Assembly: GCF_009914755.1 (NCBI RefSeq)
Contig: NC_060939.1
DNA from: the human T2T-CHM13v2.0 reference genome, Homo sapiens
Reading direction: 5' to 3' (one strand)
DNA: 64,000 nt
How positions within the stretch are numbered: the stretch's first letter is position 1; every line of letters begins with the position of its first letter. Below the pieces are notes generated by a model. That model searched no databases, had not been told where the DNA came from, and saw only the letters and a list, made by a program, of their open reading frames with translations. This document shows positions 1-64,000 of this stretch, piece by piece. The position numbers were made by a program, and so were the translations under genes.

Positions 1-397
1 CTACTGTAGAGGTATTTATGAGGCACAAATGAAATAATAGATGTAAAAGTGTTGAGTAAAGAGGTTTCATATAAATATGAGATTACAAAGACTCATATGA
101 AAGAATATGGATCATTCCTTTTCCTTTTTTCTTCTAATTTTGAAACCACAATTTAACACTTCAAAGATGATACCTTGGTAGTATTTCTTAAGTGGTGTTA
201 AGAATTCTTTTTAGAACAAAATTAACTAACTCTTCGAAGTGATTTAAATCAGACATACCTTGTTTGGACTCTTGAGCAAATAATGTCATAAGAAGGTTCT
301 GGTTTCTGGTTCTACTCAGTGAAGGGAATTGGCAATGTCAACTCATGTTCTACTCTCGATTACAAAAATAAAAAAGAGTATAGAAATTCCGGTTCAG

Positions 398-2813
<2,416 letters not shown>

Positions 2814-2929
2814 AGAAATTCTGGTTCAGCAATGAAAATTAAGCTACCCCTATATTTGTAGCATTATTGTCCTTTAATATTTGCCCCAAACTCACCAAAA
2901 ATATTCATTCCCAATTCTGGTAAGTGTGT

Positions 2930-3540
2930 GGTCGAACTAGCACATTTATTCATTGTTGATAGAAATGTAAATTGATAAAATTCTTCTAGAAAGCAATTTA
3001 GAAATATCTATAAGATGGTTTAAAGGTATTTATATCTTTTGGTACCATAACTATTTTGAGAAATTATCCTAAGGAAATAGTCCAAAATATAGAAAAAACT
3101 ATATATTAAAAATGATTATTTCAGGAATTTAAAAATTTTAACTATTATATTATTAATTCATATATTTCTAATAATATATTTTATAATATATATTTCTAAT
3201 AATATACTAAAGCTTCAGTAAATTTAAGGAGTATATTTGGTGGAATATTATGCAGCCACAAAAGTCAGGATTATGAAAGCTACACAGCCACCTGGAGAAA
3301 TGTTTATGAGATATATATACCCTATATATATATATATATATATATATCTCATTATATATTATATACCAAATAATATATAATGATATATATATCATTTGAT
3401 TTATAAATGTTTGATATGTATTTATATATCAAATGATTATATAAATATATCAAATGATATATCATTATCAAATTGTATATACACTATTATTACTGATTTT
3501 AAAATGCTTAAATTTTTAAAAAGTTTAAATAATCATGACC
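2930..3540 (+). mobile_element. Old L1M(E)-type 3' fragments interrupted by AT-rich sequence
   Basis: Degenerate L1M motifs (aaatgtaaattg...gaaagcaatt; tggaatattatgcagcca); boundaries approximate. Confidence 0.5.
3140..3482. repeat. AT-rich low complexity with (TA)n microsatellite
   Basis: Pure (TA)n at ~3323-3346 with degenerate TA-rich flanks. Confidence 0.85.
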
Positions 3541-3653
3541 AAACACATCCTGTTTAAATGGTAAAATAATGGAAAAATTACTTTTCCACAGGTGCCTGGG
3601 GATTGGCCAATTGGTTAACTGCATGCTGTGTTTAAACTTTAGGAAAAGGATAT

Positions 3654-3888
3654 AAAGAAAAACCATGAAGGGGAAGGGAAAATCACCTTCAACCAGATGT
3701 TGAGCTTCTTCAAATTGAGACATTGCTCTCACTTTTAAAATACTCCCTGCATGGGTATACATGTGCCGTGGTGGTTTGCTCGTATATCTATGCAGGGAGT
3801 ATTTTAAAAGTGAGAGCAATGTCTCAATTTAAAGAAGCTCAACATCTGGTTGAAGGTGATTTTCCCTTCCCCTTCATGGTTTATCTTT
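3654..3888. repeat. Long inverted repeat: 107-bp arms (3654-3760 / 3782-3888), 21-nt loop
   Basis: Manual pairing gives 103/107 complementary positions; it explains the near-identical ORFs 3508-3819(-) and 3723-4112(+). Confidence 0.95.
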
Positions 3889-4113
3889 CTATACATGTAT
3901 CCCAGAACTTAAAGTATAATAAAAGAAAGATATATGAAAAAAAAGAGGCTTCATGCCGTAGTGTTTGTCTCTTGCCCTTCCAGCTTCTGCCATGTCCACC
4001 ATGTGAGGACACAGCTAGAAGATCCTCACCAGACACCAAATGCCAGTGCCTTAATTTTGGACTTCCCAGACCCTCCAGAACTGTGAAAAATAAATTTCTT
4101 TTCTTTACTTAAA
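3752..4113 (+). mobile_element. Composite L1-mediated insertion (inverted L1 bit, fold-back target copy, L1PA7/8-like 3' tip, transduced MaLR fragment)
   Basis: 15-bp TSD aaaatactccctgca at 3737-3751 and 4114-4128, preceded by TTTT (L1 endonuclease TT/AAAA site); L1 3' end acatgtatcccagaacttaaagtataat at ~3893-3920. Confidence 0.85.
3945..4110 (+). mobile_element. MaLR (MST/MLT1A-type) LTR fragment ending just after its poly(A) signal
   Basis: ccatgtgaggacacag...cctcaccagacaccaaatgcc...ggacttcccag...ctccagaactgtga, AATAAA at 4089-4094; U5 part missing. Confidence 0.85.
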
Positions 4114-4325
4114 AAAATACTCCCTGCAGAGCTTAACTCGTATCTTGGCACATATTAAACAGAAGCATGATTATCAAATGCACAGACTATTGGTCTTTGG
4201 CTCTAGTTCCAGTTCTGAGGCTCTTTCTGATTCTTACTGCAAGATTGAACACTAATAAGGAAGCAGACGGGCCTCCTTTTAAGAGTATCTCATACTACAG
4301 GGGAGTTGGGCAGATATCTCTAGCT

Positions 4326-4532
4326 CAGGTGCTACCAAACTTTTCCTATAAAAGGCCAGATAGTAAATATTTTAAACTTTGCAGATCATGTGATTTCCAT
4401 TGCAGCTACTCAGTGTTGACATAGTAGAGTGAACATAGCCATAGACAATTCATAAATGAGTAAGCATGGCTGTGTTCCAATAAAATTTTATTTACCAAAA
4501 CCAAAGGATGGGCCATAGCTTGTGGATCCTTG
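4326..4532. mobile_element. MER58A (hAT-Charlie MITE)
   Basis: aaaggccagatagtaaatatttt...agccatagacaat...ggctgtgttccaataaaa matches the recalled consensus. Confidence 0.85.
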
Positions 4533-4687
4533 ATAAAGCTAATGTTTTCGTCTTCATGTGATTTTGATGCTCCCATTTGTCATAAATGCTCAGTTAGTTC
4601 CAGGATTTCCTTATCTCTTTAAACAGCTTCTATTTCCACCGGGCAGTAAACCCATTTAGTTTCATATCCTCAATATGTCCTCTGGAG

Positions 4688-4851
4688 CCTTGCTTTTGAA
4701 AGTACAGTCGACTGACTTGCAACATTGGCATCATCCAGAAGCTGGTTAGAAATAAGAATTTGGGGTCTACCCCAGATCTGCTAAATCAGAATCTGCATTT
4801 TAGCAAAGTTTGAGGTGATTCATATGCACAGCACAGTCTGAGAGGCACCAC
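4688..4851. mobile_element. MER5A1/MER5B-like hAT MITE
   Basis: ggcatca...ttagaaa...aatcagaatctgcatttt...ggtgattcatatgcaca...tgagaggcac. Confidence 0.75.
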
Positions 4852-4939
4852 TCTAGAGGAAAAAAAATCACAGTTGTCCCTGTAGAGCTGCCTATAACAC
4901 TATGATACTATGTGGTTCTTTAAAGAAATTAGGGGAGCA

Positions 4940-5239
<300 letters not shown>

Positions 5240-5628
5240 TTTAGGGGAGCAAATCAGTGTGTTATCACCTGGTCTCCCTCCTGGATGACTCCTCAATGCC
5301 TCTTTGCCTCTGTTAAGGTTGGCCAAGGGACTACTGACAGATGACAGCGTTAGGGCTTTTCCTTTCTTCCCCACTATAGGGTCCATCCTTCCATCTAGTC
5401 AGGGTTTAAACTCAGCTAAATAACAGTACTTTCACATTTCTCTTTACATGGCTCTCCTATAAGGCACTGGGTCCCCAAAGTAATCTAAGAACCTAGAGTA
5501 TCCAATAATTCCATGAGGCAAAGGTACAAATCCACTAGCCACAATCCTGTTCGTGAGGCCATTAGGTAGTTTTTAGAGAGATGTACTACAGCTTACTATG
5601 CTCGCGCCCAGACTGTGAGTAGAGACAT

Positions 5629-5711
5629 ATTAGGTTGAACCACATAAAAACAGCATCTTGGTAGGTCAATAATTAGTTGGACATCATTCATTTCACGTGG
5701 TTCAACCTAAT
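5629..5711. mobile_element. MADE2-like mariner MITE
   Basis: Perfect 15-bp TIR attaggttgaaccac (5629-5643) / gtggttcaacctaat (5697-5711); ~80 bp long. Confidence 0.85.
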
Positions 5712-5759
5712 GATAATACAAATAACTCACATTATGGCTTAACTGCTGTCATTTGTTCT

Positions 5760-5965
5760 TACTTACTATTTGCCTTGTTGGGCAAATTTCACATACCATT
5801 ATTCTAGCTAGCTCTCAAAATGACCATGTAAAATAAATGTTTGTGTTTCCTATGTTACAGATGGAGAAATAGAAGCTCATAGAAATTGCATACATGACCC
5901 AAGATTAAGCTGCAAACTGAGGTTTCAGTTTCAGAATCTAGGTTCATTCCATTGAATCACACTGC
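5760..5965 (-). mobile_element. MIR
   Basis: Core tgttacagatggagaaatagaagctca...gacccaagat; approximate. Confidence 0.65.
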
Positions 5966-6203
5966 TTTTCTAAATATCACTTTTTAAAGTTCAAGTCCAA
6001 ACTCTAGGCCTATAAAAACAATCATGGCTTACATTTGAGCCAGATATTGAGGAAGGCAAAAGCACCTTAGGTATTCTGTGTCCCTGGCTCCCCCTTTCCC
6101 CCTGACATCTGTCTAGGTTACCAGTGCCATCATGTTGCTTAGGGGCGTCCACTAAAGAGGCTTGTTGATCCCTGAACCTCCTTTGCTCTAGACCATTGGC
6201 TCT

Positions 6204-6390
6204 CGGTGGTTTACAACCCTTAGGATGCATCAGAATCATCTGGAGGACTTGTTAAACACAGATTGTTGACTTCAATCTCTAGAATTTCTAATTCAGTAGG
6301 TTTGGAGCTAGGCCCAATAATTTGCATTTCTACTACTTCTCAGGTGTACTGGTGCTTCTGGCCCAGGTGACCATAGTTTGAGAACCACTG
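6204..6390. mobile_element. MER5A (hAT-Charlie)
   Basis: gcatcagaatcatctggaggacttgttaaa...attcagtagg...tttgcatttcta...tttgagaaccactg. Confidence 0.85.
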
Positions 6391-8469
6391 TTCTAGACCT
6401 TGACCTTTCAATCTTCTAGCCCCTTGTTGGAGTTAGGCTCCCCTGGACCTCTGACCCTCCCATTCTTGTTCACTGCTAAACAAATGTGAGTAGCTATTCT
6501 GACTTGATAAATTCATGGGATGATAATGATAGGTAATAGTAGAGTGCTTGCTAGATGCCAAGAACATTTGGCACACATTTAGATACATACAAATGCTGTG
6601 TTGTTTCATATGCAACCCACTGCGAGAGTAGATTATACCCCACTCAGGGGTGCAATTCTTATGTCGGAGGTGCCCTGGTTATGTTTTTCACTTTTTGGTG
6701 GGAAGGTCTTAAGTTTTCCTTAATCTTTATCTTGAGTCCCCTTCCAGTGTTCAACATTCTTTCTCTTGCTGCCCTGGCTTTACTCATGGAGGTCCTCAGG
6801 ATAGTGTTTGAGCAGGGGGCTGAATGAAAAGAAAACAATGGTCTGCATACACAATAAGTTAAATGTGTGTACAGTGACCGAAAGTCTTGCACTATGTGAG
6901 TAACTTGGAGTCCTCCAATGGGTAATGTCTGCACTCATGCATCACCAGAGAGAGGCTAAGTATTTTCTGTTTCTGTCCCCTGGGGCCTTTGGAGTGGTTA
7001 TCTGCCATATGCCTCTCTCCTAGATCCTTCTCCCTTGGAACTCTCTCTTGATTTCTTACAAGTGGGAGATCTTCAAGTTGGTGACACTTAACTTGGACAG
7101 CCCTCATCTCAGTACCTCTAGAAATTCCTGATCACACCCTTGGCTTTAGCCTGTCCACTCCTCCTTTTTGCTGCTTTGATGCCGTAAGCTTGTGTCTTAT
7201 GTAGGCTTCTATGCCTCTGCACAATAGATACAAATCCTGCCAAAGCGTGATTTTTTTTCTCTAGTTTCTTGATTCTCAGGTATATCTGTACATCATACCT
7301 TCAAACCACATTTTGTGTCCTAGGATGGCAAAAGTTTTCATTCACTCAACACACATGTGTTGAATGACTTTTAGATGCCAGACACTGTGTTAAGAATTGG
7401 GAGGGCAGATGTATTCAACATGCAATATTTGCCCTAAATAACATCTTGTATTTTATGAAAATCCTGAGTATACTGACACTGAATATCAGGCCATTGAAAA
7501 CACTTGGATGTTTTTGGTATGTGATAAAAAGAGAAGCTAAATGACTACACTTATTACTGTCCGACTCAAGGTAGCCCCACCCATAAATGAAGTAGGAATG
7601 CCTTAGGTGGCATGTTTTTAGGGACTCCTTCCTCAAGGTTGCACAGATTCTTCCATTCTTTGCTGCTTTGGTTGTGGTAAGGGTAATATAAATATAAGAG
7701 GATTTGTCTCATATTAATTCAGATTCTGTTCTTCATTTTAGCTATCCAAAGGAATAGGATATAGGTCAAAATAGCTTTTATGTGGGAGAGAAGGTTGAGG
7801 AGTTGGTATCTTGAGACTCGGGTGCACGAATCATGGCTCAAGGGGCCAAGAATAACAAGGAGTTTCCTGAAGATTCCTAGCCAGCCAGGAATTATCTTGG
7901 GAGTGTTGGGTGTCTGGCAGCAGATGGGAATGAAGATATAGATGATCAAAACTCTAGAGTTAAACTTCAGTTACGCAAATGTTAACAAGATAGTTTTCTT
8001 TAAGGGCATGAAATTAGTCTTATTCACCAGGTCCAATTGCATATGTTGTCCCCTCCCCTTTGGCTGAGGACTCTCATTCAGTATTTCAAATCTAGTTTCA
8101 AATAAGCATTCCAAAGTCTTAGTGTAGCTCCAGATGAGTAGCCTCTAAACCAGAAATTAAGAGTCTGAGAAATCTAGCTATGAGCTGAGAGGTTGGCAAT
8201 TGGGTTTATAATTATCAACATTCTCAAATATCTTTTTAAACATAATGGCAAAAGGCTCAAATCATAAAAGTAATGATTGACAGGTCACATTGTGTAAAAC
8301 AGTTTTTTAAGGCATTCAAAATGCCATAAAGACAATTTTAAATGCAAACAAGCTGGGGATTTTTTTTTTTTGCAAAATGTATGGTAAAAATTTTATATTA
8401 CATATTTAATAATAAACACAGAGCTCTTTCAAATGAATAAAAAACTCAGTACCCCAACACAAAAAAGGT

Positions 8470-9228
8470 ATATTAATTAGGGTAATGCTCACAATTGAAA
8501 GAGCAAAATCTCAGTAATTTATTACAATAGACATTCTTTCTCACTCATAAAGTCTAACATAAATACTATGGTGTGAATGTTTGTGTCCCTCCAAAATTCA
8601 TGTTAAAATTTAATCCCCAAATAGGTTGGGCCTTTGGGAGCTAACTAAGTCATGAGGGCAGAGCCCTTGTGAACAGGATTAGTGCCCTTATAAAGGTGAC
8701 TCGAGGGAGCTTGTTAGCTCCTGCCCCTTTGCCATGTGAGAACACATAGCAGGCTCCATCTGTGAGGAGCAAGCCCTCATCAGATACCGAATCTGCACCT
8801 TGATCTTGGGCTTCTCAGCTTCCAGAACAGTGAGCAATAAATATCTGTTGTTTACCTAGTCTAAGGTATTTTGTTATAGCAGCACAAATAGACTAGGACA
8901 ATAAGTAAGTGTTCATTGTTGGCAGGGGACTTTTGTCCCTGTAAAGATTTAGAGTCCCAACTTTTTCCAATTACGGCTCTACCATTTTCAACATGCGGCC
9001 TCCAAGATGATTGGATTCCACTTTATGGGCTGATAGAAGAGAAAAAATCTGGGACTGTGCATGGGAGATTTTTACAGGCCAGTAGCTCATGTCATGTCCT
9101 ATTGCATAGAACTGAGTCCCAGTCACGTGGAAGTGCATAAGTGCAAAGGAAGATGAGAAATATTGTACAGCTCTGTGTCCAGGAAGAAGAAGAAATGGTC
9201 GGTTAATAACTTTCTATTCTCTGCTGCA
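8470..9228 (-). mobile_element. MLT1J/K-like MaLR LTR, split by a younger LTR at 8564-8900
   Basis: aaatctcagt...tctttctcactca on the left; cagtcacgtgg...tgcaaagga...ctgtgtccaggaagaaga on the right. Confidence 0.65.
8564..8900 (+). mobile_element. MLT1A0/MSTD-like solo LTR
   Basis: tactatgg..tgaatgtttgtgtccctccaaaattcatgtt ... gactaggaca; 5-bp TSD ataaa/ataag. Confidence 0.88.
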
Positions 9229-11599
9229 GCAGGTTGCCAAATTTCACGCATTCTAGAAACCAAATATTTATATATCCACTTATAAACACCTGAAGCGCTA
9301 TGAGTCTTTATCTAAACTGAGACCCTAAGATAATAGATGTGAGAGCATCACAGGGGAGACGAAAGGTGTTCACAAAACAGTCTTGTGACTGAACCGCTCA
9401 TTGACTGAAAGAATATAAAAAGAATATGAAGTTACAGATGGGAAGAGGATTTATTTAGAGAGAGAGAGTTATTGGTGTTCTATGAGTTCCATACTTCTCC
9501 TCTTTTTTAAGCCTTGGAAAGATATTTCAATGAGATCACTTGGAGAACTTAATATATGTCTTATGGCTGAGAAGTCTAAAGAGAGAGAAGCTGAGGTAAA
9601 TAGCTGAAAGAAGGGAATTAGAGGTTGCGGTTTGGGAAGTAACTTCACTCTTGTCATGGATAGGAGGTTTGTGTTTTGTGCAGGCCAGACTTGAGAACCA
9701 CATGCCAGGAGAGTTGGTGAGCAGTTGCTTCAAATCCTGACCAACAGGGGCCACTTGGAGAGACGTGGAAACCTCAGCAGAGCAAGCTGGAGATGTACTG
9801 CCAGATGCTTAGAGGCTCAGAAAAGCAACCATCCAAAAGGAACATATCTACTTGTGTCAAGAGAATTACAAGTGAGAAATTCTCAGAAATGGGATGGGGA
9901 ATCTCCAAAGAACCCCCTAAAATGCTCCAGGAGAGAAAACATGAGTTAAGTACTTGTTAGGTCCAGATAGTATTGAGGCCAACTCATGACAGCATCAGTC
10001 AAGTCAGAACTCTCTTGTGTCCCTTTCTTTTTCTCCGTCCCCATCTTCCAGTTCCATAGCATCAGAAAGCAAGTGGGCAAGACAGAGGAGAAGAAGAAGG
10101 GCTGGGTGAAGAAAGAAGGAGCCCTCCTTTCTCACTGCAGGAAGCTGCCATGCATGGGCCCATGGTGGAGGGCGGGGAAGGTGGCAGGGGCTGGGGAGCT
10201 TTACCTGTAAGTAAAGATTGGAGCTTAGATTACTACTCTGGGCTGGACATTAACTACTGAACCAAACTGTTTTATGAACAAAAGTGACTGAAGAACTTGT
10301 ATCTGAAGTGACCAGGTTTTCATCCAAGTGGAGGATGGAGGAGTTTTGATGTACAATACAAGACTGCATATGTGATTTCCATATAACCATTTCACCCACA
10401 CGTGTACACAGTTCAGAAAAGATAAAGATAATCTGCTAGCAAGCATACTGCCTGGATGGTGGGATTATAGCCAAGTTAGTTTTCTTTTTTTATGTATATA
10501 TATCTATGTATTGCAAAGTTCCCACAGTACACCCTGTATTTACCATACAATCAGTATGATGTACATACTGTACAGTGTGCAATAAATTATACATAATTGT
10601 AAAATATTCTGCCACATTCCATATTGCAAGATGACTATTTTCCTGATACCTAACATCAAAATCATCGAGTGTAAAAGCCCTAATTATTTGATTTATGAAC
10701 ATTACACTGGACATGAAATCCATTTTTAAGTGGCCATATTGGTATCAGTTCATGTTTTAAAGTGTCATGTTTACAGCAATTGAGTGATCATTTCACAGTG
10801 CAGCATCTCTACCCTTTTGCCCTCCAAACATCTGTCTGCTATTTCTGAATTTCTTCTTTCTCGGAGTCCTCATTAAAGTTATCTGTCTTAAAAGAGAAAA
10901 ACTTTGGCATCCATCTCAAATCCTACATCTTCAAAAAGGTTTCCATCATTGCTCTGTAAATCTCTTCCCCCTCCAGACTCCCACAGTGAAAGAATTTGGT
11001 CATATAGCTGAACAATTGAGGAAGTACTGTCTTATGTAGATAGATGGCTGGATGTTAGGCTTATTTTCTTAACTAGACGGAAGTTTCTTGATGCTAAAGT
11101 ATGCTTGTAGTCTTGCCAAATGCCTTGAGTCCCTAACAGCCTATTCCTACACATCTATTAGGTGCAGAGACAAAGTGTTTACTACATTAAATAAATTTAG
11201 GTAAGGGGACATGCCTTCTTCATTCATCTTGTCTGATAACCTCTGCGATCTTGAGGCACTCAGGAAGGTTTTTCTAGCCATGGTTATAAGACTATTATTG
11301 TTTTTCTGGTTTGTATTCTCTTGCCTTTTGGTTTCTTGCCTATCAGCACCTTTATCTGATGGCCTGCATTTGAAGGGTTTTGTTGATCCATATGCCAGGT
11401 GAGCTCCAGAAAAAGAGGAGGAATGAGAATAAATGTCAGCAAACACTTCAAACCACATACACTTGTTGTTTGACCTGGCTGTGAGTTTGGGAATGATTGG
11501 TAGACTATCTGCTTGTGCTATTTCCCAAAAAATAAATTATTTGAGGCATTATCTAATTTTATTATTATCCTTAGATACTTTTTATTAAGCTCCTTCTCT

Positions 11600-11786
11600 T
11601 TATATTTTATAAGGCACTTTATAAATATTATCTCAATTAATTCTCACAACACTGATAAAATATAGAATTATTTACCCTCATTTGCAGATGAGGAAACAGA
11701 GAGGTTAAATGACTTTTCTAGAGTCATTCATCAGCTAAATAGCAGTATTGAGATGTCAGTTCAGGTTTACTTGCATCTAATGCCAG
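11600..11786 (-). mobile_element. MIR
   Basis: catttgcagatgaggaaacagagaggttaaatgactt core. Confidence 0.8.
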
Positions 11787-12250
11787 CAAAGACTTAAATA
11801 CAAATGTTAATAGCAGCTTGTTTGTAATATCCCAAACTTGCAAACCATCTGAATGTCCATTGTCAGATGAATAGACAAATAAAATGTGGCATATCTATGT
11901 AATGGAATACTACCAGCCATAAAAAGATAGGAACTACTGATGCATACAACATGAATCGACCTTCAAAACATTATCCTGAGTGAAACAAGTCACTAACAAA
12001 AGACAACTTGTCTTATGATTTCATTTATATGAAACTTCAAGAGAAGACAGGTCTAGAGATGAAAATCTGGTCAACAATCACTTAGGACTCGGGATGTCAG
12101 TGAGGATTTAGTACAAATGAAAAACGGAATTTATGGGAGATGGAATTCTTCATACTGCAGTATAATGGTTGTACAGCTGTTTAATTCAGTAAAAATTATC
12201 AAACAAAAGGAGAACTGTATGGTATTTTGAGTTTAATAAAGCTCTTAAAA
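11787..12250 (+). mobile_element. Old L1 3' end (L1MB/L1ME-type)
   Basis: aaatgtggcatatctatgtaatggaatactac...aaaacattatcctgagtgaaa...ttatgatttcatttatatgaaa. Confidence 0.8.
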
Positions 12251-14594
12251 ATGAGTATACCCATTTTAAGTGTACAGATGAATATGCATCACTCCATTCA
12301 TGACACTGGACATTTCTACCACTTTCATAAGTTCCCGTGTACTCCTTTCCAGTCAATCCCCATTTGTCCTGTCCTCTGGTTTAGGCAGACACTGATAGAT
12401 GAGTTTGACTTATTCTACATTTTATATAAATGAATCATATAGTATTTTCTCTATTGTGTTTGGCTCTTATCACTCAGTATAATGTTTTTGAGAATTATCT
12501 GTATTGCTGCATATATCAGTAGTTCATTCCATACTCCATTGTATGAATATAAATTTGTTTATTCATTCACCTGTTGATGGAAATTTGTGCTGTTTTTAGT
12601 TTTTGACGATTATCAATAAAGATACTATGAACATTCATTTACAAGTCTAAGTAATACCTGTTGACTTTATTGATTTTCTCTATTAGTTGTTTCCTATTTC
12701 ACTTACTTGTGCTGCTAATTTATTTTCTTTCTTCTAATTTTGAGCATAATTTGCTTTTTATTTTCTAGCTTCTTAAGAAGGAAAATTAGATCATTGATTT
12801 TATACCTTTATTTAGTTCTAATATATCCATTTAACTTCTTAATTTTCCTCTAAGCATGCTACGGATTTTTATATATTATATTTTCATTATACTTTAGTTT
12901 GAAATTCTGCCTAATTTCCTTTATGTGATCTTCTTTAATCCATAGGGTATATAAAAGAGTGTTGCTTTGTTACCAAATATCGGGCGATTTGTAGATAGCT
13001 TATTGTTATTGACTTTTAATTTAATACTGTTATGATCAGAAAACATGTATTACAGTTTATATTCTTTGAAACACATTTAAATTTGTGTTATGGCCCAACA
13101 TGAAAAAGAATGTCTATTATACAGTTGTTGGATGTATTATTCTATAAATGTCATCTAGGTCAATTGGATGTTTCAGGTTGTCAAATCTTCTATAAACTTA
13201 CTGATTATTTAACTATTCTATTAATTATTGAGAATGAAATATTAAAATCTCCAACTGTAATTGAGGGTTGATCTATTTCTCTGGTCATATGAATTTTTGC
13301 TGTATGTATTTTGAAACACAGTATTAGTCATCAACACATTTAGGACTATTATACCTTCTCAAGGAACTGATCCTTTCCTCATTATGCTATTTCCCTTTTT
13401 ATTTATAATTAGTTCTCTTTATTTTGCCTTCTGTTGGCCTTACAGTTATGTAACCACTATAGCTTTTTGATGCATAGAATCTCTTCATTTTATATCCAAC
13501 CAGTCTATATGTTTGATTTTAAAGTGTATGTCATGTAAACAGCATCTATTTATATCTTGCCTTTTAATATAGTATGTAAATCTCTACCTTTTACTTGAAG
13601 CATGTGTTACATTTACATTTAATGTAATTATTAATAAGGTTAGGTAGAGACTGTCATCCTGGTATTTGTTTTCTACTTGTTCCTCCCATTTCTTTTTTAC
13701 TCTATTATGCCTTTTCTGCCATCTTTCAGTGAATTTAATTCCATTCTATTGGATACAAGTATTCCATTTTATCTTGTTTATTGACATTTTAGATATATTC
13801 CTTTGTGTTATTTTTAAATTATTGCTCTAGAGATTAAATATATATCTTTAATTTATTACAATGTACCTTCACATTATATGCCTTCCCAAACAATGTAAGA
13901 ATGTTAACTTAGTATAATTCATATTACCACTGTACTATCCTTTATGTTCTTATGTAGTTTACTTTCATCATGATATAAATTCTTATTTTTGTTTTAAAGT
14001 CAATAATCTTTTACAGATATTAAAATACACACATATAAATATAAATAGTAAAGATAATAAAAACATTTTATATTTACTCTTTCTGATGTTTTTCATTCTT
14101 TCCTGTAGATTTGAATTCCATATGGCATAATCTCCCATTCAGCATGATAAACTTCTTCTAGTACTTCTTGTAGTGTAGGTATGTTGGAGTGAATTATTTC
14201 ATCTTTTGTATATCTGGAAATGTCTTTATTTTGGCTTCAGTTTTGAAGAATGTGTTTGCAGAATATGAGCGTGTCAGCTGACAGGGCTTCTTTTTCTTTC
14301 AGAATTTTAAAGATGTCTTTATATTGTTTTATGCCCTATACTATTTCTGATGGGAAGTCAGCCATCATTGTACTCTGGTATGTAATATGCCTGTGTTTTT
14401 TTTCAACTTGGCTGCTATAATATAAAGATTTTCTTTTTAACTTTAGTGTATTTGAGTATGATGTATTTAGATTTGGTTTAATCTTTATCTTTTTTCTTGT
14501 GGCTTACAAACATTTTGAATATATGACTTGAAATCTTCTATCAGTTTTGGAAATTTTTAGCTCTTCAGCCATTATCTCTTCAAATATTTTTTCT
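12251..14594 (-). mobile_element. Old L1M fragments (3' end, then ORF region); host of the L1PA8 insertion
   Basis: T-rich degenerate antisense L1 motifs (ccattgtatgaata, aaatctccaactgtaattg, tctggaaatgtctttattttgg, tgggaagtcagccatc). Confidence 0.75.
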
Positions 14595-14769
14595 TTTTTT
14601 AAAATTTCGTCTTAAAAAAAAATGGGATACACGTGCAGAACGTGCAGGTTTGTTACATAGGTATATGTGTGCCATGGTGGTTTGCTGGACCTATTGACCT
14701 GTCCTCTAAGTTCCCTCCCCTCTCCCCCCACCTCCCAACAGTCTCTGGTGTGTGTTGTTTCCCTCTCTG

Positions 14770-17700
14770 AGTCCATTTCTTCTCATTGTTCAACTCCTGC
14801 TTATGAGTGAGAACATGCAGCATTTGGTTTTCTGTTTCTGTGTTAGTTTGCTGAGGATGATGGCTTCCAGCTTCATCCATGTCCCTGCAAAAGACATGAT
14901 CTCATTCCTTTTTGTGGCTGCATAGTATTCTGTGGTATATATGTACCACATTTTCTTTATTCAGTCTGCTATTGATGGGCATTTGGGAGTGTTCCATGTT
15001 TTTGCTATTGTGAATAGTGCTGTAACAAACATACGTGTGCATGTATCTTTATAGTAGAATGATTTATGTTCCTTTGGGTGTATAACCAGTAATGGGATTA
15101 CTGGGTCAAATGGTACTTCTGGTTCTAGATCCTTGAGGAATCACCATACTGTCTTCCACTAATTTAGATTCCCACCAACAATGTAAAAGCATTCCTATTT
15201 CTCCACAGCCTTGCCAGCATCTATTGTTTCCTGGCTTTTTAATAATCACCATTCTGACCGGCGTGAGATGGTATCTCATTGTTGTTTTGATTTGCATTTC
15301 TCTGATGATCAGTGATGTTGAGCTTTTTTTCACGTGTTTGTTGGCTGCATACGTGTCTTCTTTTGAGAAATGTCTGTTCATATCCTTTGCCCACTTTTTG
15401 ATGGGGTTGTTTTTTTCTTGTAAATTTGTTTGTAAATTCTGGATGTTAGACCTTTGTCAGATGGGTAGATATCAAAAATTTTATCCTATTCTGTAGGTTG
15501 CCTGTTTGCTCTGATGATAGTTTCTTTTGCTGTGCAGAAGCTCTTTAATTTAATTAGATCCCATTTGTCAATTTTGACTTTTGTTGCAATTGCTTTTGGC
15601 ATTTTTGTCATGAAGTCTTTGCCCATGCCTATGTCCTGAATGGTATTGCCTAGGTTTTCTTCTAAGGTTTTTATGGTTTTGGGTTTTACATTTAAGTCTT
15701 TAATCCACCTTGAGTTAATTTCTGTATAAGGTATAAAGAAGGGGTTCAGTTTCAGTTGTCTGCATATGGCTAGCCAGTCTTCCCAGCACCATTTTCTGAA
15801 TAGATCCTTTCCCTATTGCTTGTTTTTGTCGGGTTTTTCAAAGATCAGATGGTTGTAGATGTGTGGTGTTATTTCTGAGGTCTCTGTTTTGCTCCATTGG
15901 TCTATATGTCTCTTTTGGTACCAGTACTATGCTGTTTTGGTTACCGTAGCCTTGTAGTATAGTTTGAGTTCAGGTAGCGTGATGCCTCCAGCTTTGTTTG
16001 TTTTGCTTAGGATTGTCTTGGCTATACGGGGTCTTCTTTGATTCCATGTGAAATTTAAAATAGTTTTTTTCTAATTCTGTGAAAACTTTCAATGGTAGTT
16101 TGATGGGAATAGCATTGAATCTATAAATAACTTTGGGCAGTATGGCCATTTTCATGATATTGATCCTTCCTATCCATGAGGATGGAATGTTTTTCCATTT
16201 GTTTGTGTCCTCTGTTGTTTCATTGAGCAATGGTTTGTAGTCTCCTTGAAGAAGCTAACATCCTCGTTAGCTGTATTCCTAAGTATTTTATTCTCTTTGT
16301 AGTGATTGTGAATGTGAGTTCATTCATGATTTAGCTCTCTGCTTGTCTATTGTTGGTGTAAAGGAATGCTTGTGATTTTTGCACACTGATTCTGTATCCT
16401 AAGACTTTGCTGAAGTTGCTTATCAGTTTAGTTTTTCGGCTGAGATGATGAAGTTTTCTAAATATAAAATCATGTCATCTGCAAACAGAGACAATTTAAC
16501 TTCCTCTCTTCCTATTTGAATATCCTTTATTTCTTTCTCTTGCCTGATTGCCCTGGCCAGAACTTCCAATACCACGTTGAATAGGATGGTGAGAGAAGGC
16601 ATCCTTGTCTTGTACTGGTTTTCAAAGGGAATGCTTCTAGCCTTTGCCCATTCAATATGATATTGGCTGTTGGTCTGTCATAAATAATTCTTATTATTTT
16701 GAGAGATGTTCCATCACTACCTAGTTTATTGAGAGTTTTTAGCAAGAAGCGATGTTGAATTTTATCAAAGGCCTTTTCTTCATCTATTGAGATTATCATG
16801 TGGCTTTTGTCTTTGGTTCTGTTTATGTGATGGAATACATTTATTGATTTGCATATGTTGAACCAGCCTTGCATCCCAGGGATGAAGCTGACTTGATTGT
16901 GGTGGATAAGTTTTTTGATGTGCTGCTGGATTTTGATTCCCAGTAGTTTATTGAGGATTTTCAGATAGATGTTCATCAGGGATATTGACCTGAAATTTTC
17001 TTTTTTTATTGTGTTTCTTCCCAGTTTTGATATCAGGATGATGCTGGCTTCATAAAACGAGTGAGGGAGGCATCCCTCCTTTTCAATTGTTTATAATAGT
17101 TTCAGAAGGAATGGTACCAGCTCCTCTTTGTATTTCTGGTAGAATTCAGCTGTGAATCCGTCTGGTCCTGGGCTTTTTTTTGTTGGTAGGCTATTAATTA
17201 CTGCCTCAATTTCAGAACTTATTATTGATCTATTCAGGGATTTGACTTCTTCCTGATTTAGGCTTGGGAGGGTGTATGTGTCCAGGAATGTATCAATTTT
17301 TTCTAGATTTTCTAGTTTATTTGCATAGAGGTGTTTACAGTATTCTGTGATGGTAATTTGTATTTCTGTGGAGTCAGTGGTGCAATCCTCTTTATCATTT
17401 TTTATTGTGTCTATTTGATTCTTCTCTTTTTTCTCTTTATTAGTCCAGCTAGCAGTCTATCTAGTTAATTAAAAAAAAAACAGCTCCTGGATTCATTGAT
17501 TTTTTTTGGAGTGTTTTTCATGTCTCTATCTCCTTCAGTTCTTCTCTGATCTTAGTTATTTCTTGTCTTCTGCTAACTTTTGGATTAGTTTGCTCTTGCC
17601 CCTCTAGCTCTTTTAATTGTCATGTTAGGGTATTGATTTAAGACCTTTCCACCTTTCTGATGTGGGCATTTAGTGCTATAAATTTCCTTCTTAACACTGC

Positions 17701-18590
17701 TTTAGCTGTGTCCCAGAGATTCTGGTATGTTGTCTCTTCATTCTCATTGGTCTCAAAGAACTTCTTGATTTCTGCCTTAATTTCATTATTTACCCAGGAG
17801 TCACTCAGGAGCAGGTTGTTTAATTTCCATGTAATTGTGTGGTTTTGAGATGAGTTTCTTAGTCCTGAGTTCTAATTTGGTTGCACTGTGGTCTGAGAGA
17901 CTGTTTTTTATGATTTCAGTTCTTTCGCATTTGCTGAGGAGTCTTTTACTTCCAGTTATGTGGTCGATTTTAGAATAAGTGCCATGTGGCACTGAGAAGA
18001 AGCCATATTTTGTTGATTTGGGGTAGAGAGTTCTGTAGATATCTACTAGGTCCACTTGATCCAGAGCTGAGTTCAAGTCCTGAATATTCTTGTTAATTTT
18101 TTGTCTTATTGATCTGTCTAACACTGACAGTGGAGTGTTTAGCTCTCCCACTATTATTTTGTGGGAGTCTAAGTCTCTTTGTAGGTCTCTAAGAACTTGT
18201 TTTATGAATCTGGGTGCTCCTATATTGGGTGCATATATATTTAAAATAGTTAGCTCTTCTTGTTGAATTGTTCCCTTTACCATTATGTAACGCCCTTGTC
18301 TTTTTTAATCTCTGTTGGTTTAAAGTCTGTTTTGTCAGAGACTGGATTGCAACCCCTGCTTTTTCTGCTTTCCATTTGCTTGGTAAATTCTCCTCCATCC
18401 CTTTATTTTGAGCCTATGTGTGTCTTTGCATGTGAGCTTGGTCTCCTGACTACAGCACACCAATGGGTCTTGACTCTCAAATTTGCCAGTCTGTGTCTTT
18501 TAATTGGGGAATTTAGCCCATTTACATTTAAGGTTAGTATTGTTATATGTTAATTTGATCCTGTCATCATGATGCTTTTTAGTTATTTTG
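14770..18590 (-). pseudogene. Disrupted L1 ORF2 (endonuclease + RT)
   Basis: EN motifs LNIYAPN, YSKIDH, SDHSA (17801-18283); RT fragments at 16527-16976 and 15970-16230; multiple stops and frameshifts. Confidence 0.92.
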
Positions 18591-18656
18591 CAACTAATTG
18601 ATGCAGTTTCTCCATAGTGTCATTGGTCTTTATATTTTGGTGTGTTTTTGTAGTGG

Positions 18657-19652
18657 CTAGTACCAGTTTTTCCTTTCCATATTTAGGGCCTCTTTCAGGA
18701 GTTCTTGCAGGGCAGGCCTTGTAGTAATGAAATCCCTCTGCATTTGCTTGTCTGGAAAGGATTTTATTTCTCCTTTGCTTATGAAGCTTAATTTAGCTGG
18801 ATATGAAATTCTGGGTTGAAATTTCTTTTCTTTAAGAATGTTGAATATAGGCCCCCAATCTCTTCTGGCTTGTAGAGTTTCTGCTGAAAGGTACCCTGTT
18901 AATCTGACAGGCTTCCCTCTGTAGGTGACCTGGCCTTTCTCTCTGGCTGCCCTTAACAGTTTTTCCTTCATTACGACCTTGGAGAATCTGATGATTATGT
19001 CTCTTGAGGTTAAACTTCATGTGGAGTATCTTAATGGTGTTCTCTGTATTTCCTGAATTTGCATGTTGGCCTGTCTTGCTAGGTTGGGGAAGTTCTGAAT
19101 AATATCCTGGAGTATGTTTTCCAGCTTGTTTCCATTCTCCCTGTCTCTTCTGGTACTCCAGTCAATCGTAGGTTCGGTCTTTCTATGAAGTCCCATATAT
19201 CTTGGAGGCTTTGTCCATTTATTTTCATATTTTCTCTAGTCTTGTCTGCATGCCTTATTTCAGCAAGGTGGTCTTCAAACTCTGATATCCTTTCTTCTGC
19301 TTGGTGGATTCAGCTATTGATACTCGTATATGCTTCACGAAGTTCTCATGCTCTGTTTTTCAGCTCCATCCGGTCGTTTATATTCCTCTCTAAACTGATT
19401 ATTCTATTTGTCAATTCTTCCTACCTTTTATCAAGGTTCCTAGCTTATTTGCATTGGGTTAGAACATGCTCCATTAGCTCAGCGTAGTTTTTTATTACCC
19501 ATCTTCTGAAGCCTACTTCTGTCAATTCGTCCATCTGATCCTCCGTCCAGTTCTGTGCCCTTGATGGAGAGATGTTGTGAGCGCTTGAAGGAGAAGAGGC
19601 ACTCTGGCCTTTTGGGTTTTCAGCATTTTTTCATTGATTGTTTCTCATTCAT
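18657..19652 (-). pseudogene. Disrupted L1 ORF1
   Basis: KEKLLRAAREKGQVTYRG...FQPRISYPAKLSF...TTRPALQELLKEAL (18657-18971); upstream part broken, start approximate. Confidence 0.88.
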
Positions 19653-19659
19653 GAGTTTG

Positions 19660-20985
19660 TCTAGTTTTGGTCTTTGAGGCTGCTGACCCTTGGATGGGGT
19701 TTCTATGGGGGCTTTTTTGTTGTTGTTGTTGATGCTGTTGTTGTTGCTTTCTGCTTATTTGTTTTTCTTTCAAAGGGCAGGTCCCTCTTCTGTAGGGCTG
19801 CTGCGTTTGCTGGGGGTTCACTTCAGGCCCTATTCATCTGATTATCTCCCATGCCTGGAGATGTCACTTCAGGAGGCTGGAGAGCAGCAAAGATGAGTGC
19901 CTGCTCCTTCTTCTGGGACCTCTGACCTCGAGGGGCACCAGCCTGATGCCAGTAGGATTGCTCCTGTATAGGGTGTCTGACAACCCCTGTTGGAGGGTCT
20001 CACTCAGTTGGGTGGCACCGGGAATAGGGCCTGTTTAACAAAGTACTTTGTCCTTTGGTGGAGGGGGTGTGCCTCGCTGGGGTGAAACCCATTCTTCTGG
20101 GCTGCCTGGATTCCTCAGAACCACCAGGAGGAGAGGCTAAGTCTGCTGGTCCACAGATACTGCAGCTGCCCCTCCCCCTAGGGGCTCAGGCCCAGGGAGA
20201 TCCGAATTCTGTCCCTGAGCCTCTGGCTGGGAGTTATTGGAGATCCTGCAGGGAAGTCTCACCCCAGTGAGGAAGGATGGGTCAGGGTCAGGCCTGAAGA
20301 GGCACTCTGGCCACAGACTGCCACAGCCAGTGTGTTGGGCTGTGGGGGACAAGTCTTGGAACTAAGCCGTCTAGCCTCCCTGGCTCCAGCAGGGGAAAAG
20401 CACAGCCTGGAGCTATAGACATGGGTGCCGCCCTTCCCCCGCCCATGAAGCTTAGTGTGTTAGGCAGTGGCGAGTCCCAGTGCTGGCTACTGCCCCTCCC
20501 CCAAGGAGCTCAAAGGGCTTAGACGGCAGGCAGCGGGCAGCGGCAGCTGCAGTGCTGGTCGCCCCTCCCCGCAGGAGTTCCGTAGGCTTAAGCAGATTCC
20601 AGCTGAGAGGCTGTTGAGAATCTGTGTGTTCCAGGGTTGTGATGCTAGGCCCCCGTGGTGTGGGTTCGCGAATGGGATCTTGCAGTCCGTGAGTTGTGCA
20701 GCTCCGTGGAGGAAGCACAGTTTCCCTGGCTGGGTAGTGCACTCACTCATTGCCTCCCTTGGTTGGGGGGAGGGGGCTCCCCTGCCCCGTGTGGCTCTCA
20801 GGTGGGCCGCTGCACCACACTGTTCTTCTTTCTCTCCGTAGGTCATGCCAGCCTCCTAGTCAGTTCTGATGAGAGAACCTGGGTGCCTTGGTTGCCGGTG
20901 AAGGATTCACACGCTTATTATGGTTTTTTTCGATGGGAGCCTCCAAAGGCCCCACTGTTACTAGTTGGCCATCTTGGCCCCACCC
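19660..20985 (-). promoter_or_regulatory. L1 5'UTR internal promoter region with YY1 motif
   Basis: CAAGATGGCC at 20967-20976 (-); GC-rich, with CpGs retained around 20520-20830. Activity not shown. Confidence 0.65.
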
Positions 20986-21004
20986 CTCCAAATATTTTTT
21001 TTCT

Positions 21005-21960
21005 ACCCCCATTCTCTCTCTCATCAGGTTTTGGAATCTCAATAACAAATGTATTAGATCATTTGATATTGTTCCTCAGTTTTAATTTGCTTTCTTTTTT
21101 TTTTTCTTCTCTGTGTTTCAGTTTGGTTGACTTTCACTAAACTTTCTTAAATGTTGCTGACGATTTCCTGTGATTTTCCTGTGGCTGTAAAACCTTTTGA
21201 ATAAATTAGTCTTTTGTGGTATCATGTTTTTTATTCCTAGCATTTCTACTTTGTTTCTTTGTATAGTTTTCATCTCTCTGCAAATATATCTCCTCTGTGA
21301 ATACATGCTATCTTTTCCACTAGATTCTTGGACATATGTTTATAGTTATTTTAAAGTTCCTGTCTTAAAATTCCAATATTTCCTATCTTCACCCTGGCTC
21401 ACATGGTTTTGCTTCTTTGGTAGTATTATTTTAAAAATTATATGCAGACGTTGTCTATTAAAAACTTGTAGAGACTGAACTAAATAATACTGCTCTCAGA
21501 AAAAAAGTGCCTCTTTCCCTGTAAGGCCACTATTTGAGGAAGCTTATTCTATCACTGATGTAGTTTATGTGGGTTTATAATTTAATTAGTTTAATAGAGC
21601 AGTAGTTAGATTCTATTTACCACTAGCTTTAAATATTTTGAGAGCATCATAAAGAATTTCATTTCAGCAGGACCTGGAATATCTGGTGACTAAGTTGCTC
21701 AATTTTTAGCTTTCCAAAGTGTGAGAATTATTTCTTTGCCTAACAGCCCATGGCATACAGCTTCTTCAGTTAATAGTAAGTTCCTTTTTTGGGGGGTGTC
21801 ACTCTATTACCCAGGCTGGAGTGCAGTGGTGCAATTATAGCTCACTGCGGCCTCGAACTCCTGGGCTCAAGTGATCCTCCCACCTCAGCCTCCTGAGTTG
21901 CTAGGACTACAGGTGCACACCACCATGCTTAGTTCTCTGAGAATTTCTTCTGCTCTTCAA
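21005..21960 (-). mobile_element. Continuation of the old L1M host (ORF1/5' region)
   Basis: Resumes after the TSD: attctctctc...aatgtattagatcatttgatattg. Confidence 0.6.
21785..21932 (-). mobile_element. Alu monomer (FLAM_C/AluJ-like)
   Basis: cccaggctggagtgcagtggtgcaattatagctcactgc...ctcctgggctcaagtgatcctcccacc. Confidence 0.88.
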
Positions 21961-22049
21961 TTCTACCAGGGTGAAGACTAGGATGAGGGAAGCAAGGCAG
22001 CTAGGGCACAAAACTCCCAGGGTTGTGTAAGTGTGGTGTTGGGGTGGCA

Positions 22050-24790
22050 GATTTAATGTGTTAGACTGAGGGGGTGAAGATAACTAACAGACTTCTTAGT
22101 TGGTTGATTGAAACCTAGGCCTAAATACGTCCAATACTAAATAAGTTTTGAATGCCAGACATGTCCTGATGCAGAGGAAGATATCCAAAGTCTTAGAACT
22201 GGAATGCTAGAGTGGGCTTATCATGTAATATCTGCTCATACGCTTTCTCTTTATGTCCTCTGCAGCATTATAAGCACACACTTTTTACTACACTGTGAAA
22301 AAAGAATTGCTAGGGGGGGTCCAGCTTCCTTAAAGAAATTTGTCATTGTCATTCTCTAAAGGCCATTAATAACAGTGGGAACTGCTGTCATTAAACTAGG
22401 CTCCCTGAATTCAGCAGGGATGATAAAACTTCAGTGTGGCAGATACTTCATGGTGGCACTGAATTGCCAAACACTGAGTGAGCATGGTTACTATAATGAG
22501 CAGTAGAGCCAAAGTTGTTATAAGAATAATATGACCTGCAGAGATCTTTGATGTTGGCTTGTTGTTATTACAATGTTCCTATAAATGAAATAGATGGGCA
22601 ACCTACTAAGGTCTTACTTGAGTTGTTTAAACAGAGAAACTCTAAGCCTGGTGAATAGAAGTCTAATCACCACACTAAGTATCATGACCCTTCATCAACT
22701 TCCCAGACTTGAGCCGGTTCACAGACTGAGAATACTTTGAATGAGAGGGAGGTCAGGTTTCCTTGAAGAAAAACCATGCTATACAACCAACGATCTATAC
22801 TATCAATCTTATTTGCCATTCATACAGCAACCAGTGGATGTTTTCCAAGGTGATTGTGAATTGGGGAAGGGGGGACTAATCGGGCTTGCTCTGAATTGAT
22901 ACCACAAATGCCATTGTACAACTATAGTCAGAGCAGAGGATCGGGAAGGCCATGTGATCAGCGGAGTTTTGGCCCATCTCACAGTGGGTCTAGTGGGTCC
23001 CTAAACTCAGTTTTTTTAGGTACCCAGTCCTAGAAGGAATAATTGGAATAGAAATCCTAGAAACTTGGAGAATATTCACTTTGGTTACTTAGTCCATGGA
23101 ATAACAGCTATTGTGGAAGCAATGGCCAAGTGTAAGCCACTGAAATTGTCTGTCTGCTGAAAAGGTAAGCCAAAAGCAAGACCACATTTCTGGATGGCAG
23201 AAATGAGGGATACCATCAAGGGACTTGAAATATGTAGGCATGATGATTTCTACCATATCTCCATTCAACAATGCAGAAGATACATACACCTTGGAGAATG
23301 ACCATGGATTACTGTAAAGTTAATCAAGTGGAGAAGATGGCTTTTCCTGTGGACATCAGTGAGTCTTTTTCATCAGCCACTGCCATTCTTGCCCAATGGA
23401 CTCACAAAGTTGCCATGGTGACATGGAGGAAGGTTATGCATGGGCTTAGTAACATGGCCGCTCTTGAAGTCCAACCTGGCTCCTGTCACTAAAGAGTACC
23501 CAATCTGCCAACAACCTGCTAAGCCTGTGCTATGACAATATAGCATCATTCCCCAAGGGCATCAGCTAGCCACCTGGTGGCAGGTTGTTGACATTGGAGT
23601 ACATCCATCATGGAAGGAGCAGAGCTGTATTCTCACTGGAATGGATACTTACTGCGAATACAGATTTGCCTTCCCTACCTACAATATTTCTACCAAAACC
23701 ATCACCTACTGACTTGTGAATGCCTTATTCACTGTCTTAACATTCAATACAGCCTAGTGTCCAAGGATCTTGTTCTATAGCAAATGCAATATGGCCATGG
23801 GCACATGCTCATGGGCTGACCACATCTTTCAATCACCCATAAAGTGACTGGCCTGACAGAATAGTGGAATGGCTTTTGAAGCTCAGATATAGTGGCTGCT
23901 GGTAGCAAAACCTTGCAGGTCTGGGACAGTGTCCGCTAGGAGGTAGTATACGCTCTAAGCCAGCAAGCAATATATGGTTTCTTCCATAGACAGGATTCAT
24001 GGGACCTTGATGAGGGGTGGCCATAGCAGGGACTCCTCTCATTATTATGCCTCGTGACCTGCTAGAAACATTTTTGCATCCCTCCCCACATCTGTGTGAA
24101 CTGCTGCTCTAGAGGTTTTACTCTCCAGAGGAAGAATGCTTACACCATTGGGCACAGCAATGGTTCTCTGAAAATGGAAGCTGAAACGGACACCTGGCCA
24201 TTTTGGAATCTTCAAGACAGTGAATCAATAGGAAGAGAAAGGGATTTTTCTACTGACTGGGGTGATTGAACCTAACTACCAGGGTAAAATGGGGTTGCTA
24301 TGATACATGACGGGAAGGCAGAATATGTCCAGAATGTAAGAAATCCCCTCTGGAACCTCTCAATACTCCCCTGTCCTATGACTACATTAAACAGAAAATA
24401 ACAACCCAATATAGGATTGCTTATGGTCAAGACTCTTCAGGAATGAAGGTTTGAGTTACCCCATCAGGCAAGGAATCACAACCCGCCAACACATCTGCTG
24501 AGCACAAATGCAATGTAGAATAGGTACTGCAAGAAAATAGTTATAAATACCAGCAATGACCACCTGACCAGATGCAAACACAGACATGAGGACTATAGTA
24601 GTTTTGAGTAGTTCTTTCTTATTTTGATATAAAGTATTTGTGTATATATAAACCAATATTTTTCTCTTGTCTTTTCCAAACCTCCTACCATCTGACATAC
24701 ATAAGATATGTTAATAGTACTTAAACTTCTATGTCAGTATTTAAATTATAGGATATTAAATAGGCAATGTGACTCAGATAGAAGAATGAA
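22050..24790 (+). mobile_element. ERVL internal segment (ERVL-E-like): decayed gag, pol with large deletion, integrase, dUTPase
   Basis: RT WRMTMDYCKVNQV (~23292-23330), integrase AQWTH / PICQQ / WWQV..IG (~23390-23600), dUTPase-like GVIEPNYQG (~24260-24285). Confidence 0.85.
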
Positions 24791-24802
24791 ATCACTAAAG
24801 AT

Positions 24803-25291
24803 GGGAGGGAGGATAATGGCATCCCCGTGATGTGCACATTCTAATACCTGGAACTTGTGAATATAGTAGGTTACATGGTAAAGGAGAATTGAAGTGGAAG
24901 ATGGAATCAAGATTGATAATCAGCTGACCTTAAAATAGAGAGATTGTCTTGGATTATCCAGGTGGCCCAATGTAATTGTAAGGAAGCTTAAAAGTTAGAA
25001 GGGGGTGGTACCAGAGAGGTCGCAGCATAAGAAGGACTCGCCATTCTATATTGCAGGCTTTGAAGTAGAGAAAGGAAGCTATAAGACAAAAATGTAGGCA
25101 GCATCTAGAAATTGGGAGAGGTAAGGAAATAAATTCTTCCTTAGGGCCTGCAGAAGAAACACAGCCCCGTTGACACCTTGATTTTAGCATTTTGGACCTC
25201 TGACCTCCAGAATTATAAGATAGTACATTTGCATTGTTTTAAGCCAAGAAGTTTACGATAATTTGTTAAAGCAGCAATAGGAACTAGTACA
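24803..25291 (+). mobile_element. MLT1D-like MaLR LTR
   Basis: aatcagctgaccttaaaatag..gatt..tggattatccaggtggcccaatgtaat ... gcagcaataggaactagtaca. Confidence 0.88.
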
Positions 25292-25294
25292 GAA

Positions 25295-25795
25295 GGTTAG
25301 CACGTTTTGAGTTGCAGGAGAGGCACCCGGTGCTGCAGCAGCTGGTGTACTTTATCACTTGGCTGTTCTCACCTGATTGTTGTGAGGCAGCAGCTGGGTC
25401 ACAGTTTCTCCAGCTCCCATTGGACCCTCCTTCAGCTTCTCCAAGTGAAGAACACCCTCCTGGCTCAGATGGATGTTGAGCTCTGTGACAAAGGGTACCA
25501 CCTTCTCCTACAAGACACCTGCACCATCACAATGGGAGGGTTGGATACACTGAGAGATAAGGGTGGGCCCAGTCTATTCCATGGATTTCAGCTCATCATG
25601 GGTTCCAGTTTTTCCTTTTTCTCCCCTACTTCATACCCATTTTCCCTTCCTGACACCTGTCCTTCTGACTTCAGGCTCAGGCATCAGATACAAAGCTGTT
25701 AACAATGACCTAAGGTGAAATTCATACAATAAATCCTGATTATATGTACCACTCCTAGTGTTTTTTTTCCCTCTCCTTGAACTCTGATTGATGCA
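25295..25795 (+). mobile_element. ERVL LTR (LTR41-like), probable 3' LTR of the upstream internal segment
   Basis: gacttcaggctcaggcatcaga...aataaatcc...cactcctagtg...gaactctgattgatgca terminus. Confidence 0.65.
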
Positions 25796-26687
25796 GTTAT
25801 GCATTTAAGCTACTTTCATCACTGTTGTTAAGGATTTTCCAGCATTTTTATGTGTTTAGAGCAGGAATTAGATCCTTCTATGTCAGCTTATTCTGCCGTG
25901 TTGAATATAAGTCTTCTAAGTTTGCTTTATATTGTTAAATTTATAATTTCCCTACCTCCTCCCAACATGCCCTCTGTTATTTAGTGGAGAAGCTTATACT
26001 TGGGCACGGATTCATCTATCTTTGAATTTACCAGTCTCACTTTGTCTCCACGAATTCTGAATAAAAGCAGCATGAGAGTAAAACACAAGTAAAACTACTT
26101 GTGTCTCATGTTTTGTTTTTTTTTTTTTCCAGATCCTGTCAGACATGGGAAAAATCTGTTTACAACCACAGAAATTTGGCTCCAGCTCCCACCTGTTATT
26201 GTTCTGGAGGCTCCATTCCTCTCAGTCCTGCTGTTCGCTCCTCGGTGACAGGTTCTCGGCCTCCTTAAATGGAACCAATTGAGCATCAGCTTTACTCTGC
26301 TGCAGCATTTATCAATGCCCCATAGGAAGATGGAAGGCATTTGTAGGCTTAGATCCAGGACACACTGAACTCCTTTGTCCCATAATTTTCTTATCACTTC
26401 ATACCCTTTATTACTATTGCCTTTGGACTGACCTTGACCACTAGCCCTCCCATTCAAAACAGGAGTCTTCTCAGACTTGAAGCTTAGCTCCCTTCAGTGC
26501 ACATGTCTTCTTACTCTTCTCTACCCCAGATGAGCATAGATGGAAGAAATGAGCAATTTTTACCTCCCCTTCTCTGATCAAGAATCCTAATCATAATATC
26601 TTGGTGTCCAAGTCCCAAATTCACTGCATGAAAATAGGACTAAATTCCCTGAAGCAGGTAAACAAATTGGTCACCACCATGACTCTT

Positions 26688-26991
<304 letters not shown>

Positions 26992-27036
26992 CATCATGAC
27001 TCTTGATAGCTGCTTAAAGTATAATTTATCTGTAGT

Positions 27037-27422
27037 TGTCTTCATCTGTTTACATTGCTATAAAGGTAATTTATTTTTTAAAAAAGAGGTTTATTTGGCT
27101 CACAGTTCTGCAGGCTGTAGAAGAAGCATCTGCTTCTGGTGAGGGCTTCAGACCACTTCTATTTGTGGCTGCAGGTGGACGGAAGCAGGCATTATATGGG
27201 AAGAGGAAGCAAGGGGAAGGAGGTGCCAGGCTCTTTTCAACAATCAGTTCTTGTGGGAACTAACAGAGCAAGAACTCACTTATCACCATGAAGATGGCAC
27301 CAAGCCATTCATGAGGGATCTGGCCCCATGGCCCACACACTTCCCATTAGGCCCCACCTCCAACACTGAGGAATCAAGTTTCAACAAGAGATTTGGAGGG
27401 GACAAATATCCAAACTATATCA
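27037..27422 (-). mobile_element. MSTB-like solo LTR
   Basis: tg...ca termini, perfect 5-bp TSD gtagt (27032-27036, 27423-27427), MST body motifs. Confidence 0.92.
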
Positions 27423-27759
27423 GTAGTGTTAAGCAAACGCCAGATTGAGAGAGGTATAAATGCATTTCTACATATAAACTGGCCAACACATGGTAACCAA
27501 GGCAATTTCTGAATGCTGATCTAAAAGGACAAATGTTTCCTGATGGTCTGTGTGCTTGGTCCTGCAGGGTCTCTTGCCTCCCTCACAGGACAGGAGACTA
27601 TGGACCAAGGGTCACCTGGGCCTCCAGACTACATGAATCTCTACTACCTTTGCCTTTTTGATTATGCACCAAAAATTTGCTTGGGAGAGTTTAGACACAT
27701 TAGACAAATACCACATTAGGAGTAAAGTGGCATATTGTTCAAGAAAACATCTGGTATGG

Positions 27760-27900
27760 TTTTATCATTGCTACTAACACATTGTATTACATTGGGGCAA
27801 GCCATTTTATCTTCCTTGGCCTCTGTTTCCTCACTTGTGAAGTGAAGTAATTAGACTTCATACTTTAAAACACTTTCTAACACTAACAGTCTGCTATTAT
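27760..27900 (+). mobile_element. MIR
   Basis: gggcaag..cctctgtttcctcacttgtgaa core. Confidence 0.6.
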
Positions 27901-28154
27901 CTAAATAATGGGAAAAACATGTCAGGGTAGGGATAACAAGTTCTTAAACTATAGTGCCTTATGGGGAAGACTGGCTCTGGGCAATCCTAATTGTGATATA
28001 CTGATATAGGAACTCACAAAGAACAAAACTTGAAGATAGAATCACAGCAGCTCTGGTCTACAGAAGGAAAGATAAATCTGGATATATTCAGACACAAATC
28101 AATCAACTAAATAAAGTAGCAAAAGAGAAAGAGAGGAATTCAGCTTGCACTTAC

Positions 28155-28950
28155 ATATTTAACCAATATTTATAGTTTTAGCCACTGTGCTAGTCACGAG
28201 GGAACGAATCGTGAGCAAAACAGCCATGGCCCTTACTCCGGTGAGCTTACGTTCCAGCAGAGGAGAAAGACATTGATTGAATAATCACACCAGTGGATAA
28301 TTACAAGCTGTGATAAATGCTATGAAGGAAAAGCACAGAGGCAAAGTAAGGGGTCAGGGCAAGCTTTCCCAAAAGTGTCATTTGAACTGGGATCTGAATA
28401 AGTTAACTGGAGGCTTATGCATTGTATGATAAACATTGCTAGAGATCAGGATTTGTGGGGGTAGTTTTAGACAGGCTGGGGTTAAGATGTTTTTGAGATA
28501 CCCGAGTGGAGATGGAGGCAGTTGGATACATGGGCCAGAGGTGCGGAGGAGAGAATGGGACTGGATGTATATATTGGGAGCTGCAGTGTCTACTCAGCAA
28601 CTGAAGCCAAGGGTGAGGATGAGATCACTGAGGAATAAAATGCAGTGGGAGGAGAAAGAAGGCTAGGAGTATACCTTGAGGAACTATCATATTCAAAAGT
28701 AAAGAAAAAGGAGGTTAAGAATGGTGACCAGGGAGATAGGAAATTGGGAGAGGGAGGTTTGTGGAAGACAAGGTTGATGGTGTTGAACACTGCCGAGGCC
28801 AGAGAAGAGAAGAGAACTGGGCCCATTGGGTTCAATGACAGGAAGGTCATTGGTGGTCCCAGTGAGATCTGTTCAAGTGGAGAGAGTCATGGAGTAAATG
28901 AGAGGCGAATAAATAGAGGCAGAGAGTTTATGTAATTCTTTTAAGTAATC
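28155..28950 (-). mobile_element. L2 fragment
   Basis: cactgtgctag...gtgagcaaaacag...gtgataaatgctatgaaggaaa...ggaggcagttggata...ggtcattggtg. Confidence 0.8.
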
Positions 28951-29512
28951 TGATAACAAATATTTAAATGTTAGGTTTAAAGATATGCAGAAAGGAAGCC
29001 TGAGATCGGGAGTGTGCCAATTCCTTCTGGTTGTGCATTCATTGCCCACTTTCAGCAGTTCTGGGCATGTCCCTGACCTACTGACTTGGTCATTCATCCA
29101 CCCATTCGCTTATTCATTCAGTAAGTAACACGAATAAAAAACCATCTCTGCCTTTGAGGAGCTTACCATCTATTGGAGTTCAGGGTTTGCTTAAAATACT
29201 TCATTTGAGTATCTGCTCTGTGGGAAGCACTTTGCAGAGATGGACACAGAGATGAATAGGACATGCCTGCTTCCTGCCTTCAAGAGTAAAGTCTATTGGG
29301 ACAATACAGGAATCAGCAGCAAATGCAAAATAGCATTTCAAGACTGTTTTGTCCGTGCCCAGCTGTCTATGACAGTAATGTTGATTACAAGTTAAGCTAA
29401 ACGGAGCTATGAACTAAAGAAAGGCAAGCCTAATGTGATGTTCCTCCTTGTTCTTTCTGGAGAGAAATTATAGAAGAGTGTTGCATACTCAGGGTGAATA
29501 GGACCTAGAGGC

Positions 29513-29860
29513 TGTGTTAGTTATCTATTGCTGTACAACAAATTACCGCAAACTTAGTGTTTTAAAATATGAAACATGTATCGCAGTCAAGGATCCAGGC
29601 AGAGCTTACTTGGCTCCTCCACTTTGTGTCCTTCACACGTTGCAAGGAAGGTGTCATCCTGGGCTGTGGTCTCTTCTGAAGGCTCCACTGGAAAGGGTTG
29701 CTTCCAAGCTTATGTGCTTGTTGGAAGAATTCAGCTCCTTTGGGACTACTGGACTGACCACATCAGTTCCTTGTTGGCTGTTAGCCAGAGACTTCCCTCA
29801 GTTTCTTCCTACATGGGCCTCTTACAACACGGCAAATTGCTTCAGCAAGGCCTGCAAGCC
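29513..29860 (-). mobile_element. MLT1E/F-like LTR (partial)
   Basis: tgtgttagttatctattgctgtacaacaaattacc..aaacttagtg; gttggaagaattcagctcct. Confidence 0.8.
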
Positions 29861-30304
29861 TATCCACCACAGGTATCCAAAGCCACCATGAATTGCTAGG
29901 TAAGTTCTGACTCTTGATTTTCATTCAAGGTACCCAGATGATTTGTAATTTGTTTTCTAAGCCTTGTTGACTCTCTTAGACAGCTGGGCTCTGACACCTT
30001 CATTGCAAGAAACTCCCAATTCCAGTATGCAGCAGGGACTGGACCCTGTCTCGTCTTGATGAATTTCTCTGACTCATGACACTGGCACTGACCAGAAAAA
30101 ACAGGACTAATTGCCGTCTTTGTGCCATTTCCATCCCTTTGGTTCATAGCCCTAAGCTAGATCACATCACCTTCAAGCTCTGGAATCTTGACTCTTCCTT
30201 GGGGATACGACACTTAATTTCTCCCGGTCAAGCCATATGAGTGTTAGGAGACCTGCTAAGCCCACACTCTGGCCAGGAAACTCCTGTCATAAATCTCATA
30301 TTTT

Positions 30305-31190
30305 CAAAACAGTTTTATTGAGATACAATTAACACATCATAAAATTTATCATTTAAAGTGTATGATTCGGTGGCTTTTAGTATATTCACAGAGTTGAGCA
30401 ACCATCACCACAATCAATATTAGAATTGACCTCTTACCCAAAAAGAAACCTTGTATTCATTAACAGTCACTCCCCATTTCCCCCAAACCCTAGACAATCA
30501 TTAATCTACTTTCTGTCTCCGTAGATTTTCATATTCTGGACATTTCAAATAACTGGGATCAAATAATATGTGGCCTTTTCTATCTGGCTTTTTTCACTTA
30601 ATGTTTTCAAGGTCCATCCATGCTGTACTTCCATCAGTACTTCATTCCTTTTTATTGGAAAATAATATTCGATACATATTATCAACCATACATATCACCA
30701 ATGTTCATAAAGAATATCGATGTACAAGGCATTGTATGGATATACCACATTTTATTTAACCATTCATTTGGATGGTTTCTACTTTTTGGCTATCATGAAT
30801 AGTAGTTCTAGGAACATTTGTATATGAGTTTTTTTTGGGTGGACATATGTTTTCATTTCTCTTGGGTACATACCTAGGAGTGGATGGTTGGGTCACATGG
30901 TAACCTCATGTTTAGCAATTTGAGGAACTGCCGAACTGTTTTCCAAAGCAACTGCACCATTTCGTATTTCCAGCAGCAATGTATTAGGGTTCCAAATATC
31001 TCCACATCTTTATCAACACTTGTTATTAATTATCTTTTTGATTATAGACATACCAGTGGGTGTAAGGTGGTGTCTCACTGTGGTTTTGACTTGCATTTCG
31101 CCGATGGCTAAATGATGCCGAGCATCTTTTTATGTCCTTATTAACTATTGGTGTATCTGCTTTAGAGAAATATCTGCTCAAACTCATTGC
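30305..31190 (-). mobile_element. L1MB-type 3' end
   Basis: ttttattgagatacaatt...ttttagtatattcacagagttg..caaccatcaccacaatc...tttgaggaactgcc.aactgttttccaaagc. Confidence 0.9.
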
Positions 31191-31929
31191 TTGGCCTCAT
31201 ATGGTACCTGGCCCTTTCTGATTCTCCTCTGGCCCCTCTCCATGGGATAGGAATCCAGGATCCAACGTGACATGCCAACCTAGAGCCCATGCCCCCTCTG
31301 GGAGATGATGCTTTGCGTACTGGGGAAACTGGAATTCCCTGTCCAAATGGGATCCTTCAGGTCTCTTAAGTCTGTGGACCTGAAGGCAGACCATACTGCC
31401 AATCTACACACCCCAAGTCCTAAAGGGTGGCCACCCAGGGGGAAACTGTTTGTGGAGAGTATGGTGGAGCATGAACATGTGGGCAGGGGTGTGAGTGTGG
31501 CCCCTTATGGTGTAGGCAGAAGCAGGGTGGGAAGAAAAGGTGGAGGCTGGCCTGGGCCTAGAGATGAGCTCTCCCTGTGCTGACAAGTTCTAGAGCAGAA
31601 CTCCTGGGAATGTGAGAACTCTAACTTCACGCCTAGTCTTCCAGGTCATTATGAAGACAATAATTTTCAAAATTGGAAGACAGAACTTATTTAACAGTTT
31701 GCAGGCATGATTTATAACTTTTAAAACATTGGACATACATTATGCGGACTTCCATGTGTTCTTTTGCTCTGACCTACAAATAGAATAGTAGGGTCAGGGA
31801 TGAAATTGTCCCCATTGCATGCGCTTCCTTTGCTGGGAACTCCATAGCTGTGGGTTGGAGCTTGGTCAGGACACCAAATACAAAGGGCAAATGGAAGTTA
31901 AGTGATATGCATGAGCCCAGAGAGCTTAG

Positions 31930-32170
31930 CAGCTAAGGGCAGAGGCTCCAGAGCAAGGCTGCCTAGATTTTGAGTCCCATCTCTACCGCATACTGGCTCT
32001 CTGAACTGGACTAAGTTCTTAACAATTCTCTAGGTTTGTCTCTGCAAAATGAGAATAATTATACTATCTGCCTCAAAGGAGTTCTGTGAATTTTAAATGC
32101 GTTACTACTTTCAGAGTATTCAGAATACTGCCTGGCCTGGAGGTAGCATTCAGTGCTGTCATTATTGAGG
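31930..32170 (+). mobile_element. MIR
   Basis: ctgcctagattttgagtccc...tctgcaaaatgagaataattatactatctgcctca. Confidence 0.75.
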
Positions 32171-32973
32171 GATGCTGTGGGCACCAGAGAAGGCAGAAGG
32201 CAGACTTTCTCAGATCTAGTTGTCTCTTCTTCAGTGGAAACCCACTAAGATCATCCCTAAATCCCAAAAGACTGCACGGAAAGGGACAAATTCCCAGGGG
32301 TAAATTTCTTTCTGTTTCCATGGCCTTTTAAGACAGCAACCCTCCCCAGCAAATGCCAAGAAGCCCTGGTTTCATACTCCAACATTCTCTAGCATTTGCA
32401 TGAGGGCACTCTGAGAATAGCTTATGCTTGAGAAGGGGACTTGGGGTGGGGGGGCTAAAAATGCTAAAATTTGACTAAGTCTCCAAATGAAAAATACAGC
32501 TTTAGGGAAAACCAGAGACATCTCCTTCTTTTTCTTTCTGTCTCAAAATGCATTGTGATGAATAATGCCCCAGGGCTGGTGTATGCAAACTTCCACTGTG
32601 CTCATGGAGATAATTGAATCCCCTATAATGATGGGCCAAAAAAAAAAAAAAAAAACTAGACAGAGAAGGCTGTGGATCGGCCCAGTTTGGCTTTTAGCTC
32701 ACAGAACCTACAATTATTCTGCAGTGATTTTTATTTACCTATTTAGTGCTTCCACTAGGCCGGGAAGGAGAGAGAGAGCCGGAGAGGGAGAATCTAGTCA
32801 TAATTCAGCCCTCATGGTTAGGCAGCAAGCTCGAAATTGAAAAAGTTATTCAAATGGATAATGAAATGGGGCTGAGTTTCTAATGTCCTCCTCCATGGGA
32901 AAATGGCATAAATTGTGGGGCTTTGCAAATGGCTTACATGCTGTTTGTGATGAGATTATTTAAGAGTCAGCTT

Positions 32974-33297
<324 letters not shown>

Positions 33298-34028
33298 TCA
33301 GTGATGCTGCTGTATGAGGGCATTATCCCAGGGTGACCTTTGCACCTGCATCCAAAGGAAGAGTGGAGTCTCTGAATTTGGTCTTCAGAGGGTCATTGTC
33401 AGCCAGTGAGTGGAACCAGGGACTCTTCTGGGCTGCTGAGATCCTCACTGGTGAAACTATGGGTAAGAATTGTCTTTCAAGGCTGTGGCCCCAGATGAAA
33501 TGTTTGAAACATAGTCAGACAATCAGAGTACGTTCCTCAGTGCTGCTTAGTCCAGAGGAGAGGTTGATAATATAAAACACCTGTCAAAAACAGCATGCGG
33601 CCAATCCTAGAGGCTGGTGGAGCTGTGGCCACGACCACACCTCTCCCCCCATCTATGGTGAGGGTCAGCCCCAAATAGTTTCCTCCGTCTTAAGAATAGG
33701 CAACAAGCACATGGTGATCACTTCTGTTACATGGCCCATCTGCAATCCCCAATGAAATTCAACGTTAGTTTTGAATGTAATAACAAGCACTTTTATGTAC
33801 AACAGCTCAGGGAAATAAGTAATCTACTTTATTGTCACTTTATAGATCTGGAGTAACTAAAGGGCAGGAAGTAAAGTGATTTGCTCAAGCTCATATGGTT
33901 AGTGAGGCCTTGGAGCCAAGGTATAAATCTGCGGCTCCATAACTTTTCACCATATTTAAGCCCATATCCCTTTCATAATTGGAATTTTGACACTCAGATT
34001 TTGAAATTTGACGTTTCATGATCCAGAG

Positions 34029-34236
34029 CAGCACTGTCCAACAGAACTTTCTGTAGAGATGGAAATGTTCTATAATCTGTGTTGTCCAATATGGTAGCCC
34101 CTAGCTACATGTAGCTTTTGAGCACTTGAGAAGTGGCTAATGTGATTGAAGAACTGAATTTCAAATTTTATTACAGTGAATTTAAATTTAAAAATCACAT
34201 GTTGCTAGTAAGTTACCTGCCATATTAGGCAACAGA
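34029..34236. mobile_element. MER3 (hAT-Charlie)
   Basis: cagcactgtccaacagaactttctg..gatggaaatgttcta..tgtccaatatggtagcc.ctagctacatgt. Confidence 0.88.
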
Positions 34237-34979
34237 AAACTATTCACCTATCCAAAGGAAATTTGATCCTACTCTAGACAAACACAGTGGTTTAGAGCAT
34301 GCACTTCAGGGTCAGATTATTTCACACAATATCCAGTCAAATGAGAAATTAATGAGAAAGGAGTGGGGAGCTTTGAAGAAATATAATGAAATGGCTTAGA
34401 AATCAGAAAATTGAGGTCTAAGTGTCTTATAATATATATATCATTGTTACTGCATTAATATATGACTGAAAAAAGAAAAAATATAAAAAAGTAACTGGAA
34501 AGAAGAGGTAATCATTTGTTTAATTTTTCCCTAGCAGTATCTTCCTCATGTTGAACTATGGAGAAATTGTGAAGTTTGGCAGCAAGAGGCACAGTCCCAC
34601 TTGCAGAGAAAGGTGATCTGGCAGGCAGGGGATGCTCACTAGGGAGGTCACAGCCACAGCTTTGAATGAAATCAGGCAACTTGGACTTGAGGCTGAATGT
34701 CACACTGGAGACACAGACATATGATAGGTATCCAGTAAGCCCCGGGATCTCAATTCCAAGTGGAACAGTGAAAGAAAAGAGTCAAAATTGTGTCTTTTTG
34801 AAGCAATTAAAGAGAATACAGGGTAAGAATCCAGGAGCCTGATATGTAAGACTTAGAAAGTTCTAGATTCTACCAGAAGTTTGCTGCCAGGATGTAGAGA
34901 AAGAAAGACAGGATCTATGGATGGCCATTGTTGCAGCGAAGAGTTCTGAGATGCTACAGTGTAGTAGCAGTTGTTGCTG

Positions 34980-35054
34980 TTTAGAGACAGGCGTCTAGGC
35001 TGGAGGGCAGTGGCACAATCACAGCTCACTTCAGCCTTGAACACCTGGGCTTAA
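34980..35054 (-). mobile_element. Alu/FLAM fragment
   Basis: gagacagg...aggctggagggcagtggcacaatcacagctcact. Confidence 0.75.
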
Positions 35055-36659
35055 GGCTGTAATTACTGAGGTATAAACCTCACATGTGGGAGCAGCACAA
35101 TCAAACACCAAACAAAGGTCAGGATGCATTCGAATGCAAGTCAAAGAATCCCCAGGTAGTGTGTTTTAAACAATAAGGACATTTATTATTTCACACAGTG
35201 AGAATTCCAGAGGTAGACAGAGTGATTTCAGAGTTTGATTACTTTTATTGCGTTGTATTCTCATGACAATTTCATTAGCGAAGTTCGTTTTGTAGCCATG
35301 AAGAATTTAAAGCTTTGGGAGGTTAAATTACTTGTCCAAGGTCACACAGCTGATGGAGCCACAGTTGAACCCATAAAGCCATGGATACTCCAGGTACCTA
35401 AAGACTACATTGCAGTGAGGTTTACCTTATATAAAGGATGTTTTTTGTGTGTTTTACATCAGCATTAGGAAAAGGAAATAACCTTTATCCCATAAGATGT
35501 ATCCAAGAAGATATAATTTCCATTTTTTGAAGGTCAGAATTCACGGCAGAGAGAGATCATGAACACAGTGTCCAAACCACACAGCAGGTCAAATTGGTAA
35601 TGAACCCTATGGCTCAAAACAGAGCTTCCTATCAGAACTATCAGGTGTCATTTCATAGCTCCCACCCCTGTGGAAGAACAGTAAACAAACAAACAAACAA
35701 AATCAAACAACACTTCATGCCTCACAGTGCTGGCAGAGTGCTCCATGATGCCAGTCTCGTTTTTCCCCCCTCATTCCCAATGGCTGCTGTTTCCACAAAA
35801 TGAAGAGACAGTGAGGCGGCATGACATGGATTCAAAGCAAAGTGAGAAGGCTGAAGTCAGCATCTGCAGCCCTGGGGGTGGACCACCCCAGGAGAAACTG
35901 ACCCCACACCAAGGACAAAAGGAAGTCCTGGCCTAATCTAGGGAGGTGGAGTCTAAATGTTGAGCCACTTGACCATCTGTCTCTATTTAAAGCCTCAAAC
36001 TGGATTTTGTGTCAAAAAGTAGCCCATGAGCAAATGAGCCCATAAGCACACCTGCATGAAAAGGGCTTTAAAAATATGCAGCCTGTGTATAATCTGAGAA
36101 AAAGGTATTACTTTTGGTTGTAGAGAACGTCCACAATTGGAAGGTCTCAAACATATTCAATAGATAGATCTAAGCTTGGCTTAGCCTATGTGGAGTGCTA
36201 TTATTTTTCAAAAGGTAATTATCCATGTATTACCTTATCTGTTGCCAATGTCACGTAACACTGAGAAATTGATCAGCATACAGCCTTAAATGTCTAAGAC
36301 TCCAGAATGGAAATAACTGCCAAATATGGATTAAATTGATAAAAATAATTCCAAACATGATTAGAGTCACTCTGTTGTATATCCCACACAGCAGGTGGGA
36401 AATCCTTGAGAAGAATTAGGGAAAGGTTTAGAGAAAGCAGATTAATGGAGAAAGATTAAATGTGTTTCAAAAGCAGTACAAAACATATTTTAAATGACAA
36501 TCCTTGCATAGGCAACATTAAAAGGTATTTGGACATATGAAAAATTCAAGCACTTGATTTAAATGTACATCGTGCAGTAAAAAAATAGAAATCTGTCCAT
36601 GTGGCATAAATTGTACCCATGGGAGATGCTGGAGAGTGACAAATGTAAGTGGTGATAAA

Positions 36660-37130
36660 GTTATTTTTCTTTTTATCTTTGCATTTAATTACACAAGTGA
36701 TATGGAAAACACATTCTTATTGTAAAAAATTCAAACAGTACAAAGAACAATGTATAGATCCCCCTGGATGTTGCAACCTCCTTGCCAGCCCCTCCTTCCC
36801 CATATGCTTATTTCCCAGAGTCGCCTGGTGCTAACTGGGATGTGAGGCTTCTGAGCTCCTTCTACTCATCTACCCACGTACACTCACATATGTACATACA
36901 TTTTTGTTTCTTACATAAATGTAGACAATAATGTAAATATTATTTCATTACTTGCTTTCTCTTCACATACTAATATATCCTGAAGCAATTTTTCTGTTAG
37001 TACATATATATCTACCTTATTTTTAAACGTCTGACACAGTATCTCATGGCATGGGTATTTCATAATCTATTTAGCTAATGTCTTGTTGACCATAGTTGGC
37101 GTGTTTGCAATGCTTTATTATAACAAAGAT
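36660..37130 (-). mobile_element. L1ME-type 3' fragment
   Basis: acattcttattgtaaaaaattcaaacagtaca...tctaccttatttttaa...ttcataatctattta. Confidence 0.65.
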
Positions 37131-37642
37131 TCCAAAGAAGGCTTGTTTACTGATTTTCCAAGAGATATATCAGAGAAGGCATTATTTCTAGTGGACTCAC
37201 TTAAAACTCGCTCATGACTATTACTAGATAGGCAGCCTATGGTGAACCAATTAATGCCACTTCTGCCCCTATGGCCGAGGCCAGGTAGCCATTTGCCATG
37301 ACCCCTCCTCTTGATTTATTAGCATTCTAATCACTGAAATTTAGGGAGGGTGATCCACCACATCACTGCATCCCTGAGAAGCAATGCCATCTGCTCTCTA
37401 CGGGGTGTCAGAACCCCTCTCCTTCTCTCTTGTTGGTCTGTAGAACCACACCTTCCACAGAATACATAAACAGCAGTTATTTCTGAATAGTGGGTCACTG
37501 TGAGATTATTTATGCTTGTCTATATTTTATGTTTCTATGACGTACATGTATTACTGGTGTAATAAATAAATAATAAAATAGTTTTTTAAAGGTACATGGT
37601 ATGTTAAGAAAATCAGAAAAGAAAGCAAGTGAGCAAGCATGA

Positions 37643-38052
<410 letters not shown>

Positions 38053-38079
38053 TGATAAATATAATCTTTACTTGTAATC

Positions 38080-38460
38080 TATATGTTATCTGTGTAAAAC
38101 TAAGCAAATTGCTCAATTTCTCTAAAGCTTAGTTGTTGTTTGTTCTTAAATAAAAAATAAGGATGCTAATTCAACCTCATAGAGTGTGAAAGTCAAATGA
38201 AATGATGTTCATAAAATGTAACATAGTATATAAGAGGAATAAAATGGTATACAGTGTAACACAGTGATAAAGAACATACACACATGGGGTTGAATGCCTG
38301 CTTCATCACTTACCTAAAGAGTGACCTTGAGAAAATGGACTAACCCTCTGAATCTCAGTTTCCTTATCCATAAAATGAGGATAATGTCAACTCCATAATG
38401 TGATTGTGAGGACTAAATAAGAAATTATATCCTAGCATTTGACCTACCATGTGGAGAGTT
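38080..38460 (+). mobile_element. Two adjacent MIR fragments
   Basis: gtgaccttgagaaa...ctcagtttccttatccataaaatgaggataat...ttgtgaggactaaat. Confidence 0.7.
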
Positions 38461-38701
38461 CCCAATAATTCCCCTACTACCAAAGGTCAGTTCCCCTCCT
38501 GTTCTGTTTTCCTTTTTGTTGATTGCAAAACTTCAAATGAAACAAATACTATGACTTCACTAAGAAAATATGGTGACGTGGTTACCAAGGCTTACTTCTT
38601 TATAGTTTTGCAGGCAATTTAGCAAATGTTGTATTGTTTGATTCACATAAAATCCTCTGTGCTAGACAGAAAACTTCATGGTTTTTGTCATGGTTTTTCA
38701 T

Positions 38702-39193
38702 TGTTGTGAAACAATTTCCCATGGATGTCTTATATTTCTGTACATCTTGTAAGCAAACGCACTGACAGCCTTTTTGGTGGACTGTCTCATTAAGGATGTT
38801 TTTATCAGGAGCATCAACCTCTGGAACAAAGAGCAGATTTGTTCACTGTTCAGTGTAAGAAAGATTATGTTGTCTTCCAGGGCAACGGGCAGATTTTCAT
38901 ACAGCTCATTATAAAAGATTTGGGCTTCCTAAGCTTGGAGTTCCTCAGCTGTGATGCAAAGCCACTGTGTGTATGGCATGCACCTTAGCCACTCTGTGAA
39001 TCCCCGTGGGACTTGGGGGCACGGGAAACTGATGCAAACATGAAGCTCATACTGCCTGCTCTGGGATGAGTAATAAAGTTCTTCATCTCTGAATCACAGT
39101 CTCATGTCTTCTTCCAGCATCCATAAAACTGTGGCAGACTAACATATTAGCTTCCAAGTAAGGTAAAAGCTCAGACCCCTTATGTTTTTGACA
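38702..39193 (+). mobile_element. LTR40a-like ERVL solo LTR
   Basis: tg...ca termini; TATAAAA at 38910-38916; AATAAA at 39072-39077; gtgggacttggggg, ccagcatccataaaactgtggcag. Confidence 0.85.
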
Positions 39194-39199
39194 GCTCCA

Positions 39200-40515
<1,316 letters not shown>

Positions 40516-40519
40516 AGGG

Positions 40520-40660
40520 TGGGAAACATTATCCCAGTTTTACAGATAAGAAAATTGAGGCTTACAGATGATAAGTGAGTTTTCAAGGTCATAGAGCTAC
40601 CAAGAGGCAGTGCCAGGTCTCACATTCAGGTTTCCCAAATGTACAAGTTACTTTCCATGA
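40520..40660 (-). mobile_element. MIR
   Basis: ccagttttacagataagaaaattgaggct...caaggtcatagagct. Confidence 0.75.
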
Positions 40661-41215
40661 AGGTTGTTCCTTTGAGTTCAGGACGGACTAGAAAGGTCTG
40701 CCTAAGGGGAACCGTATATAGTAGGAGAGTCTGGAGGATGGTTTATTCTCGGAAGGGTGTTATGTCTGTAAACTAAACAAAGGAACTAAAAGAAAAACAG
40801 ACAAGAAGAAAAGACCATGGAACCAGATGGTAGATCCAAATGAGAGGTGGGGCAAGGGAGGGCTTACATGGGAGATGGGCAGCAGACTTGGTGGCCAGGA
40901 GGATTGGGTAGAATGAGGATTGAAGAGTAGGTGTAAAAGAGGTTAAGAGATTGAGAACCTGACCCTCAAAGACTGGTCTCTGGGCACTTGTTTTCAGAAC
41001 AGAGGCATCTCCTTAGGAAAATAAAAGCTACTTATAATAATAAAAGTAATGATAATGGTCATTTATTAGATACCCTGTGTGTGTGTAGCCTTGTGTTAGA
41101 TGCTCTACCAATGTAAATTTAGTTGGTCCTCTAAGCAGACTGGGGAAGACGCTAGAACCCTGGCTTGTCCTTTTCTTCTATTTGTTTTCACCATTCTAGT
41201 TATTAAGTATGTAAA

Positions 41216-41266
41216 GTGTTTCTCACTTCTTGTGTTTTTCTCACTTCTTGTGTTTCTCTCACTTCT
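41216..41266. repeat. ~18-bp tandem repeat x3 (gtgtttttctcacttctt)
   Basis: Three near-identical units read directly. Confidence 0.8.
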
Positions 41267-42979
41267 ACTTTGTCTCCTAGTCCCTACCCTCCCTCCCATC
41301 CTTTTTACAGCCAGGGGTTGGGCCTCTGATACCCTCCATGAAATTCCACTAGGTCTGTCTGTCTTTCTCCACCCTCTTTCTATTAAATTAATTGCCATTA
41401 AGGTTTAAATGACTAGCAGATTCTTACTCGATTCTGATTCTTATCTCTCCCAAGGACAAATGTATAATAATATTCTTAGAGAAATATTTAAAGTATTCTT
41501 CTAACCAAGTAAATGGATCTTTAATGATACTACTTAAGGCAGAGATGCAAGATATTTTTGAAGGGTGAAAAGATTTACTAGACATTTGAAATTACATCCA
41601 TACCTGGGTCTCCACTAATTCCACCTTTGGAAGATTAATTCATTCTAGGTGTTCTAATCCTCCCCATCCCTTTTCCCACCTCTATGTTAAAATTCTATGA
41701 CTTCACATGCCCCGTGGCCAGATAGAAACAACTTCTTTGTATATCGATAGCAATTCTCTCCACTGTCAACTACATCTCCCTGCACCCATGGGATCCCTGG
41801 GAAATGAGAAAGCTCAGCTGTCTCCAGGGTGTGGTGAATTAGGGCAGTTGTTCTGTTCCCTTTTCTACTGTAGAATGATTGGGATAATTGGGAGAAAGGT
41901 GGTTAGATGGGACTCACTTTTTGAATTTGTGTTATACACACAGCCAAGAGCTGTTAGAGATCTTCTGACAGTAATGACTAGTCAGTTTCTAGTTCTTTGA
42001 AGGTGCATTTGGGGTTGGCATGTGACATGGGGGGCTTTTTCTCCAGCCACAGTTGAGCCTTTAGGAGCTCCATGAAGAGTTTAAAGAAGTTCTCCAGGAT
42101 CTGTTTCCATCTCCTGTAGAAATCTTTTCATTCTCATACGGACTGGGGTTCCTGGTTTCTGACCTGTTACTTCAACCCTAGATTCTGCCTCCTGGCTCAT
42201 ATCCCACATATAAACATTTCAGTTGAACTGTCTACTTGGCTTCTGATTTTGATTTCACTAATGAAGGTCGCCTCTTGGGCCATCTTCTTTTCTATTCCCT
42301 ATAGACCCAAAGATAAGTCTCCCTATACCCTCTGCCCATTACAAGCTTCTGGGATTCTACTGTTCTGTGCTCCCACTTACCTGAGAGGAGAATTTTGATA
42401 TGACTATTAAATGCCTTGCTTTGCCCTCAGACCACAATTAAGAATTGTTTAGCCAAGTGATTTTAACAAAGGTTACAATGAGAATGCTGCTTAAGCCATT
42501 ATCTTATGGGTACTTCTTGCTCAGCCTTTCTTCATAGACAAATGAGAATTCAGAACTTGTATCCCAGGGCTTCGGCTGAATATGGGGATGTGGTGCAATG
42601 AGCCCCCTGAACTCGGGATAAAGGTGAATACCATGAGACAGAGTGTGTCCAGCAGCAATCAAAGTAAAAAAGCCAAGCTGTTTGGATGATCAAGACGAAA
42701 GTCTGCATGGCTTGGCCAAGGAGAAGAATCCAGGTACTAAATGATGGAACCAGAGGGTACCTTGTCAGAGAAGAAGAGACTGGAGACCAACCTTGAGTTT
42801 GCTGAAGGAATCTCTAACCACTTTTTACAGGGTGCCTGTAGCCTCAGTTATAGATGTACAGACAGCTGAGTTAAGGGGCCAAACTGGTGTAAATAGATAT
42901 GTAGTAAACAGATTTATACATTGTAGCTTTTCAACTCTGGTTCTTATTAGAAAAGTTCTTATTAGGTACCCAGTATGAG

Positions 42980-43543
42980 TGTATCAGTCAGTGACTGCTG
43001 TGTAATAAACCAACTCAATGCTCAGTGGTTTAACACAATTTGTTTTATAAATTTATAGGTAACATTATTATAACCCATGTTTCTAGGGGTTTGTTGCAAA
43101 TTGGCTAATGTAGGCTGGGCTCATCTGGGTGGCTCTGGTCATCCTTGTTGGGCATACTCATGTGTCTGTGGATTGGCTGGGACAGGAAAGTGGTAGAGCC
43201 TCTGCTCTAAGCTAAGGCAACTTTGTTAGGAAAGCTCCACTCTTCAACTTAGTTAAGAAAGCTCCTCCTGAGAATAGCAAGCTAGGCCAGCATGTTCTCA
43301 CAGTGATGCCAGAGGAGCAAGAGCAGAGCAGAAACACATAAGGTCTCTTGAGGCCTCTTCTAGGAACTGGCATAATGTTACAATCTGCTGCATTCTCTTG
43401 TCCAAGGTATACTTTGTGATCAAACCCAAATCAAAAGTCAAGGGAGTACATTCTGCTCACAGTGAGAAAGCACTGTAAAGATAAATAGCAAAGAGGGTAG
43501 AGGCAGGAAGGGGAAATAACTGAAGAAAATAACTCATTCCATA
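42980..43543 (-). mobile_element. MLT1H-like LTR
   Basis: tgtatcagtcag..tgctgtgtaataaac..ctcagtggtttaa...ggtctcttgaggcct...ggaactggca...cattctcttgtccaa. Confidence 0.75.
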
Positions 43544-43913
43544 AAGTGTGCTAGGCACTCATTGAAGAATGGTATGCTCTTAGATGCTTTATCATCATAT
43601 GTACAATGGGTAAGTATTTTGATCCTGATTCTATAGAGCTCAAAATGTTTACAACAGTCATTAAGGTAACACGTCAATTAAGTGGTAAACAAATTTCAAC
43701 CCAGCTTCTTATGGTTCTAAATTTGAGATCTTTCCAATATGGGATAAGAATTCACCAACTTATCTGCCTCCATTCCAGTTAATTTTTATACAGAGCATAC
43801 ATACAAACACCTACGTTATATGTGACACTTTAACAATTCAACAAATAAAATTAAAATAAAAATGAAAGTTAAAAACAATCCTTATTTTATTGTATGTTCT
43901 TCCTATTTGCCAG

Positions 43914-44276
43914 TATATTAGTCTGTTCTCACACTGCTGACAAAGACATATCTGAGACTGGGTAATTTACAAAGAAAAAGAGGTTTAATGGACTCATGGT
44001 TCCATGTGGCTGGGGAGGCCTCACAATCATGGTGGAAGGCAAAAGGCACATCTTCCATGGCAGCAGGCAAAAAGAGAATGAGAACCAAGTGAAAGGGGTT
44101 TCCCCTTATAAAACCATCAGATCTTGTGAGACTTATTCACTACCACGAGAAAAGTATGGGGGAAACCACCCCCATGATTCAATTATCTCCCACCAGCTCC
44201 CTCCCACAACACATGGGAATTATGAGAGCTACAATTCAAGATGAGATTTGGGTGGGGACACAGCCAAACTATATCA
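43914..44276 (-). mobile_element. THE1B/THE1C solo LTR
   Basis: Complete THE1 body; perfect 5-bp TSD gccag (43909-43913, 44277-44281). Confidence 0.95.
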
Positions 44277-45104
44277 GCCAGCAATCTTCCTGAGTCTGTT
44301 AAAATTTTTTGTCACTTATTCTTTGCCCTTATAATATTCTAGAAAGTTTAACATTCTGTATTAATAATTGTTCCTGCCATTTATACATATAGAGTTGGTA
44401 TTTAATATATTATAACATCGAGCTCATTAGTAAGGCAATTCTTTCACGTCATGAACAAGCATTCCATTACTTAAAACAAAAAATTCTAACACCTTAGCAC
44501 TAAGTATAGCAATTTGCTTTTGTGATGTCCCTTTAAAACATGTTCGGAGGGTTTATTTAAAGTTCTTGTGCCAGAGTCAGGCCTGTGAAATGTGTGATGA
44601 CTATGGTGGACTCAGAGAAATGAAGGCCTGAATCATCATGCTGGGGCCTCAAAGGGATTATTCCTATAGGCAAATGAGCTTTATTTTATACAGATTCAAA
44701 AAAAAAAAAATGTAGGTTCTCATGACTATGCCCCAATATCACTGTTGGAAAGGGATCTTGCTAGTTCTCAATTGCTTAACAGACATCTGCTGAGAAGCAA
44801 CACGATGAGGAATCTTCACGGCCCCCATCTCACCATGTCAAGAAACTACGAAGAATCGCTGCTGACCAGGCCCCCAGCTAGTCTGTGAATTCTTCCCAGG
44901 TGAGAATTAGTACCACACCCATCAGTTACAGCAAGCCTGATCTCTGTCCTCTCCATCAGCCTGTTTTAAAGCCTAAGACCAGGACAAATCCATTCTCACT
45001 TTTGAAAAGGGGAGAATTATTTATACAATGACATTCTGTGGGTGGTTTGTGAAGAAGGCAATACAAAGAAGAGAATATGTCTCTTCTATGTCTTTGTCAG
45101 CAAA

Positions 45105-45420
45105 CTGAACTAAGAGTCAAGAGACGTGGGATCTGGTTCTGGTTTAACTACTAACCAGCAGTGAAACCTTGTGTGCACTACAACCCCTTCTTTAGCCTTA
45201 GGTTTCTCATCTGCCAAGTTTGAGAATAAAAAGTCAACATTTTAGAACCAGACAGTCCTAGGTTCCAGCTCCACATCAACAGAGAGCTGGTAGTTCTTTG
45301 TCATATTACTTAAGCTCTTAGATCCTGAATTGTCTCATCTATTTAACAGAGATAATGATCGCTACTTTCCTTTCCCTGGAGGGCTGAGAAAAACTGTTGG
45401 TGCTCAATAACTGTAAATTT
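45105..45420 (+). mobile_element. MIR fragments
   Basis: gagtcaagagacgtggg...ggtttctcatctg; cagacagtcctaggttcca...tctcatcta. Confidence 0.6.
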
Positions 45421-46850
45421 GCTCCTCCACTTTGATCACTCTCTAGCTGTACTGTTGTGGAATTCCAAAAACTAGACTATTGATGATTTGAACAATTCTT
45501 TTTTTCTGTGAGATATGCCCTCCTAATAAGTTGCTGATAATAACACATCACTATACAGCTCTTTTCAAGACATTTTTCTGTCATACTCCATTCTATCAAA
45601 GTGACAAAAGACTTACATTCTTATTGTCTTATTTCCCATAGAAATAGTCTCAAACCAATGGGAGAATAATGGAAATTTTTTCAGTCCTGTGATCCCTCTA
45701 CAGGTTCTTCCTATGCTTACATTCTCATGAAATTGCACAAGATCACACACAGCAGGTTTCACAGTCATGAAACTAAAAGCCACATTAAACCACAATGTGA
45801 TGTCAGTCTTGTCTACCACTCACCATCTCACCTCAAAAACAAGTAGGAAAGGTCACATTTGGAGAAGAAAGCTTTATCTTCCTTTTTCCTCTAGTTATTA
45901 AGTTTACTGAAAGTTTTAGGGGAAAGGATTATTTTTTATTTTAATTCTGAAAAATGAAATACATTTAAGGGGTTTGGTTTGCCTGACTTCCCTTCTATCT
46001 CTCTGGATCCCAGTGGTTTGGGGAGCTATGGCAGAGAGGCACATGTGGGAGCACATACATCAGCCTGAATATACACTGAATATACACCAGTCTGACTGGC
46101 AGGTTCATTAACCAGTTATCTTTAACATTGTGCAGCTTCCTTTGAGTTAACCAATTCAGAAAGTTATTGATCAGTGGTCTGTAATACACGGCAGACCATA
46201 TAGAGATTTTAAATATGTTGTCTTGCTTGATTCTTAGATCTGCAGAGCAATGATGGTGAGAGAGGAAATGAACAGATATTTGATTCTTATAACTTAATAA
46301 TTTCCATATATGTATTATGGTTGTTTCATTGAGACCTTTACTGCATGTCAGGTCCCATGCTAAGATCTTTGCTTTCATTATCTCTTTTAATGCTTCCATG
46401 ATGTAAGTTGCTATCACTCCCATTCAGAGACAAAGTCTTTCAAAGGTTATCCAGCCAATAATTTGTCAAACCACTCTTGTCTGACACTAGAGATAAAGGG
46501 TCTATGAAAGAAAGCATTAGGTCCAGGGAACCCCCTCATATTATAGAAAGTAAATACTGGAGGTGAGAATTGGGCCCTTTAAAGTCAGCACCACTGCTCA
46601 TTTAAATACACCAAGGCTTGGCTTATTTTACCCTGACAAAGTGCCCTAAAATCCCCTTGCTGGGAGAAATAGCAATTAACGTGGATGGTAAGCATGTGGG
46701 CTGGTATTATGTAGTTGGAAAATACTGAGGTCAATTTCTCAGGGTGATCTTAAGTGCTCATGGGGGACATCACTTAGGAATAAATATATCATCATTTCTC
46801 CCATTCCATGAAAAGACATCGTTACAGTGACATTGAAAAATAATCACACA

Positions 46851-46927
46851 TATGGTTGAACCATATGAAATTGCCAAATTCAAACCAATTTATAACCTAC
46901 AAAGTGACAACTTTATATGGCTCAAAT
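46851..46927. mobile_element. MADE2-like mariner MITE (second copy, opposite orientation to 5629)
   Basis: ggttgaaccatatgaaattgcc...acctacaaa...tatatggctcaa. Confidence 0.8.
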
Positions 46928-46939
46928 GTTTAAAAAGCA

Positions 46940-48940
46940 AATATAGTTCTGGTGTTTTTAAACACCTACACTAATTCTACTCCTTCCTAAAATCCCACTA
47001 AAACTTGTGAAGTAGATAATTTTAAAAGACAGAAACCTACAAGGAAAGGAAAACAGGACAGGCAACAACAATTACAAAATTTCGGAGGCTGAAAAGCAGG
47101 CAGATGAGTGATAACTAATTTAGCAGTTGCAATAAAGCTGAATCATAAGATAAAGTGAGGAAATATAAGGACCAATCCAAGTTGCATTGAAGAATCTTCA
47201 AGAGGCTCAGCACCCATCAGCACTGGAGCCTCTGGAACTGGGAGTGAAGAGATGGGAAGCTAAAGTCAAAAGGGTTGGTGAAAGACATGTTTTGAAGGAG
47301 TCCCCCCACCCCTTTTCTCATTCCTTGATAACTATCCCTTCTCCATCTCATCAAAAATCTGGAGGCCTCTTCTCTGGCGAGGAATGTTTTTAAAAAAGGT
47401 CTTTGGACATGGTGTTGACAGAAAAGGTTGATAGCAGTGAGTGGCTAATCGCATATCCAATGCTGAAAATTTCTAACCCTCTCCTATGGTTCAGCTGCCA
47501 CAATACTGGTAGCCAGACTTTTGCCCTCCAGGCAGGATTTTGGAAGAGTACTCCCTAGAGAATATAACAAGCCCAAGGGGAAAGACATAAAAATAACCAC
47601 AGGAGAGGTTCCCTAAACAACACATTCAGAAAATGCTACGGTGGATCTCAAATTCAATCAACTATCCCTTTCCCGCAATCACGAAAAAATAAGGATTGAG
47701 TAACAACTGAGGACAACCTGTAACACAGAAGAGAAAGGCCAAAAATCAAACTGAGAAATGCCACTTATACGTGGAACCTAGAACAACACACAATCATTAG
47801 TATCCCCAGAAATGAGAAGACAGTGTATTCATGAAAGTAGAATGTTGTGAAAAATAGAACACACACATACACAGCCTACTTATGAAATTAAAATCATCAC
47901 AGCAGAAGTGAAAAGCTCAATAAAAGCATTTTTAAAGAGATGTTTTAAAGTCAAAATTGAATGATTTGTTTAGAAATCCAAAAAATAGTTCCAGAGAGAA
48001 TAGAATAAATCCAGGGAAGGAAATAATCAATAAAATGATTCAAAAAGATTTCCTGCAGTGGAAGGACATGAGTTTCCAGACTAAAAGGGCCCACTGAGAG
48101 AGCAGTGGGAGGAAATGGGCTCTCATCAATGTACACTTTGTAAAATTTCAGAGTACTTGGCTCAAAGACTACATAAGCTGTCAGTGAGAATCAACAGGTA
48201 CGCGAAAAGAAGAATAGTCAGAATACGTTTAGATTTCCAAACAGCATTACAGAAAATCTAGAGGGCAGAGAATCCAAGTCTTTAGAAAATTCAGTGGAAA
48301 TTCCTAGCATGGCATTGTTCTGCTGGTGTAGATAGCACTTGACAGATAGAAAGGGAAGATAGAGGTATTCCAGATGGATACACCCAAGAGAAAAATGGAA
48401 AAGATAAATTTCTTAGTGTGGTTGATGTGCGGAAAATTGTGCTAAAATTTTGGAAGGTATCAGGAAAATTAGCAATATATGCAGACAACTAATGATACGA
48501 AAAACAAAGAAGACAATCCACTTCAGAAAAGACAAAAGGCAAGAAAGAAAGCAAATGTAATTCTCTACAGTGCAAAGCTGGGAATAATATTTGCATAGAA
48601 GCACTACAGTAATAACTGAATATTGATTTAGCCAAATATAATGGGGACAGGGAAGCAGAGTGGAAGGAGCTGAAACCTCATCTATCATAATAGAAACTCA
48701 AGATAAAACTTAAAATTCATTTGTCCAAAGAAAGCAATATATGCATATTATTCAGAAATGTGTGTGCTTAAATGCCAGAAGTAAAAACTAAAAGAACAAA
48801 ACTGTTCCTTGAAGAGGGAGATTGAAAAGAGTGTGGAGCAGTGACACAGGGAGTAACTTGGAAACTGTTATGAGCTTTTTATAATTATTTTTAAACCATG
48901 GGCATGTGTTACTTTGATAGAATAAATATTATTTTTTTAA
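46940..48940 (+). mobile_element. HAL1-like (half-L1) element
   Basis: gaaggacatgagtttccagactaaaagggcccactgag at ~48061, A-rich ORF1-like body; approximate ends. Confidence 0.65.
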
Positions 48941-50799
48941 ATATAAGTTCAGTGAACATGAGGATACAGCCCCTCTGAAAACAAATTTTTTTCCCAGTTT
49001 TGACACAGGCCTTCTTACTATTACCAATACTTAGAGAGTGGGCAAAATTGGCAAAGCAGTATGTTAAGTACTGTTGAGAGAGTCACAAGAATACATGACT
49101 GAAATAAATTCATCTTAGGGAGTTCGAAGCTTTGACCTTACAAGACCAGTTGAGAAAGAAGAGTCAACGCTTCCTTGTGTGTTAACCAGAGCTGTAAGCT
49201 CAAGAAGTACATAGGCTACAAAACATCGTATACAAGACAGCACATTTTGGTAAAATGAATATTAATTACTAGTAAATAAGTTTAAGAAATAAATGTTAAA
49301 CTATTTCTTATTTCCCTCTGTTGAGCTTTAAATCTTCATTACTTTCTAAAGTGATCTTTCTGTCTGTGAGACTTTGTTGACAAATCGTTTCATGTCCTCT
49401 GGGCAAGTCTTGGAACATTCTCTTTGTGCTTCCAAGGAGAATAATAATCTTGGCAAGAAGCTGTAGTTGTACTAGCTTTATTTCTCTTAGCTGCGGGTGA
49501 ATGTCCCTCCAAGGGCTCCTGCTCTGGGCCAATTTTGGATGGGTGAAGTGTGACATAATTCTTATTTTTGCATCTGACCATTTAGAAAAGGTTGTCTTTG
49601 TCCTTTCAGTTTCAGTTCTGATAGGTCACTTTGTGGTGATCTATATTTAAGAATTGCTGTTGAGAAACATTGTCTTAGCATAAATACTAGACGTTGTGCT
49701 TTAACTCTTCCCTCACTTCTCACCCCCTTGCTGATCTAGGTTTTCTCTTGCCGAATTGCCATAACTCCTCATTCTTTTGCTTAGGTCTCTCATTCTCTTT
49801 TGCATCGTATCAAATGTTTATACAATTTTATGGGATTTTGGTTGGTGGTACATGAGCTCCTATGACTAACTCTTTAACCTGATGAAAAAGCCTCCTTTGA
49901 CACCTTTGCTTCTGCTAGCACATTTGCAAGTTTGGTTTTGTCTTTTGCTACCCCTGCAAGCTCCCATTTGTAGTTACATTTTTTTTCTAATTTCTATCAA
50001 AGATCTATGATTACATGATTTCTGCTGCCTCTAGGGAGACTGTGTCTTTGTTGGTGTCTTCTCTATGTTGATGTCGACTTTCTGTTCTTCTTTAGAGTTA
50101 TGAGTGTGTTTCTTCAAATACTCCCTCCTACATTCTCCAAATTTACACATTGGTTTTGGGGCCTAAATTCTGAATTCTGGCTGGTGCATTTCTTCATTTC
50201 AGGTGTGTCTTCATCTGGATTGTGGTGGATCTACTCTCTAAGACTTTGCCTATGTCTAGAATAAGGAGAGGAGACCTGGAAGAACTGCAAGTTTAAACTC
50301 AAGAGTTACTGAGAATACAGAAAATACCTGCAGAGCTGGGAAGCCAATGGGAATACAGAAAAGCTTGCAGAATTGAAGAATCCTGAAAACCCCAAGTGCT
50401 TTCAATCCAGACCCAGGCTCCCAGGGGGACACTGTGATGGCACTCACTCCAACAGTTCCCTAGCAAAGGTCTCCAAGCTGGTCTCCTGGAGAATGTTCCC
50501 TTCTTGGAAAGCTGCAGCTAATGAAACTAAAATAAATGATAAAAGGATATTTGATTCTCAGAAATCCCGTTTTCAGTCAATGTGGCTAGAATACATGCAT
50601 TTAATAAAGTAAAGCCATCTCTTTTTTCTTAGTTTATATATTCAAAATAAGATTTACTTATGTTGCTGATGGCATTTACTCATGTCGTGTATTCATTAAA
50701 CATTTATTAAGTACCTACTAAGGTCCAGGTACTGTAAATTGGCTTATTCTTTTGGATTATAATTCAGCAGCACATATTTGGAGTCATTTTTATATGATT

Positions 50800-51190
50800 A
50801 GTATCGGTAATCTGACTCGTGGGAATTTGTCTCAAGCTAATAATTCAGATGACAAAAACGTAAGTAATATGGAAAACATATTTATAGCAGCAATATTTAT
50901 AATGGTAAAAAATCTAAGTGCCCAATGATAGGAGAATTAAGATAACAGTGGTATATTAATTCCATGAACGTTAGGTACTTACTGCAAACAATAAATATAA
51001 AGTTTAGTAAATGGAAAAGAGTACATGAGATGTTGGGAACAAAACTAAGACAAAAATTCCATTAAAGTACAATTGCAATTATATAAAAATATTTACATAG
51101 GTATGAAAAGTGACAGAAAACAATGAGAAATGAAATAGTTGATATGATTAAGTGGTCATATTATATCCTTATTTTTCTTTTTGAAAAATT
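50800..51190 (+). mobile_element. L1ME-type 3' fragment
   Basis: tttatagcagcaatatttataatggtaaaaa..ctaagtgcccaatgataggaga. Confidence 0.6.
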
Positions 51191-52076
51191 ATAAAGCTGT
51201 CTTAAGAGTAAGTAAAAATAATGACACGAATTAGAAAACATCTTAAAATCATCTACTTTTTATAGCACATGGCAATATGCAATGTATATGGAACTCCTAG
51301 GATCCTTAATATTAATAGTTTGGTTACATATGGAAATGTTTTGACCCTTGATGTCAAGGGAAACAGCATTCTCAGAAACCAGCAGCGACAACCAATGTCA
51401 TCCAATACTCTAGGGCACGTAGTTTCCTAGTCTTAGCTACTTCATTTCCCAAACCAAATTTCCCTGGTTTCTATAACTCTTCAGTTGGTTTCTCACTACT
51501 CTAAGGAGTGATCACACTTGTCCAGTGCTTTCGGAACCTTGAACTCCTTAAGAGATCTCGGGGGTAATAGAAAATTCAGCTCATACTGAGCTAAACACTT
51601 ACACTCTGACTGAGCCTGGTTTCCTCATATGTAGAAAGGAGATGATAATAGCTCCTCTCCCACAAGGCTGTAATGACAAGGTATACAATGCACCCAACAC
51701 AATGCCTGCTCCTTGATGGGGCAGGGCAGGGGGACCAATAAAGGGGTATTTCCTATTTCAAGGTTAAAAAGCCAAGTAAGGTTCTACGGGCCGTGCAATG
51801 TGAGAAGGTTGGTATGAACTTTTGTAAATAGTCACCTCTCACTCAGCTGGCACCAAGCTCTGCCATTGCAGCGTGTGACCTCAGGCAGCACGGTGGGCTG
51901 TGCCCTGAAAGCAAGTTTCTGGCAAGAACATTTGACTGCTTATTTTATTATTGTAAAGGCAATATAATTTTATTTGCTTACTAAAAAAAAACTTGTAAAG
52001 GAGTGAAAAGTGGAAAACAATTCCCAGAATCTTCCTTCCCTTTTGAAGACAATGACTGTTAACATTTTAAAGTGTA

Positions 52077-53250
52077 CAGTCATGTGCTGCATAGCAATGA
52101 TGGATGTCATATATATCAGTGGCCACATAGGATCATAATTGGGCTGTAAAATTCCTATTGCCTAGAGATGTCATAGCGCAATGCATTACTTCTGTGTTTG
52201 TGCTGGCACTGGTGTAAACAAATGTACTGCGCTGCCAGTCACGTAAAAGTCTAGCACATACAATTATGTACAGTACATAATACTTGAAAATAAATGACTC
52301 TGTTACTGGTTTATGTATTTATTATATTTTCAATATTTTAGAGTGTACTCCTACTTATAAAAAAAAGTTAACTGTAAAACGTCCTCAGGCAGGTCCTTCA
52401 GGAGGTATTCCAGAAGAAGGCACTGTTATCATAGGAGAGGACAGCTCCATGTGTGTTGTTGTCCTTGAAGAGCTTTCAGTGGGACAAGTTGTGGAGGTGG
52501 AAGACAGTGATATTGATGATCCTGACCCCGAACAGGCCTAGGCTAATATATGTGTTTGTGTCCCAGTTTTGAAAGCAAAGTTTAAAAAGTAAAAAATAAA
52601 AAAATTTTAAAACAGGGAAAACTTACAAAATACAAATATGAACACTTTTCTACAACTGTACCATGTGTTTGTGTTTTAAGGTAAGCGTTATCACAAAAGA
52701 ACCAAAAAGTTTAACAAATTAAAATGTTTATAAAATAAAATTATAGTTAATTTTAAATAAAGCAAAAAAATTGCTAAGGACTCCTTTACTTTTAGTGAAG
52801 AAAAAAAGTTAAAACATTTTTAATGGTAAGGTTAAGGTTTATTGTTTAAGAAAGAAAACTATTTTTTCTAAATTTAGGCCTCATATTCACTCACCATTCA
52901 TTCATTGACTCGCCCAGAGTAACTTCCAGTTCTACAAGCTCCATTCATGGTAAGCACCCTACAAAGGTGTACCATTTTTTATCTTTTATATTGCATTTTT
53001 TTGCTTTACTTTTTCTATGTTTAGATACACAAATACCATTGCATTACAGTCGCCTATAGTATTCAGTACAGCAAGGCGCTTTACTGATTAGTAGCCTAGG
53101 AGCAATAGGCTATAACATATAGCCCAGGTGTGCAGTAGGCTATACCATCTAGGTTTATGTAAGCACACTGCATGATGTTCACATAATGACAAAATTGCCT
53201 AATGATGCATTTCTCAGAACATATCTTGGTTATTAAATGACGCATAACTG
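52077..53250. mobile_element. Tigger3b-like (Tc1/mariner-pogo) non-autonomous element
   Basis: TA TSD (52075-76, 53251-52), TIRs cagtcatgtg.../...cgcataactg, internal caggcaggtccttcaggaggtattccagaagaaggca. Confidence 0.9.
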
Positions 53251-53599
53251 TATTTCTTTCCAGGCTTCTCCTCTGCATAGGTTTTGGCTGGTAATCATAT
53301 GCAGCGTGATGACAACTGTAATGCTGCACATGAAATTTTGCATTTTGGATTTTTTATTTAAATGCAGTAAATAAGTTTCTGGCAAGATCATCTAACCCAT
53401 TTCATAGTTTTCAGGGCCATTTTTAATGGTTACATAACATTCCCATTTGGAAAACTTATAAGTAGCATGCGTGCTTTCCTTTCTTGCCCCAAGAAGCCAC
53501 TTGCACTGCCTTTCATTTCTAGGAAGACATCTGAGTTTTCCAAAGGACTCTACATCACAGAGTCAAAGGTGTTTGGGAGCACAAAGATCTTCCTGGAAA

Positions 53600-54150
53600 G
53601 GGTGGAGTAAAGGGTAAGAGGAAAAGAAATAAACAGAGAAAGAGAAAGGCTGAAAGAGGAGAAAGGGAGAGAGAAAAAGTGAGGCAAGAAAGAGGAGGAA
53701 AAGAAGAAAAAAGGAGAAGAAATATGAAACAGACAAAATATGAAATAGAAGAAAAAGTAAAAGAAAAGGGAAGAGAAGAGAAGAAAAAACAAGGAGAAGG
53801 AAAGTGGGAGGAGGAAGAAGGTAGGAGGAGGAGGAAGAGGAAGTTTGAGGAGGAAGAGGAAGTTTGAGGAGGAAGAAGAAGTTGGAGAGGAAGAGGAAGT
53901 TTGAGGAGGAAGAAGGTAGGAGGAGGAGGAAGAGGAAGTTTGAGGAGGAAGAAGAAGTTGGAGAGGAAGAGGAAGTTTGAGGAGGAGAAGGAAGGCAGGG
54001 AGAGGAGGAGGAGGAATCTGAGGAAGAGAAAGGTTGGTGGGGGAAGAGAAAGAAGGGAGAAAAGAGGAAGAAGTGGGGAGGGAGAGGGGAAAGGTGGAGG
54101 GGAGGAAGAGAAAAGTGTGAGGAGGAAGATAAAGTAGAAGGAGGAGAGGC
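53600..54150. repeat. GA-rich polypurine tract with 18-19 bp minisatellite (gaggaggaagaggaagttt)
   Basis: Strongly purine-biased; repeated units at 53808-53986. Confidence 0.92.
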
Positions 54151-55084
54151 AAGTATCTGGTGTTTTTAGATAAAACCTGGTCGCCTTTGATTCTTCCACG
54201 ATAGGTGCTTTCTAAGGAAGATCATGATTCCCTTGGGGTCTTGGCTCATTGGCTTCCAACATATCACCAGCCTCTGTCATTTTGTTCTCAATCATTCATA
54301 TTTAAGGCTTGGCCACTGGAACTTTTGGCATTTGATAAATCTTTATTTTGAATCACAAACACATTTAACTGACATTCTTCTTTCTGAAGACTCATCATTA
54401 CTCCACTAAATGGATGAAGGCCTTTAATTGACTCCTTGGGTTTCAAAGGGCTGGGTCCTTGAATTCTGCCTCAAGGGATTCCATTTTGTTTCTTTTTGAT
54501 TCAGTGTCTGGCTGGGACTAAAAATCTCTCTTCCCCAGGTTTTGCTCCTGCGGCATTCACCACGTGCTGGCACTTTTACAGTCCCTGGTGGGGCTCTGGG
54601 CCCATGTGCTGCCTCCCGTTTTGGAAAAAGTAAGGTTTATGGAAGATTCTGGAAGCCCCTTATCCTGCTACCAGTTGATCAGAGCTGCTGAAATAAGGGC
54701 CCTGAGTCTGGCTGTCCTCCAGTCTGCTCAGTTAATTATGAGCCTGGGACCTGCCATTGCTCACAGGATGACTGTGGACATCAGAGGCACTGGCAGGTCC
54801 TCCAGTAAAGGCTGGAGCAGGACATGAACAGCTTGCCAGCATGCCTGCTCATCCCATCACCCCAGATGCCAAATGCTGTGCCATAGTGCCTTGGCAGGAA
54901 GACCCTCCCAATCAGTGGGTTTGCAGGGCCCTCTTCATCATAGCAGTCCAAGCCCAGCAAGCAGACAGACCCCTCCAGCCCCAACAAACACACACACAAC
55001 CAGAGAGGGCAGGGATCGGGCTGCTTCTCTGCTAGGGAGGAGCCATGGTCAGAGAACCTGGTGCTTAAACCTGTCTCTCTCACT

Positions 55085-55470
55085 TGGGTCCTTTGTGACT
55101 TAAGTCAGCAAAATGCCTTAGACTCAGTGTCCTCATCTGTAAGATGGGGACAAGAATCCCTGTCCTGGTTACCTTGCAAAGTTGTTGCAATTGTAAAGGA
55201 TATAATGGAAGTTAAAGTACACAGTAAATAAATGTGCTTCACAGGTCAAGGGAGAAGGAGAGTGCTGTAGTAGTAGAGAGAAGCTCTACCATTGGATTGG
55301 AGCTTTGGAATCAGGAGTCCTAGGTCCAGATAACAACTCTGCCATCCACAACATGCTTTCACTCAATTCCCTTGTTCTGTAAATGGAGCCAGCAATGCCC
55401 TCTGCCCTTCCTCACAGATATTTTTTGAACATCAGGTGAGATAAGGGGAGTAAACCTGGGAAGTGCTTCA
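55085..55470 (+). mobile_element. MIR fragments
   Basis: ctcagtgtcctcatctgtaagatgggga; gctttggaatcaggagtcctaggtcc. Confidence 0.65.
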
Positions 55471-55589
55471 AATAAGACACTATTAATATTATCAGCCTCC
55501 CTGTTGTTATGGGCACTATTGTCAGAGGCGATGCTCACCCTTGGTGTTATGAACCAAGCTTTTCCATTTCCATCCAAATTCAACCCAAA

Positions 55590-55885
55590 TCAATTGAACC
55601 CTCACCCGCAAGGTAATGGAATCTAGAGGTGGGGCCTTTGGAAGGTTACCAGGGTTAGACGAGATCTTGAGAGTAGAGCCCTGTTGATGGGATTAGTACC
55701 CCTTTAAGAAGGGATACCAGAGAGCTTGCTTGCTCTTCCTTTGCTACAAGAGGATACAATGAGAAGGTCGCCCTCCATAAACCAGGAAGAGAGCACTTAC
55801 CAGAACTCGGCCGGGCTGGTGCCCTGATCTCAGACTTCTAGACTCCACCACTGTGAGAAAATAAATTTCTGTTGTTAACCACTCC
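55590..55885 (+). mobile_element. MLT1A-like LTR (partial)
   Basis: gaggtggggcctttgg...gatgggattagt...aaaccaggaagagag...ctgatctcagacttc...gaaaataaatttctgttgtt. Confidence 0.82.
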
Positions 55886-55991
55886 GTTTCTGGGAAGACT
55901 AAGAAACTTGGTGTTAGGCCCAGCCAAGAACACGTTTCGTGCCCTAGATGTGGACCTGTTACCATACTCCCCACCATGGCTGGCAATCACC

Positions 55992-56401
55992 CAGGGTTGG
56001 GACTAGGGTCAAGAAAATGAAGACTTGCCTCAAGGCAGAATTTAAGGTGGTGCCTGAAACTCAGCACTGAGATAAATATTTCAACACAATGTTAAACACA
56101 ACAACAATTTAATGCAAAATATCCAGGATGAACAAAATACCAAGATTTTAAGTAAAGATGAGATCAGTAACAGTGCTATACCAAGTCACATTGGAGCCTG
56201 AGGCAAAAGGAAAAATTAGTAAGAGTGAATTTATTTTAACAATTTTGATATTTTGCTCACCATGGATTTTTTTTGCATAAATTTAGATTTTAAAAATATT
56301 GCCTTAAAATATGGATTTATCTTGATTGCTAAGTCTTGAGCCCACTGAAGTTTTGTACCTGAGGCAAGTGCCTCCCTCTCCTAACCTTAGTGCCGGACCT
56401 G
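55992..56401. mobile_element. MER96B-like fold-back hAT MITE
   Basis: cagggttgggactaggg.../...ccttagtgccggacctg termini, long internal inverted arms, central attggagcctgaggcaaaaggaaaa. Confidence 0.85.
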
Positions 56402-57639
56402 TAGTCTCCCGTGTTGTGTCATTTCATGGGGCCTACTGGCCCATGACCCTGTCTCTACCTCTTCCTTGACAATCTAAATTTACTGTCTACTGTCTCATTT
56501 TTCTAGGCCATGTTCAGTAAATCTATGATGGATATTGAATTCAGATTTACTGAATAGTAACTATTGACAAAGGATTTATTCTCTCAGAAATTGGCCATTG
56601 AGCAAAAGTGTCCTTAAAACACAATGTGTGAAGCCAAAAGAATGAATCTCTCATGGTGGAATGTTAATTTTTCATTCAACAAACAATTATGAAATGTCCA
56701 GTGGTTTGTGTCTTATGCTGATACTGAGGATATTTAGACGAAAAGATCCTCTCTGTTCTGAAGGGCTTACGGCCTCACAAGGAAGCCAATGAATGACAGC
56801 ACAATGAGAGCGGTGCTCCACGGCAGACGTGGGGAAAGGGAGGGCCGGGAACAGCTCTCAGTCCTGCCTCCAGAACCAGTCTTCACAGAAGACTCGCCAA
56901 AACTCACCAAAAATAGTAACTATTTTATTCTGATTCTATTTCATATATGCTTATTGTAGAAAAAATTGGAAAAGACAAAATATAAACAAGAAAATAAAAA
57001 TATTTACTCTCACATCCCAGGTATGACTATTGTTAACATTTAGCTTAGTTTCTTTTCAATTTGTATCCATGCCTATATTTATATCTGCTAATATAAATAA
57101 GGTATAAATAAGATATAAAATAAGGTGTGCCCAAAATACGGAACTGTTAAAACTTACTGCCTTCACTTTGTTCTGGGGCCTGCATTCCAAGCGATGGAGT
57201 TAAAGAGAAAGAGAAAGAAAAGAAAAAGAGCATTTTTACTAAAGAAAAGCTGTCTTAAAATAGTGGGATCCATTTTTAATAAATGTTCAATCAATTCCAA
57301 GTTCAAACTGCCCATCAGTACTTGTCTTTCCTTTGAGACTCTCCTGCCTGCTTCTTCCATGGTTCTGGGGTACAGGAGTTAGTGTGCCTGTCCTCTGAGA
57401 GGTGGGGGTCTCCCTTGGCCTCCCATGAGAGGTCACGTGGGGATCATGTGCCTGAGTCTGTCTGGTGTGGGTGTGCTGCTGGCACCACTGCTGGGGAGCA
57501 CGGATCTTGCCATTGCTCAGGTGGCCATGTGCCTGCCTCCATCCTGACCTCGAGCCTCTTCTGGCTCATAAGTTCTCTCAGCACTGCCATGTGCCCCATC
57601 CTGGTGTGAAGCAACTTCCCTGCTACCACCTAGTCTCAC

Positions 57640-58350
57640 GGCAGGAGAAGAGTTTGGGGAGATGGACACAGGTCAAAAAGGAAGGAATTTGAGTTTTATT
57701 CTAAATGCATTGGAAAGCCATTAGAAGGTTTAGGCAGATAATTGATACGAAGCAGTTCTCATTATGAAAGGATCACATTCATTGCTCTGTGAGAATGGAT
57801 TGGGAGAGACAGGAGTGGAGGTAGGGTGACTAGATAGGAAGCTATTGCACAATCCAGGCCAGAGGTGATAATGGCCTAAACCTAGGTAGTGGCCACAAAG
57901 ATTAGAGATAAATGCAGGAACTTGATACGGCAGGACTTGCTGATGTGTTGGATGTTTAGGACAAAGGGCAGGTGGATGGTTACACCACTATTGACATGGA
58001 GGAACCTAGGTTGGGACAGATTTTACATGAGGGTGAGATCAGGAGTTCTGCCTTGAACATGTTGAGTTTCAGATTTTCCTGAGATCTTCAAGGGGAGATG
58101 CTAAGCAGGGAGCTGGCTGTGTGAATTCAGGAAACAGGTGTGGACATCGTCAGCACATAGCGGACCTTTAAAACCATGGCAATGAATGCAATTACATGGT
58201 GATTCACGTAGGCCAAGAAGGAAGAGCCTCCACCTAGAGAGCTTGAGTAGAGGAAGGAACAGGGAGAGAGGGGGTCAGGGAAGAGAAGTGTGCCACAAGC
58301 CAAGAAGAGTAAGGGTTCAAGGAGAGGAGGACATGGTGAACTGTGGAAAG
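57640..58350 (-). mobile_element. L2 fragment
   Basis: ttttattctaa..tggaaagccatt...gaaaggatcac..tgctctgtgagaatggatt...ggaagctattgca..tccaggc..gaggtgat. Confidence 0.85.
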
Positions 58351-60416
58351 CTGCTGAGAGGGCAACCAAGGGAATCCCTTCTGAGAAGCGCTCCACACCT
58401 CCCCTGGCAGTCTGGGAGCCTCTCCTATCCTCCCCCACCCCTCCCCAGCCCCAGATATACTCTTTATACACTCATCACATTTCACTGTAGGTTTTGTTAA
58501 CATATCTGCCTCCCTGACTAGTCTGAGAGTGATCCTAATTTCTCCTTGCATCTCCTCCAGAGGTAGCCCAATGTCTGATCAAGTCTCAGTTCCCAGTAAA
58601 TGTTAAAGGAGTTAAAAAGATTAATCACTAGGGCGAATAAGGAGGCTGTGCAGAGCACTGGAAGAGATCCATGAAGATTAAGAAGGGGCTGTTACTCCTT
58701 CAGACAGAAAATGAGCAGGCACCATTCTAATAGAGGCATGGCTATTGCAGGTGCCCATGTTTGCAGGGCTGGCTCCTCTGGCCTCCCTTAGAGAAGCTCT
58801 TTTTCATGGCTGAGAGGAGGGGTCAGCTTGGGAATTAGCTCTACTGATTGCTGGCATTTGTGAGAGTTTTGGAAGGTGGAAATGGGGCAGATTGGCTGCT
58901 TTCTGCCGGCAAACATGGCCCAGGGACGTGCAACTCTTCCTCAGCATCGTAGAACTTGGGGAGCTTCAGTGGTGGAGGCAGTGACTTCCTATCGCTGGAT
59001 CTCAGTGACTGCAGAATGTTCTGCAGCTCTGGGGGCAATCTCCTGATTGGGGCAGAAAAGGCGGCTTCCCTGGTGGGTCAGGTCTGCAGTGCTCTGGGGG
59101 TCATCAAGCCCAGCTTAGGGCTCACTCCACCAGCCCCTCAGTGATCTGATAAGTCAGTTTCCCGGATTACATGTTGTTCTCTTTCAAATACACAGGGGGT
59201 TTCTGGTTCTGGTTCTCAGTGCTCACTGAGAACACCATTCCCTATAACTCTTCTAAGCAACAGCCTGCAAGGAGGAAGGAAACAGGCAATTAACATGGTG
59301 AAACAATTCCTCCTTCCTCTGTCTGTCCACCCAATTTCTGGGGGCACATGACCCAGGAGTGGCTTCACTGGAGTTGGTTCCCTGAAATGGAAAACCATGA
59401 AGGGTATGAGACTGCGTAATATATGCTGATGTAAGGGTCAAACAGAAAGTCGGAGATGAAGGTGAATAAGACAACAAATAATTCTGTGTGGGACATTCTG
59501 TGCAGGTCTCCAAATTAAATGGAAATGGTGGGGATTGACGAAAGGTTCAGAGCAGGAATTGTGAAACGGCTCCTGGCAGCAGCCTGAATCTACTCTGCAC
59601 TCTGTCATGATGCCATTGCCTGGGACTTACGAATTTTGCTTGTACAAGATTTATTATCTTATTTTAAACTACAGAATTCCAAAACACAAGGCAAACCCGG
59701 GCCCAAAGGTCTTTGTAGAAGTGGTAGCAGCTGAGAAGGGGACGTTCATAATGGCACATGGTAGGTGCTAAAACTTGCCTAATGAATGAAGGAATGGTTA
59801 ATAAAGGGCTTCTTATGGCATGGCTGTGAGCATTCACCCTCACCTCTTTTTCTGTGGTTGAGCAAAGTGTTTTGAGCTGCGTTTGTGTTCGCTTGATACG
59901 TAATATTGTTAAGAGCTTGATATTGCTCTTTGTAAACCTCCTCACCATTGGGACTATCCTCCTTGCTGCCTGCCTCCTCCCCCTTGTCTTCTTCAGTCTG
60001 GAATGGCTTCATCTCTGCTTTCTCTCAACCCTCATAGCCCAAACTTGGTAAACCCTGGATCAAGTCCTACCGTCTTCTTCAAACTGCTGGGTTTCTCTAT
60101 GATAGACATCTCATCTCTCTGAGCTGGCAACACCTTGAGCTTGTACACACTTTAGAGAGTTTCATCCTGCTGAGTCATGAAGCTAGCTGAGTAACATTCA
60201 TCTTGCTGCTAGAATTCCTGGAAGGGAAACCAGCTCACCTGCAGCCCATTGCATCTGCCCACTACTTCACAGGCCTTAACTCTCTAAGTCATCATTTCAA
60301 TCCTTCAAAAGACACAAGGGATCTTAGAGTTTAAATAACTTTCCCGAGGGCAGCTGGCTTGGAATTGGCCAAGCTGGAAATGGGCCTTAGTTTGGAACTG
60401 AGTCTGTTTGGACCTC

Positions 60417-60482
60417 GTGTGTGTGCGTTTGTGTGTGTGTGTGTTTGTGTGTGTATGTGTGTTTGTGTGTGTGTGTGTGTGT
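60417..60482. repeat. Imperfect (GT)n microsatellite
   Basis: ~33 dinucleotide units with interruptions. Confidence 0.95.
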
Positions 60483-60525
60483 CTCCTTTATTTAGTTTAC
60501 CACATGAAGTATTAATAATTTTGGT

Positions 60526-60833
60526 TTCCAGCTTCATCCAAAATCATCATTCTCAGCAAACTATCGCACGGACAAAAAACCAAACACCACATGTTCTCAC
60601 TCATAGGTGGGAATTGAACAATGAGAACACATGGATACAGGAAGGGGAACATCACACACCAGGGACTGTTGTGGGGTGGGGAGAGGGGGGAGGGATAGCA
60701 TTAGGAGATATACCTAATGCTAAATGATGAGTTAATGGGTGCAGCACACCAACATGGCACATGTATACATATGTAACTAACCTGCACGTTGTGCACATGT
60801 ACCCTAAAACTTAAAGTATAATAATAATAAAAA
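60526..60833 (+). mobile_element. Short L1PA3/4-like 3' end with 5' micro-inversion
   Basis: L1PA 3'UTR (ggagatatacctaatgctaaatga); TSD taataattttggt at 60513-60525 and 60834-60846. Confidence 0.93.
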
Positions 60834-60849
60834 TAATAATTTTGGTACA

Positions 60850-61112
60850 TATAATAATAATACAGTGATTATGTTTTTTAAATGACCACATTTGTTAAAG
60901 ATGCCCACTGAAGTATTTACGGTAAAATAGCATGATGTCTGATATCTGTGTTAAAAATTCCAGAAAAATCAGTGGATATGTGTGGAGAAAAAGTGGATGA
61001 AATAAGACTGGCAAAGTGATAATTATTGAAGATGGGTGTTAGGTACATGGGGGTACATTTTATCATTCTTTCTACTTTCTGTATTTGTATGAAATGTTCC
61101 ATAATTTTTAAA
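60850..61112 (+). mobile_element. L1MC/ME-type 3' end
   Basis: gatgaaataagactggcaaa..tgataattattgaag.tgggtg..aggtacatgggg..catt.tatcattct.tctacttt. Confidence 0.75.
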
Positions 61113-61221
61113 CCACTATAGATATTATTAATTTCCCGTGTAACTCACTCTAATCTCATTCTCCTCTCTGCCTTCCCAGATGGAATTGCCATGCTGAATT
61201 TGGTGTTTTTACTCCTTTCCA

Positions 61222-61289
61222 TAATTTTAGTATTACTATACATTTAATTATAGTATTACTACACGTTTAATTACAGTATTACTACACAT
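61222..61289. repeat. 23-bp tandem repeat x3 (taattatagtattactacacatt)
   Basis: Units start at 61222, 61245 and 61268. Confidence 0.85.
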
Positions 61290-61709
61290 ACATGTCTTAA
61301 TATATAGAATTAGTTTGCACATTTCACAAATTTATATAAATAGTATCATACTGCACATTTCTACAGAGTTTTTGCAATATATTCATGCGGACACATGGAT
61401 AACTCTAGTTCTTTCTATTTTTAGGTAAGTAATACAAAGTATTCAACAGTATGGCTATATCTAAATTCAGCCCTATGTTGATGTATATTAAAGTTGTTTT
61501 CAGTTTTCAGTTACCACAAACAATGCTGCAATAGACCTTCTGAATATCTCCTGTATAAATGTGTGAAATTCCCTTTAGGATACTAAGTAGTGGAATTGCT
61601 AGTTTATAAGGCATATGCATCTTCCTCTTAACTGGATCTTGCTAAATATTTACTAATGAGGTGGTGCCAATTTATACTCTTCTGCCGTATATGAGATTTC
61701 CATTTATAG

Positions 61710-62116
<407 letters not shown>

Positions 62117-63389
62117 CCCATTGTTTTAATTTGCAAATATCTGATAGTGAGGTTGAGCATCTTTTTATCTGTTAATATTCTTTCATTTTCTCTTTTAATT
62201 CTTTAAACTGTGTCTAATCTAAAGCTTATCTCTTATGCTTATTTTAATATTGTTATTTCCAATATTTTTAAAATTTCGGCTTTGTCTTTTTAAAATTTCT
62301 GCTTTGGCATTCTAAACATTCTTACTTTAAACTCTTGGAAGATTATAAGATTAATTTCATTCAGAGTGAACTCATATTTTGATGACCGACTATTGATTTT
62401 GTAGACTCTTAGATTTTTATTGGTTTTTGAATTTAAGTGTGCAGGCTCAGTTTGAATTTGGGATTTTTGGTTCCTATGTTTGTTTGTTTTTTTTCTTCCT
62501 CTTTCTCCCTCTGTCCACATCCCTTTCTATCTAGCATTACCAGTGGCTCCTTCTTGGATTCTTAGATTCTCAGTTTAGACCAGGGTCTTATCATGGTATT
62601 TCAGGTCTCCCTTTTTAAGGTGATATTGAGAGCACTGGAGAATCATTCAAGGAGCAAGGGAGGGGCTGGTGTCAGATCCTGTTTGTGAAAAATACCTGTG
62701 CCTTACTGCCTTCAGAGTCTTGTAGCTTACTAATGGCAAAAAGCTCCAGGTGGTGGTCAATAGCACTTTTTTTTCAGCTCTTATGCATAGGACACCCCTA
62801 CACCAGCCTGGGCTTCAAGAAAGGAGCTTGGCTTTGGTCTCCTTCTTTGCATAGAGCAATTTTAGTCTTACTTACCCCACATACGCATCCCCTGTCTGGC
62901 CTGTCTCTGTTTATCACTTTCAATTTCTCATCTGCTTCTATTTTACAGAAATGGGTAACCAAATTTTCTAATCCAGCTCTGAATTTTTTTCAATTGTATT
63001 TGTAATGGATAGGCACCTACACAGAAAGGGTGCGTTGGGTGAGATTTCCGATAGTCATTGTGATTAGAGATACAGGCTACTTTGCTCTGGGAGTTAGCTT
63101 TTTATATCCTGGGCAATTTCTCATAGGGTTGTTATGTGGGGTTGTTGAGACAAGATACGAAAAATATTGAAGTCACAATTTTGAAGACACCATTCTGTTG
63201 TGCTCAGGACTGAATGTTGCTGCGAAGTATGTTGTGAATCTGATTCCTGTTTTCTTGTGAGTGCACAAATACACACAAATGTATGCATGCATGCCTTCAT
63301 ATTTCTGTTTGCAAGTATAATATCTATTTGTCTAATTATCTACTTGTGTATATTATGTGTTTATATCTTTATTTGAAAGTATTTACCCT

Positions 63390-64000
63390 TTTCTTAGGAT
63401 TTTTTTTAATGTTCTGAAATTGACAAAAATGAACTGATGTGTGAACCTTTTCCTTCTTTCTTATTGATGCTCAGTGAAGCCTTTCATTCAGAAAACTTGT
63501 ATCTCACTAGTTATGGGAAAGATTTTCTTATTATTTTTATGTTATTCCTCCTCTATTTCTCTGTTCTTTCTTTTGATAGATGTTGCCCTTTCTGGATTGA
63601 CTTTTGTGTCTCATATTTTCCTCCTTATCTTATTCTCATATCTTTTTTGTTGTTCTTGTTCCATGTTTAGAGAAGCTCCTTAATGTTTTTCAGTAGTTCT
63701 TTAATAAACAAATTTGTTGGCAAGCATACATTTTTTTTTCTTTCCATGAATTCTTTCTTGTCCTTTAGCTGATTCTTTTTCATGGTGGCCTGTTCTTGCT
63801 TTATAGGTGAAATATATTCTCTCTTTCTAAGGATACTCATAAGAAGTTTTAACAGTTATCTTCTCTTCCGCAGATTCATTCTTGCCTCTTAGGTAATTTG
63901 TTGTGAATGGTCACCTTCCTGCAGTTGGGTTAGCTCAGCTGTCCGGTGGTCCTTGGTCATCTTCCATGTTTATAAATGAAGGACTGTGCTGAGCATCTGA
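63390..64000 (-). mobile_element. HAL1-like fragment running off the window end
   Basis: ctttcattcagaaaact..tatct..gggaaagattttctt; tggcctgttcttgctttata...tctctttctaaggatact; resembles the reverse of 47800-48150. Confidence 0.55.

What the first reader, a model, noticed from the sequence alone, without database searches (positions are those of the whole stretch)
3654..4128. Four-part L1 insertion that copied its own target site into a ~107-bp hairpin
Seen: between two perfect 15-bp repeats (aaaatactccctgca, 3737-3751 and 4114-4128, at a TTTT/AAAA L1 endonuclease site) lie (i) ~30 bp of antisense L1 3'UTR (3750-3780), (ii) a reverse-complement copy of 3654-3760, i.e. 83 bp of upstream flank, the TSD and the first bases of the insert (3782-3888), (iii) the last ~35 bp of an L1PA7/8-like 3' end plus an A-rich tail (3889-3944), and (iv) a MaLR LTR fragment. 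Known: twin priming, templated local insertions and 3' transduction are each described for L1 target-primed reverse transcription. Inference: all three occurred in a single 362-bp event. The right arm begins cgtatatctatg, pairing with catgggtatac of the inverted L1 piece, so the fold-back was probably synthesised after the twin-primed cDNA was joined to the target 3' end. That gives a readable order of events.
Basis: partly seen in the sequence, partly recalled or inferred. Interest (0 to 1): 0.85.

Follow-up and report, generated by a model that had tools for sequence, protein, structure and literature searches.

The report
Ancient fold-back L1 insertion, donor traced
A 362-base insertion on human chromosome 15 holds a backwards copy of the DNA beside it and a piece traced to one spot on another chromosome; it likely formed in a single jump of an L1 mobile element roughly 30-40 million years ago, by a rare route already described for new insertions.

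Summary
The anatomy is real: exact 15-nt target duplications at a TTTT/AA site, a 362-nt insert and 107-111-nt inverted arms with 4-5 mismatches. The antisense and sense L1 pieces lie 15 nt apart in real L1 copies, as twin priming predicts.

New here: the LTR piece (3941-4107) matches one LTR copy, G000:C23:14360030-14360196, gap-free at 151/167. Two patterns from it each hit only this window and that copy in 3.1 Gb. No L1 abuts the donor today, so this looks like a parentless 3' transduction ending just after the LTR's AATAAA.

Best reading (0.7): one event. The twin-primed strand folded back, copied 9 nt of itself, the target duplication and about 85 nt of flank, then joined the first cDNA.

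The class is in print: twin priming plus fold-back was 1 of 1,198 somatic insertions (PMC10191854), and a self-annealing model exists (10.1101/2024.12.14.628481). The arms are somewhat more alike than the element's age predicts (P about 0.04-0.16), so a later duplication is not excluded. No primate orthologues were available. Verdict: a well-resolved old germline member of a known rare class, with no sign of function.

The parts
3650..3736 (+). 5' flank that served as template (left arm, flank part; firm from 3654)
   Evidence: only self-matches in the genome search
3737..3751 (+). left target-site duplication, at a TTTT/AA site (bottom-strand nick 3736|3737 inferred)
3752..3780 (-). inverted L1 3' UTR piece, 29 nt (twin-primed second cDNA, inferred); the last bases of the duplication give 2-4 nt of microhomology
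3761..3781 (.). 21-nt spacer (loop) of the inverted repeat; C3781 is explained by neither L1 nor the fold-back
3782..3892 (-). right arm: inverted copy of 9 nt of the L1 piece, the 15-nt duplication and 83-87 nt of flank (end ambiguous, 3888-3892)
3887..3922 (+). sense L1 3' tip; 3893-3922 occurs exactly 895 times in the genome, this copy included; 3891-3892 differ from L1 copies and agree with the flank
3919..3944 (+). decayed A-rich tail of the source element (inferred)
3941..4107 (+). LTR piece from G000:C23:14360030-14360196 (151/167, no gaps); AATAAA at 4089-4094
4108..4113 (+). short remnant of the second A tail
4114..4128 (+). right target-site duplication
4137..4143 (+). 7-mer CTCGTAT in the 3' flank, also found across the fold-back junction (3779-3785); possible short template

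Best explanation
This is a 362-nt insertion between exact 15-nt target duplications, holding an inverted L1 piece, an inverted copy of its own 5' flank, an L1 tip and an LTR piece from contig C23, and it likely arose in one L1 retrotransposition event. Steps: (1) Inferred: a source L1 sat in the A-run at C23:14360030, and its read-through RNA ended just after the LTR's AATAAA. That L1 is absent from this genome, most likely because it never fixed. (2) Established route: a bottom-strand nick at TTTT/AA primed cDNA through the tail, 167 nt of LTR, the source tail and 30-36 nt of L1. (3) Inferred from geometry: the top strand, cut 15 nt further on, primed on the same RNA 15 nt upstream of where the first cDNA stopped and copied 29 nt. 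(4) Inferred: that 3' end folded back over a 21-nt loop and copied 107-111 nt of its own strand, perhaps after picking up CGTAT from the 3' flank. (5) Inferred: the new strand was displaced and end-joined to the first cDNA, then filled in. It has since decayed with no sign of function.
For: Exact duplications at a TTTT/AA site. The L1 pieces are 15 nt apart in 15 of the 16 copies where the gap could be read; the median internal deletion in twin priming is 14.5 bp (10.1101/2024.08.27.596794). The arm sits exactly at the inversion junction. Donor: score 270 with no gaps, against at most 177 with 4 or more gap openings for the other 30 loci (two of them repeats) and the 19 other loci. The donor LTR's other listed relatives are 74-80% alike, the window piece 90%. 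Two patterns of 41 and 36 nt each give 2 matches in 3.1 Gb, here and at the donor. The match starts at a CTTTT/AT site; L1s lie inserted at this A-run in three paralogous LTRs, two with clear duplications starting there. Parentless transductions are common: only 3 of 27 in one dog comparison had an adjacent L1 (PMC13141329). Donor divergence of 9.6% matches the 9.6-10.7% median between L1 copies with the same 3' end. Known somatic cases add 52-220 bp.
Against: The arms differ at only 4.5% (5/111) against 9.6% expected: binomial P 0.04, Fisher P 0.16, and P 0.009 for the flank-plus-duplication part alone. This is softened by the split of the 16 donor differences: 4 on the chr15 side, 8 on the donor side, 4 unclear. 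The final A tail is very short. No sibling transduction from the source was found. The three paralogous L1-in-LTR cases were found because the query held that junction, so they show the site is usable, not how often. No orthologue was examined.
Confidence: 0.7

Rival explanations
1. One event, but no source L1 ever sat at the C23 LTR: reverse transcription began on an unrelated RNA ending at the LTR's poly(A) signal and jumped, through the A-run, onto the tail of an L1 RNA.
For: The C23 site is empty, with no L1 match in the 10 kb upstream. The junction is an A-run, one of only 4 runs of 4 or more A in the LTR, which a jump also needs. ORF2p jumps templates in vitro (PMC10830420), and nine two-RNA insertions are reported (PMC11702581).
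Against: Partnered transductions are far commoner (466 of 5,311 L1 insertions, PMC12350158) and are often parentless. L1s do insert at this very site in paralogous LTRs.
Confidence: 0.12
2. The L1 with its transduction inserted first as an ordinary twin-primed element; the inverted duplication came later from a replication or repair template switch.
For: The arms are more alike than the age predicts (P 0.04). After integration a continuous template covering flank, duplication and L1 piece exists. Inverted duplications of median 284 bp are common without L1 (PMC12350158).
Against: The extra DNA lies exactly at the inversion junction and removes no more L1 than the usual 15 nt. The same structure is seen in new insertions. 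The chr15 side appears to change slowly, and Fisher's test is not significant.
Confidence: 0.09
3. One event, but by a closed hairpin: the fold-back filled only 24 nt and was ligated to the nicked bottom strand; a second endonuclease nick at 3653|3654 then gave a 3' end onto which the first cDNA jumped, copying round the loop.
For: Position 3654 is TCTTT/AT, the only site passing my strict endonuclease rule among 195 positions upstream (rule set after seeing the site). The preprint 10.1101/2022.05.18.492429 proposes first-strand extension on the upstream bottom strand.
Against: It needs the arm to end at 3888 and two later changes at 3891-3892; ending at 3892 needs only one. With a looser rule (2 or fewer mismatches), 14 of 195 positions qualify.
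Confidence: 0.09

Closest known systems
Somatic L1 insertions with both a 5' inversion and a short fold-back inversion (PMC10191854, class 3: n=1 of 1,198; fold-back alone n=3)
   Same: Target duplication, twin-primed piece and inverted duplication of the 5' flank; 107-111 nt lies within their 52-220 bp.
   Different: This one is germline and old, and adds a partnered transduction. Their preprint's mechanism (first cDNA copying the upstream bottom strand) does not by itself give an arm that holds the duplication and the L1 piece. I read the text, not the figure.
L1 insertions with inversion or inverted duplication at the reciprocal end (10.1101/2024.12.14.628481 Fig. 4; PMC11702581 Fig. S9)
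   Same: Self-annealing over a small hairpin, synthesis, displacement and joining to the first cDNA, with the duplication kept. S9B combines twin priming with a flank inversion.
   Different: In the passages read, their inverted duplications fold from the genomic end; here the fold starts from the twin-primed cDNA. Theirs are cell-line and cancer cases.
Templated L1 insertions (10.1101/2024.08.27.596794; 22 cases)
   Same: Template under 250 bp, within 15 bp of the site.
   Different: Ascribed there to cDNA strand invasion; orientation and overlap with twin priming were not stated in the passages read.
Parentless partnered 3' transduction (PMC13141329; PMC12350158)
   Same: L1 tip, A tail, unique downstream piece, poly(A) signal, second tail; no L1 at the donor.
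   Different: The donor pair is about 10% diverged, so the missing source is an old one rather than a segregating one (inferred).

Membership tests
L1 target-primed insertion | Target-site duplication of about 12-18 nt | tested here: met
   15 of 15 identical
L1 target-primed insertion | Endonuclease motif TTTT/AA at the first nick | tested here: met
   bottom-strand ATTTT/AA
L1 target-primed insertion | 3' poly(A) tail next to the right duplication | tested here: inconclusive
   only 3 A plus the 4 A of the duplication
L1 target-primed insertion | Empty site with one copy of the target in an outgroup | not testable with these tools
   no other primate genome is held (no relatives)
Twin-primed (5'-inverted) L1 | Inverted piece lies just upstream of the sense piece in L1, with a short gap or overlap | tested here: met
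   15-nt gap in 15 of 16 readable copies
Twin-primed (5'-inverted) L1 | Microhomology of 2-5 nt at the 5' junction | tested here: met
   CA exact, TGCA against TACA with one wobble; range from PMC2912911
Fold-back inverted duplication class | Inverted copy of the 5' flank, 52-220 bp, inside the insertion | tested here: met
Fold-back inverted duplication class | Microhomology that primes the fold | tested here: inconclusive
   at most 1 nt from L1 alone; 4 nt if CGTAT came from the 3' flank
Fold-back inverted duplication class | Formed in the same event as the insertion | tested here: inconclusive
   position supports it; arm divergence is low but compatible
Partnered 3' transduction | Piece behind the L1 tail maps to one other locus | tested here: met
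Partnered 3' transduction | Ends shortly after a poly(A) signal | tested here: met
   AATAAA at 4089-4094; the match ends at 4107
Partnered 3' transduction | Source L1 directly upstream of the donor | tested here: not met
   site empty in this genome; fits the parentless sub-type, but the source itself is not shown
L1PA7/8 subfamily | Diagnostic 3' UTR bases against reference consensus sequences | not testable with these tools
   label recalled; copies sharing the 30-nt end differ by a median 10.7%; ages of about 30 and 40 My from 10.1101/2021.04.06.438727
MaLR (MST-type) LTR | Match to a named repeat model | not testable with these tools
   label recalled; the donor is an interspersed repeat of about 345 nt with TG...CA ends and many 74-80% relatives

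The most novel reading that the evidence does not exclude
The L1 machinery alone made the whole structure by serial template hops (RNA, 3' flank, own strand, first cDNA), and such fold-back insertions are an uncatalogued germline source of long, near-perfect inverted repeats. At the somatic rate of 4 in 1,198 and over 500,000 L1 copies, the human genome could hold on the order of a thousand such fossils, each recording the order of repair steps, and old transductions like this one would map extinct source elements.
Probability: 0.2. Interest if true: 0.6.

Novelty: new member of a known kind. Interest (0 to 1): 0.33.

Why it matters
How the second end of an L1 insertion is finished is still open (PMC11702581). 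This junction gives a base-level order: twin priming, then fold-back, then joining. It suggests that a route known from a handful of somatic and cell-line cases also ran in the primate germline tens of millions of years ago and that its hairpin product can persist. It also points to one exact site on C23 where an extinct source L1 is predicted, which a primate alignment can test at once. It is a single intergenic fossil, so its weight is modest unless a genome-wide class is shown.

Tried and rejected
1. The neighbouring L1 (406-2819) as a local template: rejected. The pieces match it at only 86-90%, its 3' end is of another type, and it cannot supply the LTR piece.
2. A surviving source L1 near the donor: none abuts it. 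The nearest matches to the L1 probe are an antisense L1 10-13 kb upstream and an L1 part 5 kb downstream (the probe covers only the 3' 2.4 kb of L1).
3. A better donor: none among the loci. The DNA searches scored only 40 of 1,685-4,784 candidates, but the pattern scans report whole counts.
4. Sibling transductions: the donor's downstream 776 nt matches only itself.
5. A known RNA family: 0 Rfam matches in 3500-4300.
6. Generality: 1 of 26 distinct L1 3' ends in hand had an inverted repeat of 30 nt or more upstream, and it was this locus. Most of those stretches were short and lay inside L1, so this test has almost no power.
7. One search had an off-by-one probe; its divergence figures are replaced (18 of 20 copies, 153 of 190 pairs; one stretch lacked the probe, one gave no long alignment).
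8. The P values near 0.001 for the best 93-nt stretch of the arms were dropped as chosen after the fact.
9. Literature searches listed no paper on this locus or on a germline catalogue of the class; the library lacks most subscription papers, and bioRxiv supplements could not be read.

Full report
OBSERVATION. The window holds two identical 15-mers at 3737-3751 and 4114-4128 around 362 nt. The left one follows CTTTT, so the bottom strand reads ATTTT/AA, the L1 endonuclease motif. Inverted arms 3654-3760 and 3782-3888 differ at 4 of 107 positions; extended to 3650 and 3892 they differ at 5 of 111, with a 21-nt spacer. As single-stranded DNA this folds at -119 kcal/mol, z -26.5, reached by 0 of 200 shuffles. 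A self-comparison of the 64 kb shows no other short-spacer inverted repeat except an AT-rich run at 3306-3468. Rfam gives nothing, and the hub's annotation lists no gene or element here.

THE L1 PIECES. Bases 3893-3922 occur exactly 895 times in the genome. In 20 stretches fetched around such matches, the reverse complement of 3750-3780 matches the L1 3' UTR just upstream, mostly with 2-6 mismatches of 31. The gap between the two pieces is 15 nt in 15 of the 16 copies where it could be read. This is twin-priming geometry; the reported median internal deletion is 14.5 bp (10.1101/2024.08.27.596794, passages). The target end TGCA faces TACA on the L1 copy, 2 exact bases or 4 with a wobble; about 70% of inverted L1s show 2-5 nt (PMC2912911, passages). 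Copies sharing this 3' end differ by a median 10.7%, or 9.6% outside CpG (153 pairs, 18 copies). The name L1PA7/8 is recalled, not tested. Those subfamilies are dated to about 30 and 40 million years (10.1101/2021.04.06.438727, passages), so the age here is inferred.

THE DONOR. Bases 3941-4107 align without a gap, 151 of 167, to G000:C23:14360030-14360196; I take C23 to be the X chromosome from its number and recalled length. The other 30 loci (two of them repeats) and the 19 other loci score at most 177 against 270 and need 4 or more gap openings. Searching back with the C23 LTR gives relatives at 74-80% and the window piece at 90%. A 41-nt pattern (2 mismatches allowed) and a 36-nt pattern (3 allowed) each hit only the window and the donor in 3.1 Gb. 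A third, 26-nt pattern gave 22 hits; the 14 other hits that were fetched do not align over the piece. The match starts at the LTR's A-run, a CTTTT/AT site, and ends 13 nt after AATAAA. No L1 abuts the donor, and none matches in the 10 kb upstream. Three paralogous LTRs (L059, L060, L061) each carry an L1 inserted at this A-run, two with clear duplications starting there; they were found because the query held such a junction. The simplest reading is a partnered 3' transduction whose source never fixed. Parentless cases are common: 3 of 27 in a dog comparison had an adjacent L1 (PMC13141329, passages), and 466 of 5,311 polymorphic human L1s carry transductions (PMC12350158, passages). A jump between two RNAs would give the same junction and is not excluded. 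No sibling was found.

THE FOLD-BACK. The right arm holds 9 nt of the inverted L1 piece, the 15-nt duplication and 83-87 nt of flank. Before an insertion is sealed, only the top strand carries these three in a row (inference from the standard model). So the copy was made by that strand folding on itself after twin priming, or after integration. The L1-templated end offers at most 1 nt of pairing to the fold start, and C3781 fits neither template. The 7-mer across this junction, CTCGTAT, recurs 9 nt right of the right duplication. It occurs 3 times in the window, with 0.82 expected, which gives roughly 0.001 for a hit within 50 nt of the target; this was noticed after the fact and explains only one new base. 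If real, a 5-nt hop to the 3' flank supplied the GTAT that primes the fold. I give that about 0.4. At the other junction, 3887-3894 is a mosaic of flank and L1. If the arm ends at 3888 it stops at TCTTT/AT, the only strict endonuclease-like site in 195 positions upstream, but that reading needs two later changes where the alternative needs one.

ONE EVENT OR TWO. The donor pair differs by 9.6%, in line with the L1 copies, but the arms differ by 4.5%: P 0.04 against 9.6%, 0.11 against 8%, Fisher 0.16; for flank plus duplication alone (3 of 102) P is 0.009. Of the 16 donor differences, 4 fall on the chr15 side, 8 on the donor side and 4 are unclear, judged against 32 other loci. That puts the chr15 copy at 2.4-4.8% change and the arms at an expected 5-10%, which includes the observed value at its low end. 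Conversion between arms could also lower it (recalled, not tested). The arm's place exactly at the inversion junction argues for one event. Orthologues would decide; none is held.

WHAT IS KNOWN. PMC10191854 (section 11 read whole; passages) reports 354 inversions, 3 short fold-back inversions of the 5' flank and 1 with both among 1,198 somatic insertions, with 52-220 bp of added synthesis. Its preprint (one passage) ascribes this to the cDNA end copying the upstream bottom strand. 10.1101/2024.12.14.628481 (passages) and PMC11702581 (passages; supplement captions S9-S10) describe inverted duplications by self-annealing, synthesis and displacement, and one flank inversion combined with twin priming. 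ORF2p copies DNA templates, extends short primers and RNA hairpins, and jumps templates in vitro (PMC10830420, passages), so ORF2p or a host polymerase could have done step 4; the sequence cannot tell which. PMC5753468 (passages) gave only repeat names. Five searches listed no paper on this locus or on a germline catalogue. Figures and bioRxiv supplements were not seen and may hold closer cases.

VERDICT. Real, well resolved, and a new member of a known rare class. Its added value is the traced donor with a predicted lost source, the apparent age and the readable order of steps. Interest 0.33.

Noticed in passing
window 382-2829: A second, larger 5'-inverted L1 ends about 900 nt upstream: inverted part about 406-617, sense part to about 2819, between 16-nt repeats at 382-397 and 2814-2829 with one mismatch. 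An ordinary twin-primed copy.
   Followed up: partly
window 3306-3468: AT-rich run forming several imperfect palindromes, about 190 nt upstream of the left arm.
   Followed up: no
L059:221-2084, L060:8682-9892, L061:59-694: Three independent L1 insertions split LTRs of this family at the same A-run. The site may be a recurrent L1 target that places the LTR's poly(A) signal about 150 nt downstream, which would favour short transductions. The rate was not measured.
   Followed up: partly
L026 and L028, just upstream of the LTR match: Other LTR copies are interrupted near the same position by what looks like an Alu tail (L026) and a GGAA repeat (L028) (the Alu label is recalled).
   Followed up: no
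L052 and L053 (G000:C15:30133286 and 27993041): Two LTR copies with identical scores on opposite strands 2.1 Mb apart, probably a segmental duplication.
   Followed up: no
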